Positions 1-64,000 of a stretch of DNA of 64,000 nt are shown here, in pieces. A model generated the notes under the pieces. That model had not been told where the DNA came from and did no database searches. It worked only from the letters and a program-made list of their open reading frames with translations. The DNA is taken from contig PDSF01000035.1 of the NCBI GenBank assembly GCA_002748355.1, positions 14,004-78,003 on the forward strand. The letters are read 5' to 3'. A program made the position numbers and the translations under genes. The DNA is from Planctomycetota bacterium (GTDB lineage Bacteria; Planctomycetota; UBA1135; GCA-002748355). Position 1 is the stretch's first letter, and each line of letters starts with the position of its first letter.

Positions 1-603
1 AAGCATCCAAGGGTTGCTCAGCACCAAGTGCCCGTTATCACGCAGGCTGCGACGCACTGCCGGCGGGGTGTCCCCGTCGTAGGTACAAGCCTGCACCTCG
101 GCAAAGAGAGGATCCACCTCCTTAGCGGCGAGCAGCAGGCGCTCAAGCCCGAGGTTCTGGTCCTGAGACAGGGCCTTGGTCGGGAAGAGCAGCAGCGCCC
201 GCGCCGCGCCCTTGCTCTCGAGCAAGCTCTGCAGAATGGGTAGGGTGTAGCAGACGGTCTTGCCCGATGCTGTCGGGGTCGACACCAGGACATCCTCTCC
301 TCGCAGCGCCGCCTCGATCGCCGCCCGCTGATGGGTGTAGAGTTCTTCGATACCACGGCTCTTCAGCACCGCCTGCAGCCTCGGGTCAAGACCCTGCGGC
401 AGCCCTGAAAACTGCCCGGGCCGCGCCGCTTCGACATGCCAGGCACGGATGCGCCCAGCCAGCTCAGCATCCTCTTTCATGCCGCGCACGATGTCGGCGA
501 CGCGCCAGCTTCCCCGTGCACGCCGGGCACCACCCACCTGAAGATTCGCCCCCGCAGCACCCCGCGCCTGGCCTTTTGGCTCCGGCGACATTCCATCATC
601 CAT
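1..603 (-). CDS. DEAD/DEAH-box helicase, YprA/MrfA/Lhr-like (N-terminal 201 codons only; gene runs off the left edge)
   Basis: My own reverse translation, in frame to position 1: MDDGMSPEPK...DVLVSTPTASGKTVCYTLPILQSLL...LLLFPTKALSQDQ...YDGDTPPAVRRSLRDNGHLVLSNPWML. It contains Walker A TASGKT and motif Ia PTKAL. ATG at 603..601 is preceded by GGGAGGGG. It is absent from the ORF track because no stop codon lies inside the window. Confidence 0.8.
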   Translation of the reverse strand, partial: MDDGMSPEPKGQARGAAGANLQVGGARRARGSWRVADIVRGMKEDAELAGRIRAWHVEAARPGQFSGLPQGLDPRLQAVLKSRGIEELYTHQRAAIEAALRGEDVLVSTPTASGKTVCYTLPILQSLLESKGAARALLLFPTKALSQDQNLGLERLLLAAKEVDPLFAEVQACTYDGDTPPAVRRSLRDNGHLVLSNPWML

Positions 604-703
604 GGCTACCCCTCCCGAGGCAGCGGAGTCTAGCAGAGCCTGGCAGTGCTCGCGCCCTCTCAGAACGCCGAGAGCAGCCCCAGCAACGCTCGTGCCCTAG
701 GCC

Positions 704-2260
704 TCAGCCCAGCTCGTCCGTTGCCACGTGGTATCTGGGGTCTTCGATCACGTTGACCTCCACCATGTTCCCCGCCTTGTGCAGAAGCTTGCGGCACTCG
801 GGGCTCAGATGGCGCAGGTGCAGGGTCTTGCCCGCATGCAAAAAGCGCTCGGCAAGGGTATCGATGGCCTCGATCGCAGAGTGGTCAGAGACGCGAGCGT
901 ATTCGAAGTCGATCACGACATCCTCGGGGTCGTTCTTCGGATCGAAGAGTTCGAGAAAGCTCTTCACCGAGCCAAAGAACAGCGGGCCACGCAGGGAGTA
1001 GACCTTGCTGCCCCCCGGCAGCGTCTCTGTAAGCACATGGATGACCTTGGCGTGCTTCCAAGCGAAGACCAGGGCCGAGACGATGACGCCAACGAAGACC
1101 GCGACCGCCAAGTCCGTCAGCACGGTCACGCCCGAAACCAAGATGAGGATGAAGGCGTCGCTGACCGGAATCTTGCGCAGCACCCGGATACTCGTCCACT
1201 CGAAGGTGCCGAGCACCACCATGAACATCACGCCAACCAAGGCGGCGACGGGCACCACCTCGATCAGCGGCGAGGCGACGAGGACAAAGGCCAGCAAAAC
1301 GACGGCCGCCGTAATCCCCGAGAGGCGCTCTCGCCCCCCCGATTGGATATTGATCATGCTCTGGCCGATCATCGCGCAGCCGCCCATGGCCCCGAAGAAG
1401 CCGCAGGTGACATTGGCCGCCCCCTGGGCCACGCACTCCTTATTGCCGCGGCCGCGAGTCTCGGTCAGCTCGTCGACCAGGGTCAGGGTGAGCAGCGATT
1501 CGATGAGCCCGACCGCCGCGAGGATGATGCCGAAGGGCAAGATGATGCGGATCGACTCGAGGTTGAAGGGCACGGCCGGCACGTGGAATTCCGGCAAGCC
1601 ACCGGCGAGCGAAGCCTCCGGATTCCCTGACATGTTGCGCAGGTAATCCAAGATGGTCGGAGTCTCGAGCCGGAGTCCCAGCGTCAACAAGGTCACCACG
1701 ACGATCGCCGCCAGCGCCGCCGGGACCGCGCGGGTGAGCCTCGGCAATAAGATCATGATCGCCATGGTCAGCCCAGCGAGACCCAGCATGGTCCAGATCT
1801 CCTGACTCGGCATCCATTGCCGCTGGCCAGCGGCATCCAAGGTCTGAAACTGCCCGAGCTGCGAGAGCAGGATCACGATCGCCAGCCCATTCACGAAGCC
1901 CAGCATCACCGGATGCGGCACCATGCGGATGAACTTCCCCAGCCGCAGCAGCCCAGCGAGGATTTGGATCACCCCCATCAGCACCAAGGCAGCGAACATG
2001 TACTCGATCCCGTGCTCGGCTACCAGAGCCACCAGGACAACGGCAATCGCTCCGGTCGCCCCCGAGATCATCCCCGGCCGGCCCCCGAAGAGGGCGGTAA
2101 TCAGCCCCAGAAAGAAGGCCGCGTAGAGCCCGACCAGCGGGTCCACTCCCGCCACGAAGGCAAAGGCAATGGCTTCGGGCACAAGGGCCAGGGCAACGGT
2201 GAGCCCTGAGAGCAGCTCGCTCCGAAGACTGGAATCAGGATGCGGTGTCAGATCGAACAT
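704..2260 (-). CDS. SulP-family inorganic anion (sulfate/bicarbonate) permease with C-terminal STAS domain
   Basis: 518-aa ORF that is polytopic throughout ([23 protein letters not shown]...). The C-terminal ~110 aa look like STAS ([15 protein letters not shown]...[15 protein letters not shown]). Confidence 0.9.
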
Positions 2261-2436
2261 GCAGGCAGCCGGGGCTCGCGAAAAAATGGCGAGGCAGGGT
2301 AGCGAGCCGGTCGCGGCTTCTCATCGTCAATCTCGAAGCGACCATCGCAAAGCGACCCTAAGCGGCTGCCGAAGGAAGGAGGCCGGCAAGCCGGCCATCC
2401 CTCCTCAGGATCAAGCTTGGAAACGGCTAGTGCGGC

Positions 2437-5070
2437 TCAGGGACGGCCGCCCAAGCGCAGGCTCGCCGCCGCGCTCGTGACCAGACCAAAGGAGTTGGCC
2501 TTGTTGTCGAAGAGGAGCCACTGCTGGTAATAACGCGTGCCCATCAGGTCCTTGGCATTTGGGATCACGAAGGGCACAGCCGCCACGCCAGCTGCCGAAG
2601 TCGCCGTCGGCAGCAGCAGCTCGCCGCTGCACAGAAGCCAGCAACCCTTGGCGCCCAAGGGGCTCAAGGAGAAGGGCAAGGGCAGCGTGTTGTAGCTGCT
2701 ATCGCTGAAGCCCGTCCATGCGAGAACGGGGATCTGCGAAGCAGCAAAGCTCAGCTTCAGGTCATAGCTGCGGCCAATCTCGGGCAACGCGCTGCTCGCG
2801 ATCTGCGGGACGGCACCCGGGCCGCCCTTACAATCAATGATGTAACTCCAGGACCGCGTCGTGAAACGGATCCAAGAGCCGCCGCTGCCGTTATTGCGCC
2901 AATAAGGCACAATGCTGCCACCCCATGCTGTCCCGACGGTAATCGTCGAGCTGTGGTTGCGGAAACCGATGAAGTAAAGCTGCTTGGCTGCAAGCTTGAC
3001 GGTCTTGTTGAGGGTCGTCGCGTAGTGCTTGCTACTGGTACCGACAGACATCGTGCCGCTGGCGAGCATCTTGTCTGGTTGGCCCGATTGCGTCGAACTG
3101 TAGAGATACGTCGGCAGCGTGAGGGTCCCTTGCCCACGACTCTTCATCTTGAGACGGAAACCGCTGAGCTCGAGATTGCTCTGAGGGCGGAACTCAAGCA
3201 GGTAGGTGATGTTTGGGTATCCGCGGTTGCCACGCAGAGAACTCGTCTCATTGAGGGAGGCGCACTTGGAAGGCCGGAGGCCGGAACCGGCACAGCCCTT
3301 ACCGAAGGTCACAAAGCTGCCCGGCTGCTTACTGTTCGGAGCCTCCATCCAAGCAAAACTGAAGTCCTGCTGGGTGCTGCCAAAGCTCTTGGCTCTGACC
3401 CGCAGGGTCAACTGCGTCGCGCTCTTGGTATAGACACGCAGCATCTCATAGAGATTTCGTGGTGTGTCACTCGAGGCAATAACGCTTTGGCCGTCGAGCA
3501 CGTCCAGAGCCAGGTCGGACCACTGGGTCGAGCTAAGATTGCTGCGATGCCAGGCAATCGCGATCGCGTAGGTCTTCTTGGCCTTAACCGAGATCTTCTG
3601 GGTCCAGACCTTATTCTTGGTATCGAGCTTCGCCGTGCCGAACTGAGAGGCCGAGGCCAAGGCGAAGGCGCGGTCGTCTCTCAAATAGCCCATGCCATAG
3701 GCGTTACGGCTGTTGTAGGGCGCGCTCGGGTTCTGCTCGCTGATATCGAGAGTCGAAGCCAGAAGAATGGCCTTGGTCTCCAGGGCCGTCAGCTTGCTGA
3801 ACTTGCCTCGTAGCACGGTCGCGGCCCCGCACACCTGCGGGCTCGCCATCGAAGTGCCCGAGCCGACATAAGTACCGGACTCGTTATCACGCCTGGCCAT
3901 GACCGTCCGAACACCACAAGCAGCGATGTCCGGATAAAAACGCTGAGAGTCGCCGTAGAGGAAGCCGCGGGAGCTAAAGCTGGCAACTCGGTGACTGTCC
4001 GCCGAGACCGCTCCGACCGCGAGGCCGTTCACCGCCGACTGGCTCCCCCTGGTAGAAGATCTGCTATTGCCAGCTGCTACACAGACCATGATGTCCGCGT
4101 TCAGCACCGCCGAGTCGAGCGCCTTCTGGGCGATATCGAGGGGGTTGGGGCTGCCACCGTAGCTGAGGTTGGCGGCAACGATATTGTATTGAACCTTATC
4201 GCTGGCCATCTTCTGCCAGGCACTGGCCATCGTCGAGTTACTGCTGGAGCCACCGCTAACCCGGTTGGCAATCGCGTAACCAGCAATACCCGCCATGGGG
4301 GCGTGGCCATTGTCAGCCGCGCTCATGCCCCAGTTCGCGCCGGCCGCAATCGAGGCAACACCGGTGCCATGACCATGGGGGTCATCGGGCCCAAGCGCGC
4401 CGATCCTGCGGTTGACGAGTAAGCGGCTACCGCCGATGCCGCCGCCAGTCTTGTTCTGAGGATCACCATTGACGAAATAGGTTTTGTGCGGGCGACCGCT
4501 GCCACCAACGTCTTCGTCCTGTCCGGTATCCATGATCGCGGCCGTGACGCCGAGACCGACGGATTTGAGGCTTTGGTTTACGTAATCGGAGTTGTGGTTC
4601 TGCGCATTGGTAGCCTTCTTGATGACGATTTCGTGTAGCTCTTCGGGCTGGACGAAGGCGATACCCGGCAAGGCTCGCAGGTCACTTAGGCGTGCGAAGG
4701 GCAGCTGAACCAAGCAGGCGTTGACCAGCCACCACTGGGTGAGCATGGAGCCCCCGATTTTTTCCAAGGCCAGCTCGAAGGGCCTCTGCTCAGAGATGAC
4801 CTTCTCCTCATAGCCTTCGATGATCCGCCGCACGGTCTGGGCATCGGCGCCATCCCGTACCGCCTGCCGAAAAGCCGTCAGGTCGAAGCTGCGTTTCTTG
4901 AAGTGAACGATCCAACGCTCGGTTCCAGGCACGGTCCCAGGCAAGCCATGTTCAGGGCTAGCTTGGAGGATCGGAGCCAAATCCTCGTCCTGGCCCGGAG
5001 CGTCCGACTGGGCTGTGGCGGAAAACGTCGACAAGACGCCCAGGAGGACGCCGAGAGAGAACTGCTTCAT
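2437..5070 (-). CDS. Secreted S8 (subtilisin-like) serine peptidase with a long C-terminal non-catalytic region
   Basis: Catalytic triad contexts are MDTGQDED (Asp), HGHGTGVASIAAG (His) and GTSMASPQVCG (Ser). The likely start is ATG at 5070 (MKQFSLGVLLGVLSTFSATAQS signal peptide, GGAG 8 nt upstream). The ORF track extends to 5133. Confidence 0.9.
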   Translation of the reverse strand: MKQFSLGVLLGVLSTFSATAQSDAPGQDEDLAPILQASPEHGLPGTVPGTERWIVHFKKRSFDLTAFRQAVRDGADAQTVRRIIEGYEEKVISEQRPFELALEKIGGSMLTQWWLVNACLVQLPFARLSDLRALPGIAFVQPEELHEIVIKKATNAQNHNSDYVNQSLKSVGLGVTAAIMDTGQDEDVGGSGRPHKTYFVNGDPQNKTGGGIGGSRLLVNRRIGALGPDDPHGHGTGVASIAAGANWGMSAADNGHAPMAGIAGYAIANRVSGGSSSNSTMASAWQKMASDKVQYNIVAANLSYGGSPNPLDIAQKALDSAVLNADIMVCVAAGNSRSSTRGSQSAVNGLAVGAVSADSHRVASFSSRGFLYGDSQRFYPDIAACGVRTVMARRDNESGTYVGSGTSMASPQVCGAATVLRGKFSKLTALETKAILLASTLDISEQNPSAPYNSRNAYGMGYLRDDRAFALASASQFGTAKLDTKNKVWTQKISVKAKKTYAIAIAWHRSNLSSTQWSDLALDVLDGQSVIASSDTPRNLYEMLRVYTKSATQLTLRVRAKSFGSTQQDFSFAWMEAPNSKQPGSFVTFGKGCAGSGLRPSKCASLNETSSLRGNRGYPNITYLLEFRPQSNLELSGFRLKMKSRGQGTLTLPTYLYSSTQSGQPDKMLASGTMSVGTSSKHYATTLNKTVKLAAKQLYFIGFRNHSSTITVGTAWGGSIVPYWRNNGSGGSWIRFTTRSWSYIIDCKGGPGAVPQIASSALPEIGRSYDLKLSFAASQIPVLAWTGFSDSSYNTLPLPFSLSPLGAKGCWLLCSGELLLPTATSAAGVAAVPFVIPNAKDLMGTRYYQQWLLFDNKANSFGLVTSAAASLRLGGRP

Positions 5071-5337
5071 CAGAGACTCCGAACTAGCGGAAGGGCAGGC
5101 GAAAAGACGAGGAGCGGGAGAGAACCCGGGCACCAGTACGTCGATCCCTTGCCTAGACCATTTCGCTGTCTAAGTCACATAACTGAGACGTAACAGACTT
5201 GCCTATTCAGGCGTCTCGTTCCTAGACCGCGGCAGCGATCTGGAACTGACCATGAGAGGGCGCAGACAAGGGAGGGCGCGCCCGGGCCGCGAAGAGCGCG
5301 CAGCTTTCGCCCGGGCCTGCAAAGTACGACCAGAGCG

Positions 5338-6267
5338 CTATTGCCCGATCAAGACCTCGGCAGCGTTGCTAAAGGCCATGCCCAAGCGATTCGCGGCCGG
5401 AGCCAGCAACCAGCCCTGGTGGAAATAGCGTTGTCCGACCAAGCTGCTGTTATTGGGAAGCTGGAGCGGGAAGGACGCGGTGAATTTGGAGTTCACGACC
5501 GAAGACAGGGTGAACTCAGCCGAGCAAAGTACGCTACAGCCGGTCCCGCCGAGCGGAGTCAAATCAAAGGGCAAGGTCAGAGGGCCGAAGTTCTTCTTGC
5601 TGAAGCCGAGCGTCAGTATCACCGGCGCGTTGACCGAGCTGCTCCGGATGTCGATGTTGTAGCGGCCACCGGGCCGGGGAAGGCCGCTGCCGCGCAGCAG
5701 CGGCGCAACGCCACGGGGGCCACATGTCTGGCCAAAGCTCGCCAGCACCGGCGAAACCTTCTGGCATGAAAACAAGCGGAACTTCCAATCGTAGGCCTGG
5801 TAGGTCTTGGTCCAGGTCTTGCCGCCGTCGCGACTTACACAGTAACGCTGCCCCTGCTTGTTCCGTCTACTCGCAGAGGTTTGCGAACTGCGGCTGAACT
5901 CCATACCGATCCAATAATGGACCTTTGGCCTCAGGACGAGAGGACGGGCCAGATTGCCGCCTTGCCAGCTCACGCTGTTGTTTTGGGCAAAGCTGGCGCT
6001 TGCGAGCAACTTGCCCGGCCGCCCCGTCTTCGCATTCTCATCCCAGAGACTGAGCTTGCTCCTGCCCTGGCTCTTACCGGTGAAAATTTCCAAGCGCAAC
6101 ACCGCAACGGGCTTGGGCACTTGGAACTGCACACAAAGGACCAGCCCCCCTGAGGTAGCCGTATTGGCGAGATATGCGGCACCATCATTCATGGCAAAAG
6201 CCGGCTTGTTGCACTGGGCGCTCGCAAGCGCAGCGAGCAGAGATACGGCAAAGAGAGTGCGGAGCAT
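5338..6267 (-). CDS. Secreted hypothetical protein, paralogous to the C-terminal ~290 aa of the adjacent S8 peptidase
   Basis: An internal ATG at 6267 gives MLRTLFAVSLLAALASAQ (signal peptide). The sequence aligns with the protease tail, for example TLPFDLTPLGGTGCSVLCS against PLPFSLSPLGAKGCWLLCS and LPNNSSLVGQRYFHQGWLL against IPNAKDLMGTRYYQQWLLF. Confidence 0.7.
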   Translation of the reverse strand: MLRTLFAVSLLAALASAQCNKPAFAMNDGAAYLANTATSGGLVLCVQFQVPKPVAVLRLEIFTGKSQGRSKLSLWDENAKTGRPGKLLASASFAQNNSVSWQGGNLARPLVLRPKVHYWIGMEFSRSSQTSASRRNKQGQRYCVSRDGGKTWTKTYQAYDWKFRLFSCQKVSPVLASFGQTCGPRGVAPLLRGSGLPRPGGRYNIDIRSSSVNAPVILTLGFSKKNFGPLTLPFDLTPLGGTGCSVLCSAEFTLSSVVNSKFTASFPLQLPNNSSLVGQRYFHQGWLLAPAANRLGMAFSNAAEVLIGQ

Positions 6268-6441
6268 GAGCTTGTCCTCAAGGGAAGGTGAGAGAGATGC
6301 GGAAGAGCCTAGCAGCTTTTGCAGCTCGCCTCGAAGGGATAGGCGGCTCAGCCTAGTCCAGAAAGCTTGCAGAGCCGGAGCCGAGCCCCTAGTTCTTCCT
6401 GCTCCAAGCAAAGCAGCAAGCCATAACCGTAATGAGGAAGC

Positions 6442-6636
6442 ATGGGGCAGATCCGGGGACTTTGGCGCGACACGTGGTGGCTTTGGCTAGCGTTCACAGC
6501 GGCCTTCGTCCTCCTCACGATCTACGTGATGGCGGTGTATCTCATCTTCCTGCCCCTGATCCCCATCATTTTTCTTTACTTCGCCTTCGGTCGTTATGAC
6601 GAGAAAGGCCAACGTAAAGAAAACCAGCACCGCTGA
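6442..6636 (+). CDS. Small two-TM membrane protein (hypothetical)
   Basis: 64-aa ORF with an ATG start and two hydrophobic helices (WWLWLAFTAAFVLLTIYVMAVYLIFLPLIPIIFLYFAF) followed by a charged tail. A strong hairpin follows 27 nt downstream. Confidence 0.5.
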   Translation: MGQIRGLWRDTWWLWLAFTAAFVLLTIYVMAVYLIFLPLIPIIFLYFAFGRYDEKGQRKENQHR

Positions 6637-6662
6637 GAGGGGAGCATTCCTGCGAGTTCGAT

Positions 6663-6699
6663 AACACTGCCAGTTCAGAGACACTGAACTGGCAGTGTT
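6663..6699. terminator. Perfect 16-bp stem hairpin between convergent genes (candidate bidirectional terminator)
   Basis: AACACTGCCAGTTCAG / loop AGACA / CTGAACTGGCAGTGTT, read directly from the sequence. It lies between the stops of 6442..6636(+) and 6752..8182(-). Confidence 0.7.
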
Positions 6700-6751
6700 G
6701 CTGTACGGGCAGCGTTATCGAGTTCGACGGCAAGAAGGAAGTCCCCCCCGC

Positions 6752-8182
6752 TCACCGCTTCCCGGTCAGCACCACCATGCGTGAGATCTTGAAGAGCTGG
6801 GCCCCGTGTCCGGCCAAGTCCATGCCCTCGCCGCGAATCCCGATCTCCATGCCAACGAACTCCAAGAGATCGTAGCGGTCGCCCTCGACATCGAGCCAGG
6901 CCACCGTCTTCCCGCCCTTCGCCAGGCGATAGGCACTCGGGCCGTTACTGCCCGGGCGATACTGCAGCCAGCCGACGAGGGCAAAGCGACGCTTGGGTGA
7001 AAGGGTGCGAAGAGCTGCCGGTTGCGGCTCGGACTCAATGGGCTTGACCGGCTCGATCAAAGCGATCACCGCCTCCATGCGCAGCTCGATCTCATTGAGC
7101 GAATCCAGCAGCTTCTTGGCCTGAGTCTTTTGGCTCTCTGTCGCGAGCTCGATGCCATCAAGCTCGGTAAGCAGCTCGTTGGCACGCTTCTTCGCGTCTT
7201 CGAGTACGGGTAAATACGCCTTGACCTCGGCCCCCTGCTTGCGTTCTGCCCCCTTCAGTACCACCTTCTGCAGCTGGCGGAACTCGGCGAAGAGCGAACG
7301 CTGCTTTTGCTTCCAAGTATTGAGGAGGGCACGCTGGCGGCGCTCCTCGGCGATACGCTCTTGAGCCTCTCTCCAGCGCGCTTCCTGAGCCGCGATCTGC
7401 GCCTTAGCACCCGCGTGCAGCGACTCATCGGGAATACGATCGATCAAGCTTGGAAGCTTCGCCGCCTTGGGGTCGACCGCCAAGAGCTTGCCGGCCTCTT
7501 CGATCAAGCTCGTCGGCACAAAGGCCCCCACTTCGTGATCGCTGAGCACCTTCACCCAGGACTCGGAGAGCTTCCTCCCATCGACCGGACTGAGGACTCG
7601 AACGCGAGTCCCCTTGGGCAGCATCATGACCGGGGTCTCGGCAGTCTCCGGCTTGGGACGATAACGGAACGAGACACCCGAGCCCGTGGTGCGGGCATAG
7701 CCATCGCCAGTGAGCTCTAAATAACGCCCGTAGACATAGCCCTGCATTCCGCCCAGCACGCCGACACGGCGGAAGCCATGTTGCGCCTTCTCATCGAGGA
7801 CAACGAAGAGGGTTCCAACGGCAAAAGGCCCAGCAACCTTGGGCGCCAGGTCTTTGTTCTCGTAGAGATACAGCGGGGTTTCGACCGTGCTACGCACCAG
7901 CCGCCGTTCCTGCAAGCCAGGCTTGACCTGGTCACGAGAGGATTCTCCCTTCAGGCCCGGCATAGAGCGATTTGCCTTCTGGCCAGCGCCAGCTTCCCGC
8001 GATTTCGGCGCAGCGGCGGCAGGGCTCTTGGGAGCCTCACCCGCCGTACGCACGGACGGAAAGGCAGAGCCAGCACGTCCGGGGTCCTGAGAAGCGGGAT
8101 CTTGAGAGGCCCATGCGTTACCAGCGCCAAAGCTGAGACAGGCGGCGAGTAGCCCAGTGGCTACAGAGATGTGTTCGTTCAT
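6752..8182 (-). CDS. Secreted hypothetical protein (SH3-like beta segments plus a long coiled coil)
   Basis: ATG at 8182 gives MNEHISVATGLLAACLSFGAGNAWA (signal peptide). The central region is heptad-like and rich in K/E/Q/R (AQIAAQEARWREAQERIAEERRQRALLNTWKQKQ...). Function unknown. Confidence 0.65.
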   Translation of the reverse strand: MNEHISVATGLLAACLSFGAGNAWASQDPASQDPGRAGSAFPSVRTAGEAPKSPAAAAPKSREAGAGQKANRSMPGLKGESSRDQVKPGLQERRLVRSTVETPLYLYENKDLAPKVAGPFAVGTLFVVLDEKAQHGFRRVGVLGGMQGYVYGRYLELTGDGYARTTGSGVSFRYRPKPETAETPVMMLPKGTRVRVLSPVDGRKLSESWVKVLSDHEVGAFVPTSLIEEAGKLLAVDPKAAKLPSLIDRIPDESLHAGAKAQIAAQEARWREAQERIAEERRQRALLNTWKQKQRSLFAEFRQLQKVVLKGAERKQGAEVKAYLPVLEDAKKRANELLTELDGIELATESQKTQAKKLLDSLNEIELRMEAVIALIEPVKPIESEPQPAALRTLSPKRRFALVGWLQYRPGSNGPSAYRLAKGGKTVAWLDVEGDRYDLLEFVGMEIGIRGEGMDLAGHGAQLFKISRMVVLTGKR

Positions 8183-8583
8183 GTCGTGACTCCCCACACG
8201 ATTCAAACGCAGATATGCACAAGGCTTCCAAACCAGGCCCTTGCCCCAAAGCCCCGCTAGGAGCAGTAGCCCGGGACCAGTGGTCCCGGCAGCAGTAAGG
8301 TGCTGGATTCCGCCTGCCTTCTTGAAGGCGAAAAACTCTGCCGAATCCACTGATTCGTCGAGGTTTTCCGGCGCCGAGAGAGCGTGAAAAACGGCGCCTG
8401 GCCCCGACGACGAGCTAAGCTGCCGGGCGAAACGCCAAACGGCGATGCTAGCGAAACTCGGGCGAGAAAACGATGCTTGCGAAGGGCTCGAGACAGAAGT
8501 CTCAGTAGAGAGAGGGGCCTGGCAGGGGAGAAGGGCAGCTCCCAGCTTTTGCCGCAGAGCGTCCGGGTGGCTAGCTTCCGGCC

Positions 8584-9693
8584 ATGAGACATCCAGGCTT
8601 TCCCTACATGACCTGGGCCAAGGCCAACTACTGGGGCTGCAGCCTCAGTTTGGTGCCGAGCGGCATGGCCCACCCGAGCCGTGAGCTATTGGACCTGCCC
8701 GCGGACATCGAGCCCTCGGCCGAGATCCCGAGCGAAGGGCCAGATTCACTGCAGGAAGACCTCGCAGAGGCCTATGGCGCCAATCTCGAGCAGCTGCTCG
8801 TCCTCCAGGGCAGCACCCAGGCCGACCTCCTGGTCTTCACCAGCTTCCTGCATGCCGGCGAGCGCGTATTGATCGAATCACCGGCCTACGGGCTCTTTGA
8901 GGGCTTGGCGGCAACGCGCGGAGCCCAGGTCGATCGCTTCCAGCGCCGCCACGAGCAGGACTGGGCCCTCGACATCGAGGCGGTCCGCAAAGCCTGGCAG
9001 CCAGGAACCCGCTTAGTCGTCTTGACCACGGTACAGAACCCCACCGGCTCCGTCGCCAGCGAAGAGCAGCTGCGCGCCCTCGGCGAGCTCTGCGAAGAGC
9101 GCAATGCCCTCGCCCTCTGCTCCGAGGTCTACCTGGACTTCCTCCCCAGGGCCGGCGAACCGGGCGGGCGTGCCTTCGCCTGGCAACTGCACCCAAGGCT
9201 GCTGAGCGTCAACAGCTTCACCAAGGTCTACGGCCTCGGCTCCCTGCGCCTGGGCTGGCTCTGTGGCGCCCCCGAATGGCTGGAGGAGGCCCGGCGCGTG
9301 CGCGAAGCCATCGCCCCGGTGCTGCCGGCCCTGCCCTGCCACCTCGCCAGAGAGGCGCTGCGGAAAAAAACCCTGCTTCTCGAACGGGCCCGCACGCGCG
9401 CGGCCGAAGGCCAGGCCGTGTTGAACTCCTGGCTCCACCGCGACTTTCCCGGCAAAGCGCCGGAGGCCGGCCTGGTCACCGCCCTGCGCGTCGGCGGCGT
9501 GCAGCGCACGATGGACTTCGCCAAGTTCCTCCGCGATGACTTTGACCTAGGCGTCGTGCCAGGTGACTTTTTCGGGCTCCCCGGACACCTGCGCATCGGC
9601 GTCGGCGGCGAAGCAGAGGCGACAGGCAAGGCCCTCGAAGCCCTCAGCCGCGGCCGCGAGGCGTGGATCGCAGAGCAGGGGCAGGATGCGTGA
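8584..9693 (+). CDS. Pyridoxal-phosphate-dependent aminotransferase (class I/II fold)
   Basis: 369 aa. NSFTKVYGLGSLRLGW matches the S-x-x-K PLP-lysine motif followed by the G-x-R-x-G context. The N-terminal FPYMTWAK and C-terminal HLRIGVG are typical of this fold. Confidence 0.85.
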   Translation: MRHPGFPYMTWAKANYWGCSLSLVPSGMAHPSRELLDLPADIEPSAEIPSEGPDSLQEDLAEAYGANLEQLLVLQGSTQADLLVFTSFLHAGERVLIESPAYGLFEGLAATRGAQVDRFQRRHEQDWALDIEAVRKAWQPGTRLVVLTTVQNPTGSVASEEQLRALGELCEERNALALCSEVYLDFLPRAGEPGGRAFAWQLHPRLLSVNSFTKVYGLGSLRLGWLCGAPEWLEEARRVREAIAPVLPALPCHLAREALRKKTLLLERARTRAAEGQAVLNSWLHRDFPGKAPEAGLVTALRVGGVQRTMDFAKFLRDDFDLGVVPGDFFGLPGHLRIGVGGEAEATGKALEALSRGREAWIAEQGQDA

Positions 9694-9735
9694 GTGCATG
9701 CTCGCGCCGCCGCCCGTAGAATCCCCGCCTCTTGA

Positions 9736-9812
9736 GCGCCCGTAGCTCAACCGGATAGAGCGGCGGACTTCTAATCCGCAGGTTGCAGGTTCGAGTCCTG
9801 CCGGGCGTGCCA
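9736..9812 (+). tRNA. tRNA-Arg (anticodon TCT), CCA encoded
   Basis: Cloverleaf folded by hand. Acceptor GCGCCCG/CGGGCGT (G1-U72 wobble), D arm GCTC-AACCGGATA-GAGC, anticodon arm GCGGA-CTTCTAA-TCCGC, variable AGGTT, T arm GCAGG-TTCGAGT-CCTGC, discriminator G, then CCA. Total 77 nt. Confidence 0.9.
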
Positions 9813-10898
9813 TCACATCTTCGGCACTAGGCTCTCGGCCACGCGCTGCCCCACAGGGCCGGCGCAGGTGACGCCGTGGCCGCCAAGCCCGGCAGCAAAG
9901 CTGAGCCCCGCGAGCTGCGGATCAGGCCCGAGCAGGAAACCGCCCCCATCGGCATAGGTGCGCAAGCCGGCCCAAGCATGGGCGATCGGAACTTCCTCCA
10001 GGAAGGGGAAGATGCGCTCCAGCTTCTGCTCGGCTTCCGCGAAGACCTCGTCGTCGACGACGGGGCGACCAGGCGGCACGACTTCTTCATCACAGACACT
10101 GAAGAGGACGCCTCCCCCCTCGGGGCGGAAGTAGGCCCCAGCATCCACATGCCAGACGAAGGGCGCCTCGGGATCCAAGCCCGGCCAAGGACTGCTGGCA
10201 TAGAGGTGCCGACGGCGCGGCAGCAGCTCTCGCCCCGGCAAGCCCGAGCGCTGCAGCAGCTCCTCGGTCCAGGCGCCGGCGGCGAGCACCAGGGCGTTGG
10301 CTTCCAGTCGCTCCCCGTCCTCCAGCAGCAAGCCCAGAACCCCCTCTTCGTCATGCAGGAGACGCTCCACTTCCGAACCTAGGCGGAGCTGGGCACCGCG
10401 ACCCCGTGCTGCCGCCAGACTATGCTCAATCAAGCTGGCAGGATCGGCAATACCGTCCTCGGGACTGTACACCGCGCCTCGGATGGGGCAGTCGGCGAGC
10501 ATGGGGAGCAAACGCACACAGTCGGCAGCCGTCCATAACTCGGGGTGGAGACCAAGGCCCCTCGCTTCCTCAGCTCGGGCCTGCAAACGACGCCAAGCGT
10601 CTTCTGATTCGGCAAGCAGCAGCGAGGCATTGCGGCGGAATAGCCCCGGCCCAGCCAGCTCCTCGGGCAACTGGTTCCAAAACTGACAGCCCTCGATCGA
10701 AATCCTGGTCAAAACCGGCTCGTCGACAAGGGAGCGAACCATCGCTGCGTTTTGCGCACTGGCGTGAGAGCCAGGAATCACTTCCTTTTCCAGGACCAGC
10801 AATTCAGCTGCCGGCCCGAAGCGACGCGACAGGGCCCAGGCACTCGCGGCGCCAGCGAGGCCAGCTCCGATGACGATAATGACAGGCCGCTCTCTCAT
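9813..10898 (-). CDS. FAD-dependent oxidoreductase (DAO / glycine-D-amino-acid oxidase-like family)
   Basis: The N-terminal VIIVIGAGLAGAASAWALS is a GxGxxG dinucleotide-binding fold. The 361-aa length and C-terminal GLGGHGVT are typical of the DAO family. The stop codon abuts the tRNA 3' end. Confidence 0.85.
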   Translation of the reverse strand: MRERPVIIVIGAGLAGAASAWALSRRFGPAAELLVLEKEVIPGSHASAQNAAMVRSLVDEPVLTRISIEGCQFWNQLPEELAGPGLFRRNASLLLAESEDAWRRLQARAEEARGLGLHPELWTAADCVRLLPMLADCPIRGAVYSPEDGIADPASLIEHSLAAARGRGAQLRLGSEVERLLHDEEGVLGLLLEDGERLEANALVLAAGAWTEELLQRSGLPGRELLPRRRHLYASSPWPGLDPEAPFVWHVDAGAYFRPEGGGVLFSVCDEEVVPPGRPVVDDEVFAEAEQKLERIFPFLEEVPIAHAWAGLRTYADGGGFLLGPDPQLAGLSFAAGLGGHGVTCAGPVGQRVAESLVPKM

Positions 10899-11047
10899 GC
10901 CCCGAACTTGGCTCGGCCCCCTTCCTGAGTCACGGGAAAAGCCAGGTGGAGAGGCTAGAGTTCAGGAATTCGCCATAGCCGCCCTTTCGCAATCCTGGTC
11001 ACCTTCAGAGGGCTTCTCCCCAAAAGGAAACTCGCCCCAAAAGGAAA

Positions 11048-11071
11048 CAGGGGACCCGCTTGGGTCCCCTG
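11048..11071 (-). terminator. Rho-independent terminator-like hairpin oriented for the minus strand
   Basis: 10-bp stem CAGGGGACCC / loop GCTT / GGGTCCCCTG. On the minus strand it is followed by TTTCCTTTTGGGGCGAGTTTCCTTTTGGGG, a U-rich tract that includes a duplicated TTTCCTTTTGGGG. Confidence 0.55.
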
Positions 11072-11748
11072 CCTGGAGAATTCGTTCGAAGCACCTGCAC
11101 TCGCTTCCTCTTGACGCGGCCCGGAGCCCCGGAACCGTGAGAGCAAAGAGAGAGCACGCAAACCGCTCGAAGCAAGCAAGGCCCAAGCGGCTGCGTGAAT
11201 AAAGGAGATGACGTCAGACTCTGCTTGAGCACAAGGGATCGAAGCGCCGCGCCATGGTCTTGGAGAGAGCGCGGCCAATACCAGCCCCAAAAGAAAGGAG
11301 CAAAGCTGGCCGAGGAACGGCGTTTCAAGAGCACCTGTCGGAATCACCGGTCACAGGAAGGCAACCGGGCCCACGATTCCCGAATCAGGGCTCACTAGCG
11401 ACCCCTCCCCAATCCGAAGATCGGGTTCGCACCCGAGGAGTCGTCCCCCGTGCCGAGGCAGGTTCTGACGAAAACCACATTGAGGAAGAGCGCAGCCACA
11501 CGGCTCGAACGCGACTTTGACGGAGCCACTGGAGAAAGGGTTCCGTCCTTAGCATCGGAAGTGACGAAGCCCTAGTCGGCTTGCTGCCAGCGCTTTGCGC
11601 GCAGGACCTTCAGCTAGCCCACAAAAAAATGGATGCTTTTCGCACGACAGCTCGCGGCCGATTTGCCGCTCTCGACAAGGCCAAGCCGCGGACCGAGATT
11701 GCCAGCCTTGCTGCTGGCCAGGCAAGCTTCACAAGCGAGCCTTCGCCC

Positions 11749-12147
11749 TCAGAGCCTCGCTGCTCCGACGCGGTAGCCCAGCCAAGCGAAGAACAAGCCG
11801 CTGAGCACACTGGCGGCTACATAGCCAAGTGCCGCGGCCAAGCGGCCTTCACGCCAGAGCAACAAGGTTTCGACGCTGAAGGTCGAGAAGGTGGTGAAGG
11901 CTCCGAGCAGGCCAGTGGTCCAGAACAAGCGCTGCGCCGGCTCCATCTGCTGGCTTCGCTGCAGCAAATAGCCGAGCACGAAGGAGCCGAGGACGTTGAC
12001 GCAGAGTGTGGCCAGAGGCCAGGACGCGGCTCCCTTGCGCGGCAACGCTGCCTCGATGCCCAAAACGGCCAGATAGCGGCAGCTGGCGCCGAGGAAGCCC
12101 CCGGCGCCAACCGCAAGCACCGCCCCCAGAGAGGGGAGGGCACTCAT
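11749..12147 (-). CDS. crcB: Fluoride ion channel CrcB/FluC
   Basis: 132 aa with the family motifs [19 protein letters not shown] and [12 protein letters not shown]. Its ATG (12147..12145) overlaps the EF-G TGA (12146..12144) as ATGA. Confidence 0.9.
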
Positions 12148-14258
12148 GCGTTTTCGAGGATTTCCTTGGCGATCGACTCGGGAACCGGAGCGTATTCGCT
12201 GGGCTCCATGATGAAGGTCCCGCGACCGCCAGTCAGACCACGCAGGGAGGTCGAATACTGGAACATCTCGGCAATGGGCACCTTGCCGCGGATGGTGCGC
12301 ACGTCCATGGCCAAGTCGATATCGCTAACCATACCGCGGCGGCTGTTGAGATCGCCGATGACATCCCCCACGAACTCCTCGGGGCACTGCACTTCGATCT
12401 TCATCACCGGCTCGAGCAACTGGATATTGCCCTCGACGGCCTTGCGGAAGGCCAGGGCGCCGGCCGCCTGGAAGGCCATATCGCTCGAGTCGACCTCGTG
12501 ATACTGACCGTCGTAGAGCACAACGTGGATGTTGACGAAGGGGTAGCCAAGCTTGCCGCCACCGACAGCCGAGTTGACGATGCCCTTCTCGACCGAAGGA
12601 ATGTATTCCTGCGGGACCACGCCGCCCTTGATCTCGTTCTCGAAGACGACCGGCTTTTCCTGTTCGACCGGGTCGAAACGCAGCTTGGCGACCGCGAACT
12701 GGCCGGAACCACCGGTTTGCTTGACGTGCCGCGCTTCGATATCCACCGCACGCTTGAGCGCCTGGCGATAAGCAACGCGAGGCTTCCCCATATTGACCGG
12801 GACCTTAAAGTCGTTGGTCAGGCGGTTGATAATGACCTCGAGGTGCAGCTCGCCCATGCCTTCGATAATGATCTGACCGCTCTGCTCGTCGGTCTTGGCC
12901 ACGAAGGTAGGATCCTCTCGGGTCAAACGCGCGAGCGCGGCACTGAGCTTATCGCGGTCCTTGGTCGACTTGGGCTCGATCGAGAGCGCGATCACGGTCT
13001 CGGGGAACTCCATCGACTCAAGGACGACGGGGTGCTCGTCCATGCAAAGGGTGTCGCCGGTAACCGACTGCTTGAAGCCCATGATGGCGACGATATCGCC
13101 GGCCAAGGCCTCCTCGATGTTCTGGCGGTTGTTGGCGTGCATCTTGAGCAGGCGACCGACGCGCTCACGCCGCCGCGTGCGCGGATTGGTGACCTGCATG
13201 CCCTTGCTGAGCTTGCCCGAATAGATGCGGACGAAGGTCAGGTCGCCATTGATGTCGGAGATGGTCTTGAAGGCGAGGGCCGCGAGCGGACCGCTGCTGC
13301 TGTGCGACAGGACGATCTCCTCTTCGCTCTTCGGGTGCATGCCACGCACCTCAGGGAGGTCGGTGGGCGCCGGCAGGTAGTCAACGATGGCGTCGAGAAG
13401 GTTCTCGATGCCCTTGTCCCGGAGCGCCGCGCCACAGAAGACCGGCACCATGCCCTGATCCATCACGCCATTGCGGACGGCAATCTTGATCTCCTCGATC
13501 GTGATGTCCTCGAACTCGCCCTCGACGAACTTCTCAAGCACCGGCTCGTGGAACTCGGCGACGTTCTCGATCAGCTCTTCCCGGGCCTGGGCCACGGCCT
13601 CAACCATGTCCGGAGGAGTCTCGCCCACCTGCACTTCACGAGAATTGTCCGGCCAGATGTAGCTCTTGCCGGTCAGGAGGTCGACGACGCCCTTGTGTTG
13701 GCTCTCTAGGCCGATCGGCAGCTGCATCGCCACCGGGGTGATGTTCAGGCGGGTCTTGATCGAATCCAGGACGCGATCGAAGTCGGCTCCGGTCCGGTCC
13801 AGCTTGTTGACAAAGGCGATGCGCGGGACGTGGTAGCGCGTGGCCTGGCGCCAAACCGTCTCCGACTGCGCCTCGACACCCGCAACGCCGCAGAAGACGC
13901 CAATGGCGCCGTCCAAAACCCGCAAGGAGCGCTCCACCTCGACGGTGAAGTCGACGTGCCCCGGCGTATCAATGATGTTGATCTCGTGGCCATTCCACTG
14001 GCAGCTGGTCGCCGCCGAGGTGATGGTGATGCCACGCTCCCGCTCCTCAGCGAGGTAGTCCATGGTGGCGGCGCCATCGTGGACCTCCCCCACCTTGTGG
14101 GTAACACCAGTCACAAAGAGCACACGCTCGGTCACCGTCGTTTTGCCGGCATCGATGTGAGCCATGATGCCGATGTTACGAAGCTTGTTCAGGCGCTTGG
14201 TCTCAGCGGGGTCAGCGGCGGGAACCGCCGTTTTCGTCGGGGTAGGGGAACTCGACAT
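12144..14258 (-). CDS. fusA: Translation elongation factor G (stand-alone copy, not in an rpsL-rpsG-fusA-tuf context)
   Basis: GTPase motifs [14 protein letters not shown] and NKLD, plus [13 protein letters not shown] and full-length domains II-V. The likely start is ATG at 14258 (MSSSPTPTK..., 704 aa). The ORF track extends to 14417. Confidence 0.9.
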
Positions 14259-14531
14259 CTTGCGTCCTGTGAAGCTTCGAGAATGAGGGGTGAAGCGACA
14301 GATCCTCGGTGTTTCCGAGTGGCGCGCTTCGAGGAGGGTCTGCGTGCGGCACGGTCCAAGCAAGTGGGCCAAGCAATCAGGCCCAAGCAAAGAGCTGCGG
14401 ATACCGGCTGCCCGCAATCAAAAATGGCGAAGCAAAATACGCAGACGCAAGCGGCCTGTCAAAGCGCTTGCGAAAGGAAGATCGAGGCCCCTCCTCAGAG
14501 CAAGCCTGCTAGAGCGCGGGCCGGGAACTGG

Positions 14532-16085
14532 CTAGCGCCGCCGCTGCCGCTTTTTCGGGTCGTAAAACTCGATGAAGAAGGGATTCCAGAGCCGCTCCTC
14601 ACCGGCGTACTCCCCATATTCGTCCAGATTCATTTCCCCATCCTCCTCGTCGGGAAAATCGGAAACGAAGAGGCGAAGGGCATCCACCCGGCGCAGCGGG
14701 GTCAAGGGCTGCAAAACCGTCTTTTCCCCGTCCTGCACCCGAGCGAATCGTGCGCGGCTACGCAGCACCAGGTACGAACGCCCCGACTCGTCGCGCTTAT
14801 AGACAGCCGCCAGATGCACGGTAAAGACATTGGAACTCGTGGTCAGCATGGCCTGGAAGCGTTCCTTCGCTTCGCTTTGCGGAGCATTCCGCCAAGCCAC
14901 CACATCTTCGAGTGAGTCCACGGTTTTGAAGATCCGCTTTTGCTCTCCGCTCGGCTCCCCAAAACTCTCGTAGCCTTCTTCGAGCGTCTGCGACTCGCTT
15001 TTGGCCTGGGCCTCCTCGTCGACCTCATTGCGGTAACGAATCAGCTCGTCGACCACCGCTCGTGAAAGTTCAGCTTCGTCTTCGAGACAACGCAGGACGC
15101 TTGGGCGGGCGGTGTTGATGTTGATGCGCACACCAGAGCCAAGGGTCGCTGGCCCCTCCGATTCCTCGTCGGTCTTGCCAGCTCCAGCCGCAGCAAGCGC
15201 CGTCACAGGCTTGTCGGTCGTCGATCCGGCATCCGCCTCTTCGTCGCCTCCGGAAGCAAGGGACAGGCTTGAGTGCACGGTCAGGATCGCACTCAAGCCA
15301 ACACGCACCGAGCGGCCGACGATACGGTCGTCCCAGCACTCAGCGGGGATCTCCGGCAGCATGCGCAGCTCGTCGAGATCGAGGGGCAAGGTGATCTCGT
15401 TACCGTCGGCATTCGTCGCCAGGGGGATGCGCGGGCGATCATCGTTGCGACCCCGCCCCTTCATCCAGTCTTCGATCGCCTGAACCCAGGTCTCGGCATC
15501 GCCTCGACTAATGTCTTCCTCATAGCCCTCCCAATGGATGTCCAAAAGGCGGAGCAGGCGTTCCCGACTCAGCTCGCGGAACTCTTCGTCCTCACTGAGC
15601 AAGGAGAGCAGGTTGAACTTGCGGTTCTCATCCTCAACGAAGGCGTAGACGGTGATGCGGTTGTCGTCGAAGTAGCTTTTTGGCTCGAACCAGCTGTCGC
15701 GGCTCGAATCGCCGGCAGGCGCCCCCCCCTCGGCGGCGCCGCCCTCGGGCCCGAGCCCTGCGGCGCCCCCCATGCCGGCCATGCCGCCCATGCCGCCCAT
15801 GGCTCCCATGCCCCCCATCGCCCCAGCCGCAGCGGCAAGGCCCTCAGCTCCTCCGGAAGCCTCCTTAGCATCGTCGGCGAGATCCTGCAGGACTTGCTGC
15901 AGCGCCAATTTCGTGCCCTCGCGGATCCGCGCCTCGATGCCGTAGTTCTCCGAGGTCATCGAATCGAACTCGCTGCGGGTCACGAGCTCCGCGACCACGA
16001 TGTAGAGAAGGGCAACGACAACGAGCACCAGGAGCAGCGCCGCGCCACCTTGGGCTTTGTTGTCAGAACCTGGCTTCGCGTGCAT
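14532..16085 (-). CDS. GspK-like minor pseudopilin / type II secretion-related protein with a Gly-Ala-Met-rich insert
   Basis: An N-terminal hydrophobic pseudopilin-like helix (GGAALLLVLVVVALLYIVVAELV) sits after a basic stretch. The motif RININTARPSVLRCL resembles the helix-hairpin-helix NINTA motif of GspK. The likely start is ATG at 16085, preceded by AGGAGAGGAG. It is adjacent to a secretin gene. Confidence 0.6.
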   Translation of the reverse strand: MHAKPGSDNKAQGGAALLLVLVVVALLYIVVAELVTRSEFDSMTSENYGIEARIREGTKLALQQVLQDLADDAKEASGGAEGLAAAAGAMGGMGAMGGMGGMAGMGGAAGLGPEGGAAEGGAPAGDSSRDSWFEPKSYFDDNRITVYAFVEDENRKFNLLSLLSEDEEFRELSRERLLRLLDIHWEGYEEDISRGDAETWVQAIEDWMKGRGRNDDRPRIPLATNADGNEITLPLDLDELRMLPEIPAECWDDRIVGRSVRVGLSAILTVHSSLSLASGGDEEADAGSTTDKPVTALAAAGAGKTDEESEGPATLGSGVRININTARPSVLRCLEDEAELSRAVVDELIRYRNEVDEEAQAKSESQTLEEGYESFGEPSGEQKRIFKTVDSLEDVVAWRNAPQSEAKERFQAMLTTSSNVFTVHLAAVYKRDESGRSYLVLRSRARFARVQDGEKTVLQPLTPLRRVDALRLFVSDFPDEEDGEMNLDEYGEYAGEERLWNPFFIEFYDPKKRQRRR

Positions 16086-16198
16086 GGGGGCTCCTCTCCT
16101 CTTCGCTGAGGCCTTGGACGCAGTCAGCGCTGGCGGCTTGCGCAGCAAGAACGCCTCGAACACAGCCATCCCCGTGCCGGCCCTCGACGAGCAGGGAA

Positions 16199-17842
16199 TC
16201 AGTATCCCACGCCGGTGAAGTCTTCGTCCACGCTCGGCCAGGCCTCCAGCACCTTGGGCGTCACGATGAAGACCACTTCGTTGTAGGAGGTCTGAACGTA
16301 GGTCGATCTGAAGAGATACCCGAGGATGGGAATGTCGCCGAGCAGAGGCACCTTGGCCTCATTCTCGAAGCGGCTCTTACTGACCAGACCGCCGATCACC
16401 GCGGACTTGCCGTTTGGAACGATCACATACGACTGGGCCCGACGCGAAGAGACGATCGGCGTCGGAATGGGGTCGGTCTCGGCGTAGCCGGTGACCGCAG
16501 AGACCTCGACGTTGAACTGCAGGTGCACCGAATCGCCCGGAGTCACGAAGGGCCGGATATGCATCATGACCCCGACCTTGGAGTGCTTCAGGGACGTCTT
16601 GACATTGGTCCCCTGGATCTGTGCCGACGGGTACGGCACCTGGGTGGTGGTATCGATAACGGCCATACCACCATTACGCACGGCGATCTTGGGGCTGCTA
16701 ATGATGTCGGATTTACGACTGGTCATCAGCAGCTCTAGCTTGGCGCTGAGCTCCAGGTTGTCGTGGATCCCCCCGAGTGTCAGCAAGCCCTCGGAAGAAC
16801 CCGAAATGGCACTCCCCGTGGTCCGAGTCGCCGTATTGGGGAACTGCGAGATGATGTTCTTGACGAAGCTGCCCCTGCCGGTCGAGCGTAAGGTCGGATT
16901 CTTGCCGTCCTGCGAAACACCCAAATCCAGGGTGTCCTCGGTAGAGAACTCAAGCACCCGAGTCTCGAGCAAAATCTGCGGCACGTAGTTGTAGAACAGC
17001 TCCATCGCCTGCTCGAACTTCTCAAGCCCATCGGGCTCGGTGGTGACCAGGACGAGGTCGTTCTTGATTACCGCCTTGCCACCGGCGATCTGGCCGTTCC
17101 AGTTGCGCCCCTGCAGCGGGAAGCTGGCGATCTGATCGAACTCGGTAATGCGCTGGATCAGGACGCGGTAGCCGGCCAGCATCTGCTCCAGTGGGGTTTT
17201 GGCCTTTTTGGGATCTTTGCCGAACTCGTAGACACCCTCTGTGCCCTTGGCCTTGCCGAGACGGGATCGTCCCGAGAGCTTGAGCATTTCATCGAGGACC
17301 TTCCCGGTGGGCGCGTCCACGTAGTAGGGCTTGGTAATCGTGCCATCGGGATGGCGGACGATCTGGCGGCCAAAGCGGGCGTAGAGATCCGCGTCCTCAA
17401 AGGGATCGCCCGAGTCCTCCGCGCTTTCCTGCCCTTCCTGCGGGGCAGGAGCAGGGTGACTCTCCGGGCGCGCCACCCAAGGAGCCCGCCGAAGCTGCCC
17501 AACGGTGGCCGAACTCTGAGTCACGTCGACCACCGAGCTCATGGCCTGCCCACTCGGATCGAAGACCTGCACCTGAACCTTGGAACTCTGGCTCTCCGCT
17601 CCAAACTCCGGCAGCGGCCTTTGCGAAGCAACGCATGCCGCCAGCAAAAGCAGGGCTGTGTAGCCAAGAACTCGCTGAATGCGAAACCCCCTTCCCGAAA
17701 CTCCTGCTTCCGAAACTCCTGCTTCCGAAACTCCAGCGGAGATCCGCTGGAGCATCCTCAGCTGGCGCCCGGGAGCACTCGACGGTTTCTCAGCATTAGG
17801 CACGTTATCGCCATTCGACACTCGGATCGGTGCTCGCGTCAT
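16199..17842 (-). CDS. Secretin (type II/III secretion system / PilQ-GspD family outer-membrane channel)
   Basis: C-terminal secretin signature AKVPLLGDIPILGYLFRSTYVQTSYNEVVFIVTPKVL. A lipobox-like LLLLAACVASQ occurs near the N-terminus, with an alternative start at M30 (17755). A 15-bp in-frame tandem repeat at 17695..17735 encodes (AGVSE)n. Confidence 0.85.
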   Translation of the reverse strand: MTRAPIRVSNGDNVPNAEKPSSAPGRQLRMLQRISAGVSEAGVSEAGVSGRGFRIQRVLGYTALLLLAACVASQRPLPEFGAESQSSKVQVQVFDPSGQAMSSVVDVTQSSATVGQLRRAPWVARPESHPAPAPQEGQESAEDSGDPFEDADLYARFGRQIVRHPDGTITKPYYVDAPTGKVLDEMLKLSGRSRLGKAKGTEGVYEFGKDPKKAKTPLEQMLAGYRVLIQRITEFDQIASFPLQGRNWNGQIAGGKAVIKNDLVLVTTEPDGLEKFEQAMELFYNYVPQILLETRVLEFSTEDTLDLGVSQDGKNPTLRSTGRGSFVKNIISQFPNTATRTTGSAISGSSEGLLTLGGIHDNLELSAKLELLMTSRKSDIISSPKIAVRNGGMAVIDTTTQVPYPSAQIQGTNVKTSLKHSKVGVMMHIRPFVTPGDSVHLQFNVEVSAVTGYAETDPIPTPIVSSRRAQSYVIVPNGKSAVIGGLVSKSRFENEAKVPLLGDIPILGYLFRSTYVQTSYNEVVFIVTPKVLEAWPSVDEDFTGVGY

Positions 17843-18064
17843 CGCCCTGAGCCTCTCGGCGGATTCCGCCGCAATGACCTTCCCTCATCGGCGGAGCTTA
17901 CCCCTGGGCCGGGTAAAAGTCGCGAAGCGCCCACTCGGAGATGAAGCCCCATTCGCAAAAAAACACGGTGCAAAATAACGGGGAGCGACCGGGCTGGACC
18001 GGGCTGGAGAGGAAGCGGGCAGCTTACAAAGCGGAGGAAGGAAAGAAGGCCAGCGCTGAGGGGG

Positions 18065-18538
18065 TCAGGACAGCTCGTCAATCACCGAGTCGGTGATGTC
18101 ACTGACATCCATCGCATCTGGCTTGCGGAGAATGCTCCCAGCCTTGACGACACAGTCCTTCCCCATAGTCACAGCGACCCGGCGGATCGCCTGGCGCACC
18201 CGGGCCAGGCCTCGCCTAGCCAAGAGGGAGTAGCGCGCGGTTCCCTTGCGGATCCCCTCATCCTCGATCTGCTGCCCTTCGGGGGTGTGCCGAAGAGCTT
18301 CCTCAAGATCCACTTCGGCTGGGGCCTTGCAAGAACCGGGGTTGCCAAACAAGACATTTCTCTGGGCGACCTTGATCCCGGTATTGGGTTCAGGGCTCAG
18401 CAAGAGATCGGAGTAAGCAGCCTGGGCTTCGCCCCGATAAGAACCCTGCGCACCAAGAGAAACGCTCAGGAGGAGAAGCAAGCTAAGGCTCACGAAACAG
18501 AGAGCCAGGCTCTCACAGTGCCTCAAGATCTTTCGCAT
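18065..18538 (-). CDS. Small secreted hypothetical protein
   Basis: ATG at 18538 gives MRKILRHCESLALCFVSLSLLLLLSVSLGAQG (signal peptide). No recognisable catalytic motif. It is the first gene downstream of the candidate sigma-54 promoter. Confidence 0.5.
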   Translation of the reverse strand: MRKILRHCESLALCFVSLSLLLLLSVSLGAQGSYRGEAQAAYSDLLLSPEPNTGIKVAQRNVLFGNPGSCKAPAEVDLEEALRHTPEGQQIEDEGIRKGTARYSLLARRGLARVRQAIRRVAVTMGKDCVVKAGSILRKPDAMDVSDITDSVIDELS

Positions 18539-18753
18539 ATCTCCGCCCTCACTCCGCTGCACTCGACTCGCAGCGCTCTCGCGCTTCTAGGTGTCGAAAA
18601 ACTCGACACCCCCGATGGATCGGCCGCCGTCACGACCGCCCTTAAGCTCAAATACTGATATCCTCAAAGGCCGATAACACGCCCCACGGCCGGGGCCTAC
18701 GTGAGGATCAGGCGGCCATGACTTCCGCCGCATCACCTCGCGACTCAACAGAA

Positions 18754-18769
18754 AGCAAAGCTCATCCCA
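18754..18769 (-). promoter_or_regulatory. Candidate sigma-54 (-24/-12) promoter
   Basis: The minus strand reads TGGGATGAGCTTTGCT against the consensus TGGCACG-N4-TTGCW. GG and GC have the correct GG-N10-GC spacing, and by my count 10 of 12 defined positions match. It points toward the 18538 gene and the secretin string. Confidence 0.35.
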
Positions 18770-18902
18770 TTTCGGCGGCTTTTTCCAGATTTTCTGGCTG
18801 ATTTGTTAAGTCGCCACACAGCAGGGGCTTACAAAGGGCCGTCTCCCAAAAAAACCAAGAAGAAGTGGGGCAAAAACCCGGCGAGCTCATGCGCCAACAA
18901 AT

Positions 18903-18946
18903 GCGCCCCGTCTTTTGCGCCACTCTTGGCGCAAAAGACGGGGCGC
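18903..18946 (-). terminator. Perfect 19-bp stem hairpin immediately after the stop of the sigma-54 activator gene
   Basis: GCGCCCCGTCTTTTGCGCC / loop ACTCTT / GGCGCAAAAGACGGGGCGC. It abuts the TAA at 18949..18947. On the minus strand it is followed by ATTTGTTGG. Confidence 0.65.
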
Positions 18947-21900
18947 TTAGAGCTCGGCCAGAAGGTAGCGCTGGCTGCGCCGTGCCCCCACGGCTCGGAG
19001 TCGGCCCTCCGCAACGAAGCGCTGCAGATCTCGACTCGCAGTCCTCCGGCTGACCCCGAGCAAACGGCAGTATTCCTTGGGGCGAATCCCCTCCTCGGGT
19101 GCACGATGCTTCAGCTCTTCGAGAAGTCGAACCAGGCGATGCTGCAGCCCTTTCTCCCCCACGAGGTCTGAGACCGGCCCAGTCGGAGGCGAACGACGCG
19201 AGCCTCCGACTCCGAGCTGGGGGGCCGGCAGGTCCTGCGCCCCCACCTCTTCGAGTTCGAGATCTTCCGCCTCGACGAAATGCCCCCGGGCCAGAACCAG
19301 GGCTCGCATAACGACATTCCGGAGTTCACGAACATTCCCCGGCCAAGGATGGCGGTAGAGCCGGTCCAAGGCCCCGGGGCTGAACTTCCGGGCCTCCTCC
19401 CCGAATTCGCGCCGGAAGAACTCGACGAGGTCCGGGATCTCCATCTTGCGTTCGCGAAGCGGGGGAACCTGGAGCTGCACCCCCTGGAGCCGGTAGTACA
19501 AGTCCTCGCGGAAACGCCCCTCTTCGAGCAAGGCGCTCAGATCACGATGGGTGGCAGCGAAGAGCCGGACGTCAACCCGAATCGACTCCTGGCCCCCCAC
19601 CCTTTGGAACTCACCCGACTGCAAGACACGCAGCAGCTTTGCCTGAACCTGGTAGGGCAGCTCCCCAATCTCATCGAGAAAGAGGCTGCCCCCATCCGCG
19701 CTCTCGAAGAGACCGCGTTTGCGTTCGCTGGCGCCGGTAAAGGCCCCCTGCTCGTGGCCGAAGAGTTCAGACTCAAGCAGCCCCCCGGGAATCGCCGCGC
19801 AGTTGACCTTCACCAAGGGAGCATCCCTTCGCTCGCTAAAAGCGTGGAGCCTGTCGACGACGATCTCCTTGCCCGTCCCGGTTTCGCCAACAACCAATAC
19901 GGGGATCTGAGTGCTCGCGACCCGCTCGATCTTATCGAGCAGCTCCCGCATGACCGACGAGGCCCAGACGGCTCCCGCAGTCTCGATCGGGCTGGTGGAG
20001 AGATCGCTCGCAGCTGCTGCCGAAGAATCCTCGGGCTCAGGCCGTGCGCGCCGGCGCTCCAAGCTGTCGAGGAGGAAGGCTGCCGAACCGCCGTCCTCGG
20101 GAAACACCACCGCCTCACCGAGAATCCGGCAACTGGCCCCAGAGTCCAGGGCCAGACCTTCGAGCAGCCCCCGGAGCATGCGCAGGGTGCGACGCCCCTC
20201 CTCGGCCCCTGTGCCCGGCAGGAGCAGTTCGAAGACCGCCAGCCCAGTGCGGCCGGCCACACCGTGCTCGGGCAAGTTCTCGTCAATCTCCGCCCCGAGT
20301 CGGCCCAATAGATGGTCAAAGAACTCCTCGCCGAGACTGCTGCGCAAGCTGGCGGCATCCTCGATCTCCAGGCGCAGCAATGTGGCCAAGTCTCCCGAAC
20401 GCTGCGAGCGCTCGAGTTCCTGCGCCAAACGGCGGCGAAAGTAGCGCCGCACCGCGAGGCCGGTCGCCCCGTCCTCGATCGCCAACCTGTAGATCCGAGC
20501 CGTCTCAGCTGCACTGGCCAGCTGCTGCAACAAGGCCTGGACATGCTCAAACTCGATGTCACGACCCCAGTGACCGCGCACTCCCACCAGCACCGCTCCC
20601 TGAACCCGCTCCTTGATCCGCAGCGGCAGGACCAGGATGCGCCCCGCTCCCACCAAGGCAGGGAAGCCGGCCAGGCCAGCCCCCTGCCCCAGAAGCAGCT
20701 CGCAGGGCCCTCCCGCACTCAGCACCTGATGGGCCAAGGCCCCGTGGCGAGAGATATTGCGCGGCCCTTCGGCCTCGCCAAAAAGCCGCAGGTCTCCACT
20801 CTCGCGATCGAGAAGGAGGAGCATCCCTGAGTCCGCCCCACAAGCTTCCAGACAGAGTTCAAGACCGCGCTCGGCCACCCGCTCCAGCTCCAAGGTCGAA
20901 CCCAGATCCCGAATCGCGCTATTGGTTCGGTCGAGCTGGGTCACCCTCTCGCGAAGCTCTGCGGTCATGCTGCCGAAGGCGCGGTTCAGGCCCGCGACCT
21001 CGTCCTGGCCGCCGAGGGGAGGAACCTCCAGAGCCAGGTCACCGGCCGCAATGCGGCGGGCCATCAGGGAGAGTCGCTCCATGGGCCGGGAGACTCGCTC
21101 CGTCAGCGACCAGGCCAGGAAGAGACTCAGCATGAGGAGGAAGCCAACAAGCACGACGAAGAAGCGCCGCAGCGGCACCGACTCGCCCCAGGGCGCGAGG
21201 GTCGCCCCCCGGAAGGGCCGGCTGACCCCCAGCATCCCCAGCATCTTCCCCGTGGGGTCCCGAAGCAGGCTAAAAGCTGCGAGTCGCCCCCCACCGCTCT
21301 TCAGCAACTCGACATGGCTCCCCGGACTGGCCCGCAGCTGCTCAAGCACCGCCCGTCTCTCGGCCAGGGCTCCGGGCAAGCGCGAGCTGTCCGAGGCGTC
21401 CCCAGCAACGACAAGGGGATAGCCATCGAGGTCGTAGAGCCCGAGTTCGCCATCGATGGCCAGGGATTGCAGCCATTCGGCATCCAGCACCCGCCCCAGG
21501 GAAACTCGCAGCCCCTGTCCAGGCCCGCGCTCCAGCTCGGCACGCGCACCGAGGACCAGGCTGCCCCAGCGCAGATAAAGTCCCGAACCCGCACCCAGAG
21601 GGCGATCCCCAAGGCGGCGACTGCGCTCGCGATCCCAAACTCGCACAGCCCGCTCTTCACCACCCGTCGGAGGCAAACGCAGGATCAGAAAGCTGTCGGG
21701 GTGCCAGTCACTGGGACGAGCGAGCTCGAGACCCTCACGGGCACGTGCCAGCACATCGTCTCGCTTCGCAGAATCGGCGTATTCGGCAAGGCTGTCGCCA
21801 AGGCTGCGCAGCAGACTGCGCGCGCCCTTCTCCAGCTCAGCGCGCCCCTCATCCAAGCGCTCTTCGAGCTTGCTGAGACCGCTGAGAGCATGCTCTTCTT

Positions 21901-24583
21901 GTTGCTTCCGCTCCTGCCCCTCCAAGATCTGAACGAGGAAGAGGGCCAGCAATAGGAGCGGAAGCACCCCCGCCACGAGGAAGAGGCCACCGAGTTGGAA
22001 GCGCAGGCTAAAGCGCCCCCAGAACAGCTCGGAGGCAAAAACCAGCAGGAGGGCTAAGGCGAGCACAGCGACCGCAACGCTGCTGCGGAAGAGGTTGCGG
22101 CTGAGAGTCGCCCGGCTGTCGTCCGGGATCGACAGGGCCAAGACCGCATCCCCCCAGACCTCGCTGTCGAGGCTGAGAAAGGCGTCGTAGCTGTCACCCT
22201 GGGAGACCAATTGGTTCCGGGTCAGCACCAGAGACTCACTCTCCAGCGAGCGCGCCAGATCGGCATCCAGACTCAGGCCTTTGACCTCAAGCTCGCGAGG
22301 GCCCGCTGTTAGTTGCCGTTGCCGAAAGACAAAGCAGTTGGCCCGCGAGACATCCTCAAGCCAGTCGGCACGCAAGTGACGCTCCCCCGCGCGACCGCTG
22401 GCGACGAAGGCCGCGTCATCTCGACTCACCGCCTGCGGGCCTCGGGTGCGAACGAAAACGATCTCACGCACCCGGATGGCGTAGGGGGAGCTGCTCTCCA
22501 GGCTCATTTCCTGCAACTCGCCGGGCGCTCCAAAGGCCAACTCGAGGGCGGGCGTCATCCGGGCACCGCCGTCTCGGCCCTCCCACTCGTAGGCGATGCG
22601 GGCGAGGCCTGCTTCACCGAGTCGCTCGAGTTCGGAGTTCGCACTCATGTCGCGGGCGAAGATCTCCCGCTGGTGCCGGAGTTCGAAAACCTGCTCGGGA
22701 CGCCCCTTGCCCCGTCGCTTGAACTGCACTCGGACCCGCCCCACCGTGAGGCCATCGGAGACCCCACTGAAGGCCGGCCCCTCGAGCCCTTCGACGAAGA
22801 GCCAGAGTCCTGTCACATCCTTTTGAGCTTTGGGCAAAGGCAGCTTGCGCTTTTGGCCTGGCAGGAGCAGGAAGCCGGCGAGCTCCGGGTTCTCGCCTCG
22901 GAGCACCGACGGGACACCGATCTTCGAGACGGCTCCCAACCAGAGAGGCTCGGCTTTGGCTGTGCTCGCGCCCCGCCTAACGGCCGCCCCCTCCAGGCGC
23001 AGCCCCAAGCTGTCGGAAGCGAGTAGGAAGGCGCTGCTGCCCGCGGGGACTTTGAGCTCGGCGGCAAAGCGTGGCCTGGTCACTCCGAATCGCGGCAGTT
23101 CGGGCAGGGCAATGAGCGGAGGCTCTTGCTCCTCCTCTCCCTCTGAACTCTCGAAGCGGAGTCGTATGCTCGGCTCTTCGCCCATGCGGAACTCTCCCGG
23201 CTCTTGCGAGAGCAGGAGCACAAGCACGTCTCCGGCACCGTCGCTCACAAAGCCGAAGCGCTGCGCTTCTTGGCCCAAGGGCATGGCGTAGACCCGAAAC
23301 GAGGCATCGAGTGTCTCCGAATGTTCCGCCCCGAGCCCCATCAGCTCTGGCGCCAGCTCGGTAAAACTCAAGAAGTCCTGGGCCACTGGCAACTGCAGCG
23401 CTCGCCCGCCGAGCAGCTCAATGAGTGGACCGTCCCGGCTCTCGCCTCGCAGTTCCGCAAGCCCGCCCTCCTCCAGCTGCGGCAGCCGTTCTTGCATGCG
23501 AGCGGCCAGCCCGCGGAGATCCTCGAATCGCCCCGAGTCATAGACCCCGAGCACGAGACTCGGCAGCAACCAAGCCGAGATCGCCACTGCCCCGAGGACC
23601 AAGGTCCAAAGCTTCGCCTGTCTAGTGCTCTCGACGAGGAGACGCCGAACGCTTCGCCGCGCCAGCACAAGGAGGGCAAGGAGGCAGAGCCCTAAGAGCA
23701 GGTAGAACAGAGCGCTTTGCAGTACGCGCAGCCAAGCCCCGGCGTCGCCAGCCTCAGCTTCGAGTATCGACGGCCCTACGAAGCGCAAACGCCCAAAGCT
23801 ACTGGTGCGGTCGATCGGTGAACGATGGCCGCTCCAGACCAGGTAGTTGTAGCTATCACCCGGCCTGTCCCGGTCGCCCAGAGCCAGGTTGAAGCCAATC
23901 TCGCGAGCCCCAGGAGAAAGCTGAGGCAGATTGTGCAAAGGGATGGCGACTTCTAGATAACAGACCCTGCGTTCGAAGCGCCGCGCGATTCGGATTCCGC
24001 TGAGACCCCGGTCGGCCATCACCGGCTGACTCAGCTCTTGCGTCTCGAGCGGGAGCATGTCAATCGCCGCCCAACGGCGCTCATTGCCGAAGGGGATCAG
24101 CAAGACCTGCAGGTCGTCGTCATCGAAACGCTCCTTGCCCGGACCGTCATCCCGCAAGTCGCAGTCAAAAAAGAGCTCGATGACATCACCGCTTTCCCAG
24201 CTCTCAAAGGCACGCGGTGCCGTCGGCCGCTGGTCGCGGAGTTCGCAGAACAGATATAAGTGGCTACGGTCATAGAGCAGCCGCACGCGGACCGAGGCGT
24301 CTTTGGGGCCCCGCCAATTGAGGTGCCCAGTCTCCACCAACTGCTCGCGGCGCTCCAGGACGATGGCGGGCGCGTCGGCCCACTCCCGGTCATGGGCATC
24401 GAGTTTCGGCGCTTGCTCGATGAAGGGCAGCTCCACCAAGCGCCGAACTCCGGTTTGGGCTGCGACCCCAAAGGAGAAGAGCAATAGGAAGAGAACGACC
24501 CTGAGCTGAAAACGAAACACGCCGCATTCGAAGAGAAGCGGCGTGTGTAACGGCGTTCGTTCCATAGCGGCTTGTGGGCTCAC
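18947..24583 (-). CDS. Giant membrane-integral sigma-54-dependent transcriptional activator (bEBP) with CBM9/DOMON-like, HAMP, GAF, degenerate GGDEF-like, AAA+ and C-terminal wHTH regions
   Basis: 1878 aa. The AAA+ core has Walker A GETGTGKE, the sigma-54 contact loop GAFTGA, Walker B SLFLDEIGEL and RVGG. HAMP-like: RPMERLSLMARRIAAGDL...EVAGLNRAFGSMTAEL. The GGDEF-domain opening DGATGLAVRRYF is present but has no GGDEF/GGEEF motif. About 6 hydrophobic segments lie near aa 24-42, 288-308, 325-346, 835-853, 863-886 and 1141-1160. C-terminal HTH: YCRLLGVSRRTASRDLQRFVAEGRL. Confidence 0.85.
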   Translation of the reverse strand: MSPQAAMERTPLHTPLLFECGVFRFQLRVVLFLLLFSFGVAAQTGVRRLVELPFIEQAPKLDAHDREWADAPAIVLERREQLVETGHLNWRGPKDASVRVRLLYDRSHLYLFCELRDQRPTAPRAFESWESGDVIELFFDCDLRDDGPGKERFDDDDLQVLLIPFGNERRWAAIDMLPLETQELSQPVMADRGLSGIRIARRFERRVCYLEVAIPLHNLPQLSPGAREIGFNLALGDRDRPGDSYNYLVWSGHRSPIDRTSSFGRLRFVGPSILEAEAGDAGAWLRVLQSALFYLLLGLCLLALLVLARRSVRRLLVESTRQAKLWTLVLGAVAISAWLLPSLVLGVYDSGRFEDLRGLAARMQERLPQLEEGGLAELRGESRDGPLIELLGGRALQLPVAQDFLSFTELAPELMGLGAEHSETLDASFRVYAMPLGQEAQRFGFVSDGAGDVLVLLLSQEPGEFRMGEEPSIRLRFESSEGEEEQEPPLIALPELPRFGVTRPRFAAELKVPAGSSAFLLASDSLGLRLEGAAVRRGASTAKAEPLWLGAVSKIGVPSVLRGENPELAGFLLLPGQKRKLPLPKAQKDVTGLWLFVEGLEGPAFSGVSDGLTVGRVRVQFKRRGKGRPEQVFELRHQREIFARDMSANSELERLGEAGLARIAYEWEGRDGGARMTPALELAFGAPGELQEMSLESSSPYAIRVREIVFVRTRGPQAVSRDDAAFVASGRAGERHLRADWLEDVSRANCFVFRQRQLTAGPRELEVKGLSLDADLARSLESESLVLTRNQLVSQGDSYDAFLSLDSEVWGDAVLALSIPDDSRATLSRNLFRSSVAVAVLALALLLVFASELFWGRFSLRFQLGGLFLVAGVLPLLLLALFLVQILEGQERKQQEEHALSGLSKLEERLDEGRAELEKGARSLLRSLGDSLAEYADSAKRDDVLARAREGLELARPSDWHPDSFLILRLPPTGGEERAVRVWDRERSRRLGDRPLGAGSGLYLRWGSLVLGARAELERGPGQGLRVSLGRVLDAEWLQSLAIDGELGLYDLDGYPLVVAGDASDSSRLPGALAERRAVLEQLRASPGSHVELLKSGGGRLAAFSLLRDPTGKMLGMLGVSRPFRGATLAPWGESVPLRRFFVVLVGFLLMLSLFLAWSLTERVSRPMERLSLMARRIAAGDLALEVPPLGGQDEVAGLNRAFGSMTAELRERVTQLDRTNSAIRDLGSTLELERVAERGLELCLEACGADSGMLLLLDRESGDLRLFGEAEGPRNISRHGALAHQVLSAGGPCELLLGQGAGLAGFPALVGAGRILVLPLRIKERVQGAVLVGVRGHWGRDIEFEHVQALLQQLASAAETARIYRLAIEDGATGLAVRRYFRRRLAQELERSQRSGDLATLLRLEIEDAASLRSSLGEEFFDHLLGRLGAEIDENLPEHGVAGRTGLAVFELLLPGTGAEEGRRTLRMLRGLLEGLALDSGASCRILGEAVVFPEDGGSAAFLLDSLERRRARPEPEDSSAAAASDLSTSPIETAGAVWASSVMRELLDKIERVASTQIPVLVVGETGTGKEIVVDRLHAFSERRDAPLVKVNCAAIPGGLLESELFGHEQGAFTGASERKRGLFESADGGSLFLDEIGELPYQVQAKLLRVLQSGEFQRVGGQESIRVDVRLFAATHRDLSALLEEGRFREDLYYRLQGVQLQVPPLRERKMEIPDLVEFFRREFGEEARKFSPGALDRLYRHPWPGNVRELRNVVMRALVLARGHFVEAEDLELEEVGAQDLPAPQLGVGGSRRSPPTGPVSDLVGEKGLQHRLVRLLEELKHRAPEEGIRPKEYCRLLGVSRRTASRDLQRFVAEGRLRAVGARRSQRYLLAEL

Positions 24584-24616
24584 AAGCCGGAAGGATAGTC
24601 CCGGTCGCTCAGAGAA

Positions 24617-24841
24617 TCAGCATGTCTGTAGGACCTGTACTTCGCGGGCGTGCCAACCCTTCTCGCCCTTGATGACTCCAAAGCAGACCGCTTGGCCGTC
24701 TTCGAGGACCTTGTAGCCCTCACCGGAAATATTGCTGTAGTGGATGAAGATGTCTTCATCGAACTGATCGCAACGAAGAAAGCCGAAGCCCTTGCGGTTA
24801 TCGAACCACTTCACGTGGCCCTGAATGTTCTCAGTGTTCAT
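24617..24841 (-). CDS. Cold-shock domain protein (CspA family)
   Basis: 74 aa. RNP1-like KGFGFL and RNP2-like DIFIHYS, with the typical opening GHVKWFDNRKGFGFL. Confidence 0.95.
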   Translation of the reverse strand: MNTENIQGHVKWFDNRKGFGFLRCDQFDEDIFIHYSNISGEGYKVLEDGQAVCFGVIKGEKGWHAREVQVLQTC

Positions 24842-25294
24842 TTCAACGCCTGTTCACAGAACCAAAAGCATCCGAAGCTAGGGGCCAGTCAGCCCTGCTG
24901 AGCGAGCGCTTCGGAGCACAGGACTCTCTTCGGATGGCCGGTGAAGGACGTTGAGCAGGGATGCTAGAAAGCCGGAGAAAAAGAGAGGATTCTCTCGAAA
25001 GACGAAAGAACCCCCTTAACAAAAGGGGTCAGGGAGTATCCGAAAATCGGCCACTATAATAAAAAAATGGCTCTTGAGATCCTCGACGCAGGTACTGGAA
25101 CAGCCAAGGCAAGACAGCTAGCAGTATCGCAGCATGGGATACCGCGCCAGGCTCTGGCCTCGATGGGCCTGGACAAGGCTGGTGAATCATCTGATTCGCC
25201 GAAAACCTCACCCAAGCCAATCGGGCTTTTTGCCGCAGGAGCCTGCGGCCGTACGAAGGCATCGTGGGCCCCTCAGACCGGCAACTGAGCGCCA

Positions 25295-25387
25295 AGTCAT
25301 TAGCGCCCAGTCAGCCCAGTCATTAGCGCCCAGTCATTAGCGCCCAGTCATTAGCGCCCAGTCATTAGCGCCCAGTCATTAGCGACT
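25295..25387. repeat. 14-bp tandem repeat (plus strand AGTCATTAGCGCCC; minus strand GGGCGCTAATGACT), about 6.5 copies, overlapping the pnp stop codon
   Basis: Copies start at 25295, 25318, 25332, 25346, 25360 and 25374, with a 9-nt partial unit at 25309. The last copy contains the pnp TAA (25381..25379). On the minus strand every unit carries TAATGA. Confidence 0.9.
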
Positions 25388-28300
25388 GCGCCGGGGGCGA
25401 CCCGCATCGCCTTCGTCACGGCGACTACGGCGACGCGGGCGGGCATCTTCGTCCTCATCGCGGCGGCTGCGGCTACGCGGACGAAGCTCCTCACCCTCGT
25501 CTCGGCGACTGCGACGACGAGGACGAACATCCTCACCCTCATCGCGGCGACTGCGGCTACGCGGACGAACATCCTCACCCTCATCGCGGCGACTGCGACG
25601 ACGCGGACGAACATCCTCGTCCTCATCGCGGCGGCTACGGCCACGCGGACGAACATCCTCATCCTCATCGCGGCGACTGCGACGACGAGGACGAACATCC
25701 TCATCCTCATCGCGGCGACTGCGACGACGAGGACGAACATCCTCATCCTCATCGCGGCGGCTACGGCTACGCGGGCGAACATCCTCATCCTCATCGCGGC
25801 GGCTGCGACGACGCGGACGAACATCCTCATCCTCGTCACGACGGCTACGACGACGCGGACGAACATCCTCATCCTCGTCACGACGGCTACGGCTACGCGG
25901 ACGAAGCTCCTCATCCTCATCGCGGCGGCTGCGACGACGCGGGCGGACATCTTCGTCCTCGTCGCGGCGGCTGCGCCGGCGCGGACGGGCCTCTTCCGCA
26001 CGCGCTCCCTGGTGCTTGCGTCCACGGGCGGGACGATCGTCCTTCTCGCGATCCTCCCGACCGCGACCCTGACGAGATCGGCCACGTGGCTTCGGAGCAA
26101 TCTCCTCCACCTCTTCGGGAAGCTCACCGTCAAGGATCTCTTCCTCGACCTCGTCGAGAGCATCCTCTTCGACGATCTCTTCGTCGACGTCGATTTCTTC
26201 GTCGACTTCAATCTCCTCGCCGAAGTCTTCGTCGACTTCGCTCAAGTCCTCCTCGTTATCCAGCGGCAAATCGGACTCCTCCTCGGCTCCGAGCAGAGCC
26301 TTACGCGAGAGCTTGATCTTGCCGAGAGGATCAACATCAAGGACCTTCACCTGGATTTCGTCGCCGATATCGCAGACCTCGTTGACCGAGCGCACGAACT
26401 CATCGGAGAGTTCGCTCACGTGACAGAGCCCCTCCTGCCCCGGAAGGATCTCCAGGAAGGCACCGAACTCCTTGATGGCCACGACTCGCCCGGTGTAGGT
26501 CTTACCGACTTCGACTTCGGCAGTGATCTCCTCGATCCGCTTCATCGCGGCCTCGACCTTCGGAGCGTCGAGACCGGCGACCGTGACGGTTCCGTCATCG
26601 CTGACGCTGATCTTGGTATTGGTCTCTTCCTGCAGCCCACGGATGTGCTTGCCACCAGGACCGATGACCACACCGATCTTCTCGGGGTTGATCTTCAGGC
26701 GCTCCAGGCGCGGAGCATGCTGGGAGAGCTTGGCACGCGGCCGACGCAGGGCCGAGAGCATCTCCTTGAGGATCTGGATGCGCCCATCGCGGGCCTGGCC
26801 AAGAGCCTTCTTAAGGAGGGCGCGGGTCAGTCCCTTGCACTTGATGTCCATCTGCAGAGCGGTGATCCCGTTCTGCGTGCCGGTGACCTTGAAGTCCATG
26901 TCACCGCAGTGGTCTTCCGAGCCCTGAATGTCGGAAAGGATGGCGGCCTTGCGTCCTTCCTTGACCAGGCCCATGGCGATCCCTGCGACCGGCTGCTGGA
27001 TGGGGACGCCCGCATCCATCAAGGCCAGGCAGCCACCGCAGACGCTCGCCATCGAGCTCGAGCCGTTGGACTCGAGAATCTCGCTGACCAGACGAATCGT
27101 GTAGGGGAAGTCTTCGGGCTTGGGCAAAACCGGCTCGAGAGCGCGCTCGGCAAGGGCACCATGGCCCAGCTCGCGGCGACTCGTGCCGCGCATCATCCGA
27201 ACCTCTCCCACGCAGAACGGCGGGAAGTTGTAGTGCAGGAGGAACTTCTTCCGCACCTCATCTTCGAGCCCATCGATGATCTGCTCGTCATCGACCGTAC
27301 CGAGGGTCGTGACCACGAGGGCCTGCGTTTCCCCACGGGTAAAGACGGCACTGCCATGGAGCCGGTCGAAGACCGAGGTCTCGATGGTGATCGGGCGGAT
27401 CTCCTTGTGCTTGCGCCCGTCCGTGCGGCGCCCGCTGAGGATGGCCTCACGCTCGGACTCTTTCTTGAGATCCCCGAGCTTGGACTTCAGATACTTCATG
27501 TTGTCGGCGCGCTCTTCGTCATCGAGCTTCGCCCACTTCTTCTCGAAGTATGCCTTGGCCTCGTCGGTGACTTCGGAAACGGCCTGGCCGCGCTGCTTCT
27601 TGCCGCCCTCACTTGAGGTGGCGTCGTAGATCGCGTCGTAGAACTTCTTCCGAAGCTCCTTATCGATGCTCGGGTTATCCGCGGCCTTTTCGAAGACCTG
27701 CTTTTCTTTGCCGGCCTTCTTGCGCAGCTGCTCGATCGCATCGATCACCGTCTTGATCGCCGCATGCCCCTGCTCGAGGGCCTCGAGCATCAGGTCTTCG
27801 GAGACGCCGGCGGCCCCGGCCTCGACCATGGTGACCGCATCCTTGGTAGCGGCCATCGTCAAGTTGAGCTGGCTCCTACCGCTGCTGATGTCCTGGACGC
27901 TGGGCAGGATCGTGATCTTGTCGTCGACGTAGCCCACGCGCACGGCGCCCATGGGCGCCTCGAAGGGCAGCGAACCGATCCAGACCGCGGCGAAAGCGCC
28001 GATCATCGCAACCGTGTCAGGGTCGACATCATGGTCGACGCAGAGCACGTTGCAGAGCACCTGCACCTCGTTCTTGTAGCCGTCGGGGAACATCGGGCGC
28101 AGCGGCCTATCGATGAGCCGGCAGGTCAGAACCTCCTTATTGGTCGGCCTAGCCTCGCGCTTGAAGAAGCCCCCGGGGAACTTGCCGGCAGCGTAGGTCT
28201 TCTCGCGGTAATCCACCGTCAACGGGAAAAAGTCCAAACCCGGACGGGGGTCAGCGCCTTGCGCCGTGACGAGCACCGAGGTGCCCCCCAATGTGGCGAG

Positions 28301-28405
28301 CACGGCTGCGTCAGCCAGCTTCGCCCACTTGCCGGTCTCCAGTGTCAGGGTGCGCCCTGCGAGATCGGTCTCAATCTTGATGTGCTTCAAGTCTTCTATA
28401 CTCAC
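25379..28405 (-). CDS. pnp: Polyribonucleotide nucleotidyltransferase (PNPase) with a ~300-aa C-terminal acidic and Arg/Asp/Glu-repeat extension
   Basis: Two RNase PH-like halves, a KH domain ([24 protein letters not shown]) and an S1 domain ([28 protein letters not shown]), located downstream of rpsO. The probable start is GTG at 28405 ([28 protein letters not shown]), with AAGGA 4 nt upstream. The ORF track extends to 28615. Confidence 0.9.
   Translation of the reverse strand: [1008 protein letters not shown]
25394..25981 (-). repeat. 14 tandem copies of a 42-bp coding repeat (14-aa unit [14 protein letters not shown] and variants) inside pnp
   Basis: Counted in the translation: [42 protein letters not shown] ... 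[14 protein letters not shown], then RRSR-stop. The DNA copies are near-identical. Confidence 0.9.
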
Positions 28406-28781
28406 TAAGTCCTTTTCATGTGCCTCTGCACGAAGAGCGCCAAAGGGCGGACGCGCTTCGCTCCTCTGCAACACCGCGCTGCAGCGGGACCCGTGACGCT
28501 CTGGACAACTCCATTCGGAGCCGATCACGGGGCGATGACGAAAAGCGGCAGAGCGGGCCTCAGCGGCAGGCCCTGCCCTCAGAAACCTCTCGAGCCCAAA
28601 AATCTCGAGCTCCAAAAAGAGGCTGGCAGACGCGTCACCCGGACGCGTGCCCTTCGTCGATATGGCGGCCGATCACGACCGCCGATGCCCCCGTCCATCG
28701 GGGGCTCTTACTTCAAGAGAACGTTATCGAAAGCACTCTGCCCCTCGGACTTGACCGGGGAGCTGGCTTCCATTCTCTGGC

Positions 28782-29051
28782 TCAGCCGCGGATTCCGAGC
28801 TGGGCGACGATGCGCTTATATGCAGCCGCATCCTTGCGGGCGAGATACCTCATCAGGCGGTTGCGAATGCCCACCTTCCGCATCAGACCACGCCGGGAAT
28901 GGAAGTCCTTCTTGTGCCTCTTCATGTGCTCGGTCAGAGCACGGATGTCCGCAGTCAACGTCGCAATCTGCAGCTCGGAGCTGCCCGTGTCCTTTTCGTG
29001 ACGACGATACTGCGTACGGATTTCTTCGATCTGTTGGCGTTCCAGAGCCAT
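28782..29051 (-). CDS. rpsO: 30S ribosomal protein S15
   Basis: 89 aa: MALERQQIEEIRTQYRRHEKDTGSSELQIATLTADIRALTEHMKRHKKDFHSRRGLMRKVGIRNRLMRYL. Classic rpsO-pnp arrangement. Confidence 0.95.
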   Translation of the reverse strand: MALERQQIEEIRTQYRRHEKDTGSSELQIATLTADIRALTEHMKRHKKDFHSRRGLMRKVGIRNRLMRYLARKDAAAYKRIVAQLGIRG

Positions 29052-29274
29052 CGCTACATCTCCCTAGGTCACCGGCTCCACCGTCCCAGCTGCCCCGATG
29101 GGCACCGACCAGAACCGCAAAGCGGTCGAGCAGCATCCTGCTTTGATTGCGGACACTGCGAGGATTCATCCTGCACTCCATCCATGGAGCGCAGCGATTT
29201 TGGGCCAGGATACTAGAGCAGCCGTCCGCGGATGCAAGCCTGCCCTTAGGGGAAGCGGCGCAAACAGCTTGGGG

Positions 29275-29910
29275 TCAGTTCTGATGCCCAGGGAGGCGCG
29301 ACCCCAAGATCTCCGCAAGGCGTTCGATCGCCATCGGACGCCGGAGACGAACACTCGGTGGCAGATTGTCCTCCGGCCTCACGAGGCGGTTACGAGCCCG
29401 GAAGCTCCCCTTCCAGAGTTCTTTGCCGTCGGGCCCGATCAGGACCATGTGGCCAGCAGCCTTGACGTAGCCATAAGTCCCCAGCTCAAGATCATCAAAC
29501 TCTTCAAGCCAGAGCAGCAGCACGGCATCGGCGCCAAGCTCCCCCACGACGCTGACCGCGCGAGCCACCGTCCCTTCGCGATTACGATCGGGAGCTGCGA
29601 TCCGCGCCTCGGCTCCAGCCTTATCGCAAACCAAGCGATCCGAGAGCACCGAGTAGCGTGCGGAAATCAAGCTCCGCCGTAAGGCCTTGCGGAAGCGGTC
29701 GAGCTCCTCGCTGCGGAATTCGGCCCCGGAGTTGCGCGTCGGCCAGACCAGGACATCGTCGATTTTCCGCGCCCGGGCTGCATCAAAAACCGTCAGGTTG
29801 ACCCAGCCGAATTGGTCGGAGCTACCCTGGGTCGAACAGCCGGTCGTCAGGCCGAGACTCAGGGTCAGCAACAGGAGCAAGGAGTAACGAAGGATTTGGG
29901 ACTGGATCAT
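29275..29910 (-). CDS. Putative lipoprotein (hypothetical)
   Basis: ATG at 29910 gives MIQSQILRYSLLLLLTLSLGLTTGCSTQ (lipobox LTTGC). No functional motif recognised. Confidence 0.6.
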   Translation of the reverse strand: MIQSQILRYSLLLLLTLSLGLTTGCSTQGSSDQFGWVNLTVFDAARARKIDDVLVWPTRNSGAEFRSEELDRFRKALRRSLISARYSVLSDRLVCDKAGAEARIAAPDRNREGTVARAVSVVGELGADAVLLLWLEEFDDLELGTYGYVKAAGHMVLIGPDGKELWKGSFRARNRLVRPEDNLPPSVRLRRPMAIERLAEILGSRLPGHQN

Positions 29911-29962
29911 TGCCGCAAGATAGCAAGACCAGCCCCAGAGATCCCGCGCCATTGTCTCCCTG

Positions 29963-32848
29963 CTATTGCACTCTATGCGGAACCGGAGCCGAGCGGGCGA
30001 AGCTGAGTTCGTAGCGGCGTAGATCCTCCAGGTTCAGATCCTTTGCGGTGAGGCCCGGCCCCAAGATCCACCGCGACTGGACATCGACAGTCCAAGTGCC
30101 ACTGGCGAGTCCTGTGAGGCCAGTGCCGGAGAGATCCGGCAATTGCAGGGTGTTACTGCCGCTAGCCCCATCGTCATCGTTCTCGATCAACACCCAACGC
30201 CGCCCGGCAGAGTCCACCGCGCGCAGCTCATGGAAAACCAGGGTATTCGCCAGATCTCCCGGATTGAGTCTGTCCTGGTAGTCGACGCTCGGACTGCCAC
30301 TGAAGATGCCAGAAGGAACCGTCACTGTGGGCGGCCCCACGATCGGCGTCACCGGCAGCGCCATTCCCGAAACGGTGTCTTGGACCAAGACACGCCGCCG
30401 AACCAAGTTGCCAGCATCGTCTTGGGCCTGGGTAGAGACCCAAAGCAGTGGCCCTAGGTCGACGAAGTCCGCCAACATCGTGAAGCTGTAGGAGCCATGG
30501 GCTTGGAAGCTGGGAGCGTTGCCCTTCACAAAGCCGAGCCCGAACTGCGCCATACCAGCAAAGCCGCCAAGACTGGCCAATAGATGCACCTGCGGGGGGG
30601 CGACCAGCTTGCTGGCGTTGATGCCAGGAACGGGCTGCAAGTCGAAGGGGACCGGCACCGAAAGGGTGACGAAGGTATTCAGCGCAGGCAGCAGCGGCGC
30701 ATTGACCGCGTAGCTCGCTCCTGCGGCTAGCGGCTTCACCGGTGCCAGCTTCTGCAGGTTCCCCCCCGAGCTGGCTCCCAGGAGCGCCGAATAGAGGCTG
30801 TAGGTCGGCGTCGCTGTCGGCGGAAACACCCCGGCAAAGGCGGAGACAAAGAGAAGGCGCCGCGAGCGCAGAGGCGTGGCCGGCAGAATCGTAGGGGCTG
30901 CCGGCTTGGTCTCCACCGCATAGTCATTCGCGTCGTCGGCCAAGAGGTTGAGACCGATCTTGGCCGTGGTCTTTCCGCTCGGCAGGAAGACAAAAGAGCC
31001 CGAGATCTTGGAGCGAGCATTCACCAGCGGGGTCAGAGGCAGGGAGAGGAAGCTCGCCCCGGTATTCACGACAGTGAAAAGCTCGTAGCCGTCCTTGACC
31101 ACGGTGACGGTATAGCCGCTAGCGTTGAGCGATCCGAAGCTCACGACTCCCTGCGCATCGGTAACGGCGCTCTGGCGCCCTGTTGCCGGCTTGCTAGGAC
31201 GACCAGGTTCGATCAACACGGTCGCCGAAGGGACAGCGAGCAATGAGGCTTCGTCGTACACCTGGACCTTGAGAGTCTTGGAGCTGGCCACGTCCCCCGT
31301 CACGACTCCTCGCTGGACCAGGGTCCCGGGCACGGCCGCGGCCAGGGCGTTGCCGGCCTTATCCCGAAAGCTGAGCGAAAAGCCCGTGCCCGTGGTCGTC
31401 CGCGAGAGAAGGAAGGGCTTGCTGAGGAAGCGGCCGTCTTTGCTGCTAGCAAAGAGTCCGTAGTCTTTGCCGCCCACGGAGAGATTCATACTCCCCAGCT
31501 CCTCACTCGCCTGCCCGTGCAGGGCAACGGTTCCCTGGTCGGTGATCAAAACCGTCGCCGCCGCCGTCGAGGGTGGACCAAGCTCAACGAGGGTCGGCCG
31601 GAAGGTGTCCTGGGCCGAATCCTCGGCGACAGCAAAACCACTCCGCTGTCGCCCCCGGGACAGCATGGCAGCAAAGCTGAGGGTGCCGTCCTGGAAGACT
31701 GGCGCCGCCAGGGTTCCGAGCCGGCCACCGCTCGGGACCGAAACCGTCCCCGAGCCGTCCTTTCCGGCCTTCGCCTTCCACTCGACATAGCTCAGCGCCT
31801 TAGGGTTCTTGCTATTGCGGGCTACGCCGTAGATCCGCAGCAGCAGCTCGTCGCTCGCCCGGCTGCCCTCAGGCAAATCGACGTTCAGCAGCAGGTTCTC
31901 GAGGTTGGCGAGGTTGACCCGGTTCTCGAAATCCTTGACCGGATTACCTATCGCCAGACTCTTGATGCGGAGCGGCGCCATCGTGGTAAAGCTCACCGGA
32001 GGCTTTCGAGAGCCCGGATCGATCTGCACCCCCGCCACCATGATCTCCTTGGTGTAGATCAGCTCGTGACGGGTGCTCGCCGCAAGCGCGACATTGGGCT
32101 GCAGTCGCACGATCCGCGAATCGGGGACGCCAGCAACTCGAAGGGGGTAGCTGATCCCAGCAGCGAGAGGCTTGCGCGCCGCGGCCTCTTGGAGGTAGAG
32201 GCTCGTAGCAGTGACCGTCGTAGGGTTGACCGGGGCACTAAAGACGACGAAGGAGGGATCTTCTCGACTGACGTCTTTATCCCCGTTCGCGGGATAAGAG
32301 AAGATCACCTTGGCCGAGCTGTCCTTGCTGGCATCGCAGGTGAAACTCCCGATCACCCCCTGCTTCGCCAGCAGCGCACGGTCCAGATCGCGTACCGAGC
32401 GACCCGCAACGATCTCGTATTTCTGATTGGGCAGCAAAGGCGTGCTAGGCTGCAAGATCAGAAGGCGCCCACCTAGCTGCAGGCTGTAGCTGGCGGGGAG
32501 CGGCTTGGTGCTTTCTGCGATTCGCAGATAAACGTGCGAAGGCTTCTCCTTGTCCTTGGAGGAACTCAGGCTCTCCTCATTCATCGATTCACTGAAGAGC
32601 ACTGCAATCGCGGTCGTTACCTGGAAGCCGCTACCGCTCGGCCCGGCACGCAGGATTCGCGGCCTTCCATCGAGGACCAGGCCGCCCACGGGCGGAACTT
32701 GGAACTGAGAAGCCGCGCTCCCAGTGCCGCCTCCCGAATAGCCGGGATCGAAGATGCGACCCACATTGTTGCCACAGCCCAGCAAGAGCCCGAGAAGCGA
32801 GCTGGCGAGGACGAAAAGGGCGAGGGCGGCGGACTTGTAGCTGCGCAT
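29963..32848 (-). CDS. Large lipoprotein with Ig-like / carboxypeptidase-regulatory-like beta-sandwich repeats (hypothetical)
   Basis: MRSYKSAALALFVLASSLLGLLLGCGNN (lipobox LLLGC). 961 aa that are beta-rich and rich in Ser/Thr/Gly/Val. The segment TDAQGVVSFGSLNASGYTVTVVKDGYELFTV resembles a CarboxypepD_reg-like fold. Confidence 0.65.
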   Translation of the reverse strand: MRSYKSAALALFVLASSLLGLLLGCGNNVGRIFDPGYSGGGTGSAASQFQVPPVGGLVLDGRPRILRAGPSGSGFQVTTAIAVLFSESMNEESLSSSKDKEKPSHVYLRIAESTKPLPASYSLQLGGRLLILQPSTPLLPNQKYEIVAGRSVRDLDRALLAKQGVIGSFTCDASKDSSAKVIFSYPANGDKDVSREDPSFVVFSAPVNPTTVTATSLYLQEAAARKPLAAGISYPLRVAGVPDSRIVRLQPNVALAASTRHELIYTKEIMVAGVQIDPGSRKPPVSFTTMAPLRIKSLAIGNPVKDFENRVNLANLENLLLNVDLPEGSRASDELLLRIYGVARNSKNPKALSYVEWKAKAGKDGSGTVSVPSGGRLGTLAAPVFQDGTLSFAAMLSRGRQRSGFAVAEDSAQDTFRPTLVELGPPSTAAATVLITDQGTVALHGQASEELGSMNLSVGGKDYGLFASSKDGRFLSKPFLLSRTTTGTGFSLSFRDKAGNALAAAVPGTLVQRGVVTGDVASSKTLKVQVYDEASLLAVPSATVLIEPGRPSKPATGRQSAVTDAQGVVSFGSLNASGYTVTVVKDGYELFTVVNTGASFLSLPLTPLVNARSKISGSFVFLPSGKTTAKIGLNLLADDANDYAVETKPAAPTILPATPLRSRRLLFVSAFAGVFPPTATPTYSLYSALLGASSGGNLQKLAPVKPLAAGASYAVNAPLLPALNTFVTLSVPVPFDLQPVPGINASKLVAPPQVHLLASLGGFAGMAQFGLGFVKGNAPSFQAHGSYSFTMLADFVDLGPLLWVSTQAQDDAGNLVRRRVLVQDTVSGMALPVTPIVGPPTVTVPSGIFSGSPSVDYQDRLNPGDLANTLVFHELRAVDSAGRRWVLIENDDDGASGSNTLQLPDLSGTGLTGLASGTWTVDVQSRWILGPGLTAKDLNLEDLRRYELSFARSAPVPHRVQ

Positions 32849-32995
32849 CTAGGCGGGCTCCGGGTCTCAGCGAACAACCGCACGCAGCGGCTGGGTCCGG
32901 ACGATAGCGCATAGGACGCGCGAGACACGCACAGCTTGCAGCTCACTGCCGCCCAAGTTGTGGCAGAGCTTTGGCAGAGCTGTGCCGCAGCTAGA

Positions 32996-33373
32996 TCAGA
33001 GTTGGTCGCGGAAGTCCTGCAGGCCGCGCAGAAGCTCGCTGCTGCCCTTCTCCAACTGCGCAATCAACTCATCCAACTCCGCGCAGCTCGGGCTCCGCGC
33101 CTCCTCCATGATTCGCTGGAAGAGTTGGCTAGCCTGCAGGTAGCCGACATTGCCGAAGCTGGACTTCAGGCCATGGGCCACCTTGTCGACGGCAGCTCTG
33201 TCGCCCTGTTTCTGTGCTGCAATCAGGGCCGCCAGGGCATCGGGCGCCTGCCCCAGCACCGTATCGAGCAATTCACCGAGGAGCTCGACATCGTCCTTGT
33301 CTTCCAGGTCGAAGACCTCGGAAACTCGCTCGAAATCAGGAGTCGCCAGGTCCATCGGGTCCCAATCACACAT
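32996..33373 (-). CDS. Stand-alone histidine phosphotransfer (Hpt) domain protein
   Basis: 125 aa. The phospho-accepting motif context is DKVAHGLKSSFGNVG (HxLKxS). Helical, acidic N-terminus. Confidence 0.7.
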   Translation of the reverse strand: MCDWDPMDLATPDFERVSEVFDLEDKDDVELLGELLDTVLGQAPDALAALIAAQKQGDRAAVDKVAHGLKSSFGNVGYLQASQLFQRIMEEARSPSCAELDELIAQLEKGSSELLRGLQDFRDQL

Positions 33374-33396
33374 CTGCTATCAGCCTCCAGCAATGC

Positions 33397-34044
33397 TCAT
33401 TTCGATGGCGCAGTAACGGCCCTCGGCTCTGTGTTGCCGTTACGAGGCGGCCAGATTCGCCGGCCATACTTGTCTTCGACAAATCCCACAAATTCCTGAA
33501 GGCTGCTCCCCAAGGCGGCTTCGAGAGCAGCAACCGCCAACGCCGGCTCCTGGGTGCTGCATTCGACCCGCTTCTCGGCCATGTTCCGCTCGAGCAGCTG
33601 ACCGGTTTTGGCATCGCGAAGACTCAAGACCATTTGAAACCAGACCCCGCAGCCCTGCTCGTCCTCAATCAGCTCGAAAGCCAGTACTTGGCCGTCCATC
33701 ACCCAGTCCGCCTCCAGCGCCGCATCATTGGCGACGACATCGGCGAAGATGCCCGAACGCAGGAGCGCAGCATGGACCGCCCCGGCCAGTACTTCCCCAA
33801 GAGGCGCCGCCCACAGGTGATATTCAAAGCTCTCCAAGCTGTTGCGCCCAACTCGGACCAAGAGGCGATCGCTCTCCAAGTGCGGGCTCACAGCAAAGCG
33901 CCCGATCCGAAGGACTTGTGGCAGCATCCTGGAGGAAGCTCCAGGAACTGTCGGGAGCAAAGAATACAACTTGGTCGCGGGAATGCTGACCGAGCCACAG
34001 GCATGCAGCAGCAAGACTGAGAGACTCAAGAGAAACAAACGCAT
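33397..34044 (-). CDS. PqiC/YmbA-like (DUF330) ABC-transport auxiliary lipoprotein
   Basis: MRLFLLSLSVLLLHACGSV (lipobox LHAC) followed by TKLYSLLP, typical of the family. It sits directly after an MCE gene, with start/stop overlap TGATG. Confidence 0.65.
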   Translation of the reverse strand: MRLFLLSLSVLLLHACGSVSIPATKLYSLLPTVPGASSRMLPQVLRIGRFAVSPHLESDRLLVRVGRNSLESFEYHLWAAPLGEVLAGAVHAALLRSGIFADVVANDAALEADWVMDGQVLAFELIEDEQGCGVWFQMVLSLRDAKTGQLLERNMAEKRVECSTQEPALAVAALEAALGSSLQEFVGFVEDKYGRRIWPPRNGNTEPRAVTAPSK

Positions 34045-35045
34045 CAGTCTCTCCTTCCGGGAGTCGCCGAACCCCGCCCCTTTCGTTCGGGGACGGATTC
34101 ACCAAAGACCAAGGCACTGGGGGTCGAACGCAGCAGGCGAGCCAGGTTCCCCAGCTCACGCAACGCCTTTTCCAGACTGGTCATCGAGGCACGAATCCCC
34201 TGCCCCTGTCCACGCAAGAGATGGCGGAGTGCATCCGAACTGCGCCCGAGGCTGAGGCTCGCCTCCTCGGCGGCACGCAGGAGCAAGGGAGCCCTGGCAA
34301 TGGCTTCACGCAGAGCTGGTTCCTCTCCGAGCTGCTCAAGGGAGGCACTAAAGCCACGCAGGGATGCCAACATGCCCTTCAGCTCCGGCTCCATATGGAG
34401 GAACTTGTCCAGCAGGGCATTCACCCGCGGAAGGGTTTCGGCATCGAGGCGAGTGAGCAAGGGCCCCATGCCCTTCTGCAGGACAGCCAGAGCCTGACTG
34501 CTGTTCTGGAGCAAGTCGCTGATAGCCTCAGCGTTTTCCCCACCCAGCAAGCGGTTGAGATTACCCGCGACCTTGCGGTATTCACCGATTGTGCCAGTCA
34601 GTGAATCAAGGAGCCCCGGAAGCGTCTTGGCTAAAGAGCTCATCGGTGACAGCTGGGCCCGAATCAGTGCGCCTGGCGGCAGCACCGCAGCCCCCTTCTC
34701 CCACCCCGATAATTCAACGGTGACCTGCCCCGTAACCCAGGCACGATCGAGGCTCGCCCGGCAATACTTCGTAATCGGTGCCCGCTTAGGATCGGTATCG
34801 ACGACGACTTCTGTTCGCCCGTTGACGAAGCGCATATTCGACACCGAACCAATCTGCACTCCTTGGAAGTTGACCGAGGAGCCAATCACCATCCCCTTGA
34901 CCGTCTCGTCGAACTGGATGGTGTAGCGCACCTTGTTTTGAGCAAAGGAAGTGCCGATCGCGAGGAAGAGCAGGGCAAAGAAAAGACCACAACTGCCAAG
35001 CACGAAGAGGCCGACTTTGATTTTTCGAGAGCGATCGAGCACCAA
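34044..35045 (-). CDS. MlaD/MCE-domain protein
   Basis: An N-terminal TM anchor (IKVGLFVLGSCGLFFALLFLAI) is followed by an MCE beta-barrel region (YTIQFDETVKGMVIGSSVNFQGVQIGSVSNMRF) and a helical C-terminus. Confidence 0.85.
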   Translation of the reverse strand: MVLDRSRKIKVGLFVLGSCGLFFALLFLAIGTSFAQNKVRYTIQFDETVKGMVIGSSVNFQGVQIGSVSNMRFVNGRTEVVVDTDPKRAPITKYCRASLDRAWVTGQVTVELSGWEKGAAVLPPGALIRAQLSPMSSLAKTLPGLLDSLTGTIGEYRKVAGNLNRLLGGENAEAISDLLQNSSQALAVLQKGMGPLLTRLDAETLPRVNALLDKFLHMEPELKGMLASLRGFSASLEQLGEEPALREAIARAPLLLRAAEEASLSLGRSSDALRHLLRGQGQGIRASMTSLEKALRELGNLARLLRSTPSALVFGESVPERKGRGSATPGRRD

Positions 35046-35052
35046 AGCTCTC

Positions 35053-35895
35053 CTATACCGTTAAAAAGCGGGTGATGTCGACCTCACCCTCACGCTCCTT
35101 GGGCAAGGCACGGTGGATGAAGTCCTGAACCCGAGGGTCCGGCCAGTTACGCAAGTCTTCGGGGCTGCCGCTAGCCAAAATGCTCCCAGACTCAAGCATG
35201 ATCATTCGGTCCGCGATCGCGAACGCGGAAGGAATATCGTGGGTAACAACGACCATCGTAATGCCGAAAACCTTATTGAGCTTAAGTATGAGATTATCGA
35301 CACCGGCAGCGGTAATAGGGTCGAGTCCGGCCGAGGGCTCATCGAAGAACACGAGCTCTGGGTCGAGGGCCACGGCACGTGCAATCGCCGCACGTTTCTT
35401 CATGCCGCCGGATAGGTCAGCCGGACTGAGATGGACGGCCCCGAACAGCCCCACCATATCGAGCTTCATCCGCGCGATCTGCCGAATCACTCTCTCGGGC
35501 AAGTTCGTCGACTCCCGCAAGGGCAGGCAGACGTTATCGAACACCGACATGCTGTTGAGGAGGGCGCCCCCCTGGAAGCTGAAACCCATTCGTTGACGCA
35601 GGGCATCCAGTTCCTTGTCAGAGATCATGTAGAGATCTCGATCATCGAGGTGAACCGTACCCAGCGTCGGCGGCAGCATCCCCGAGAGATGGCGGAGCAG
35701 GGTGGTCTTACCGCAACCTGAAGGGCCGAGGATGACGAAGACCTCGCCTCTCCTCACAGCAAGATCCACCCCCTTGAGCACCGTATGCGAAGCAAAACGG
35801 GTCGTGATCGCCATGGCGCGAATCAGGTCCGGCGATGACGGTCGCCGCGGGGTCAACTCGCTGGGCAACTTGAATCGACGGCGGCGGAACCTCAT
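35053..35895 (-). CDS. ABC transporter ATP-binding protein, MlaF-like
   Basis: Walker A GPSGCGKTT, signature LSGGMKKRAAIARA, Walker B LVFFDEPSAGLD. ATGA overlap with the upstream permease gene. Confidence 0.9.
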   Translation of the reverse strand: MRFRRRRFKLPSELTPRRPSSPDLIRAMAITTRFASHTVLKGVDLAVRRGEVFVILGPSGCGKTTLLRHLSGMLPPTLGTVHLDDRDLYMISDKELDALRQRMGFSFQGGALLNSMSVFDNVCLPLRESTNLPERVIRQIARMKLDMVGLFGAVHLSPADLSGGMKKRAAIARAVALDPELVFFDEPSAGLDPITAAGVDNLILKLNKVFGITMVVVTHDIPSAFAIADRMIMLESGSILASGSPEDLRNWPDPRVQDFIHRALPKEREGEVDITRFLTV

Positions 35896-36986
35896 GCGCC
35901 AACCCTCAAGAGCAGAACAAAGACGGCATCGACGACAATGATCAAGAAGATCCCAGCCACGACCGAGCCCGTGGTGGCACGCCCGACACCCTCAGGGCCA
36001 CCCGTCACATTGAGCCCAAGCGCACAGCCCACGGACGCGACCAGGCCACCAAAGACCGTCGCCTTCAGCAGACAGGACAGCAAATCGCCCAAGTGCAGAG
36101 CCTTGTGCGTCGCCTCGATGTAGGTGCCCGGCTCAATCCCGACCACAAGCACCCCGAAAAGGGCGCCACCGAGAATCGCGGTAAAGACAAAGAGCACAGC
36201 CAGGCAGGGGGTGGCGAAGGACAGGGCAGCGATCTTCGGCACCACCAGATAGCGGGCAGGGTGCACCCCCATCTGGGTCAGAGCCGCGACCTCTTCGTTG
36301 ATGACCATGGTCCCGAGCTGGGCCGCGATCGACGAACCCGAGCGTGCGGCGATCAGGATCGCGGTCATCAGCGGCCCAATCTCACGAGTCACACTGACCG
36401 CCACCATGTCGGCGACGAAGATGTCGGCGCCAAAGAGCCGCAGCTGCACCCAGGCCTGCATCGCGAGAATCATCCCCAGCAGCAGTCCAATCAGGGCAAC
36501 GATCGGCACCCCACCGATTCCAGCGGTGTAAACCTCCTCGACAATGCGGCTCATGCGCGGGCGCGTTCCCTGGAACAGGCCACAAATCGCATCCCAGATC
36601 GCCGAGCCCACGGTTCGCGAGCCAATGCTCGCACTGTCGATCACCGGGATCACCGCAGCGCCAACGGCTTCGACCAAGCCAGGCCGCCGCGGTCTCGGCT
36701 CCGGACGAACCAGCCTCTCGACCGAAAGCAGGGAAAAATAGTCGAGCACCGGCCCCTTCAGGCCAATCAGCTTGACGCTCCGCCCAGAGGCCTGGGCCCG
36801 CTCGATCGCATCAACGACGAGGGCCATGCCAGAACTGTCGAAACTCTCGACTGCGGACAGATCCAAGAGGAGTTCCCCGCCGTCACGCTCGCGCCGCTCC
36901 AATTCACGGCACAGGTCTAGCGCGCTCGAGCGATCAAAGCGCTCGGGCATACGCCAAACGGTATCCGCGGACGCAAGCGTCGTCAT
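35892..36986 (-). CDS. MlaE-like ABC permease with fused N-terminal STAS (MlaB-like) domain
   Basis: The N-terminal ~95 aa (LLLDLSAVESFDSSGMALVVDAIERAQASGRSVKLIGLKGPVLDYFSL) look like a STAS/anti-sigma-antagonist fold. The remainder is polytopic and MlaE-like (REIGPLMTAILIAARSGSSIAAQLGTM). Confidence 0.85.
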   Translation of the reverse strand: MTTLASADTVWRMPERFDRSSALDLCRELERRERDGGELLLDLSAVESFDSSGMALVVDAIERAQASGRSVKLIGLKGPVLDYFSLLSVERLVRPEPRPRRPGLVEAVGAAVIPVIDSASIGSRTVGSAIWDAICGLFQGTRPRMSRIVEEVYTAGIGGVPIVALIGLLLGMILAMQAWVQLRLFGADIFVADMVAVSVTREIGPLMTAILIAARSGSSIAAQLGTMVINEEVAALTQMGVHPARYLVVPKIAALSFATPCLAVLFVFTAILGGALFGVLVVGIEPGTYIEATHKALHLGDLLSCLLKATVFGGLVASVGCALGLNVTGGPEGVGRATTGSVVAGIFLIIVVDAVFVLLLRVGA

Positions 36987-37377
36987 CGGGGGGGGCTCTG
37001 GGTATCTGCTTTGGGGAGCTGAGCAGGCTGTTGGAAAAGACCCGCGAGTGACAGAGTGCCCGATTCGGCGTCCCCCTGGTGACAGAAAACGCAGGCAAAT
37101 CTATGGATTCGACGAGGCTTTATGGCGCCAAGGGGGCGTCGCAGGCGGCGCTTTGTCGCCGTGCGCAAATTTCTACGGCCCGTTAGGTCCTGAGCCTCCT
37201 TTCGAACCTGACAGTGGCCGCGCTTGAATGCTGCCATGGGGCTTCTTGCGCCAAGTCCCTCCACAGCGGCGCGGAATTCGCTAGGGATCTGGTAGCTTGA
37301 GCCAAGCTCAGAGCCGGGCTCGCTTCGAAATCCACTCTGAGTTCCTGTCCCTGTTCCCTCCGCGAGAAGACGTCTCG

Positions 37378-40300
37378 ATGCTCCAGGTCCAGTTCGAGCG
37401 CGCTTTTGGGCGTGCCCTCCCCTTCGCACTCTTCTGCCTGCTTTCGCTCTCCTGCTCCTCCCCACCGAGCGAAGCCGACCCCTCTGCCGTTACCCCGGGG
37501 CAACCCTTGGGTGAGTTTTCGACACTAGGCGCCGAGGAAGCTCTACGTGCCGGAGAGCCGGAGAAGGCCCTCGATCTTCTCGACCCCATGCTCGCGGCCA
37601 GCCGTGGCTGGGCTCCAGAAAAGCGGGCGGCCTTCGAGCTGCTGCGCGGCAAAACGAACATGGCGCTAGCGCAGCAATGCCTCAAGAACCCCGGCTCCGG
37701 CAACCTGTACCGCAGCAGTCTCGAAGACGCCAAGATCGCCTTCAGCACGGCTAGCGAGCTGCTCGCGGATTCCCCCGCCCCCCGCATCGCCCTCGCCGAG
37801 GCTCAGCGCATGACCGAAGATTGGCAGGGCGTCAACAACGCTTGCTCTGAGGCCATCAAGCTCCTGGGAGGACGCCAGCATCTCAGCGGCCAAGCTGCGG
37901 AGCGGGCCCTGGAGCTGCGCTCCGAAGCGTGCTTGCGCATGGTGCTCGCCGAGAACAAGGCGGAAGCGAGCAAGCTCGCCGGCTCCAGACTGGACTTAGC
38001 CCAAAGCGGACTGCGCGACTGTGCTCGCCTGCAGCAGCTGCAACCCAAGAAAGCCGAACCCTACGTGACAGCCGCAGCCCTGCTCCGAGCAGGAAATGAA
38101 TCGGACAAGGCCCTAAAGACCCTGCAACAAGGTGTGCGCAGCGCGCCCGCAGCTAGCAAAATCCATGAAGCCCTGCAACGCTTCTACGCTCGAGCTGGGG
38201 GACAGCGCGCCTGCGTCGGCTTCTACCGCAACCTAGAGCGAGAGCTGCAGCAGCCTTCGGCAATGGTGGCCTGGTTTAGCGGCCAAGCCGCGCTGGCCTA
38301 CGCCGACGAACTCAGAAGCGGCGGCGCCATCGAAGCAGCCCTGCGACGCTACGACTTGGCCTTTGAAGCCTTCGGTCGCTGTATGCAGCTGGAGCCCAAT
38401 TACAGCGGTTGGTCCAAGCTCAAACAGGCCATCGCTCGGATCTCGCAGGCCCGCATGTACATCGAGGACGACAAGACCGAGCAGGCCGAGAAGCTCCTCG
38501 ACACCGCCTACGAGATCTCGCCGGCCATCGCAGCGGTAAACGAAGACGGCAACCTCCTCTACTCCGACGGCCTCGGTAAGGACTACCGAGGAGGCATCGT
38601 TGCGCTGGGAGCTCAGTTCGCCGGTATGGCGGGAGAGCGGCTGGAGCATGCCGTCCGCTTCTGGCGCAAGATCACCGCCCGGCACAGCGATTGGGGCTTC
38701 GCCTGGAACAACCTCGGCTTCGCCTGCCGCGACCTTGGCGTGCGCCGCAGCAAGAGCAAAGGCGGAGAGGGAGCCGGAAAGAAGTCGGCCAAAGAGCTCT
38801 GGGAGGAAAGCTATGCCGCCTACGAGAAGGCGGTCCATTACAGCCCAGAGGATCCTCGCATCGTCAATGACTGCGGCCTGATGCTGATCTACCACCTGTA
38901 TCGCAACTACGACCGGGCCAACGAACTCTTCGAACGCGCGATCGAGCTGGGCAGAGAGCAGCTGGACGAACTCGGGCCAAAGACCCAGGACGAGAGCAAA
39001 GAGCTGGCGAGCAAGCGGCGCGATCTGGAAGAAGCAACCGGAGATGCCTGGGAAAACCTGGCCAAATCAAGCTGGGAGCACGGCAAGGATGCGAAGAAGG
39101 CGCGGGCGGCACTCAAGGAGGCACAGAAGTACTTCCCCTACAAACGGCGTGGTGGCGTGAGGAAGATCCTCGCCAGCATCGAGGCGGCGAACGCAGAAAA
39201 GCAGAGCGTTCGGGTCCATCAGCCCCCCCAGTTCTTCGCCATGATTCGACCGGACGCCCAAAGCGAAGGGGCCCCAAGCGAAATCGCACAAGCACGAAGC
39301 ATGCTCCTCGCTGGCGAAGCTGAGAAGGCCTTGGACCTCATCGAGCCTCTCCTGAGCAGCCACGAAGAGGATCCGGAACTCTGGTATCTCGCCGGCGCCA
39401 GCAGCCTCCTCTTCGCCCAGCAATCGATCGCCGCCAAACGCCGCGGCGTAGAAGCCAACCTGATCGATGCTGTCCTGCGCTTGAAGAAAGCCGACACCCT
39501 CACTCGCGCCCTGGATGGGGGCAGCAGCAACTTCGGCACCGCGATCCATGTCCTACCCGTCACCTGTGCCATCGAGGCCCTGCTCCTGCAGGGGAAGAGC
39601 AGCGAAGCCGCCGAGCTGGGAGCCCGACATGCCACCCACCTCGACTCCTTGGGGCTGGAACTTCCCAAGGCGGTATTCGCCCGTTTTGCCCTTCGCCGCG
39701 GCGAAGCTGCAGCGCAAGCCGCCATCGCCGCGAAACAGGCCGGCAAGAAGGACGCGAAGCAGGCCATCGTCGCCGCACGAGACGCCTTGACCCGTGCCCG
39801 TAGCATCCTGACCAAGCTCGGCAAAGCGCCGCTCCCCTTGCAGCGAATCGAGAAGCAAGCCCAAGGCCCCTTGGCCCTTCGCAGTTTCTTCACCGCCTGG
39901 AAGAATCTCGAGCTTTGGGACGGCAAGCCTGCGGGAGCCATCCGTGTCCTGGCCCAGGGTGCAGAACTCGGCAGCGCTGAGGACGCCGGCACTCTGATCG
40001 GGATGATCCCGCCGCTCGTCATGCAGAACAGCAACTCTGGCGACTTGACCCTGGCGAACTTGGCCATCGAGTGGTCTGACAAGGTCCTCGCGGCCCACGC
40101 CGAAGACCCGACCCTGCTCTGGTGGAGCGGCTACTTGCACTACGCCGTCGCCTTCGTCGCCCGCAAGAGCAGCAAAGCAGTCCGAGCCTTGCAAGAGCTC
40201 GAGGCTGGCATAGCGAAGTACCGCATGGCCATGGAAAAGAGGCCCGACTTCGCCAACAGCTCCAAGTTCCGCATCGCTGAGGCGATGAACGCCCAAGGGG

Positions 40301-41034
40301 CCATCCTGATGGCTAAGGGCGAAAAAGAAAAAGCCCTGAAGACTTGGCTCGCCGCCATCAAGCTCTGGCCGGCCATCGATCAACCCAAGGACTTCCTGAG
40401 TAACCGTAGCCCTCGTGATGAAGCCTTCATCTATGCCATGAGCTTCCCGCGTCAGGGTAATGAGCTACGCGGAGCCGAAATCCTCGAGGCCATCGGGCAA
40501 TGTATTTCGAACGACTGGGAAGCCTTCAACAATGCCGCGCTGATGCTGCGAGACCTCTGTGAACGCCAAGGCGCTAGGCGGAATCCCAAACCCTTCATAA
40601 AGACCTTGCAGCGGAGCTACCAGAACTACCGCAAGGCGCTCCGCATCAACCCCAGCGACGTTCGCTTATCCAACGACACGGCGCTCATCGATATCTACTA
40701 CCTCAAGGAAAACCGCCAGCACAGCGAGGAGACCCTGCGCCTGGCCATCCGTCGCGGCAAATCCCTGCTCAGCGATCCCCCCAAAAACCACGGGGAAAAA
40801 CAAAACCTCGAGGAAGCGGTCGGCGACTGCATGATGAACCTCGGGCTATTGCTGATGGAGCAGCCCGCGAGCTACCAGGAAGCCAAGAGCTTCCTCACCG
40901 AGAGCTTGAACTACTATCCGAAGCGCCGCCGCGCGTCTGGTGCACACCTAAGGCGCTTGCAACGGCTCATCGACGCCGAGCAAAAAAAGCAGGACGCGGA
41001 AAAGCGCCAGGGTGAAGGCGGGGGCGGTCGATGA
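37378..41034 (+). CDS. Large TPR-repeat lipoprotein (hypothetical)
   Basis: ATG at 37378 gives MLQVQFERAFGRALPFALFCLLSLSCSS (lipobox-like). It is helical throughout, with recurring TPR-like A/L/Y/W patterns (WNNLGFACRDLG, AYEKAVHYSPEDP). Confidence 0.7.
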   Translation: MLQVQFERAFGRALPFALFCLLSLSCSSPPSEADPSAVTPGQPLGEFSTLGAEEALRAGEPEKALDLLDPMLAASRGWAPEKRAAFELLRGKTNMALAQQCLKNPGSGNLYRSSLEDAKIAFSTASELLADSPAPRIALAEAQRMTEDWQGVNNACSEAIKLLGGRQHLSGQAAERALELRSEACLRMVLAENKAEASKLAGSRLDLAQSGLRDCARLQQLQPKKAEPYVTAAALLRAGNESDKALKTLQQGVRSAPAASKIHEALQRFYARAGGQRACVGFYRNLERELQQPSAMVAWFSGQAALAYADELRSGGAIEAALRRYDLAFEAFGRCMQLEPNYSGWSKLKQAIARISQARMYIEDDKTEQAEKLLDTAYEISPAIAAVNEDGNLLYSDGLGKDYRGGIVALGAQFAGMAGERLEHAVRFWRKITARHSDWGFAWNNLGFACRDLGVRRSKSKGGEGAGKKSAKELWEESYAAYEKAVHYSPEDPRIVNDCGLMLIYHLYRNYDRANELFERAIELGREQLDELGPKTQDESKELASKRRDLEEATGDAWENLAKSSWEHGKDAKKARAALKEAQKYFPYKRRGGVRKILASIEAANAEKQSVRVHQPPQFFAMIRPDAQSEGAPSEIAQARSMLLAGEAEKALDLIEPLLSSHEEDPELWYLAGASSLLFAQQSIAAKRRGVEANLIDAVLRLKKADTLTRALDGGSSNFGTAIHVLPVTCAIEALLLQGKSSEAAELGARHATHLDSLGLELPKAVFARFALRRGEAAAQAAIAAKQAGKKDAKQAIVAARDALTRARSILTKLGKAPLPLQRIEKQAQGPLALRSFFTAWKNLELWDGKPAGAIRVLAQGAELGSAEDAGTLIGMIPPLVMQNSNSGDLTLANLAIEWSDKVLAAHAEDPTLLWWSGYLHYAVAFVARKSSKAVRALQELEAGIAKYRMAMEKRPDFANSSKFRIAEAMNAQGAILMAKGEKEKALKTWLAAIKLWPAIDQPKDFLSNRSPRDEAFIYAMSFPRQGNELRGAEILEAIGQCISNDWEAFNNAALMLRDLCERQGARRNPKPFIKTLQRSYQNYRKALRINPSDVRLSNDTALIDIYYLKENRQHSEETLRLAIRRGKSLLSDPPKNHGEKQNLEEAVGDCMMNLGLLLMEQPASYQEAKSFLTESLNYYPKRRRASGAHLRRLQRLIDAEQKKQDAEKRQGEGGGGR

Positions 41035-42620
41035 TCGAGGCCCTCGCTCCCACCCTAGCCCTGCCCTTGCTCCTGCTAACTGGGCTCCCCACTGGGGCCT
41101 CAGCCCAAAGTAGCCCTGCCGCTATGGACCCCAGCACGGCCAAGCGCATCGAGGAGCTGGCAGACGCAGGCAAGAGCGAGGAAGCTCTCAAGCTATGCCG
41201 CAAGCTCATGCAGCTGCAGCCGAAGGAGCCCTTCGCCGCCCGCCAGCTGCTCGCCCTCCTGCTGAAGCTCGGCCGCATAGACGACGCCTTAGATGCCGGC
41301 GACCGCTCCCTGGCTCGCTTCCCCAAGGACGTGATCCTGCTGGAGAGCTTGGCCTTGGCGAGTCAGCGCAAGGCCGAGCAGTTTGCCAAGAACCCAAGAA
41401 GCTACCGCCAAGCGTCCCTGTATCTGCAGGACGCGGAGGGCTTCGCCAAGCGTGCGCTCAAACAACAAGCGAAACGCCGCAAGAGCCTGGCCATTCTCGG
41501 CCTGGCCCAGCTACAGCTCGGCAAGGGCCAAGCAGCCCTAGAAACGGCATCGAAGCTCACCGAGCTTTTCCCCAAAAGCGCCAGCGGCCCCCTGCTCCGG
41601 GCTCAGATCCGGCTGCCCCTACTCACCCACGGCATCCGTGAGGCGACGCTCAGCGAGAAGGAACGATTCACCCTCGCGGGCCTCATCCGCAAGGACTGCA
41701 TGCTCGCCACCCGCTTGGAGGCGTCGCGCTATCTCCCCTATCGCCTGCTCGGAGATGTGGCGGCCTGGCTCGGGGAAATCGAAGAAGCTCGCACCCTCTA
41801 TGCCTCGGCCCTCGCCCGGGATCCCAGCCGTGGCGCGCCACACGACTGGCTTCTCCGTCAGGGCGCCTTCGCCGCCCATGCCTGCTACAGCCAGGCCATC
41901 GCCAAGCTCAGCAAGCGCAAAGACAAGCATGCCCGCGACGAAGCCATCCTGCAGTGGTATCGCGGCATTGCCGCCTTCCACGCCGAAGACTGGCAAGGCA
42001 CACGCGAGTCCATGGCACGCTGCTACGCCCTCGAAAGCAGTTTCGTCAGCAGCCTTTATTACAACGCTGTCGCCAACTACGAGAGCCAACGGCCACAAGA
42101 GGCGCTCGCCCTTGCCCTAGCTCTAAGCCAAAGAGGGAAGAAACAGTTCATCGGAGAGCTTCGCCGGGCCGGTGCAGATCAAACTCGACAGCTCAAACTC
42201 TTTCGCGTCCTCGCCCTGCTCGCCAAGAACAAGGGTGATCTCCACGGCTCCCGGGAACTCAACCATTGCATCGCATCGGTCGCCGATGACGCCGATAGCT
42301 GGAACAACCACGCCTTTCTCTGCCGGGAAACGGGCAGGCACGAGGAAGCGTGGACTTCGTACAAGCGGGCACTCGCCAAGGCCCCCAAAGACCCTCAATT
42401 ACTCAACGACGCGGCAGTCATCCTGCAATACCACCTAAAGCGCGATCAGGGGCTCGCCCGGAAGATGTATCAGGAGGCCATCCGCATCGCCGAGCAGATC
42501 CTCCTGGAGAAGAAGCTCTCCCCCGCCCTGCTGGCACGCGCAGCGCAGAGCCGGAAGGACGCCCGCGGGAATCTCAAGAAGCTCGCTCCGGTGAAGCAGG
42601 ACAAAAAGGAGCGGCCGTAG
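41031..42620 (+). CDS. TPR-repeat protein with signal peptide (hypothetical)
   Basis: ATGA overlap with the preceding TPR gene. The N-terminus is MIEALAPTLALPLLLLTGLPTGASAQ, and TPR-like repeats follow (WNNHAFLCRETGRHEEAWTSYKRALAKAPKDP). Confidence 0.7.
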   Translation: MIEALAPTLALPLLLLTGLPTGASAQSSPAAMDPSTAKRIEELADAGKSEEALKLCRKLMQLQPKEPFAARQLLALLLKLGRIDDALDAGDRSLARFPKDVILLESLALASQRKAEQFAKNPRSYRQASLYLQDAEGFAKRALKQQAKRRKSLAILGLAQLQLGKGQAALETASKLTELFPKSASGPLLRAQIRLPLLTHGIREATLSEKERFTLAGLIRKDCMLATRLEASRYLPYRLLGDVAAWLGEIEEARTLYASALARDPSRGAPHDWLLRQGAFAAHACYSQAIAKLSKRKDKHARDEAILQWYRGIAAFHAEDWQGTRESMARCYALESSFVSSLYYNAVANYESQRPQEALALALALSQRGKKQFIGELRRAGADQTRQLKLFRVLALLAKNKGDLHGSRELNHCIASVADDADSWNNHAFLCRETGRHEEAWTSYKRALAKAPKDPQLLNDAAVILQYHLKRDQGLARKMYQEAIRIAEQILLEKKLSPALLARAAQSRKDARGNLKKLAPVKQDKKERP

Positions 42621-42674
42621 CTGGCCTCTGCCCGTCGAGTCAAAGCTCAACTGCGATCTCGCTCGCGACTACCC

Positions 42675-43442
42675 TCAAGCGATTAGGCCACACGAAAGAT
42701 CGTCATATTCCTTAAAGTCGACCTCGAGAGGGTTGCCCGCCGCATAGCGGAATCGAAGCTGGCGGAGGGAATCCATGCCCTGCAAGTGCGGGACAGCAAT
42801 CAGCGTGCTACTGACGGTCGGCCGCTGACCCTCGTGTAGACAAACAGGAAACTCGGCGCCGCTTTCCCGATCGCGGCCACGACCACTTGCCATCGTCACC
42901 CCCAAGCGGTCAAGAAGCGACTCGATGTCGTGATTGGTGCCCGCGACCTCGTCATACAGACCCATGGCCCCACAGAGTTCACAGCGCTCCGGCCCGATCA
43001 GGTTGCTCATCGAAACCACAGGCCCCTTCTCGACCCGGCTCTCAAGGCAGCCATCGACATAGCGGAGATATCGGCAGTCGTCGGCATCGCTAAGCAGGAG
43101 TTGGAAGGGTCTGGAGGGTCTTTCGCTCAATAGCTCCTCGATCCCCTTTACCGCCTCCAGAGGGGTATTACAGGAGAGCGCTTCGAACACGACATGACCG
43201 CGAGAGAGAGCCTCAGGATCGATGTAGCCAGGCGCATTGGTAATCGCCGCGACCAGGCCGAGGTCATTGACCCCAGCCCAGCTCCCCCCGTGCCTTCGAT
43301 CCCGTGGGCAAAGGGCCCGGCGCTCGCCGAGGATCCTCAGCCCGGGCGGCATGGCCGAGCGTCCCGGATCTTCCTCCCGATTGAAGGCAAGGATGACCGG
43401 AAAACCCGGAAGCAGATGCCGGTAAAGGAGGAGCACACACAT
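42675..43442 (-). CDS. NRDE-family (TANGO2/DUF833-like) protein
   Basis: The N-terminal Met-Cys (MCVLLLY) and the family motif in ILAFNREE. The 255-aa length is typical. Confidence 0.75.
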   Translation of the reverse strand: MCVLLLYRHLLPGFPVILAFNREEDPGRSAMPPGLRILGERRALCPRDRRHGGSWAGVNDLGLVAAITNAPGYIDPEALSRGHVVFEALSCNTPLEAVKGIEELLSERPSRPFQLLLSDADDCRYLRYVDGCLESRVEKGPVVSMSNLIGPERCELCGAMGLYDEVAGTNHDIESLLDRLGVTMASGRGRDRESGAEFPVCLHEGQRPTVSSTLIAVPHLQGMDSLRQLRFRYAAGNPLEVDFKEYDDLSCGLIA

Positions 43443-43853
43443 ATCTGATGGGCAACGACGGCTGCTGCGCTAACGGAGCATCGAAAAAGACGAGCGACGG
43501 ACAGGGGGTCGGATGGGAGCTTCCGCCTGCGACAAAAAACGCAGGTAAAGAGGCGGATTCGCCGGGCGTTCCGACGGCAAGGGGCTCTGGTGCCGCTCCT
43601 CGCTGGCCGGAAAAAACCGCAATAGCCTGAAGCGCTGTCTAACAAAGGCCACGAAGCGGCGCAAGCCATGGGCATTTCGCAGATCGATGAACCGAGAGAC
43701 CTGGAGGATCCGAATGAAGACAAAGTCTGCTTGGGAGCCTGCCTCGAATTGCTTCGTTCGCGAGCACACGCGGCTTCCTCCTGGCACGCGTTCACGGCTA
43801 CTGCTTTGATGTTTCGCCTCGCGCTCCCCCTTTCGTCCCAGCCGGAGACCCTA

Positions 43854-46800
43854 ATGCGCTTCGACTCGATCCCTGCGCTGCTGCGCTTTGCGATCGCTCT
43901 TATTGCCCTCCTGACCTTGCCGAGCACCAGTTTTGCCACGGCCCAAGATGAGGGCGATGAGCTTCCCTACCCCGAACTCAGCCTCGCAGAGTCCCACAGC
44001 TTCCTCGACGAGCTATCGACCTGGCAACAGCATCTCGTCCAGCCCGAAGGCCGTCCGGTCAACAAGCAAGTCCGCGGCGTGTTCCCGGTCGGCGACGGAC
44101 AGGTCTTCGGCTACGTAGGCCTTGGGCGCCGGGCCAACACCATGCAGGGTCTCAGCGGCCCCAGTTACCAAACGGCCGAGCCATGGGCCCCCAAGGGACA
44201 TTGGGGCGAGATGAGCCTCGACCTGCTCGATGGCGATGCCGTTGTTCCGCTCCCGATCCAACGTATCTGGCGCACCCGCGGGGTGAACTGCGTCATCACT
44301 GAAGACGCCAACGACAAGGAAGGGACACTCACGCTTACGACCCTCAACTTCGCCAAGTTCGGGGATCGGAGCCTCTACCGATGGGTGGAAATCCGCAACC
44401 GCGGCAAGAGCGCACGAAAGCTAAGCCTTCGGGTCGATTGGGAGCGAGGATCCGCACAAGGGGATCAGCTGAGTTCGACGTATAAGGCCAAGGGTTTCGA
44501 GGCGCTTCTGCGCTGCCTGCGCCCGGCAAAAGCCGTCGGCCACAGCCTCCTTATCGATCTTGGAGAACTGGCCCCCGATGCTGTCGTCATCGTGCCCCTC
44601 GTCCTCCACTGCAAAAAGCAGGGGGAGGATTATGTCGGCGCCAAGAAGGACGAGGACGTCAAAGCCGCACTAAGCGCCAGCGAAAAGTACTGGCGGCAGC
44701 GTCTCAGTAAGACCAGCGTCCTGGCTACCGACCGCACACGGCTCGCCGACCTGGTCGAAGACTGGAAGATTCTCATGCTGGTCCAGCGCAGCGCTGAGAA
44801 CGGCGCGGTCAGTCCCATGGTCTCCCACCGTGGCGCTTGGGTGCGCGACAACGCTGGGCCGCTGCTGGCCTTCCTCCGCTATGGACTGCACAAGGAAGCC
44901 GCAGACCTCCTGCGCTACGTACACGACGCCATCATCATCACCGGCCAAGTCCGCAGCGATTACCCGCTGGACCTCGATGTGAGCGCCGCCGAAAAGATGC
45001 GCCAAGGCTTCGATTGGTCCAAGGTTCAAACTCCAGACAGCGTCCTACCTGGCTGGATCATCCTGCAGCACGCGTGGTACTTCCGCGCCACTTGGGACAT
45101 TGGCCTGATCAAACGACACTGGCCGATGCTCGAGGCCTGCATGAAGGCCTTCCGTCCGGACGCCAAGGGCACCTTGCTGCCGGAAGGCGATGAGAACTAC
45201 CTCTATGGCGGCTTCTTCAGCCTCGGTCCGGAGCGATTCGCCGCCCCTTGCTATATCCCTGCTGCCGACCTAGCAGGGCGTCGTGCGCGCTCCTTCGATA
45301 GTTCATTGATCTACCTGATGGCCATCGACTCGATGTCAGAGCTGGTCGAGGAGCTAGACAAGGACGCCCAAGGCAAGGTTGCGCAAGACCGTGAGTGGAC
45401 CAGCGCCAAGAAGCTGCCCTGGGAGAAGCGCAAGATCGATACGCTGCTCCAAATCGAGAAGAACTTTTGGCTGGAGAAGGAGAAGCGCTTTGCCCCCTTC
45501 CTCTCCCCCGTCACTGGCGAAGCGCACCGCGCGCCTTATGCCGCGGTCAACCTCAAGCCGCAGTGGCTCGGTTACACCTACGCCATCGGCGAGAAGAACC
45601 GAGATAACGCCCGGAATAGCATTTCCGCGCTATGGAAAAAGGGCATGCGTGTCGGAATGACGCCGAACGTCGGGCATTTCACCGGCGATGTTCCCGGCTT
45701 CCTCCTTTACACACTGGCGGACTTGGATGACAAGCGCCGCAACGAGGCCTTGGACGAACTCCTGCGACTCGCGGGTCCCGCTGGCGAATGGGGACAACTC
45801 TATAACCCCCAAGGTCAGCCGATCTCGAGCTATTCCGAAGAGTGGCCATGCCGCCTTCGTCCCTGGGAAAGCGGCATCAACATCGACGCCATCCTCTTCG
45901 CGCTGAACGGCGCTCGCTATGCGTCCGTCCCCGGCTGGTCCAAGAGGGACCAGCGCTACAAGCTGCGAATGCCGAACAAGGCGCGCTGGGTCTCGATGAC
46001 CAAGATGCAGCACGATGGGCACCAGTACAACATCTACCTCGACGAGGTTCACGAGCCCGATAAGAAGCTCGACCCCAGCGGTGCTCCGGTTCGTAAGCTG
46101 CGCTTCCGGGTGCACTATGACGTCGTCAACTTCAGTCTGATGCAGACCGAGTTTGTCGACGTAGCAGCCAATGTCGGCGAGACCCTATTTGTCCGTTGGC
46201 CCAAGGTTGGCAGCCCGATCAACGAGACCACGCCCTGGCCCGAAGACAGCGAAGAGGTATTCCTTGGGGCTGACGGCCCTGGCACTTTTACTCCTGTCGC
46301 GCCGAAGCTCGCGAAGGGAGCCAAGACCCTCTTCATCACCGCCGGGCTGTCCCAGTCACAGCCCGTGGACTCGGTAGCCGTCGACATCGGCCTTCCCTTG
46401 CTCCCCGAGCAGCTCGCCGCCCTCATCCACGATGGCAAGAAGCGGCGTTTTGACCGCATCGTTTTTGATGTAGGGGCGCGGGATGCGTCCGCGGCAACCT
46501 TCAAGACCGGCACGTTCTGGAATCACCCAAGCCTCTTGGGCGCCCAAAAACGCTTCCGTGCCGACGGCGGCGAGATCCTGCGACCGCGCTTCCTGACTAG
46601 GTTCGAGCTTTTCGGCCCGGAGCGCGCCCAGGGTCTTGGGGATCTCGAGAAAGCGCACGAAGTAGAGAAGCTGGAGAACTTCCGAGCTGGCAACTTTGCC
46701 TGGAAGAAGCAGCTCATCTCGAAGGCACGCCTCGACCTGCACTCCCTGACCGAGAAGCAAAAGCCTGAGCTCAGCGGCAAGAGCTACCTGTGGTGGGCAA

Positions 46801-47069
46801 GCTCGGTCATCGTTTCCGACCGAGATCAGGAGCTGATCCTGAAGGTCGGGAGCGACGATGGCATCCGTATCTGGCTGGAAGGCGAGGAGATCTTGCTTCG
46901 GAAGATCAAGCGCATGGCGACCTTCGATCAGGACGAGGTCCTGATCCGACTGAAAAAGGGCGAAAACCGCCTTCTCTTCAAGGTCGTCAACGTCGACGGC
47001 GGCAGCGCTCTCTATGCGCGCCTGACCGGAACCGACGGACTCCCCGCTCGCGGGCTCAGCTACCGCTGA
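43854..47069 (+). CDS. Secreted (alpha/alpha)6-barrel glycoside-hydrolase-like protein (GH15-related) with C-terminal PA14/galactose-binding-like beta domain
   Basis: ATG at 43854 gives MRFDSIPALLRFAIALIALLTLPSTSFATAQ (signal peptide). HRGAWVRDNAGPLLAFLRYGLHKEAADLLRY resembles the GH15-type W-x-RD helix-hairpin motif. The C-terminal LKVGSDDGIRIWLEGEEIL resembles PA14-type DDG-x-x-W-x-G. The assignment is tentative. Confidence 0.55.
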   Translation: MRFDSIPALLRFAIALIALLTLPSTSFATAQDEGDELPYPELSLAESHSFLDELSTWQQHLVQPEGRPVNKQVRGVFPVGDGQVFGYVGLGRRANTMQGLSGPSYQTAEPWAPKGHWGEMSLDLLDGDAVVPLPIQRIWRTRGVNCVITEDANDKEGTLTLTTLNFAKFGDRSLYRWVEIRNRGKSARKLSLRVDWERGSAQGDQLSSTYKAKGFEALLRCLRPAKAVGHSLLIDLGELAPDAVVIVPLVLHCKKQGEDYVGAKKDEDVKAALSASEKYWRQRLSKTSVLATDRTRLADLVEDWKILMLVQRSAENGAVSPMVSHRGAWVRDNAGPLLAFLRYGLHKEAADLLRYVHDAIIITGQVRSDYPLDLDVSAAEKMRQGFDWSKVQTPDSVLPGWIILQHAWYFRATWDIGLIKRHWPMLEACMKAFRPDAKGTLLPEGDENYLYGGFFSLGPERFAAPCYIPAADLAGRRARSFDSSLIYLMAIDSMSELVEELDKDAQGKVAQDREWTSAKKLPWEKRKIDTLLQIEKNFWLEKEKRFAPFLSPVTGEAHRAPYAAVNLKPQWLGYTYAIGEKNRDNARNSISALWKKGMRVGMTPNVGHFTGDVPGFLLYTLADLDDKRRNEALDELLRLAGPAGEWGQLYNPQGQPISSYSEEWPCRLRPWESGINIDAILFALNGARYASVPGWSKRDQRYKLRMPNKARWVSMTKMQHDGHQYNIYLDEVHEPDKKLDPSGAPVRKLRFRVHYDVVNFSLMQTEFVDVAANVGETLFVRWPKVGSPINETTPWPEDSEEVFLGADGPGTFTPVAPKLAKGAKTLFITAGLSQSQPVDSVAVDIGLPLLPEQLAALIHDGKKRRFDRIVFDVGARDASAATFKTGTFWNHPSLLGAQKRFRADGGEILRPRFLTRFELFGPERAQGLGDLEKAHEVEKLENFRAGNFAWKKQLISKARLDLHSLTEKQKPELSGKSYLWWASSVIVSDRDQELILKVGSDDGIRIWLEGEEILLRKIKRMATFDQDEVLIRLKKGENRLLFKVVNVDGGSALYARLTGTDGLPARGLSYR

Positions 47070-47135
47070 GCCGCGCAGCGCCGGCTCGGCAGCCGAGAGG
47101 ATGGGCTACCGCAGCCCCTTCGTCCCCTGCCCAGC

Positions 47136-47165
47136 AAAGGCCCGCGACAGGAGTCCGGGCCTTTT
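47136..47165. terminator. Hairpin between convergent genes (candidate terminator)
   Basis: AAAGGCCCG / 11-nt loop / CGGGCCTTT followed by T. It lies between the stops of 43854..47069(+) and 47184..48410(-). Confidence 0.45.
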
Positions 47166-47183
47166 GCACAGGAGCGGATCCTC

Positions 47184-48410
47184 TCAGCGGCCCTTCTGCT
47201 GCGAGCGGCTCGGAGGACGGATGAGCAGGTAGTAGCGAAGCTGAGCCTTGCCCTTGCTCCCCTTCTCCACAGCGGACTTCTGTTCCGCAGAGCGTTTCTG
47301 CTGACCAGCAGTCTTCCGCGTATGGCTCGCCTTCGGAGCCGCCTGCGGCATAGCCGGCCTAGGCGCTAACGGGAGTCGCTGCACCGAGAGACTTCTCCCG
47401 CCGCGAAGCAAACGAACCGCACGCTGCACAGCTTCGGCGCTGCCGCGGAGTTCCAAGAGCATGGGCTGCTGCAGAGGCAGCGCTGCGGCCTCGGGAGCCG
47501 CCTTGCCGCTCCTAGCCGCCTTCTTCTTGGCCGGCTCCTCCTCCGCCTGCCCTTTGAGCTGGGGCTGGGCTGCCAGGCTCCCGACATCCAGCTGCCGCAC
47601 GGAAAGCCCATCGATCCGCGACAGAGAGGCGAGCTCTGGCCGAGTCGAACTCTCGATCACCGACACCAGCTCTAAGCGGGCTTTGCTCTTCGACCGCGCA
47701 AGCGGAGATCGGCCAAGCTCAGCACCGCGCATGCGAGCTAGGCGAGGGGCACCCTCACGAAAGCGATTCGGCGCAGAGGCTTGACCTCGAAGGCTCTCAG
47801 CGAAGGGCTCTGCCACTCCTCTCGTATGGGCACGGGGTTCATCATCTTGGCCAGCGACCGCCCCCGGCTGAGGCTTACTCGCAGAGGACGGCCGAGGCAC
47901 GCTCCTACCTAAAGCGATCTCTTCTTTCTGCGAAGCCAGGTTTTTCGCCTCATCGGCCAGCTCCGCCAGATCCTGGCCAGGGCCGGACTCGGCAAACTCC
48001 TGCCCCGAGAACAATCCCGCGAAAAGCGCCAGGGAGGCTGCAGCCACTGCGACGGAGGCCAGCAACATCCAGGAGGGGCGCCGACGCGACTCGGCGAGCT
48101 GCACCGGCTCTGGGCCGAGCTCAGCCCGCAGTGACTGGAGAATCCTCCCACGCAATTCTGGCGCCTGCTCCGAGACATCCCTGCCCACCTCCCCAAGCAA
48201 GGCAATCGTCTCCAGATAACGCCGATATTCGCCGGCCAGCTCCGGGTCCTTGGCCAGCTCGGCTTCACGTTGCTCTCGCTCAGCCTCCGAAAGACGTGCA
48301 TCCGCCAAGTCGGCAAAGAACTCTGGCATAGCCGGGGCGGCAGCATCGCCGCATTCATCCTCCAAGTGCAAGGCTTCGGGGTCCGCAGACTTCCTATCGC
48401 TGCGCTTCAT
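47184..48410 (-). CDS. Putative anti-sigma factor (single-pass membrane protein)
   Basis: Its start overlaps the stop of the upstream ECF sigma gene by 4 nt. It has an N-terminal cytoplasmic helical region, one TM segment (PSWMLLASVAVAAASLALFAGLF) and a low-complexity extracytoplasmic tail. Confidence 0.55.
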   Translation of the reverse strand: MKRSDRKSADPEALHLEDECGDAAAPAMPEFFADLADARLSEAEREQREAELAKDPELAGEYRRYLETIALLGEVGRDVSEQAPELRGRILQSLRAELGPEPVQLAESRRRPSWMLLASVAVAAASLALFAGLFSGQEFAESGPGQDLAELADEAKNLASQKEEIALGRSVPRPSSASKPQPGAVAGQDDEPRAHTRGVAEPFAESLRGQASAPNRFREGAPRLARMRGAELGRSPLARSKSKARLELVSVIESSTRPELASLSRIDGLSVRQLDVGSLAAQPQLKGQAEEEPAKKKAARSGKAAPEAAALPLQQPMLLELRGSAEAVQRAVRLLRGGRSLSVQRLPLAPRPAMPQAAPKASHTRKTAGQQKRSAEQKSAVEKGSKGKAQLRYYLLIRPPSRSQQKGR

Positions 48411-49168
48411 TGCGAGCCTCCTTCGAGCATGTCTCGCACCCGAGCTCTGGCGCGGTGCAGCCGTGAACGCACGGTGCCGATCGGCAGCTCAAGCACGGCT
48501 CCAATCTCTTCGTAGCTACGCCCTTCGAGGTCGCGCAGGGTCAAGATCACCCGCCAGAGCTCGGGCAGGGCCTCGATCGCCGCCCGGCAACGCCCGAAGA
48601 GTTCGCGCCTGGCGACCTGCTCCGAAGGCTGCGGCACGTCCGCAACCGGATCCGGCATCGGAGCTCGATCCGGATCCGATCCCGCCGGCGCAGCGTTCAA
48701 CGAAAGGGTCAAACGGTCCCGCTTCAGCGCCTTGCGCTTGCGAAGATCCGAGACGCAGAGGTTGCAGGTGATGCGCTGGATCCAGGCCCAAAAGCTGCAT
48801 TCAAGCTGAAAGCTCGCTAGCCCGCGGTACACCCGCAAAAAGACCTCTTGGGTCAGGTCTTCCGCCGATTCTCTGTGACTTGTTGCCATCTTCTGCACCA
48901 ACCGGAACACACGCCGCTGATAGCGGTCGAGCAGTTCTTCGAAAGCTTGTGGCTCTCCAGCCTGGAGCGCCGTGACCAGACGCAGCTCCTCCGGATCGGG
49001 CCCGTGAAAGGGGGCCCCTGACTCTGGCCTCTCGGCATCTAGCACCGGCGAATCTACCAATCTTCCGTCTTCTCTCGCTCTTCCGGGCGCCGAGGGACGC
49101 AGCCCCTCAGCTGCAGTTCCCCGCTCCCGCCTGGAGACGGAAAGCTCGGCTGGATCCTGCTCTTGCAT
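48407..49168 (-). CDS. ECF-type RNA polymerase sigma-70 family factor
   Basis: Region 2 is AEDLTQEVFLRVYRGLASF...FWAWIQRITCN. Region 4 is LRDLEGRSYEEIGAVLELPIGTVRSRLHRARARV. There is an N-terminal extension of about 65 aa if the first ATG is used. Confidence 0.85.
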   Translation of the reverse strand: MQEQDPAELSVSRRERGTAAEGLRPSAPGRAREDGRLVDSPVLDAERPESGAPFHGPDPEELRLVTALQAGEPQAFEELLDRYQRRVFRLVQKMATSHRESAEDLTQEVFLRVYRGLASFQLECSFWAWIQRITCNLCVSDLRKRKALKRDRLTLSLNAAPAGSDPDRAPMPDPVADVPQPSEQVARRELFGRCRAAIEALPELWRVILTLRDLEGRSYEEIGAVLELPIGTVRSRLHRARARVRDMLEGGSQ

Positions 49169-49226
49169 CTGGCTCCAATAAGGTCAATGACCTGATGACG
49201 ATTGCGGATGCTACCCGGAGACGGAC

Positions 49227-49460
49227 ATGCGAAAGCGCCCCTTCCAAGCAAAGTGCCCCTGTTGTGGGGAAAAACTCAGCGTCGACCCTGAGCTGCGCCG
49301 GCTGACCCCCTTCGACAAGACGAAGAAGCCCAAGGACGCTGCCATGCTCGACAGCGCAGACGATCTGCTCCATGCAGACGAAAAACGCCGACAGGACAGC
49401 TTCGAAGCAGCCCTCGAAGACGAGAAGCGCAACAAGCCGAGCCTCGACGACCTGCTCTGA
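49227..49460 (+). CDS. Small hypothetical protein with one CxxC pair
   Basis: 77 aa, MRKRPFQAKCPCCGEKLSVDPE..., with a charged C-terminal half. It is divergent from the ECF sigma gene. Supported only by ORF shape. Confidence 0.4.
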   Translation: MRKRPFQAKCPCCGEKLSVDPELRRLTPFDKTKKPKDAAMLDSADDLLHADEKRRQDSFEAALEDEKRNKPSLDDLL

Positions 49461-49532
49461 GCCCGGCCAACTCCAGATTCCAGCTTCGTACAGACTTAGG
49501 CAAACCAGATCCTTAACGATAGGATTCGAGGC

Positions 49533-49877
49533 ATGGATCTACGGCGACTCGAAGGCGACGTAGCGGAGGCCGACGACTTCTCTTGGGAAGAGCTGCTACG
49601 CAGCAAGCAGCACGGCAGAAGCAAGCTCCGCAAATCGAAGAGGCAACTCGGCACGGGTCTCAGCGCCCTTGCCTTCGTGGCCCTGGGACTGACCCTGTTC
49701 CTCGCCCCATGGCAGCGTGAGCCGTTCCCCAGCCTCGAAGCTCTGCAGAGTTCGGATCCGAGTGTCGACATCCAGCTCCTACGCCTTCACGAGCGGATGC
49801 TCCACAAGCAAGACGAAGCAAGCCTGCACCTACGACTCCGCTGCGCCCTCTGGCTCAAGCGACGGGCGCAGCACTAG
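49533..49877 (+). CDS. Hypothetical single-TM protein
   Basis: 114 aa with one hydrophobic segment (LGTGLSALAFVALGLTLFLAPW). Weak support. Confidence 0.35.
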   Translation: MDLRRLEGDVAEADDFSWEELLRSKQHGRSKLRKSKRQLGTGLSALAFVALGLTLFLAPWQREPFPSLEALQSSDPSVDIQLLRLHERMLHKQDEASLHLRLRCALWLKRRAQH

Positions 49878-49898
49878 CAGGGACGGAAAAAGGCCAAG

Positions 49899-51050
49899 TC
49901 AGCGGAAACGATCGTAGCTCAGTGATCGCTCCCGCCGCACCAGCGCGTGCGCAACCAGCCCAAGCGAGATCCAAGCCGAGCTGAGGGAGGAGCGCCCATA
50001 CGAGAGCAGCGGCATCGGCAGCCCCGTCGTCGGCAGCAAACCGATGCAGACTCCCACATGCACGAAGAACTGCGTTGCCAATAGGGCCGCAGCGCCGATC
50101 GCGAGCAAGCGCCCAAAGCGGTCGCGGAGTGTTCCCGCCAGCCAGAGGATCCTCGCACAAAGCCCAAAGAAGAGCAGCACCAGCAGGGTCCCACCAAAAA
50201 AACCTGTCTCCTCGGCAACGACAGCAAAAAGGAAATCGGTGCTGCGATACGGCAAGAAGTCGTATTTGTTCTGCAGCCCCTGGAAGAGGCCGTCACCGCT
50301 CAGCCCTCCCGAGCCCACGGCGATGAGGCTCTGCCAGAGGTGGTAGCCGACACTGAGCTTGTCCTCTGAGGTCATCTCGGCGCCCTGCCACCAAGTGAGG
50401 ATCCTCGCTTGCTGATACTCGTGCAAAAACGGAAACAAGACGAGAAGGCAGACCGGACCCAAGAGTAGGAGCAAGAGAATCTGCCAAGTCCGCGCCCCGC
50501 TCGCCCAGCACAAGACCAGCGTGACCGGCAGCAGGGTCAGAGCGCTGCCGAGATCAGGCTGGCGTACCATCAGCGCCATCGGAACGAAGCAGGCCAAGAG
50601 TGGCAGTAAGAGATTCCCCAGAAGCTTCGGCTCAGTTCGCAGCCGCAGCCACCAAGCAAGAAAGAGCACGAAGGCCGGTTTGACGAATTCCGAGGGCTGA
50701 ATACTCAGCCCGCCAACGCCGAGCCACCTGCGGGCCCCGTTGCGCACCTGGCCGGCGAGCAGGACCATCACCAGCAGCATGACTGCGAAGACGAAGACAG
50801 GCAGCGCGAGCCGCTGCAGCCTTCGCCGCGAGAGCCAGGGCAGCGCCAGCGATGCCCCCATCAGCAATAACGCGGCAACGACGTGCTTCTTATCCTGCCC
50901 CGCAAAGTCGGAGCTACTCAAAGCCGTGGAGTGGAGGAACAAGGCCCCGACCAAGCAGAGCCCAAGGCCGAGCACATAGACTTCGATGGGGAAGCCACCA
51001 AGGCGCTCCCGCCAACTCTCAAAGCGACTCTGCTGGCGGAGAAAAGGCAT
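49899..51050 (-). CDS. rodA: SEDS-family peptidoglycan glycosyltransferase RodA (FtsW/RodA/SpoVE family)
   Basis: 383 aa, polytopic, with QPSEFVKPAFVLFLAWWL, a family motif. It lies immediately downstream of PBP2, with a 1-nt overlap. Confidence 0.9.
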   Translation of the reverse strand: MPFLRQQSRFESWRERLGGFPIEVYVLGLGLCLVGALFLHSTALSSSDFAGQDKKHVVAALLLMGASLALPWLSRRRLQRLALPVFVFAVMLLVMVLLAGQVRNGARRWLGVGGLSIQPSEFVKPAFVLFLAWWLRLRTEPKLLGNLLLPLLACFVPMALMVRQPDLGSALTLLPVTLVLCWASGARTWQILLLLLLGPVCLLVLFPFLHEYQQARILTWWQGAEMTSEDKLSVGYHLWQSLIAVGSGGLSGDGLFQGLQNKYDFLPYRSTDFLFAVVAEETGFFGGTLLVLLFFGLCARILWLAGTLRDRFGRLLAIGAAALLATQFFVHVGVCIGLLPTTGLPMPLLSYGRSSLSSAWISLGLVAHALVRRERSLSYDRFR

Positions 51051-53629
51051 TAGCGCGGCTCCAAGTACAGGCGCCGTAGCTCTGGATCCGATTCCATCGC
51101 TGCCAGCAAATCACGAATGGCCAACGCTGCACGGGAGCCTTGAAAGCTCTTGTGCGGCACGACGTGATACATAACGGCGAACGCGATACGGGGACTTCGC
51201 AGCGGGGCAAAGCCACAGAACACTGCGTTGTTCCGGTAATTGGGATCGGCATGTTCGGAAAGGATTTCAGGGGTCCCGGTCTTGCCCACAACCTCGATGC
51301 GCAGCCCGGAAAAGACACCGCGTGCCGTGCCATGCCGCGTCACCCGGCGTAGCCCTTCATGGATACGGCGCAGCGCCTCATCCGAAATCCCCAGCGACCG
51401 CCCAGGCTTTTGCCGCAGTTCCCGCCCTCCGACCCGGGTAACGAAGCGGAGCTGCGGTAAACGCCCGGTGGCAAGTCCGGCATAGGCACGGGCCAAGGCC
51501 AGCGGAGTCGTGTGCAGCCCGTAGCCGAGCCCCTGCGCCGAGAGAATCGGCAGCGATCTCTTCCGATTCGACTGCAGCGGCAAGTTCGAGGGGCTCGGCT
51601 GCAGCCCGAGGATCTTCCACTTGCTGGCCCCGCCATCGTGGCTCAAAAAACCAAAGCTCTCTAGAGCCTCGAAAACCCCCTCCTGCCCCAGGGCCTCAGC
51701 TAACTGACCAAAGTAAACGTTGCACGAAGCTGATATCGCCTCCTCCAGCTCCTGCCCAGGCCCCCCCTCACGGTGAGGATGGCAGTCGATGTATTCGCCC
51801 CGGCGATCCGAGGCGTAGTGCTTGTGCCCCACACTCGAACAGCTAGCGAAATCCTGATCGAAGCCCATACCAAAACGCATCGCGTAGGCAGCGAAGATCG
51901 GCTTCATCACCGAACCAGGAAGCGGGTTGTAGCCCTTGCGCAGGGCGTAATTCCCCCAAACCGGCACGAGTTCTCCCGTATCGAATTTGCGGATCTTCTT
52001 CGGCGTTGAAGCCAGGGCGAGGATGTCGCCGCTATCGACATCCACAAGGGCCAGGCCAGCCACACGCTCGAGCCATCGATAACGCTTAGGGCGCGTTCGC
52101 TTATCCGGCACGTAGTAGCGCGCCAAAGCGGCATTGGCGAGGTCTTGCAGGCGGGTATCCAAGGCCAGCTGTACATCGAAGCCACGCGTCGCCTCCGAGA
52201 ACTGCTCACTGCTCAGCTCCCGACCCCGCCGATCCTGCATCAAGGCCCGCAGGCCACCTCGCCCACTGAGTTGCTCGTTGAGAGCATACTCAATACCGCT
52301 GCGTCCCTGGCGCTTCGCCGAACGGAGCACGCTGTGCGCGAACTTACCCCGCCAACCGAGGAGGTACTTCCAATCCTCCTCTTCGACGCGAAGCAGCTGG
52401 CGAACCCTGGCAAGGTCCTGCTCCTGGCGATGGATCCCAGATTGCTTGTCCCTGTCGTTCTTAGCCGAAAAACGACTGACCACACCGATGAAGGAGTAAC
52501 GATCGGATCCAACAGGATGCACTGGATACTTGCGATCGACGGTCTCCCCTACCTGGAAGCCGGGCAAGGTCTCATTACGAACAGCCAACCAAGAAGCGCA
52601 GCTTTCGAAATCTACCGGGCTCTGCACCGTGAGAGGAAGCTCCTCAGCACGGAAACGCCAGCGAAGGAGTTCCTCGGTAGTGAAATCACCATCTTCAACG
52701 CTGCGAAGCACTGCCGGGGACCAGAGTCCGAAGAACTTGCGCAACCCGGCAAAACGCTGGTCTGCCCGCTGCTTCACTCGCTCGGCGTCCTGTTCGATCA
52801 GTTTCTTGGCGAGGCGGGCGTGGTAGGCATCGAGGCTGTCCAAGAACTCACTCAGCCTCCCCCTCTGCCCCTTCGCCACATTGGGCCCCCGCAACAGGAC
52901 CCGAGCTCCAAGCCGGCTCTCGAGTGCTAGCAACTGCCGATGCCCTCGCAGCACCCCAGCAAAGACCTCCTGGAACAGGGCATTTCCCCCAGCGCGCCCC
53001 TGCCCTCGGCGGAAGACCTCGGCCAAGACATCGAAGACGGGCTCCCTACTCGGCTCGGCATGCAAGGCGTCGAAGCGAAGCCCCAGCTTGACCTGGCTCG
53101 GGAACTCCTCGCGACTCGAGTCGATCGCGAGTCGCACCAGTTCCATCACGTAGAAGCGCATGGTCGAGAGCAGCCAGCCGTCCAGCGGTCCCTTTTTGTG
53201 CAACCAACGAGCTGGCCATGAGGCTATCCGCTGTAGGGCCTGCCCAAAGCGATTCTGAAAATCGCTATACCGAAGAGCTTCCTCTCCAGCTGGACGGGGT
53301 GGCGAAGGCAGGTAAGGGTCCTGATGCAAACGACGCACGAAGCGATCGAGGTCCACCATCAGGGCCACCACCTGTCCCTTGCGGAAGTCGCGATAGCGCA
53401 GCTGTAGGGTGAACTCCGGCACATCCTTCGCCAAGACCTGCCCCCGCCGATCAAGGATCGACCCACGCATTCCAGGGACCCACTGGAAGCCCTTGAGGTT
53501 GTGCCGACGCCGCTCCGCCCAGACTTCGCTGTGACCAAGCTGTAAGTAGGCCAGCCGAGCAACGAGCAGCAAGGCTCCGGCGCCGAGCAGCAGAATAAGG
53601 ACACGACTACGCGAGACGACCGTGCTCAT
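51050..53629 (-). CDS. mrdA: Penicillin-binding protein 2 (class B transpeptidase), unusually long
   Basis: N-terminal TM anchor, RGSILDRRGQVLA, active-site SVMK (SxxK, Ser about aa 573), SCN (SxN) and KTGT. The 859-aa protein compares with about 630 aa for E. coli PBP2. Confidence 0.9.
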   Translation of the reverse strand: MSTVVSRSRVLILLLGAGALLLVARLAYLQLGHSEVWAERRRHNLKGFQWVPGMRGSILDRRGQVLAKDVPEFTLQLRYRDFRKGQVVALMVDLDRFVRRLHQDPYLPSPPRPAGEEALRYSDFQNRFGQALQRIASWPARWLHKKGPLDGWLLSTMRFYVMELVRLAIDSSREEFPSQVKLGLRFDALHAEPSREPVFDVLAEVFRRGQGRAGGNALFQEVFAGVLRGHRQLLALESRLGARVLLRGPNVAKGQRGRLSEFLDSLDAYHARLAKKLIEQDAERVKQRADQRFAGLRKFFGLWSPAVLRSVEDGDFTTEELLRWRFRAEELPLTVQSPVDFESCASWLAVRNETLPGFQVGETVDRKYPVHPVGSDRYSFIGVVSRFSAKNDRDKQSGIHRQEQDLARVRQLLRVEEEDWKYLLGWRGKFAHSVLRSAKRQGRSGIEYALNEQLSGRGGLRALMQDRRGRELSSEQFSEATRGFDVQLALDTRLQDLANAALARYYVPDKRTRPKRYRWLERVAGLALVDVDSGDILALASTPKKIRKFDTGELVPVWGNYALRKGYNPLPGSVMKPIFAAYAMRFGMGFDQDFASCSSVGHKHYASDRRGEYIDCHPHREGGPGQELEEAISASCNVYFGQLAEALGQEGVFEALESFGFLSHDGGASKWKILGLQPSPSNLPLQSNRKRSLPILSAQGLGYGLHTTPLALARAYAGLATGRLPQLRFVTRVGGRELRQKPGRSLGISDEALRRIHEGLRRVTRHGTARGVFSGLRIEVVGKTGTPEILSEHADPNYRNNAVFCGFAPLRSPRIAFAVMYHVVPHKSFQGSRAALAIRDLLAAMESDPELRRLYLEPR

Positions 53630-54126
53630 CCACTCGGCTCCGTTCGCTTCGCTCGCGCATGACGCAAGCCCATTCCCTGCCCAAGCAGCGGCAGGATAAG
53701 GAGCAAGCCCGGGCCGATCACGCCACTGAGAAATACCGCCAGGACGCTACGCCGCATCGGATCGCCGAGGCCCTGCCCGAAGAGCATGGCCTGCCCGAGG
53801 CTCAATCCGACTGCGGCCAAGGCGCAGAGTAGCATTTGCCAGTACCAACGCTCAGAGAACAGGTAGCTGCTCAGGGTCCGTAAGAGTAGCCAGAGGCCTA
53901 GCAAGAGCCAAAGCTGTGCGTGCAAGGCACCAGGCATCAGAAGGCTGCGCGGAATCGCCAGCAAGAGCATCAGCAAGAGGGAAGAGCGAGCATTGAGCGT
54001 CAATGCCGCATACACGAGAAAGACCGCGGTCAAATCCGGGGCATGTCCGCCGAGCCGTGCATTGACCAAGACTTCGACCCCAAGGATCTGCACCAAGATA
54101 AAGGAGCGCATCACGGTAGCGATCAT
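53626..54126 (-). CDS. mreD: Rod shape-determining protein MreD
   Basis: 166-aa polytopic protein lying between mreC and mrdA, with 4-nt overlaps on both sides. Called mainly from synteny. Confidence 0.7.
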   Translation of the reverse strand: MIATVMRSFILVQILGVEVLVNARLGGHAPDLTAVFLVYAALTLNARSSLLLMLLLAIPRSLLMPGALHAQLWLLLGLWLLLRTLSSYLFSERWYWQMLLCALAAVGLSLGQAMLFGQGLGDPMRRSVLAVFLSGVIGPGLLLILPLLGQGMGLRHARAKRTEPSG

Positions 54127-55520
54127 CGCTGGCGCCCCCTCTCAGCATCAGCTTCCTCAATGATGAAGAGAGCATGCTCTTTGGGATCGAAGCGAGCATG
54201 CTGCACTTCGAGTTCTCTCCCTTGCTGCCCGGCAACGAGCCCAATACGCCAACCAGCAGGCAATCGTGCATTTAGGGTTCCGCTAAAGAGGCGCGCCCCC
54301 AGCAGTTCGTGCTCGAAGTCCTCAGGCCAAACGATCCGCCACTTGGAGCCCAGGTCGCTCAAGCCGCGCCCCTCAACAACGAGGGCATGCAGGCGATCGC
54401 TGCCCGGCAGTTCGGCAAGGATCGGTAGGCGTTGCCCCCGAGAGCCCAGCCGCTCGGCGAGCGTCAGGCCCAAGACGCCTTCGGCGCTGATGGCAACAAG
54501 GTGATCACCACAAAAAATGCCAGCCTTCGCTGCGAGCCTTGGGCCATGGAAGAGCATCCTCTGGAAGCCCAGACCGGCAGGCCCATTCCAGGCCAGCTTG
54601 ACCCGCCGCTGCACCCTCAGCGCCCAACGCTGCTGCGCCTGTTCGACGAGCTTCTGAGCCCGAGGAGGAACGAAAAGTACCAGGGCCACCAGGCTACGTG
54701 CGTCCCAATCAGGGCGAAGGAAGCGCGTCAGGACGAAGCCCCGATCCAAATAGCCCCAGTCTTCGATAGTGCCGACCCGCAGCCCCTTGGGTAGCGGGCG
54801 CTCGGACTCCAAAGCAAATGCCGTGTGCGCAACGAAGGGAAAGCGCCCGGGCGACCAAGTATTCAAGTGCCTGGGCGTGGTCAGGAAGGCCTGCAGCGGG
54901 TGAGGATCCTCCGCACCGGCCCCTTCGACCACGAGCTTGACCCGCGGCAGCTCCGGATGGCTCACCGATCGAGCCTCGGCAACCACCCGCTGCCGGGTCC
55001 CGCGCACCGGCCGATCGGCGAGGCTGCGCACCAGTACATTGCCTCCCGCGCTCGGTTCACGCTGCACAAAGCCCACCAGGCTCTTGCCCACGACGACGGG
55101 GGAATCGACGATCTCTTCGATCAAGTCTTCACTGTGCGGCAGCTGCAGCTCGAGCAGGGTCCGCCGCCCCACACTGCGCCGAGCTCGTGCCTCCAAGACT
55201 TCGACAAGCACAGGGCTCCGCGGCTCAACCCCTTGGGCAAAGAGAGTCACGACCTCAGGGTCCAGCACCGCGCGACCAAGCTTCTCACGGAGTCGTAGCT
55301 GCAGCTGCACAGCCTTGCTCCCCATGGGCTGGGGCGGCGCTGCCCCAGTGCTCAGGGACTTCAGCTCAGCGAACCCAAGACTTGGTCGCAGCAGCACGGC
55401 GCTTGCTCCCCGGAGCCAAGCCGCAACAGGGAGATCTCGCTCCGGTGCCCGAAGCGCAAGGGGCGTAAGCAGCAAGAAGCCCAGCAACACCCAGCGCGTT
55501 TGTGCAGTGTCGCGTTTCAC
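54123..55520 (-). CDS. mreC: Rod shape-determining protein MreC (long form)
   Basis: It has an N-terminal anchor (WVLLGFLLLTPLAL), beta-rich repeats and a KSLVGFVQRE motif resembling GLVGRV. It sits between mreB and mreD. 465 aa. Confidence 0.7.
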   Translation of the reverse strand: MKRDTAQTRWVLLGFLLLTPLALRAPERDLPVAAWLRGASAVLLRPSLGFAELKSLSTGAAPPQPMGSKAVQLQLRLREKLGRAVLDPEVVTLFAQGVEPRSPVLVEVLEARARRSVGRRTLLELQLPHSEDLIEEIVDSPVVVGKSLVGFVQREPSAGGNVLVRSLADRPVRGTRQRVVAEARSVSHPELPRVKLVVEGAGAEDPHPLQAFLTTPRHLNTWSPGRFPFVAHTAFALESERPLPKGLRVGTIEDWGYLDRGFVLTRFLRPDWDARSLVALVLFVPPRAQKLVEQAQQRWALRVQRRVKLAWNGPAGLGFQRMLFHGPRLAAKAGIFCGDHLVAISAEGVLGLTLAERLGSRGQRLPILAELPGSDRLHALVVEGRGLSDLGSKWRIVWPEDFEHELLGARLFSGTLNARLPAGWRIGLVAGQQGRELEVQHARFDPKEHALFIIEEADAERGRQR

Positions 55521-55604
55521 GCCCCTCCCCTCGTGGAGCCGTAATCCTCAAGCGGAGCATGGGGAGAGGGACTCCGCTGCCCTCCCCAGCCGGCTCAGCT
55601 CAGC

Positions 55605-56648
55605 TCAGCTCTGATAGAGGAACTCGGCCAGTCGGTCCAGCTGTCCAAGGATGACCCCGGTGCCCTGGGCAACGCAGGTCAAGGGCTGCTCGGCAAAGCG
55701 CACGTCCAGATCCATCTCCTCCTGGATGGCCAAGTCGAGGCCGCGCAGCATCGATCCACCACCGGCAAGGGTGATGCCGGTCTGCGTCAGGTCGGCACTG
55801 AGTTCGGGCGGCGTATTCTCGAGCACAGACTGGATGCCCTGGACGATTTGCCGCACTGGTTCACTAAGGGCGCCGCGGATCTCGTCGGAGTTGACGATGG
55901 TGCGACGTGGACGACCGCTGATGAAGTCGCGCCCTCGAACCTCAAGCGAGTATTCGGTCTCGAGCTCACGCGCCGAACCAATCGTGCGCTTAATAGTTTC
56001 GGCCATCAGCGGACCGATCAGGAGGTTGTACTCCTCACGGATATGCCGAACGATGGCTTCATCGAAGCTATCCCCGGCCACGCGCAGACAGGTCGCCGAG
56101 ACGATACCGGCAAGCGCCAGCACTGCGATCTCGGTGGTCCCTCCGCCGATATCGACGATCATCGAGCCCTGGCTCGCGGTGACGTTGAGTCCGGCACCCA
56201 GCCCCGCAGCAATCGGCTCTTCCACCAGATAGACGTTGCGGGCGCCGGCACGCTCGGCCGAATCAATGAAAGCCCGCCGCTGCACCTCATTGGTACCGTA
56301 CGGGATCGCAATGACCAGGCGCGGCTTGACGAAGTGCCGTCGTCCGTGGATGTCCCGCACGAAGTAGCGAATCATCGCCTCTGCAATCTCAAAGTCGGCA
56401 ATCACGCCTTCTCTGAGTGGACGAACGACTTCGATGCCTGCTGGGGCACGTCCCTGCATCTCGTAGGCGCGATGGCCAACAGCCTGACCGCCGAGGATGA
56501 CCTCGCTCGTCCCGCTTTTGACGGCAACGACCGAGGGCTCATCGCGAACGAGACCGCCATCACGAATCCAAACGAGGGTATTGGCCGTTCCGAGATCGAC
56601 TCCCATGTCGACCGAGAACCGCCCTGCGAGCCACTCCAAGAGCTTCAC
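55605..56648 (-). CDS. mreB: Rod shape-determining actin homolog MreB
   Basis: Motifs VDLGTANTLVW, DIGGGTTEIAVL and AGDSFDEAI. The likely start is GTG at 56648, with AGGAGG 6 nt upstream, giving 347 aa. The ORF track extends to 56780. Confidence 0.95.
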   Translation of the reverse strand: MKLLEWLAGRFSVDMGVDLGTANTLVWIRDGGLVRDEPSVVAVKSGTSEVILGGQAVGHRAYEMQGRAPAGIEVVRPLREGVIADFEIAEAMIRYFVRDIHGRRHFVKPRLVIAIPYGTNEVQRRAFIDSAERAGARNVYLVEEPIAAGLGAGLNVTASQGSMIVDIGGGTTEIAVLALAGIVSATCLRVAGDSFDEAIVRHIREEYNLLIGPLMAETIKRTIGSARELETEYSLEVRGRDFISGRPRRTIVNSDEIRGALSEPVRQIVQGIQSVLENTPPELSADLTQTGITLAGGGSMLRGLDLAIQEEMDLDVRFAEQPLTCVAQGTGVILGQLDRLAEFLYQS

Positions 56649-56985
56649 GCCGTGCCTCCTGGCTGCGTTCGAGACCAAACGAGCGGAACTGGCCCCGAAT
56701 CTCCCCTGTGGATCCGCCCAGGGCCATACCAGCCCGAAGGGCCTGACCTGCTGGAGGGACCTGATTCGCTTTCCCCCCAATGAGGCGCGCCTACTGGCCC
56801 CAGCCAGCGCCGAGGGAGTCTAGCAGAGGGCGGCGACGCCACCACTGCTTTCTCTGCCCCTAGCGAAAAGGGGGCAACAGTAGCTAGGAACTTGGAGTGC
56901 CAGGTATACGAGATCCCTGGCCCTAGCTACCGCCCTGCCAGCAACGCCTTCACATAGCTAGCGGAAAACGCAGCTGCTCGAAAAC

Positions 56986-57014
56986 GCAAAAAGCCCACGC
57001 AACTCGCGTGGGCT
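56986..57014 (-). terminator. Rho-independent terminator (minus strand)
   Basis: The minus strand reads AGCCCACGC-GAGTT-GCGTGGGCT followed by TTTTTGCG. It lies downstream of the 57184..57372 ORF. Confidence 0.65.
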
Positions 57015-57183
57015 TCTTCTTGGATCGACTCCTAGCCATAGGCAAGGAAAACTCTGCTGAGGCCGCGGAGACGATCCAAAGTCCCGCGGGTGTCACGGTC
57101 TACTGCTGCATCACAGCCGGAAGAACATCACAGCTGAAAAACAGCAAGCCCGTGTGTAGCCCCCTCCAAGGGAGGCCAGCGTC

Positions 57184-57372
57184 TCAGCCCCCGAAGGGGC
57201 CAACGCCATACTGACCACCGAGATGGACCATCAGGATGATCGTGGCGGTGAGAAGGGTCAGGAAGGTCAACGAGCAGATGCCGATGTCGATCCCCATTCC
57301 CGGACCAGACTCTTCTTCGATCACCTCGATGGGCTCTTCGACGAGCGCTTCGTTCTTCTTACGACGTGCCAT
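57184..57372 (-). CDS. Small membrane protein (hypothetical)
   Basis: 62 aa with an acidic N-terminus and one TM segment (IGICSLTFLTLLTATIILMV). A terminator follows. Confidence 0.5.
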   Translation of the reverse strand: MARRKKNEALVEEPIEVIEEESGPGMGIDIGICSLTFLTLLTATIILMVHLGGQYGVGPFGG

Positions 57373-57514
57373 GGTGTATCTCCTTTATGCCTTGTTGAAG
57401 GCTATGCCGTAGAGGCAATGCCGGGTCGAAGCCCTGCGGCCCCCTGTCCCGCGTCCCTGCGCCCCTTCGAGCCAAGCAGAGAGGAGAAACGAGGTCCCGC
57501 AGCGCGGTCCCATG

Positions 57515-58375
57515 TCACAGCTGGGTAGCTGCGCGATCGCCCCGGGAAATGGTCGCTTCCTCGGCAACGATACGACCCGTGGCGGTCTTCGCCGCGGAGT
57601 CGACGTCGATGATCATGACTTCGCCCTTGTACTTCTTGCCGTCGTGGATCGAGAACTTCCAGCCCTTGCCGACCTTCGCAATGGCCCCCTTGTTGAGGCG
57701 GAGGAAGACCGTCCTGAGCCGCTTGTTGACCGCGAAGACCTCGCCGGAGACCTTCGGCAGTCCATTGTTGATGATCTTCCAGAGATCAGGAACGGCAGCG
57801 ACGATGGTCTCCATCTGGACCTCGAAGTCGCGGATCTTTTCATTCGCGGCAGCGATCTTCTCCTGGAGCGCCTGGTTCTTGCTCTCGACCCCCTCGCGCT
57901 TGCTGCGCTCAGCCTCGAGTTCTTCTTGGGCCTGATCGCGAGCGGCAATGGCTTCGGCGCGCTCGTTCTTGGCCTGGAGGTAGGACTTGCTCAGCTCGGC
58001 GATGCGCTCGTTCTGCGTTTCGCTGCTCTGGGCAATGCTGCTGACGTTGCTCTGAATACCCTGGAAGCTCGACTGCAGGGAGGTGAGGCGGCCGTTGAGA
58101 TCCTTGATCTCATCGTCCTTCGCAGCGCTGGCATTCTTGAGGGTGGAGTTCGTGCGCTCAAGGCGACTCACTCGCTCCTGCAGAGTGGTTTTGTCGCTGG
58201 TCAGGTTGTTGTTTTCGCCAGTCAACGTAGCGATTTCGGCATCCTTCGACTTCTCCAGCTTGGTGTAGTTGGTCTTCCAGCTATCCGCATGCTTCAGGTA
58301 GAAGCCGGCATAACCGAGGAAAACGCCAGAGAGGACGAGATTCAGGACGATGAAGACTCGGCCGATCGGACTCAT
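57515..58375 (-). CDS. Membrane-anchored coiled-coil protein (hypothetical)
   Basis: It has an N-terminal TM segment (IGRVFIVLNLVLSGVFLGYAGFY), about 190 aa of heptad-like Ser/Glu/Lys/Asn/Gln-rich sequence and a C-terminal beta-rich ~70 aa. Confidence 0.65.
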   Translation of the reverse strand: MSPIGRVFIVLNLVLSGVFLGYAGFYLKHADSWKTNYTKLEKSKDAEIATLTGENNNLTSDKTTLQERVSRLERTNSTLKNASAAKDDEIKDLNGRLTSLQSSFQGIQSNVSSIAQSSETQNERIAELSKSYLQAKNERAEAIAARDQAQEELEAERSKREGVESKNQALQEKIAAANEKIRDFEVQMETIVAAVPDLWKIINNGLPKVSGEVFAVNKRLRTVFLRLNKGAIAKVGKGWKFSIHDGKKYKGEVMIIDVDSAAKTATGRIVAEEATISRGDRAATQL

Positions 58376-58518
58376 TGGGATGGTCTCCGTGGGACTCCGC
58401 GGGACAGCGGAAGGGGGTTAGCAAGAACCCGAAGCGGAGGCGGCGAAAGGCTTTCGTCGTGACTACGATTCGGGTAGCAGGACTTCAGGACGGATATGGT
58501 TGTTCCCTGGAGGAAAAA

Positions 58519-58589
58519 CCTCCAAGACAGTCTGCCTCAAGACAGTCTGCCTCAAGACAAGACAGTGTGCCTCAAGACAAGCCAGTGTG
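58519..58589. repeat. Four imperfect tandem repeats of 15-20 bp (plus strand CCTCAAGACA[AGNC]AGTSTG) in an intergenic region
   Basis: Copies at 58519..58534, 58535..58549, 58550..58569 and 58570..58589. They lie 145-215 nt upstream of the 58375 start codon on the minus strand. Confidence 0.8.
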
Positions 58590-58775
58590 CCTTCCCAGAC
58601 GGTATCGAGCGGGGGGCAGTAAGCTCGATTCTGCCCAGGAGGGGCGTGAGCGCCGTTTCCCGAAAGAATCGGCATCCAGGATCCCCGGAAGCACACCACT
58701 CCGTCCGATTGCAGAGCAGAGAGGGGGCGTCGTTTCTCCTGAAGGGGCGGGATCTTACTTCCGATCCATGCCCGG

Positions 58776-60398
58776 TCAAGAAAGCCTAGCTCCCTTGGGA
58801 CGTGAAGGAGTGTACCCCCGGAAGGCTGGGGCGGGGCGTCTCTCACGGCAAAAACTGCCGAGTAGGAGGATCAAGGCCGCTACCGCAAGGAACCAAGGGA
58901 GCCGAAGCGCCCACCTCATCGCCATTCGCTCACCACGATGCGGCTGCGGCCGCGTGTGCAAGACTCCGGCCTGGCCAAGCGGCAGTCGATCTCGAATCCG
59001 GCCATCTGCGCCAATCCACGCGGTCAAACCGTCCGTAGTGGAGCGGAGAAGCGGCCGACCGCATTCCAGCGTGCGAAAAACCGAGGACGCCAGCAACTGG
59101 TCCAACTCCGAACCGCCCCGATACCAACCCTCATGCGAAAGCACGACAAAGAACTCGGCGCCACGAAGCGCTGCCTTGGCAAAAACTTGCGGGAAGGCGT
59201 TTTCAAAACAAATCGCCGCAGCGAAGCTTCGCTCTCCGAGGCGAAGCAGCTCCTGCTCCTCCCCCGCACTGGCATCGGGCGTCGCCCCATCAAGCGCCTT
59301 AGCAATCGCCTGACGCAGCCAGAGACCGCTACCCGAGGGAATCAAGGGCACGAACTCGCCGCCGGGGACGAGGATCTGCTTCTCGTGCCTTCCGAGCAGA
59401 CGCCCATCGCGATCGGCATAGAAGGCGGCGATACGCTGGGGCCGCTGCTCGCCCTTTTTCTTCGGCGGCAGGGTGTAGAGCGCGCCGAAGAGGGTGTGGG
59501 CAGCTGGTGGTAGTAGGTAGGCGAGGATACGCACGTCTGCCGCCATGCGATCATGGTCGACCGCGAAGCCAAAGGTGCTCTCCGGCCAGACCACGAGATC
59601 CGGCTCACCTTCGGCATCGATCTCCGGCCCCAGGCGTCGATACTGGCCGACCAACCACCTGATCGCCGCATTGGGCTGCTCCTCGTTGAAGAACTGCTCC
59701 CCCCCGGCTTGATCGCGATAGCTAGGACGCCCGGTCTGCACCAGCGCCACGTGCGGGCTCTGTGCCCCCTCCACCAGCATCGTCTTTGACGGTAGCAGGA
59801 CGCCGAGTCCCCAGAGCAGGACGCTCGAGGCGAGCAGGGTCAGGGCCATTCGCCGCTCTGCGCGCAGCAGAGCCCAAAGCCCGACGGCGACGCCCGCGAG
59901 CAGCAGATTCATGCCCGATTCCCCGAAGAAGCGCACCGGCCCGAGCAGCTGCGGATACTCGAAGAGGGCATGAGCGCTCTGAGCATGCGGGTATTGGAGC
60001 TGGGGCATCTGCGCCTTCAAGGTCTCGTAGAGCGACCAGAGCAGCGGCAGAAGCAGCAGGGCCCGGGTCCGGCCATGCCGACGCTGGGCATAGCGAAGGC
60101 AGGCCGCGATACCGACGAAGTAGAGACTCCCGACCGAAAGGATGATCAAGTAGCCCGGCAGCAGCGGGTGCCGCAGGGAGGCCGAACTCACGGCAAAGTG
60201 AGCGACCCCGAAGAGCCAGGCATAGCGGAGCCGCGCATCAGCGCCGAGGATCAACTCGGCGAAGAGCGCTAGCCCTACGAAGACCAGCCATTCGGAGAAC
60301 GGCAGGCCGCTCCCCGGCATCGCTAGCCCGTGCGAGAGCCCACCTACAAGGCTCACTGCGAGGATGCTCCAGCGGCTTTTCAAGGCAGCGGCAGCCAC
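58776..60398 (-). CDS. lnt: Apolipoprotein N-acyltransferase
   Basis: A polytopic N-terminal half and a C-terminal CN-hydrolase domain with the catalytic Cys context AAAICFENAFPQ. 540 aa. Confidence 0.9.
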   Translation of the reverse strand: MAAAALKSRWSILAVSLVGGLSHGLAMPGSGLPFSEWLVFVGLALFAELILGADARLRYAWLFGVAHFAVSSASLRHPLLPGYLIILSVGSLYFVGIAACLRYAQRRHGRTRALLLLPLLWSLYETLKAQMPQLQYPHAQSAHALFEYPQLLGPVRFFGESGMNLLLAGVAVGLWALLRAERRMALTLLASSVLLWGLGVLLPSKTMLVEGAQSPHVALVQTGRPSYRDQAGGEQFFNEEQPNAAIRWLVGQYRRLGPEIDAEGEPDLVVWPESTFGFAVDHDRMAADVRILAYLLPPAAHTLFGALYTLPPKKKGEQRPQRIAAFYADRDGRLLGRHEKQILVPGGEFVPLIPSGSGLWLRQAIAKALDGATPDASAGEEQELLRLGERSFAAAICFENAFPQVFAKAALRGAEFFVVLSHEGWYRGGSELDQLLASSVFRTLECGRPLLRSTTDGLTAWIGADGRIRDRLPLGQAGVLHTRPQPHRGERMAMRWALRLPWFLAVAALILLLGSFCRERRPAPAFRGYTPSRPKGARLS

Positions 60399-61612
60399 TC
60401 GACACTCTCACCGTCCTGCAGAGTTTCGCCCGCCGGCACCAAGAAGAGCAGGTCGGCATCGGCGAGCACGAAGAGGTCCGCGGAGTTGACCTCCGGCAGC
60501 GCTTCGACCACCGTGGCCTCGGGCCCCTGCCAAAGCCTGCCCGGCAGCGCCTGCAGCCGCCGGTTCTTGCGGAGGCTAGAGCGGTGCAGCCTGCCGCGAT
60601 TGCGCTCCTCAAAGAGATCCCGACTCTCTCCCTGGAAGACCCGGAGGAAGGGCTCACCGAGCAGGGCAAAGATCGTGAAGCTGCTGGCCGGATTCCCCGG
60701 CAGACCAAGCAGGAAGCTCTCGCGGCCCTCCAGCACGATGCGCCCGAAGTAGCTCGGCTTCCCTGGCTTGATCAAAACCGACTCGACCAGGCATTCCCCG
60801 CCCAGAGCCTCGAAGGCGCCACGAACCAAGTCCTTGGTTCCCATCGAGACCCCACCGATGGTGAGGACCAAGTCGTGTTCTCGCAGGGCGGCGGCCAGCT
60901 GCTCGCGGGTCAAGGCCTCATCATCGCCCAGCACCGGCCTCATGCTCGGCAGCCCGCCGCAGGCCGTGACCTGGGCCGCCAGCGCCCAGGCATTGGAATT
61001 GCGAACCTGCCCCGGCCCCGGCTGTTCCTCGATCGCTACCACCTCATCCCCTGTCGGCAGAATGGCGACCCGCGGCTGCACAGCCACCTGAACCCGGGAC
61101 AGTCCCTGATTCGCCAAGACGCCAACAACAGCGGGGCGGATCTCAGTTCCCGACTCAAGCAGCTGCTGACCGGCAGAACGGACACAGGCCCGCTTCCGGA
61201 TATTGGCGCCCACTCCGAACTCCGCATCGAAGCGGACCACGCCACCCTCCAATGGCTCGTATCCCGAACTCTTTTCGACCGGGACCACCGTGTCCGCCCC
61301 CTCCGGGATCAGGCCACCGGTCATGACCCGGACACAGGATCCGGGGGGCAGGCTGCCCTCATAGGCCTGGCCGGCGAAGGCGTCGCCCACCAGCTGCAGC
61401 TTGGCCCCCGTCGCAAGATCCTGAGTCCGGAGCGCGAAACCGTCCATGGCTGAAACGTCAGCAAGCGGCACGTCCTCGGCCGCATAGACATCCTGGAGAA
61501 GGATGCGGCGCAAGGCATCACCGAGCCCCAGCTCTTCGGCCTTCGATGCCGGCACGGCAGAGAGGATACGCTCAAGCGCTTCCGGGAGTGGGAGGATGAC
61601 TCTCTCGGACAT
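60380..61612 (-). CDS. moeA: Molybdopterin molybdotransferase MoeA
   Basis: Motifs VSAMDGFALR, VRVMTGGLIPEGADTVV and TIGGVSMGTKD. The likely start is ATG at 61612 (MSERVILPLPEALERI). The ORF track extends to 61678. Confidence 0.9.
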   Translation of the reverse strand: MSERVILPLPEALERILSAVPASKAEELGLGDALRRILLQDVYAAEDVPLADVSAMDGFALRTQDLATGAKLQLVGDAFAGQAYEGSLPPGSCVRVMTGGLIPEGADTVVPVEKSSGYEPLEGGVVRFDAEFGVGANIRKRACVRSAGQQLLESGTEIRPAVVGVLANQGLSRVQVAVQPRVAILPTGDEVVAIEEQPGPGQVRNSNAWALAAQVTACGGLPSMRPVLGDDEALTREQLAAALREHDLVLTIGGVSMGTKDLVRGAFEALGGECLVESVLIKPGKPSYFGRIVLEGRESFLLGLPGNPASSFTIFALLGEPFLRVFQGESRDLFEERNRGRLHRSSLRKNRRLQALPGRLWQGPEATVVEALPEVNSADLFVLADADLLFLVPAGETLQDGESVEWLPLP

Positions 61613-61922
61613 TCCTTTACCTCGATAGCTCAGGGAGACAGGGGAGAAATGCAGGGGCGACCGGACCGGCCACGGCAAGTCACAGGAAAAGACTGTACCG
61701 GTTCAAGACCTGGTCGCACCTTAGAAGGCCGGAGTGACGCCCTATGCCTCTGGCCCAGAAAACGCCAGCGAATCCAATGATTCGGCCACAGCTTCCAGTG
61801 CCAGGGAAGAGGTCGAGGAAGAGGAACTGCCGCCACGCGACTTCCCCAGCAGCCTGTTAGGATGCCGCCGCTCTACCAGCATTGGCAGAGATCTCTGCGC
61901 ACGCTTCGCGATTCGACCACAG

Positions 61923-62001
61923 CCCGGCTCAGAAGCAGCCCAGCTCTGATGCAGCCCAGCTCTGATGCAGCCCAGCTCTGATGCAGCTCCGGCTCAGAAG
62001 C
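61923..62001. repeat. 3 x 16-bp tandem repeat (GCAGCCCAGCTCTGAT) bracketed by a direct repeat CGGCTCAGAAGC
   Basis: Units at 61935..61950, 61951..61966 and 61967..61982. The flanks are CCCGGCTCAGAAGC (from 61923) and TCCGGCTCAGAAGC (from about 61988). It lies in the divergent intergenic region between moeA and the RND adaptor gene. Confidence 0.8.
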
Positions 62002-62078
62002 GAGAAAAATCCCTAGCCCTAGGCAAAAGCCGCAAGTGTTCTGCGTTAGCCCCTGTTTTTTTCCCTTCGGTATCCCCC

Positions 62079-63425
62079 GTGCTTGCACGCCAACCTCGCC
62101 TCCGCTTCCTCCTCCTGCTGCCCCTCTCCTTCGCAGCCTGTGCTCCAGCCGAGCCCACAGCGAACAAGCAGGGATCTCTCCAGGACAAGACATCGGACTC
62201 AAGCCAGGTTGAGGCAGAAGCCGTGCGCCGGGTTCACGTCTACTCCCTCCGTCCGCAGCGTATCGAAGAGCGGCTGCCGGCAAGCAGCCACCTGGCCGCT
62301 TGGCGCGAGCTCTCCGTCCTCGCCCGCGTGCATGCTCAGGTCCTTGAGGTTTCCGCACTGGAAGGAAGCGCCGTCACAAAGGGGCAGCTGCTCGTCCAAC
62401 TAGACGACAAGCAAGCCAAGCTGGAACTCGCCGCAGCTAAGGCCAAGGAAAAGGAGATCAGCGACCTCGAAGCCGAGGCGCGCATCGGCCTTGACGAAGC
62501 CAAGCTGCACTTGCAGCTAGCACTCAAGGACCTGCGCAAGGCCTCGAACGACCGGGAACGCAGCCGCGCCCAGGCCAAGGAAGAGCTGGTCAGCGCCTCC
62601 CAACTTGAAGCCGACGAACTCGCCTACGAGCGGGCGGCCAATGCCGCCGAGCTACAACGCATCAAGCTGCGCCGGGCCAAACTCGGAGTCACCAAGCTTG
62701 AGAGCCAAAAGCAGTCAGCACGGATCCAACGCGAGATCAAAGAGCGGATGCTCGAGGACTACCAGGTCGAGGCGCCCTTCGATGGCCTAGTCGCCGAGTC
62801 TTTCGTCAAAGGTGGCGAGTGGATCTCGCCCCAGTCCCCCTTGCTGAAGCTGAGCGATCGGCGCCGACTCGTCGCCTACTTCGCACGCCCACAAAAAGAG
62901 ATCGGGAGCATCCGCAAGGAGCTCGACGTCGAGTTCAGCTTCGACGCGTTTCCCGGGCAGGTCTTCCACGGACAGATCGCCTTCATCTCCCCCATCGTCG
63001 ACCAGCAGACCGGCACCTTCCGCGCCCGCGCCGAAGTCGCCGATCCACAAAAGCGCCTGCGCGCGGGCATGTTCACCAGAGCCGAGATCGTGACCGCGGT
63101 CAGCCCCAAAGCCTTGATGATCCCTCGCACCGCGATCTTCTACGAGGATCAGCGACCCTTCACCTTCGTCGCCAGAGACCGGATCGCCCAGCGCATTCCC
63201 ATCGAAGCCGGCATCGCCACCAAAGGAGCCGTGGAGGCCCGCAACCTCAGCCAGGGGCCTGAGCAAGAGGGCTTCCGCGCCGGAGATTTGGTCATCGTGG
63301 TCGGCGGAGAAAATCTGCGGCCCGGGCAGGCGGTAGAGGTCGCTGGCTACCGCGACGCCAAGGGCTTGCTCCTGGCCACGGAGCCCAAGTCCGATCAGCA
63401 AGCCCCAGCCCACCAGGATGGCTGA
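62079..63425 (+). CDS. RND efflux periplasmic adaptor (membrane fusion protein, HlyD family) lipoprotein
   Basis: It has a lipobox (LLLLPLSFAACAP), a coiled-coil hairpin region (LELAAAKAKEKEISDLEAEARIGLDEAKL...) and beta-barrel/MP domains. A GTG start at 62079 is proposed; the ORF track starts at 61965, inside the tandem repeat. The 3' end overlaps the RND pump start. Confidence 0.8.
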   Translation: MLARQPRLRFLLLLPLSFAACAPAEPTANKQGSLQDKTSDSSQVEAEAVRRVHVYSLRPQRIEERLPASSHLAAWRELSVLARVHAQVLEVSALEGSAVTKGQLLVQLDDKQAKLELAAAKAKEKEISDLEAEARIGLDEAKLHLQLALKDLRKASNDRERSRAQAKEELVSASQLEADELAYERAANAAELQRIKLRRAKLGVTKLESQKQSARIQREIKERMLEDYQVEAPFDGLVAESFVKGGEWISPQSPLLKLSDRRRLVAYFARPQKEIGSIRKELDVEFSFDAFPGQVFHGQIAFISPIVDQQTGTFRARAEVADPQKRLRAGMFTRAEIVTAVSPKALMIPRTAIFYEDQRPFTFVARDRIAQRIPIEAGIATKGAVEARNLSQGPEQEGFRAGDLVIVVGGENLRPGQAVEVAGYRDAKGLLLATEPKSDQQAPAHQDG

Positions 63426-64000
63426 GCCGGTGAATCCCGCATCCACTCCCGCGCCCGAAGCAGCCAAGAGAGAATCCTCTCTGCTGGCCCTCGCCATCCG
63501 TCGCCCGGTCGGCGTGTCCATGCTTCTCATCGCGCTGCTGGTCTTCGGTATCGTCGGTTTCCTGCGCCTGCCCGTCACCCTGCTCCCGGATCTCAGCTAC
63601 CCCACTCTGACCATCCGGACCCAAAACCCAGGAGCGAGCCCCGAAGACATCGAAGATCGGATCAGCGAAGCTCTGCGCGAGGCGGTCTCGGTCCTGCCAG
63701 GGGTCCAACGCGTGACTTCGATCAGTCGCTCCGGTCAGTCGGACATCGTGATCGAATTCGCCTGGGGCACGCAGATGGTCTACGCGGTCGGTGACGTGCG
63801 CGAGAAGCTCGAACGCGTGTTCTTGCCCAGCGACGTCGAACAACCGCTCATCCTCCGCTACGACCCGAGCCTCGATCCCATGCTGGTGATCGGGCTCTCC
63901 GGCAAGCTGGGTAGCATGGAGCTACGGGACATCGCCGAAGACGTCCTCAAGCGCGAGTTGAGCGAGATCGACGGAGTCGCCGCCGTAGAGGTCAAAGGCG
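63418..64000 (+). CDS. RND (AcrB/HAE1-like) efflux permease, N-terminal fragment (runs off the right edge)
   Basis: My own translation from ATG 63418: MAEPVNPAST...LALAIRRPVGVSMLLIALLVFGIVGFLRLPVTLLPDLSYPTLTIRTQNPGASPEDIEDRISE... This is the typical ACR_tran N-terminus. It overlaps the adaptor gene stop by 8 nt. Confidence 0.9.
   Translation, partial: MAEPVNPASTPAPEAAKRESSLLALAIRRPVGVSMLLIALLVFGIVGFLRLPVTLLPDLSYPTLTIRTQNPGASPEDIEDRISEALREAVSVLPGVQRVTSISRSGQSDIVIEFAWGTQMVYAVGDVREKLERVFLPSDVEQPLILRYDPSLDPMLVIGLSGKLGSMELRDIAEDVLKRELSEIDGVAAVEVKG

Follow-up and report, generated by a model that had tools for sequence, protein, structure and literature searches.

Polynucleotide phosphorylase (PNPase) figures in the literature that we searched as a compact enzyme of ~700 aa and as a client of disordered RNase E scaffolds. 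[quoted passage not shown] The C-terminal domains of RNase E act via short linear motifs (PMC11964227), and in cyanobacteria the C4 nonapeptide RRRRRRSSA of this enzyme suffices to bind PNPase (PMC3964918). Among helicases, the C-terminal IDRs of RhlE1 and RhlE2 raise both RNA binding and phase separation (PMC11260450), and the N-terminal IDR of Type II RhlB offers a further precedent (PMC13462270). The acidic CTD of Hfq autoregulates RNA binding (PMC5606850), and in arginine-enriched mixed-charge domains (R-MCDs) the substitution of R by K abolishes condensation (10.1101/771592). Our literature searches on PNPase tails in Planctomycetes and on PNPase IDRs returned nothing relevant. In the window, and in many other Planctomycetota, PNPase has a long arginine/acid tail of its own, predicted to be disordered.

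The pnp gene lies on the reverse strand of the window, i.e., the whole stretch of 64,000 nucleotides of a Planctomycetota contig that was analysed (Table 1). The open reading frame as listed (25379..28615) starts at TTG 28615, which the alignment to homologues places ~75 codons too early. The Met of the homologues aligns with the TTG at 28388..28390, and an alternative start, GTG, is found at 28403..28405. With the start moved to TTG 28388..28390, the protein has ~1003 aa instead of 1078. Of 80 related loci, 79 have an S15 gene upstream of pnp, which makes rpsO-pnp a conserved arrangement, and the order pnp-csp is shared by the nearest relatives (L001, L002, and L052). A second tandem array, this one non-coding and made of 14-bp TAATGACTGGGCGC units, adjoins pnp, its first unit starting in the stop codon TAA. 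This post-stop repeat is not a feature of the family, since none of the 17 relatives checked has it 3' of pnp, and it is absent from the metagenome collection. An Rfam scan of 24400..29300 gave only sub-threshold microRNA-like matches caused by the repeats, and no RNA element.

Table 1. Features of the pnp locus, in window coordinates.
Feature	Position	Strand	Description
rpsO (ribosomal protein S15)	28782..29051	(-)	Pfam Ribosomal_S15; directly upstream of pnp
pnp (polynucleotide phosphorylase) CDS	25379..28390	(-)	ORF list and Pfam; ~1003 aa plus stop
PNPase catalytic core, KH and S1 (aa 1-700)	26291..28390	(-)	Active-site residues intact; AF2 pLDDT ~90
Acidic block of PNPase tail	26102..26290	(-)	63 aa, 36 D/E, no R/K, net charge -36
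Basic linker of PNPase tail	25982..26101	(-)	40 aa, 14 basic and 7 acidic, net +7
Tandem array of PNPase tail	25394..25981	(-)	14 in-register 42-bp / 14-aa units, consensus RRRSRRDEDEDVRP
C-terminal basic end RPRRSR	25382..25399	(-)	Like the ends of related PNPase tails (...RRPRRSRD / poly-Arg)
TAA stop of pnp	25379..25381	(-)	Doubles as first three bases of first 14-bp TAATGACTGGGCGC unit
Cold-shock-domain protein gene	24617..24841	(-)	Pfam CSD; downstream of pnp, same strand

The product has the domain order of a PNPase, RNase PH - helical - RNase PH - KH - S1 (Pfam RNase_PH twice, E 1.5e-54, RNase_PH_C, KH_1, and S1), with the helical linker spanning residues ~198-318 in the AF2 secondary structure. 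Residues R405/R406, S444-S446, D493, D499, and K501 are invariant in an alignment of 37 PNPase sequences. We take them to be E. coli R398/R399, S437-439, D486, D492, and K494, at a constant offset of +7. With the phosphate-binding Ser triplet, the metal-binding Asp pair, the Lys, and the Arg pair all present, the enzyme is active-looking from its sequence. The best PDB matches to the query are PNPases, and they align over residues 7-712 only.

The S1 domain closes with ...KIKLSRKALL, and beyond it the frame runs on unbroken for exactly 303 codons (25382..26290), as the first-pass annotation had read it (~303 aa). That annotation had described an initial block of ~65 aa as almost purely Asp/Glu. 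The block is there, at 63 aa, but "almost purely" overstates its composition: D/E make up 57% of it, and the remainder is mainly I/V/L/G/S/P/A, with I/V/L/F interspersed among the acidic residues and an internal EEI(x)VD mini-repeat. The short basic linker and the 14 tandem units with a 42-bp period were found as described, the latter in register (Tandem Repeats Finder: period 42, 13.5 copies, 86% matches, score 760). Proline occupies position 14 of every unit. RRSR (25382..25393) closes the tail after the 14 units, and the array together with this ending has a net charge of +17.

The disorder and charge-pattern analyses that the first-pass annotation had proposed both agree with its view of the tail. 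In an AF2 model built on the 37-sequence alignment, the core is predicted with high confidence and residues 704-1003 have a pLDDT of 30-47, with neither helix nor strand, low pLDDT being a proxy for disorder only. A single-sequence AF2 run on KH-S1-tail gave a pLDDT of 39 throughout, folded domains included, and was discarded for the alignment-based model. The charges of the tail are more segregated than expected by chance: its approximate kappa is 0.36, against 0.12 +/- 0.02 (maximum 0.18) in composition-preserving shuffles. The tail also holds the most charged 60-aa stretch of the window (0.78 versus at most 0.47 elsewhere). No other real ORF with such a charged region was found in the window and the flanks of 80 related loci, where charged low-complexity tails thus show no sign of being a genome-wide habit. 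Within this one gene, K/(K+R) drops from 0.576 in the core to 0.031 in the tail, a contrast that GC bias does not explain.

We compared the tail with the published criteria for R-MCDs, i.e., 60-aa windows in which the FCR is 0.7 or higher and the ratio of positive to negative charges lies within 0.7-1.3 (10.1101/771592). These are satisfied by 117 windows spanning aa 782-995, a span in which R:K is 83:2. The tail thus fits the operational definition of an R-MCD, and the length-dependent condensation of that class may, by analogy, extend to it. An RS domain, by contrast, is rejected under the criteria of the same study: each 14-aa unit contains 5-6 R and 1-2 S, giving an S+R fraction of 0.5 where an RS domain requires at least 0.6 in 60-aa windows. 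A single alpha-helix of the ER/K type was also rejected, given the proline in each unit and the lack of helix past residue 706 in the AF2 model. A PDB search with the tail gave spurious matches alone, all of them to artificial alphaRep repeat proteins. With moderate confidence, and by analogy with described systems, we read the tail as an arginine-enriched mixed-charge disordered region that would add RNA binding and self-association to PNPase.

Tails of this kind are not restricted to the window. Among 128 related or representative PNPases with a parsable S1 end, a set biased towards relatives of the query, 68 have a tail of at least 30 aa past S1 and 14 one of at least 200 aa. The view of PNPase as an enzyme that stops soon after S1 was therefore too narrow. 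Many PNPases of Planctomycetota, and some of other lineages, have R/D/E tails of 100-530 aa; their repeat units differ, poly-Arg ends are frequent, and some have an acidic block. Near-identical units are found in P0132 (RSRSRRDEEDRPS), whose core is 58% identical, and in L049 (RRPRRDDEDEDRPRG, 15 copies). From these comparisons, the tail of the window is no isolated case but stands at the far end of a continuum that runs through the lineage.

The recurrence of two elements among these tails bears on a different role. Acidic-hydrophobic blocks are present in 7 of the 27 long R-rich tails (P0013 and L005 being one sequence), at varying positions, and C-termini with at least 5 R among the last 12 residues are enriched in the long tails, with 21 of the 56 tails of at least 50 aa against 2 of the 72 shorter ones. 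The acidic-hydrophobic block, the poly-Arg tip, or both could be short linear motifs to which RNase E/G, a helicase, the ribosome, or another PNPase trimer is recruited, i.e., a docking scaffold or "degradosome organised around PNPase". The binding of RRRRRRSSA to PNPase (PMC3964918) provides a precedent for an Arg-rich tip touching the PNPase core, and the short linear motifs of RNase E CTDs (PMC11964227) point in the same direction. However, the window contains no RNase E or helicase gene, most long tails have no acidic block, and repeats, not distinct motifs, make up most of the tail. Nor did the tail on its own, as the query of a protein search, reveal informative relatives: it gave 11 weak matches, mostly hypothetical or unnamed and none annotated as RNase E, which is probably an effect of the composition-bias filter. 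We consider such a docking role unlikely.

The variability of the tails raises the question of whether the array has any function of its own. Slippage or unequal crossing-over could have inflated a short ancestral R/G/D tail into a harmless, tolerated low-complexity expansion. Tail length in related PNPases ranges from 0 to ~530 aa, and units of 9, 10, 12, 13, 14, and 15 aa are found in different lineages, with different sequences, so that both length and unit sequence turn over fast among relatives. The closest relatives (P0001 and P0003, 67-71% identity) have tails of merely 72-79 aa, which shows that the long array is not essential to PNPase. The units of the array are locally homogenised, as is typical of concerted evolution, and the locus is repeat-prone because a non-coding tandem array directly adjoins pnp. 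These observations speak for a tolerated expansion, but most differences between units are synonymous, with a pS of 0.50, a pN of 0.066, and a pN/pS of 0.13, a ratio confounded by gene conversion and by the shared ancestry of the units. Nine of the 14 codon columns vary synonymously only, and independent arrays of other lineages have a pN/pS of 0.19 (L049), 0.00 (L005), and 0.34 (L010). These patterns indicate that the tail peptide is under purifying selection and selectively maintained. Moreover, lysine is nearly excluded from the tail despite the lysine-rich core, composition and the [DE][DE]xRPR and poly-Arg-end motifs are kept across cores just 50-68% identical, and the surrounding ORFs have nothing alike. 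An expansion without function is thus rather improbable.

An artefact is highly improbable, whether an assembler loop, an array with copies lost or gained in assembly, or a gene that truly ends just after S1. Arrays of two related short-read MAG loci (L006 and L007) do contain N-runs, and the copy number of 14 comes from a single assembly (the nearest protein is 71% identical, the best GTDB representative 68%, and a metagenome scan with S1 plus tail as the query gave 501 pattern matches, none confirmed, and no independent copy of the species). A loop is nevertheless unlikely because no two of the 14 DNA units are identical and exact internal repeats do not exceed 71 bp, which is less than the usual length of reads and of large k-mers in assembly. 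No stop lies between S1 and 25381, where the first-pass annotation had considered a stop or frameshift, and comparable tails, also in frame, are encoded by relatives in dozens of independent assemblies.

An RNA-binding or self-associating module remains the best reading of the tail because the tail is in frame, predicted to be disordered, charge-segregated, arginine-using, under selection, and within the mixed-charge criteria. Of the RNA-binding, scaffolding, or condensate-forming region suggested initially, it is this added module that disorder, charge segregation, arginine usage, and selection favour. We propose that the C-terminus of PNPase has grown by tandem duplication into a 303-aa disordered polyampholyte. 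The arginine halves of the units would bind RNA, as well as acidic segments in their own and in neighbouring tails. PNPase is a homotrimer, and each enzyme would thus carry three tails and 42 units. The outcome could be multivalent RNA capture and RNA-dependent self-association (clustering or condensation) of PNPase, as in R-MCDs and in the IDRs of RNase E and RhlE/RhlB. The S1-proximal acidic block would offset the positive net charge of the repeats, and it may compete with RNA for basic surfaces, acting as a tuning or autoinhibitory element. We infer the RNA binding and the condensation of the tail from composition and analogy, and likewise any effect on RNA decay.

It is conceivable, if doubtful, that in this clade PNPase, not RNase E, is by itself sufficient as the scaffold of a condensate for RNA decay, in which the 42 units and the acidic blocks would drive RNA-dependent phase separation while the poly-Arg tip cross-links cores or recruits partners. 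This would invert the scaffold/client relation of Proteobacteria and cyanobacteria. If the tail binds RNA and self-associates, different enzymes could organise RNA-decay condensates in different phyla, and bacterial R-rich mixed-charge domains would then be independent of those of eukaryotic speckle proteins. The tails form a natural series (0 to ~530 aa, with varied units, with or without an acidic block) and thereby offer ready variants in charge pattern, arginine content, and valency, properties by which an RNA enzyme could be tuned.

The tail resembles several known systems, each in some respects only. Like the R-MCDs found in nuclear-speckle proteins of eukaryotes (Greig et al., 10.1101/771592), it is predicted to be disordered, has an FCR of at least 0.7 and a near-balanced charge (the net charge of the array being slightly positive), prefers arginine over lysine, and is repeat-like. 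Unlike them, it is bacterial and borne by an exoribonuclease instead of a splicing factor, and its charges come in blocks of 5-6, not in alternating dipeptides, with a proline every 14 residues. R-MCDs form a class shown to condense (10.1101/771592), to which the tail is likened by sequence and predicted disorder.

The IDR of Caulobacter crescentus RNase E (PMC10412687) is likewise disordered, belongs to an RNA-decay enzyme, and alternates Arg-rich positive with negative blocks; predicted disorder and alternating charge blocks of the BR-body type are both found in the tail (pLDDT 30-47; kappa 0.36 versus 0.12). A scaffold of this type is defined further by being sufficient for RNA-stimulated phase separation and by recruiting client enzymes via specific motifs. 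Both enzymes are oligomeric, which would provide multivalency. In the Caulobacter system, however, PNPase is a client and not the scaffold, the host enzyme thus differing from that of the window. The blocks of the tail are also short, regular, and recent tandem repeats, with no known client-binding motif and no homology to that IDR. The IDRs of RhlE (PMC11260450) and RhlB (PMC13462270) are, like the tail, lineage-variable disordered extensions of a conserved RNA-metabolism core. Their RNA-dependent phase separation was shown in helicases, whereas PNPase is another class of enzyme.

In Hfq (PMC5606850), as in the tail, an acidic disordered segment stands beside a basic RNA-binding surface and is a candidate nucleic-acid mimic that would tune RNA binding. 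The acidic tip of Hfq is short, whereas the 63-aa block of the tail precedes another 240 aa, which are basic or mixed; the resemblance is one of composition. The cyanobacterial RRRRRRSSA (PMC3964918) and the PNPase tails share a poly-Arg run followed by small/polar residues at the extreme C-terminus of an RNA-decay enzyme. PNPases of this family end in ...RRRRRRPxRSRD, and the one of the window in RPRRSR, with only four Arg, interrupted. The Arg-rich motif is here on PNPase itself, instead of on RNase E as in cyanobacteria. Finally, the short RGG/RG-type C-terminal tails of PNPases from other bacteria occupy the same place, right after S1, and are also R-rich and K-poor. They differ in having only 50-100 aa, a high glycine content (G 0.2-0.47), and no regular long-period tandem repeats. 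Such short tails are likely to represent the ancestral state of the long ones.

The frame of the window's pnp gene stays open for exactly 303 codons after the S1 domain (...KIKLSRKALL) and then ends in TAA, in line with the first-pass annotation, which had proposed a continuation of about 303 residues. This tail is made of an acidic block, a linker and fourteen in-register 14-residue units (RRRSRRDEDEDVRP), followed by RRSR. The array had also been noticed in the first pass, and Tandem Repeats Finder recovers it (period 42 bp, 13.5 copies, matches 86%, score 760). The acidic block is there too, but its description as almost purely Asp/Glu was overstated: 36 of its 63 residues are D or E, and the others are mainly I, V, L, G, S, P and A. 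The charged fraction of the whole tail is 67%, its net charge per residue is -0.04, and its most charged 60-residue stretch has a charge density of 0.78, against 0.47 or less in every other ORF of the window. The charges are more segregated than in shuffled sequences (approximate kappa of 0.36 vs 0.12 +/- 0.02, maximum 0.18).

Positions of the features in the window and, for the cold-shock gene, in three related pnp loci
Feature	Position	Strand	Description
pnp ORF	28615 to 25379	minus	from the ORF list
Stretch added by the mechanical start	28391..28615	minus	about 75 residues, no counterpart in homologues
Alternative start GTG	28403..28405		preceded by AAGGA
TTG aligned with the Met of the closest homologues	28388..28390		
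Tail	25382..26290		
Acidic block	26102..26290	minus	R/K absent, net charge -36
Linker	25982..26101	minus	40 aa, net charge +7
Fourteen 14-aa units	25394..25981	minus	net charge +17 with the terminal RRSR
Stop codon TAA	25379..25381		
14-bp array	25288..25384	minus	about seven tandem copies of TAATGACTGGGCGC, four perfect plus variants
Terminator-like hairpins	about 24984..25030		between pnp and the cold-shock gene
Cold-shock-domain protein gene	24617..24841	minus	just downstream of pnp, same strand
Very large ORF	18947..24583	minus	1878 aa
Cold-shock-domain gene, L001	7846..8037		downstream of pnp
Cold-shock-domain gene, L002	6791..6988		downstream of pnp
Cold-shock-domain gene, L052	7384..7593		downstream of pnp

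Pfam identifies two RNase_PH domains, RNase_PH_C, KH_1 and S1 in the pnp ORF. The active-site residues (R405/R406, S444-446, D493, D499, K501), which lie at a constant offset of +7 from those of E. coli PNPase, are present and invariant in an alignment of 37 sequences. TTG 28615, the earliest start in the frame, probably lies upstream of the true one: the Met of the closest homologues aligns with a later TTG, which gives a protein of about 1003 residues. In a PDB search, the alignment with solved PNPases of several bacteria and human mitochondria spans only residues 7-712, and none of the matched structures extends into the tail. The tail is predicted to be disordered: AlphaFold2 with the 37-sequence alignment gives a pLDDT of about 90 for residues 1-700, and of 30-47 with helix and strand absent for residues 704-1003 (a single-sequence run, uninformative even for folded domains, was discarded). 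By their defining criteria, the tail is neither a long single alpha-helix, against which the proline in every unit also counts, nor an RS domain.

The window comes from an uncultured bacterium of the Planctomycetota. Among the related PNPases retrieved, long tails are common, in proteins (P0002, P0004, P0005, P0007, P0010, P0013, P0019, P0026, P0132) and loci (L001, L003, L005, L008-L014, L020, L022, L049, L052). They have 100-470 residues (R 0.24-0.38, D+E 0.25-0.35, K nearly absent) and are made of tandem units of varying length. The units of P0132 (RSRSRRDEEDRPS), L049 (RRPRRDDEDEDRPRG, 15 copies), L052 (RDDEDRPRRSSS) and P0004 (DEDRPRRSSRSRD) are nearly equal to the window's, and the motif [DE][DE]x(0-1)RPR occurs 11-16 times in L003, L049 and L052. 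Poly-Arg ends are frequent on long tails (e.g. ...RRRRRRPxRSRD; the window's tail ends RPRRSR): at least five of the last 12 residues are R in 21 of the 56 tails of at least 50 aa, vs 2 of the 72 tails below that length. Of 27 long R-rich tails, 7 (among them P0013 and L005, which are one and the same sequence) carry an acidic-hydrophobic block resembling that of the window, usually near S1. Among 128 PNPases with a parsable S1 end, a sample biased towards relatives of the window's PNPase, 60 tails are under 30 aa, 40 have 30-99 aa (mostly RGG-like), 14 have 100-199 aa and 14 have 200 aa or more, lengths from short-read MAGs being approximate only. Long charged tails are not confined to the Planctomycetota: a few representatives from outside the phylum carry them too (e.g. 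P0140, about 530 aa). The two closest relatives, P0001 and P0003 (67-71% identity), have tails of just 72-79 aa, and we therefore see in the long array a labile extension of a short R-rich tail that predates it. No R/D/E tail region was found in the flanking real genes of 80 related loci: PNPase alone carries one.

Other variations affect this end of the protein. In other lineages, one or more extra S1 domains follow the canonical one (P0017, P0020-P0025, P0028, P0029, P0045, P0136 and P0144); the extra S1 of P0017, P0021-P0025, P0028, P0029 and P0045 has a poly-Gly/RGG spacer on its N-terminal side and a glycine/arginine-rich stretch on its C-terminal side. The tails of P0007 and L001 (P0005-like) contain short acidic-aromatic motifs (e.g. 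DPDFDDIP, DPDFDELPP) similar to DFDDDIPF, the acidic tip at the C-terminus of SSB, a likeness that may be due to chance.

How the tail most likely works, in terms of binding, condensation and partners, we infer as follows. PNPase is a trimer, and the enzyme would therefore present 42 units. Their basic halves would catch RNA and also associate with acidic segments of the same tail or of other tails, so that the enzyme would bind RNA multivalently and cluster in an RNA-dependent manner. The acidic block (-36) roughly balances the positive excess of the rest of the tail (+24), and may compete with RNA in the way of the acidic C-terminal domain of Hfq (PMC5606850). It is also possible that the tail docks proteins, as in the PNPase-centred degradosome imagined in the first-pass annotation, a role compatible with RNA binding and clustering.

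Alternatively, the tail could be a functionless product of slippage, in agreement with its quick turnover and with the short tails of close relatives. We regard this as unlikely, because the peptide appears to be under selection, lysine is nearly absent from the tail and motifs persist. The differences between units are mostly synonymous (pS 0.50, pN 0.066, ratio 0.13), and 9 of the 14 codon columns of the window's array show synonymous variation only. The arrays of three other lineages have pN/pS of 0.19 (L049), 0.00 (L005) and 0.34 (L010); gene conversion and the common ancestry of units blur all these ratios, and their direction is consistent. The K/(K+R) ratio drops from 0.576 for the core to 0.031 for the tail; as both belong to one gene, the preference for arginine is not due to GC content.

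An origin of the tail in assembly or annotation is disfavoured, even with N-runs inside the arrays of two related MAG loci (L006, L007) as a caution, because all 14 units are distinct at the DNA level where an assembler loop would yield identical copies, the longest exact repeat (71 bp) can be bridged by ordinary reads and large k-mers, and dozens of independent assemblies of relatives encode equivalent in-frame tails. The databases searched hold no second copy of the source genome (best protein match 71%, best GTDB representative 68%), which, together with these N-runs, leads us to hold the exact unit number with caution. The N-runs are masked sequence or scaffold gaps, and L006 loses the frame past its gap.

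Immediately upstream of pnp lies rpsO, and the order rpsO-pnp-csp is conserved in this subclade, in the window as well as in its three closest GTDB relatives. A leader might fit into the approximately 390 nt that separate rpsO from pnp; an Rfam scan of this stretch matched no family. The other genes of the window are those of an ordinary chromosome (EF-G, secretin, MlaD/E, MreB, RodA, PBP2, Lnt, MoeA), with no RNase E or helicase gene within the 64 kb. When its translation is read by eye, the very large ORF seems to have transmembrane and sensor-like segments in its long N-terminal part, while its C-terminal part resembles an AAA+ activator of the sigma-54 type that ends in a DNA-binding region. 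The pnp stop codon is the first TAA of the 14-bp array, each unit of which holds TAA and TGA; since 14 is not divisible by 3, there are stops in all three frames. Matches to TAATGACTGGGCGC with at most two mismatches number 8 in the window (6 inside the array) vs 0.43 expected by chance. This array was not found downstream of pnp in 17 relatives, nor in the metagenome collection, and may simply be local slippage.

In the literature searched, no description of such PNPase tails turned up, and homologues, where a source names them, are called simply PNPase. The constituent parts, PNPase and charge-patterned arginine-rich disordered regions on RNA enzymes, are of known kinds; we find the tail of moderate interest, as it is clade-wide, apparently selected and open to experiment. 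By the published operational definition (10.1101/771592), which asks for 60-aa windows with an FCR of 0.7 or more and a +/- ratio of 1 +/- 0.3, residues 782-995 form an arginine-enriched mixed-charge domain, with 117 qualifying windows and an R:K of 83:2. The condensation of such domains depends on length and arginine and is tunable by net charge (10.1101/771592). Disordered regions at the C-terminus of RhlE helicases (PMC11260450) and at the N-terminus of Type II RhlB (PMC13462270) increase RNA binding and phase separation. [quoted passage not shown] Cyanobacterial RNase E attaches to PNPase through the peptide RRRRRRSSA (PMC3964918). The poly-Arg tip of the PNPase tails is reminiscent of this peptide, and it is conceivable that the tip touches the PNPase core.
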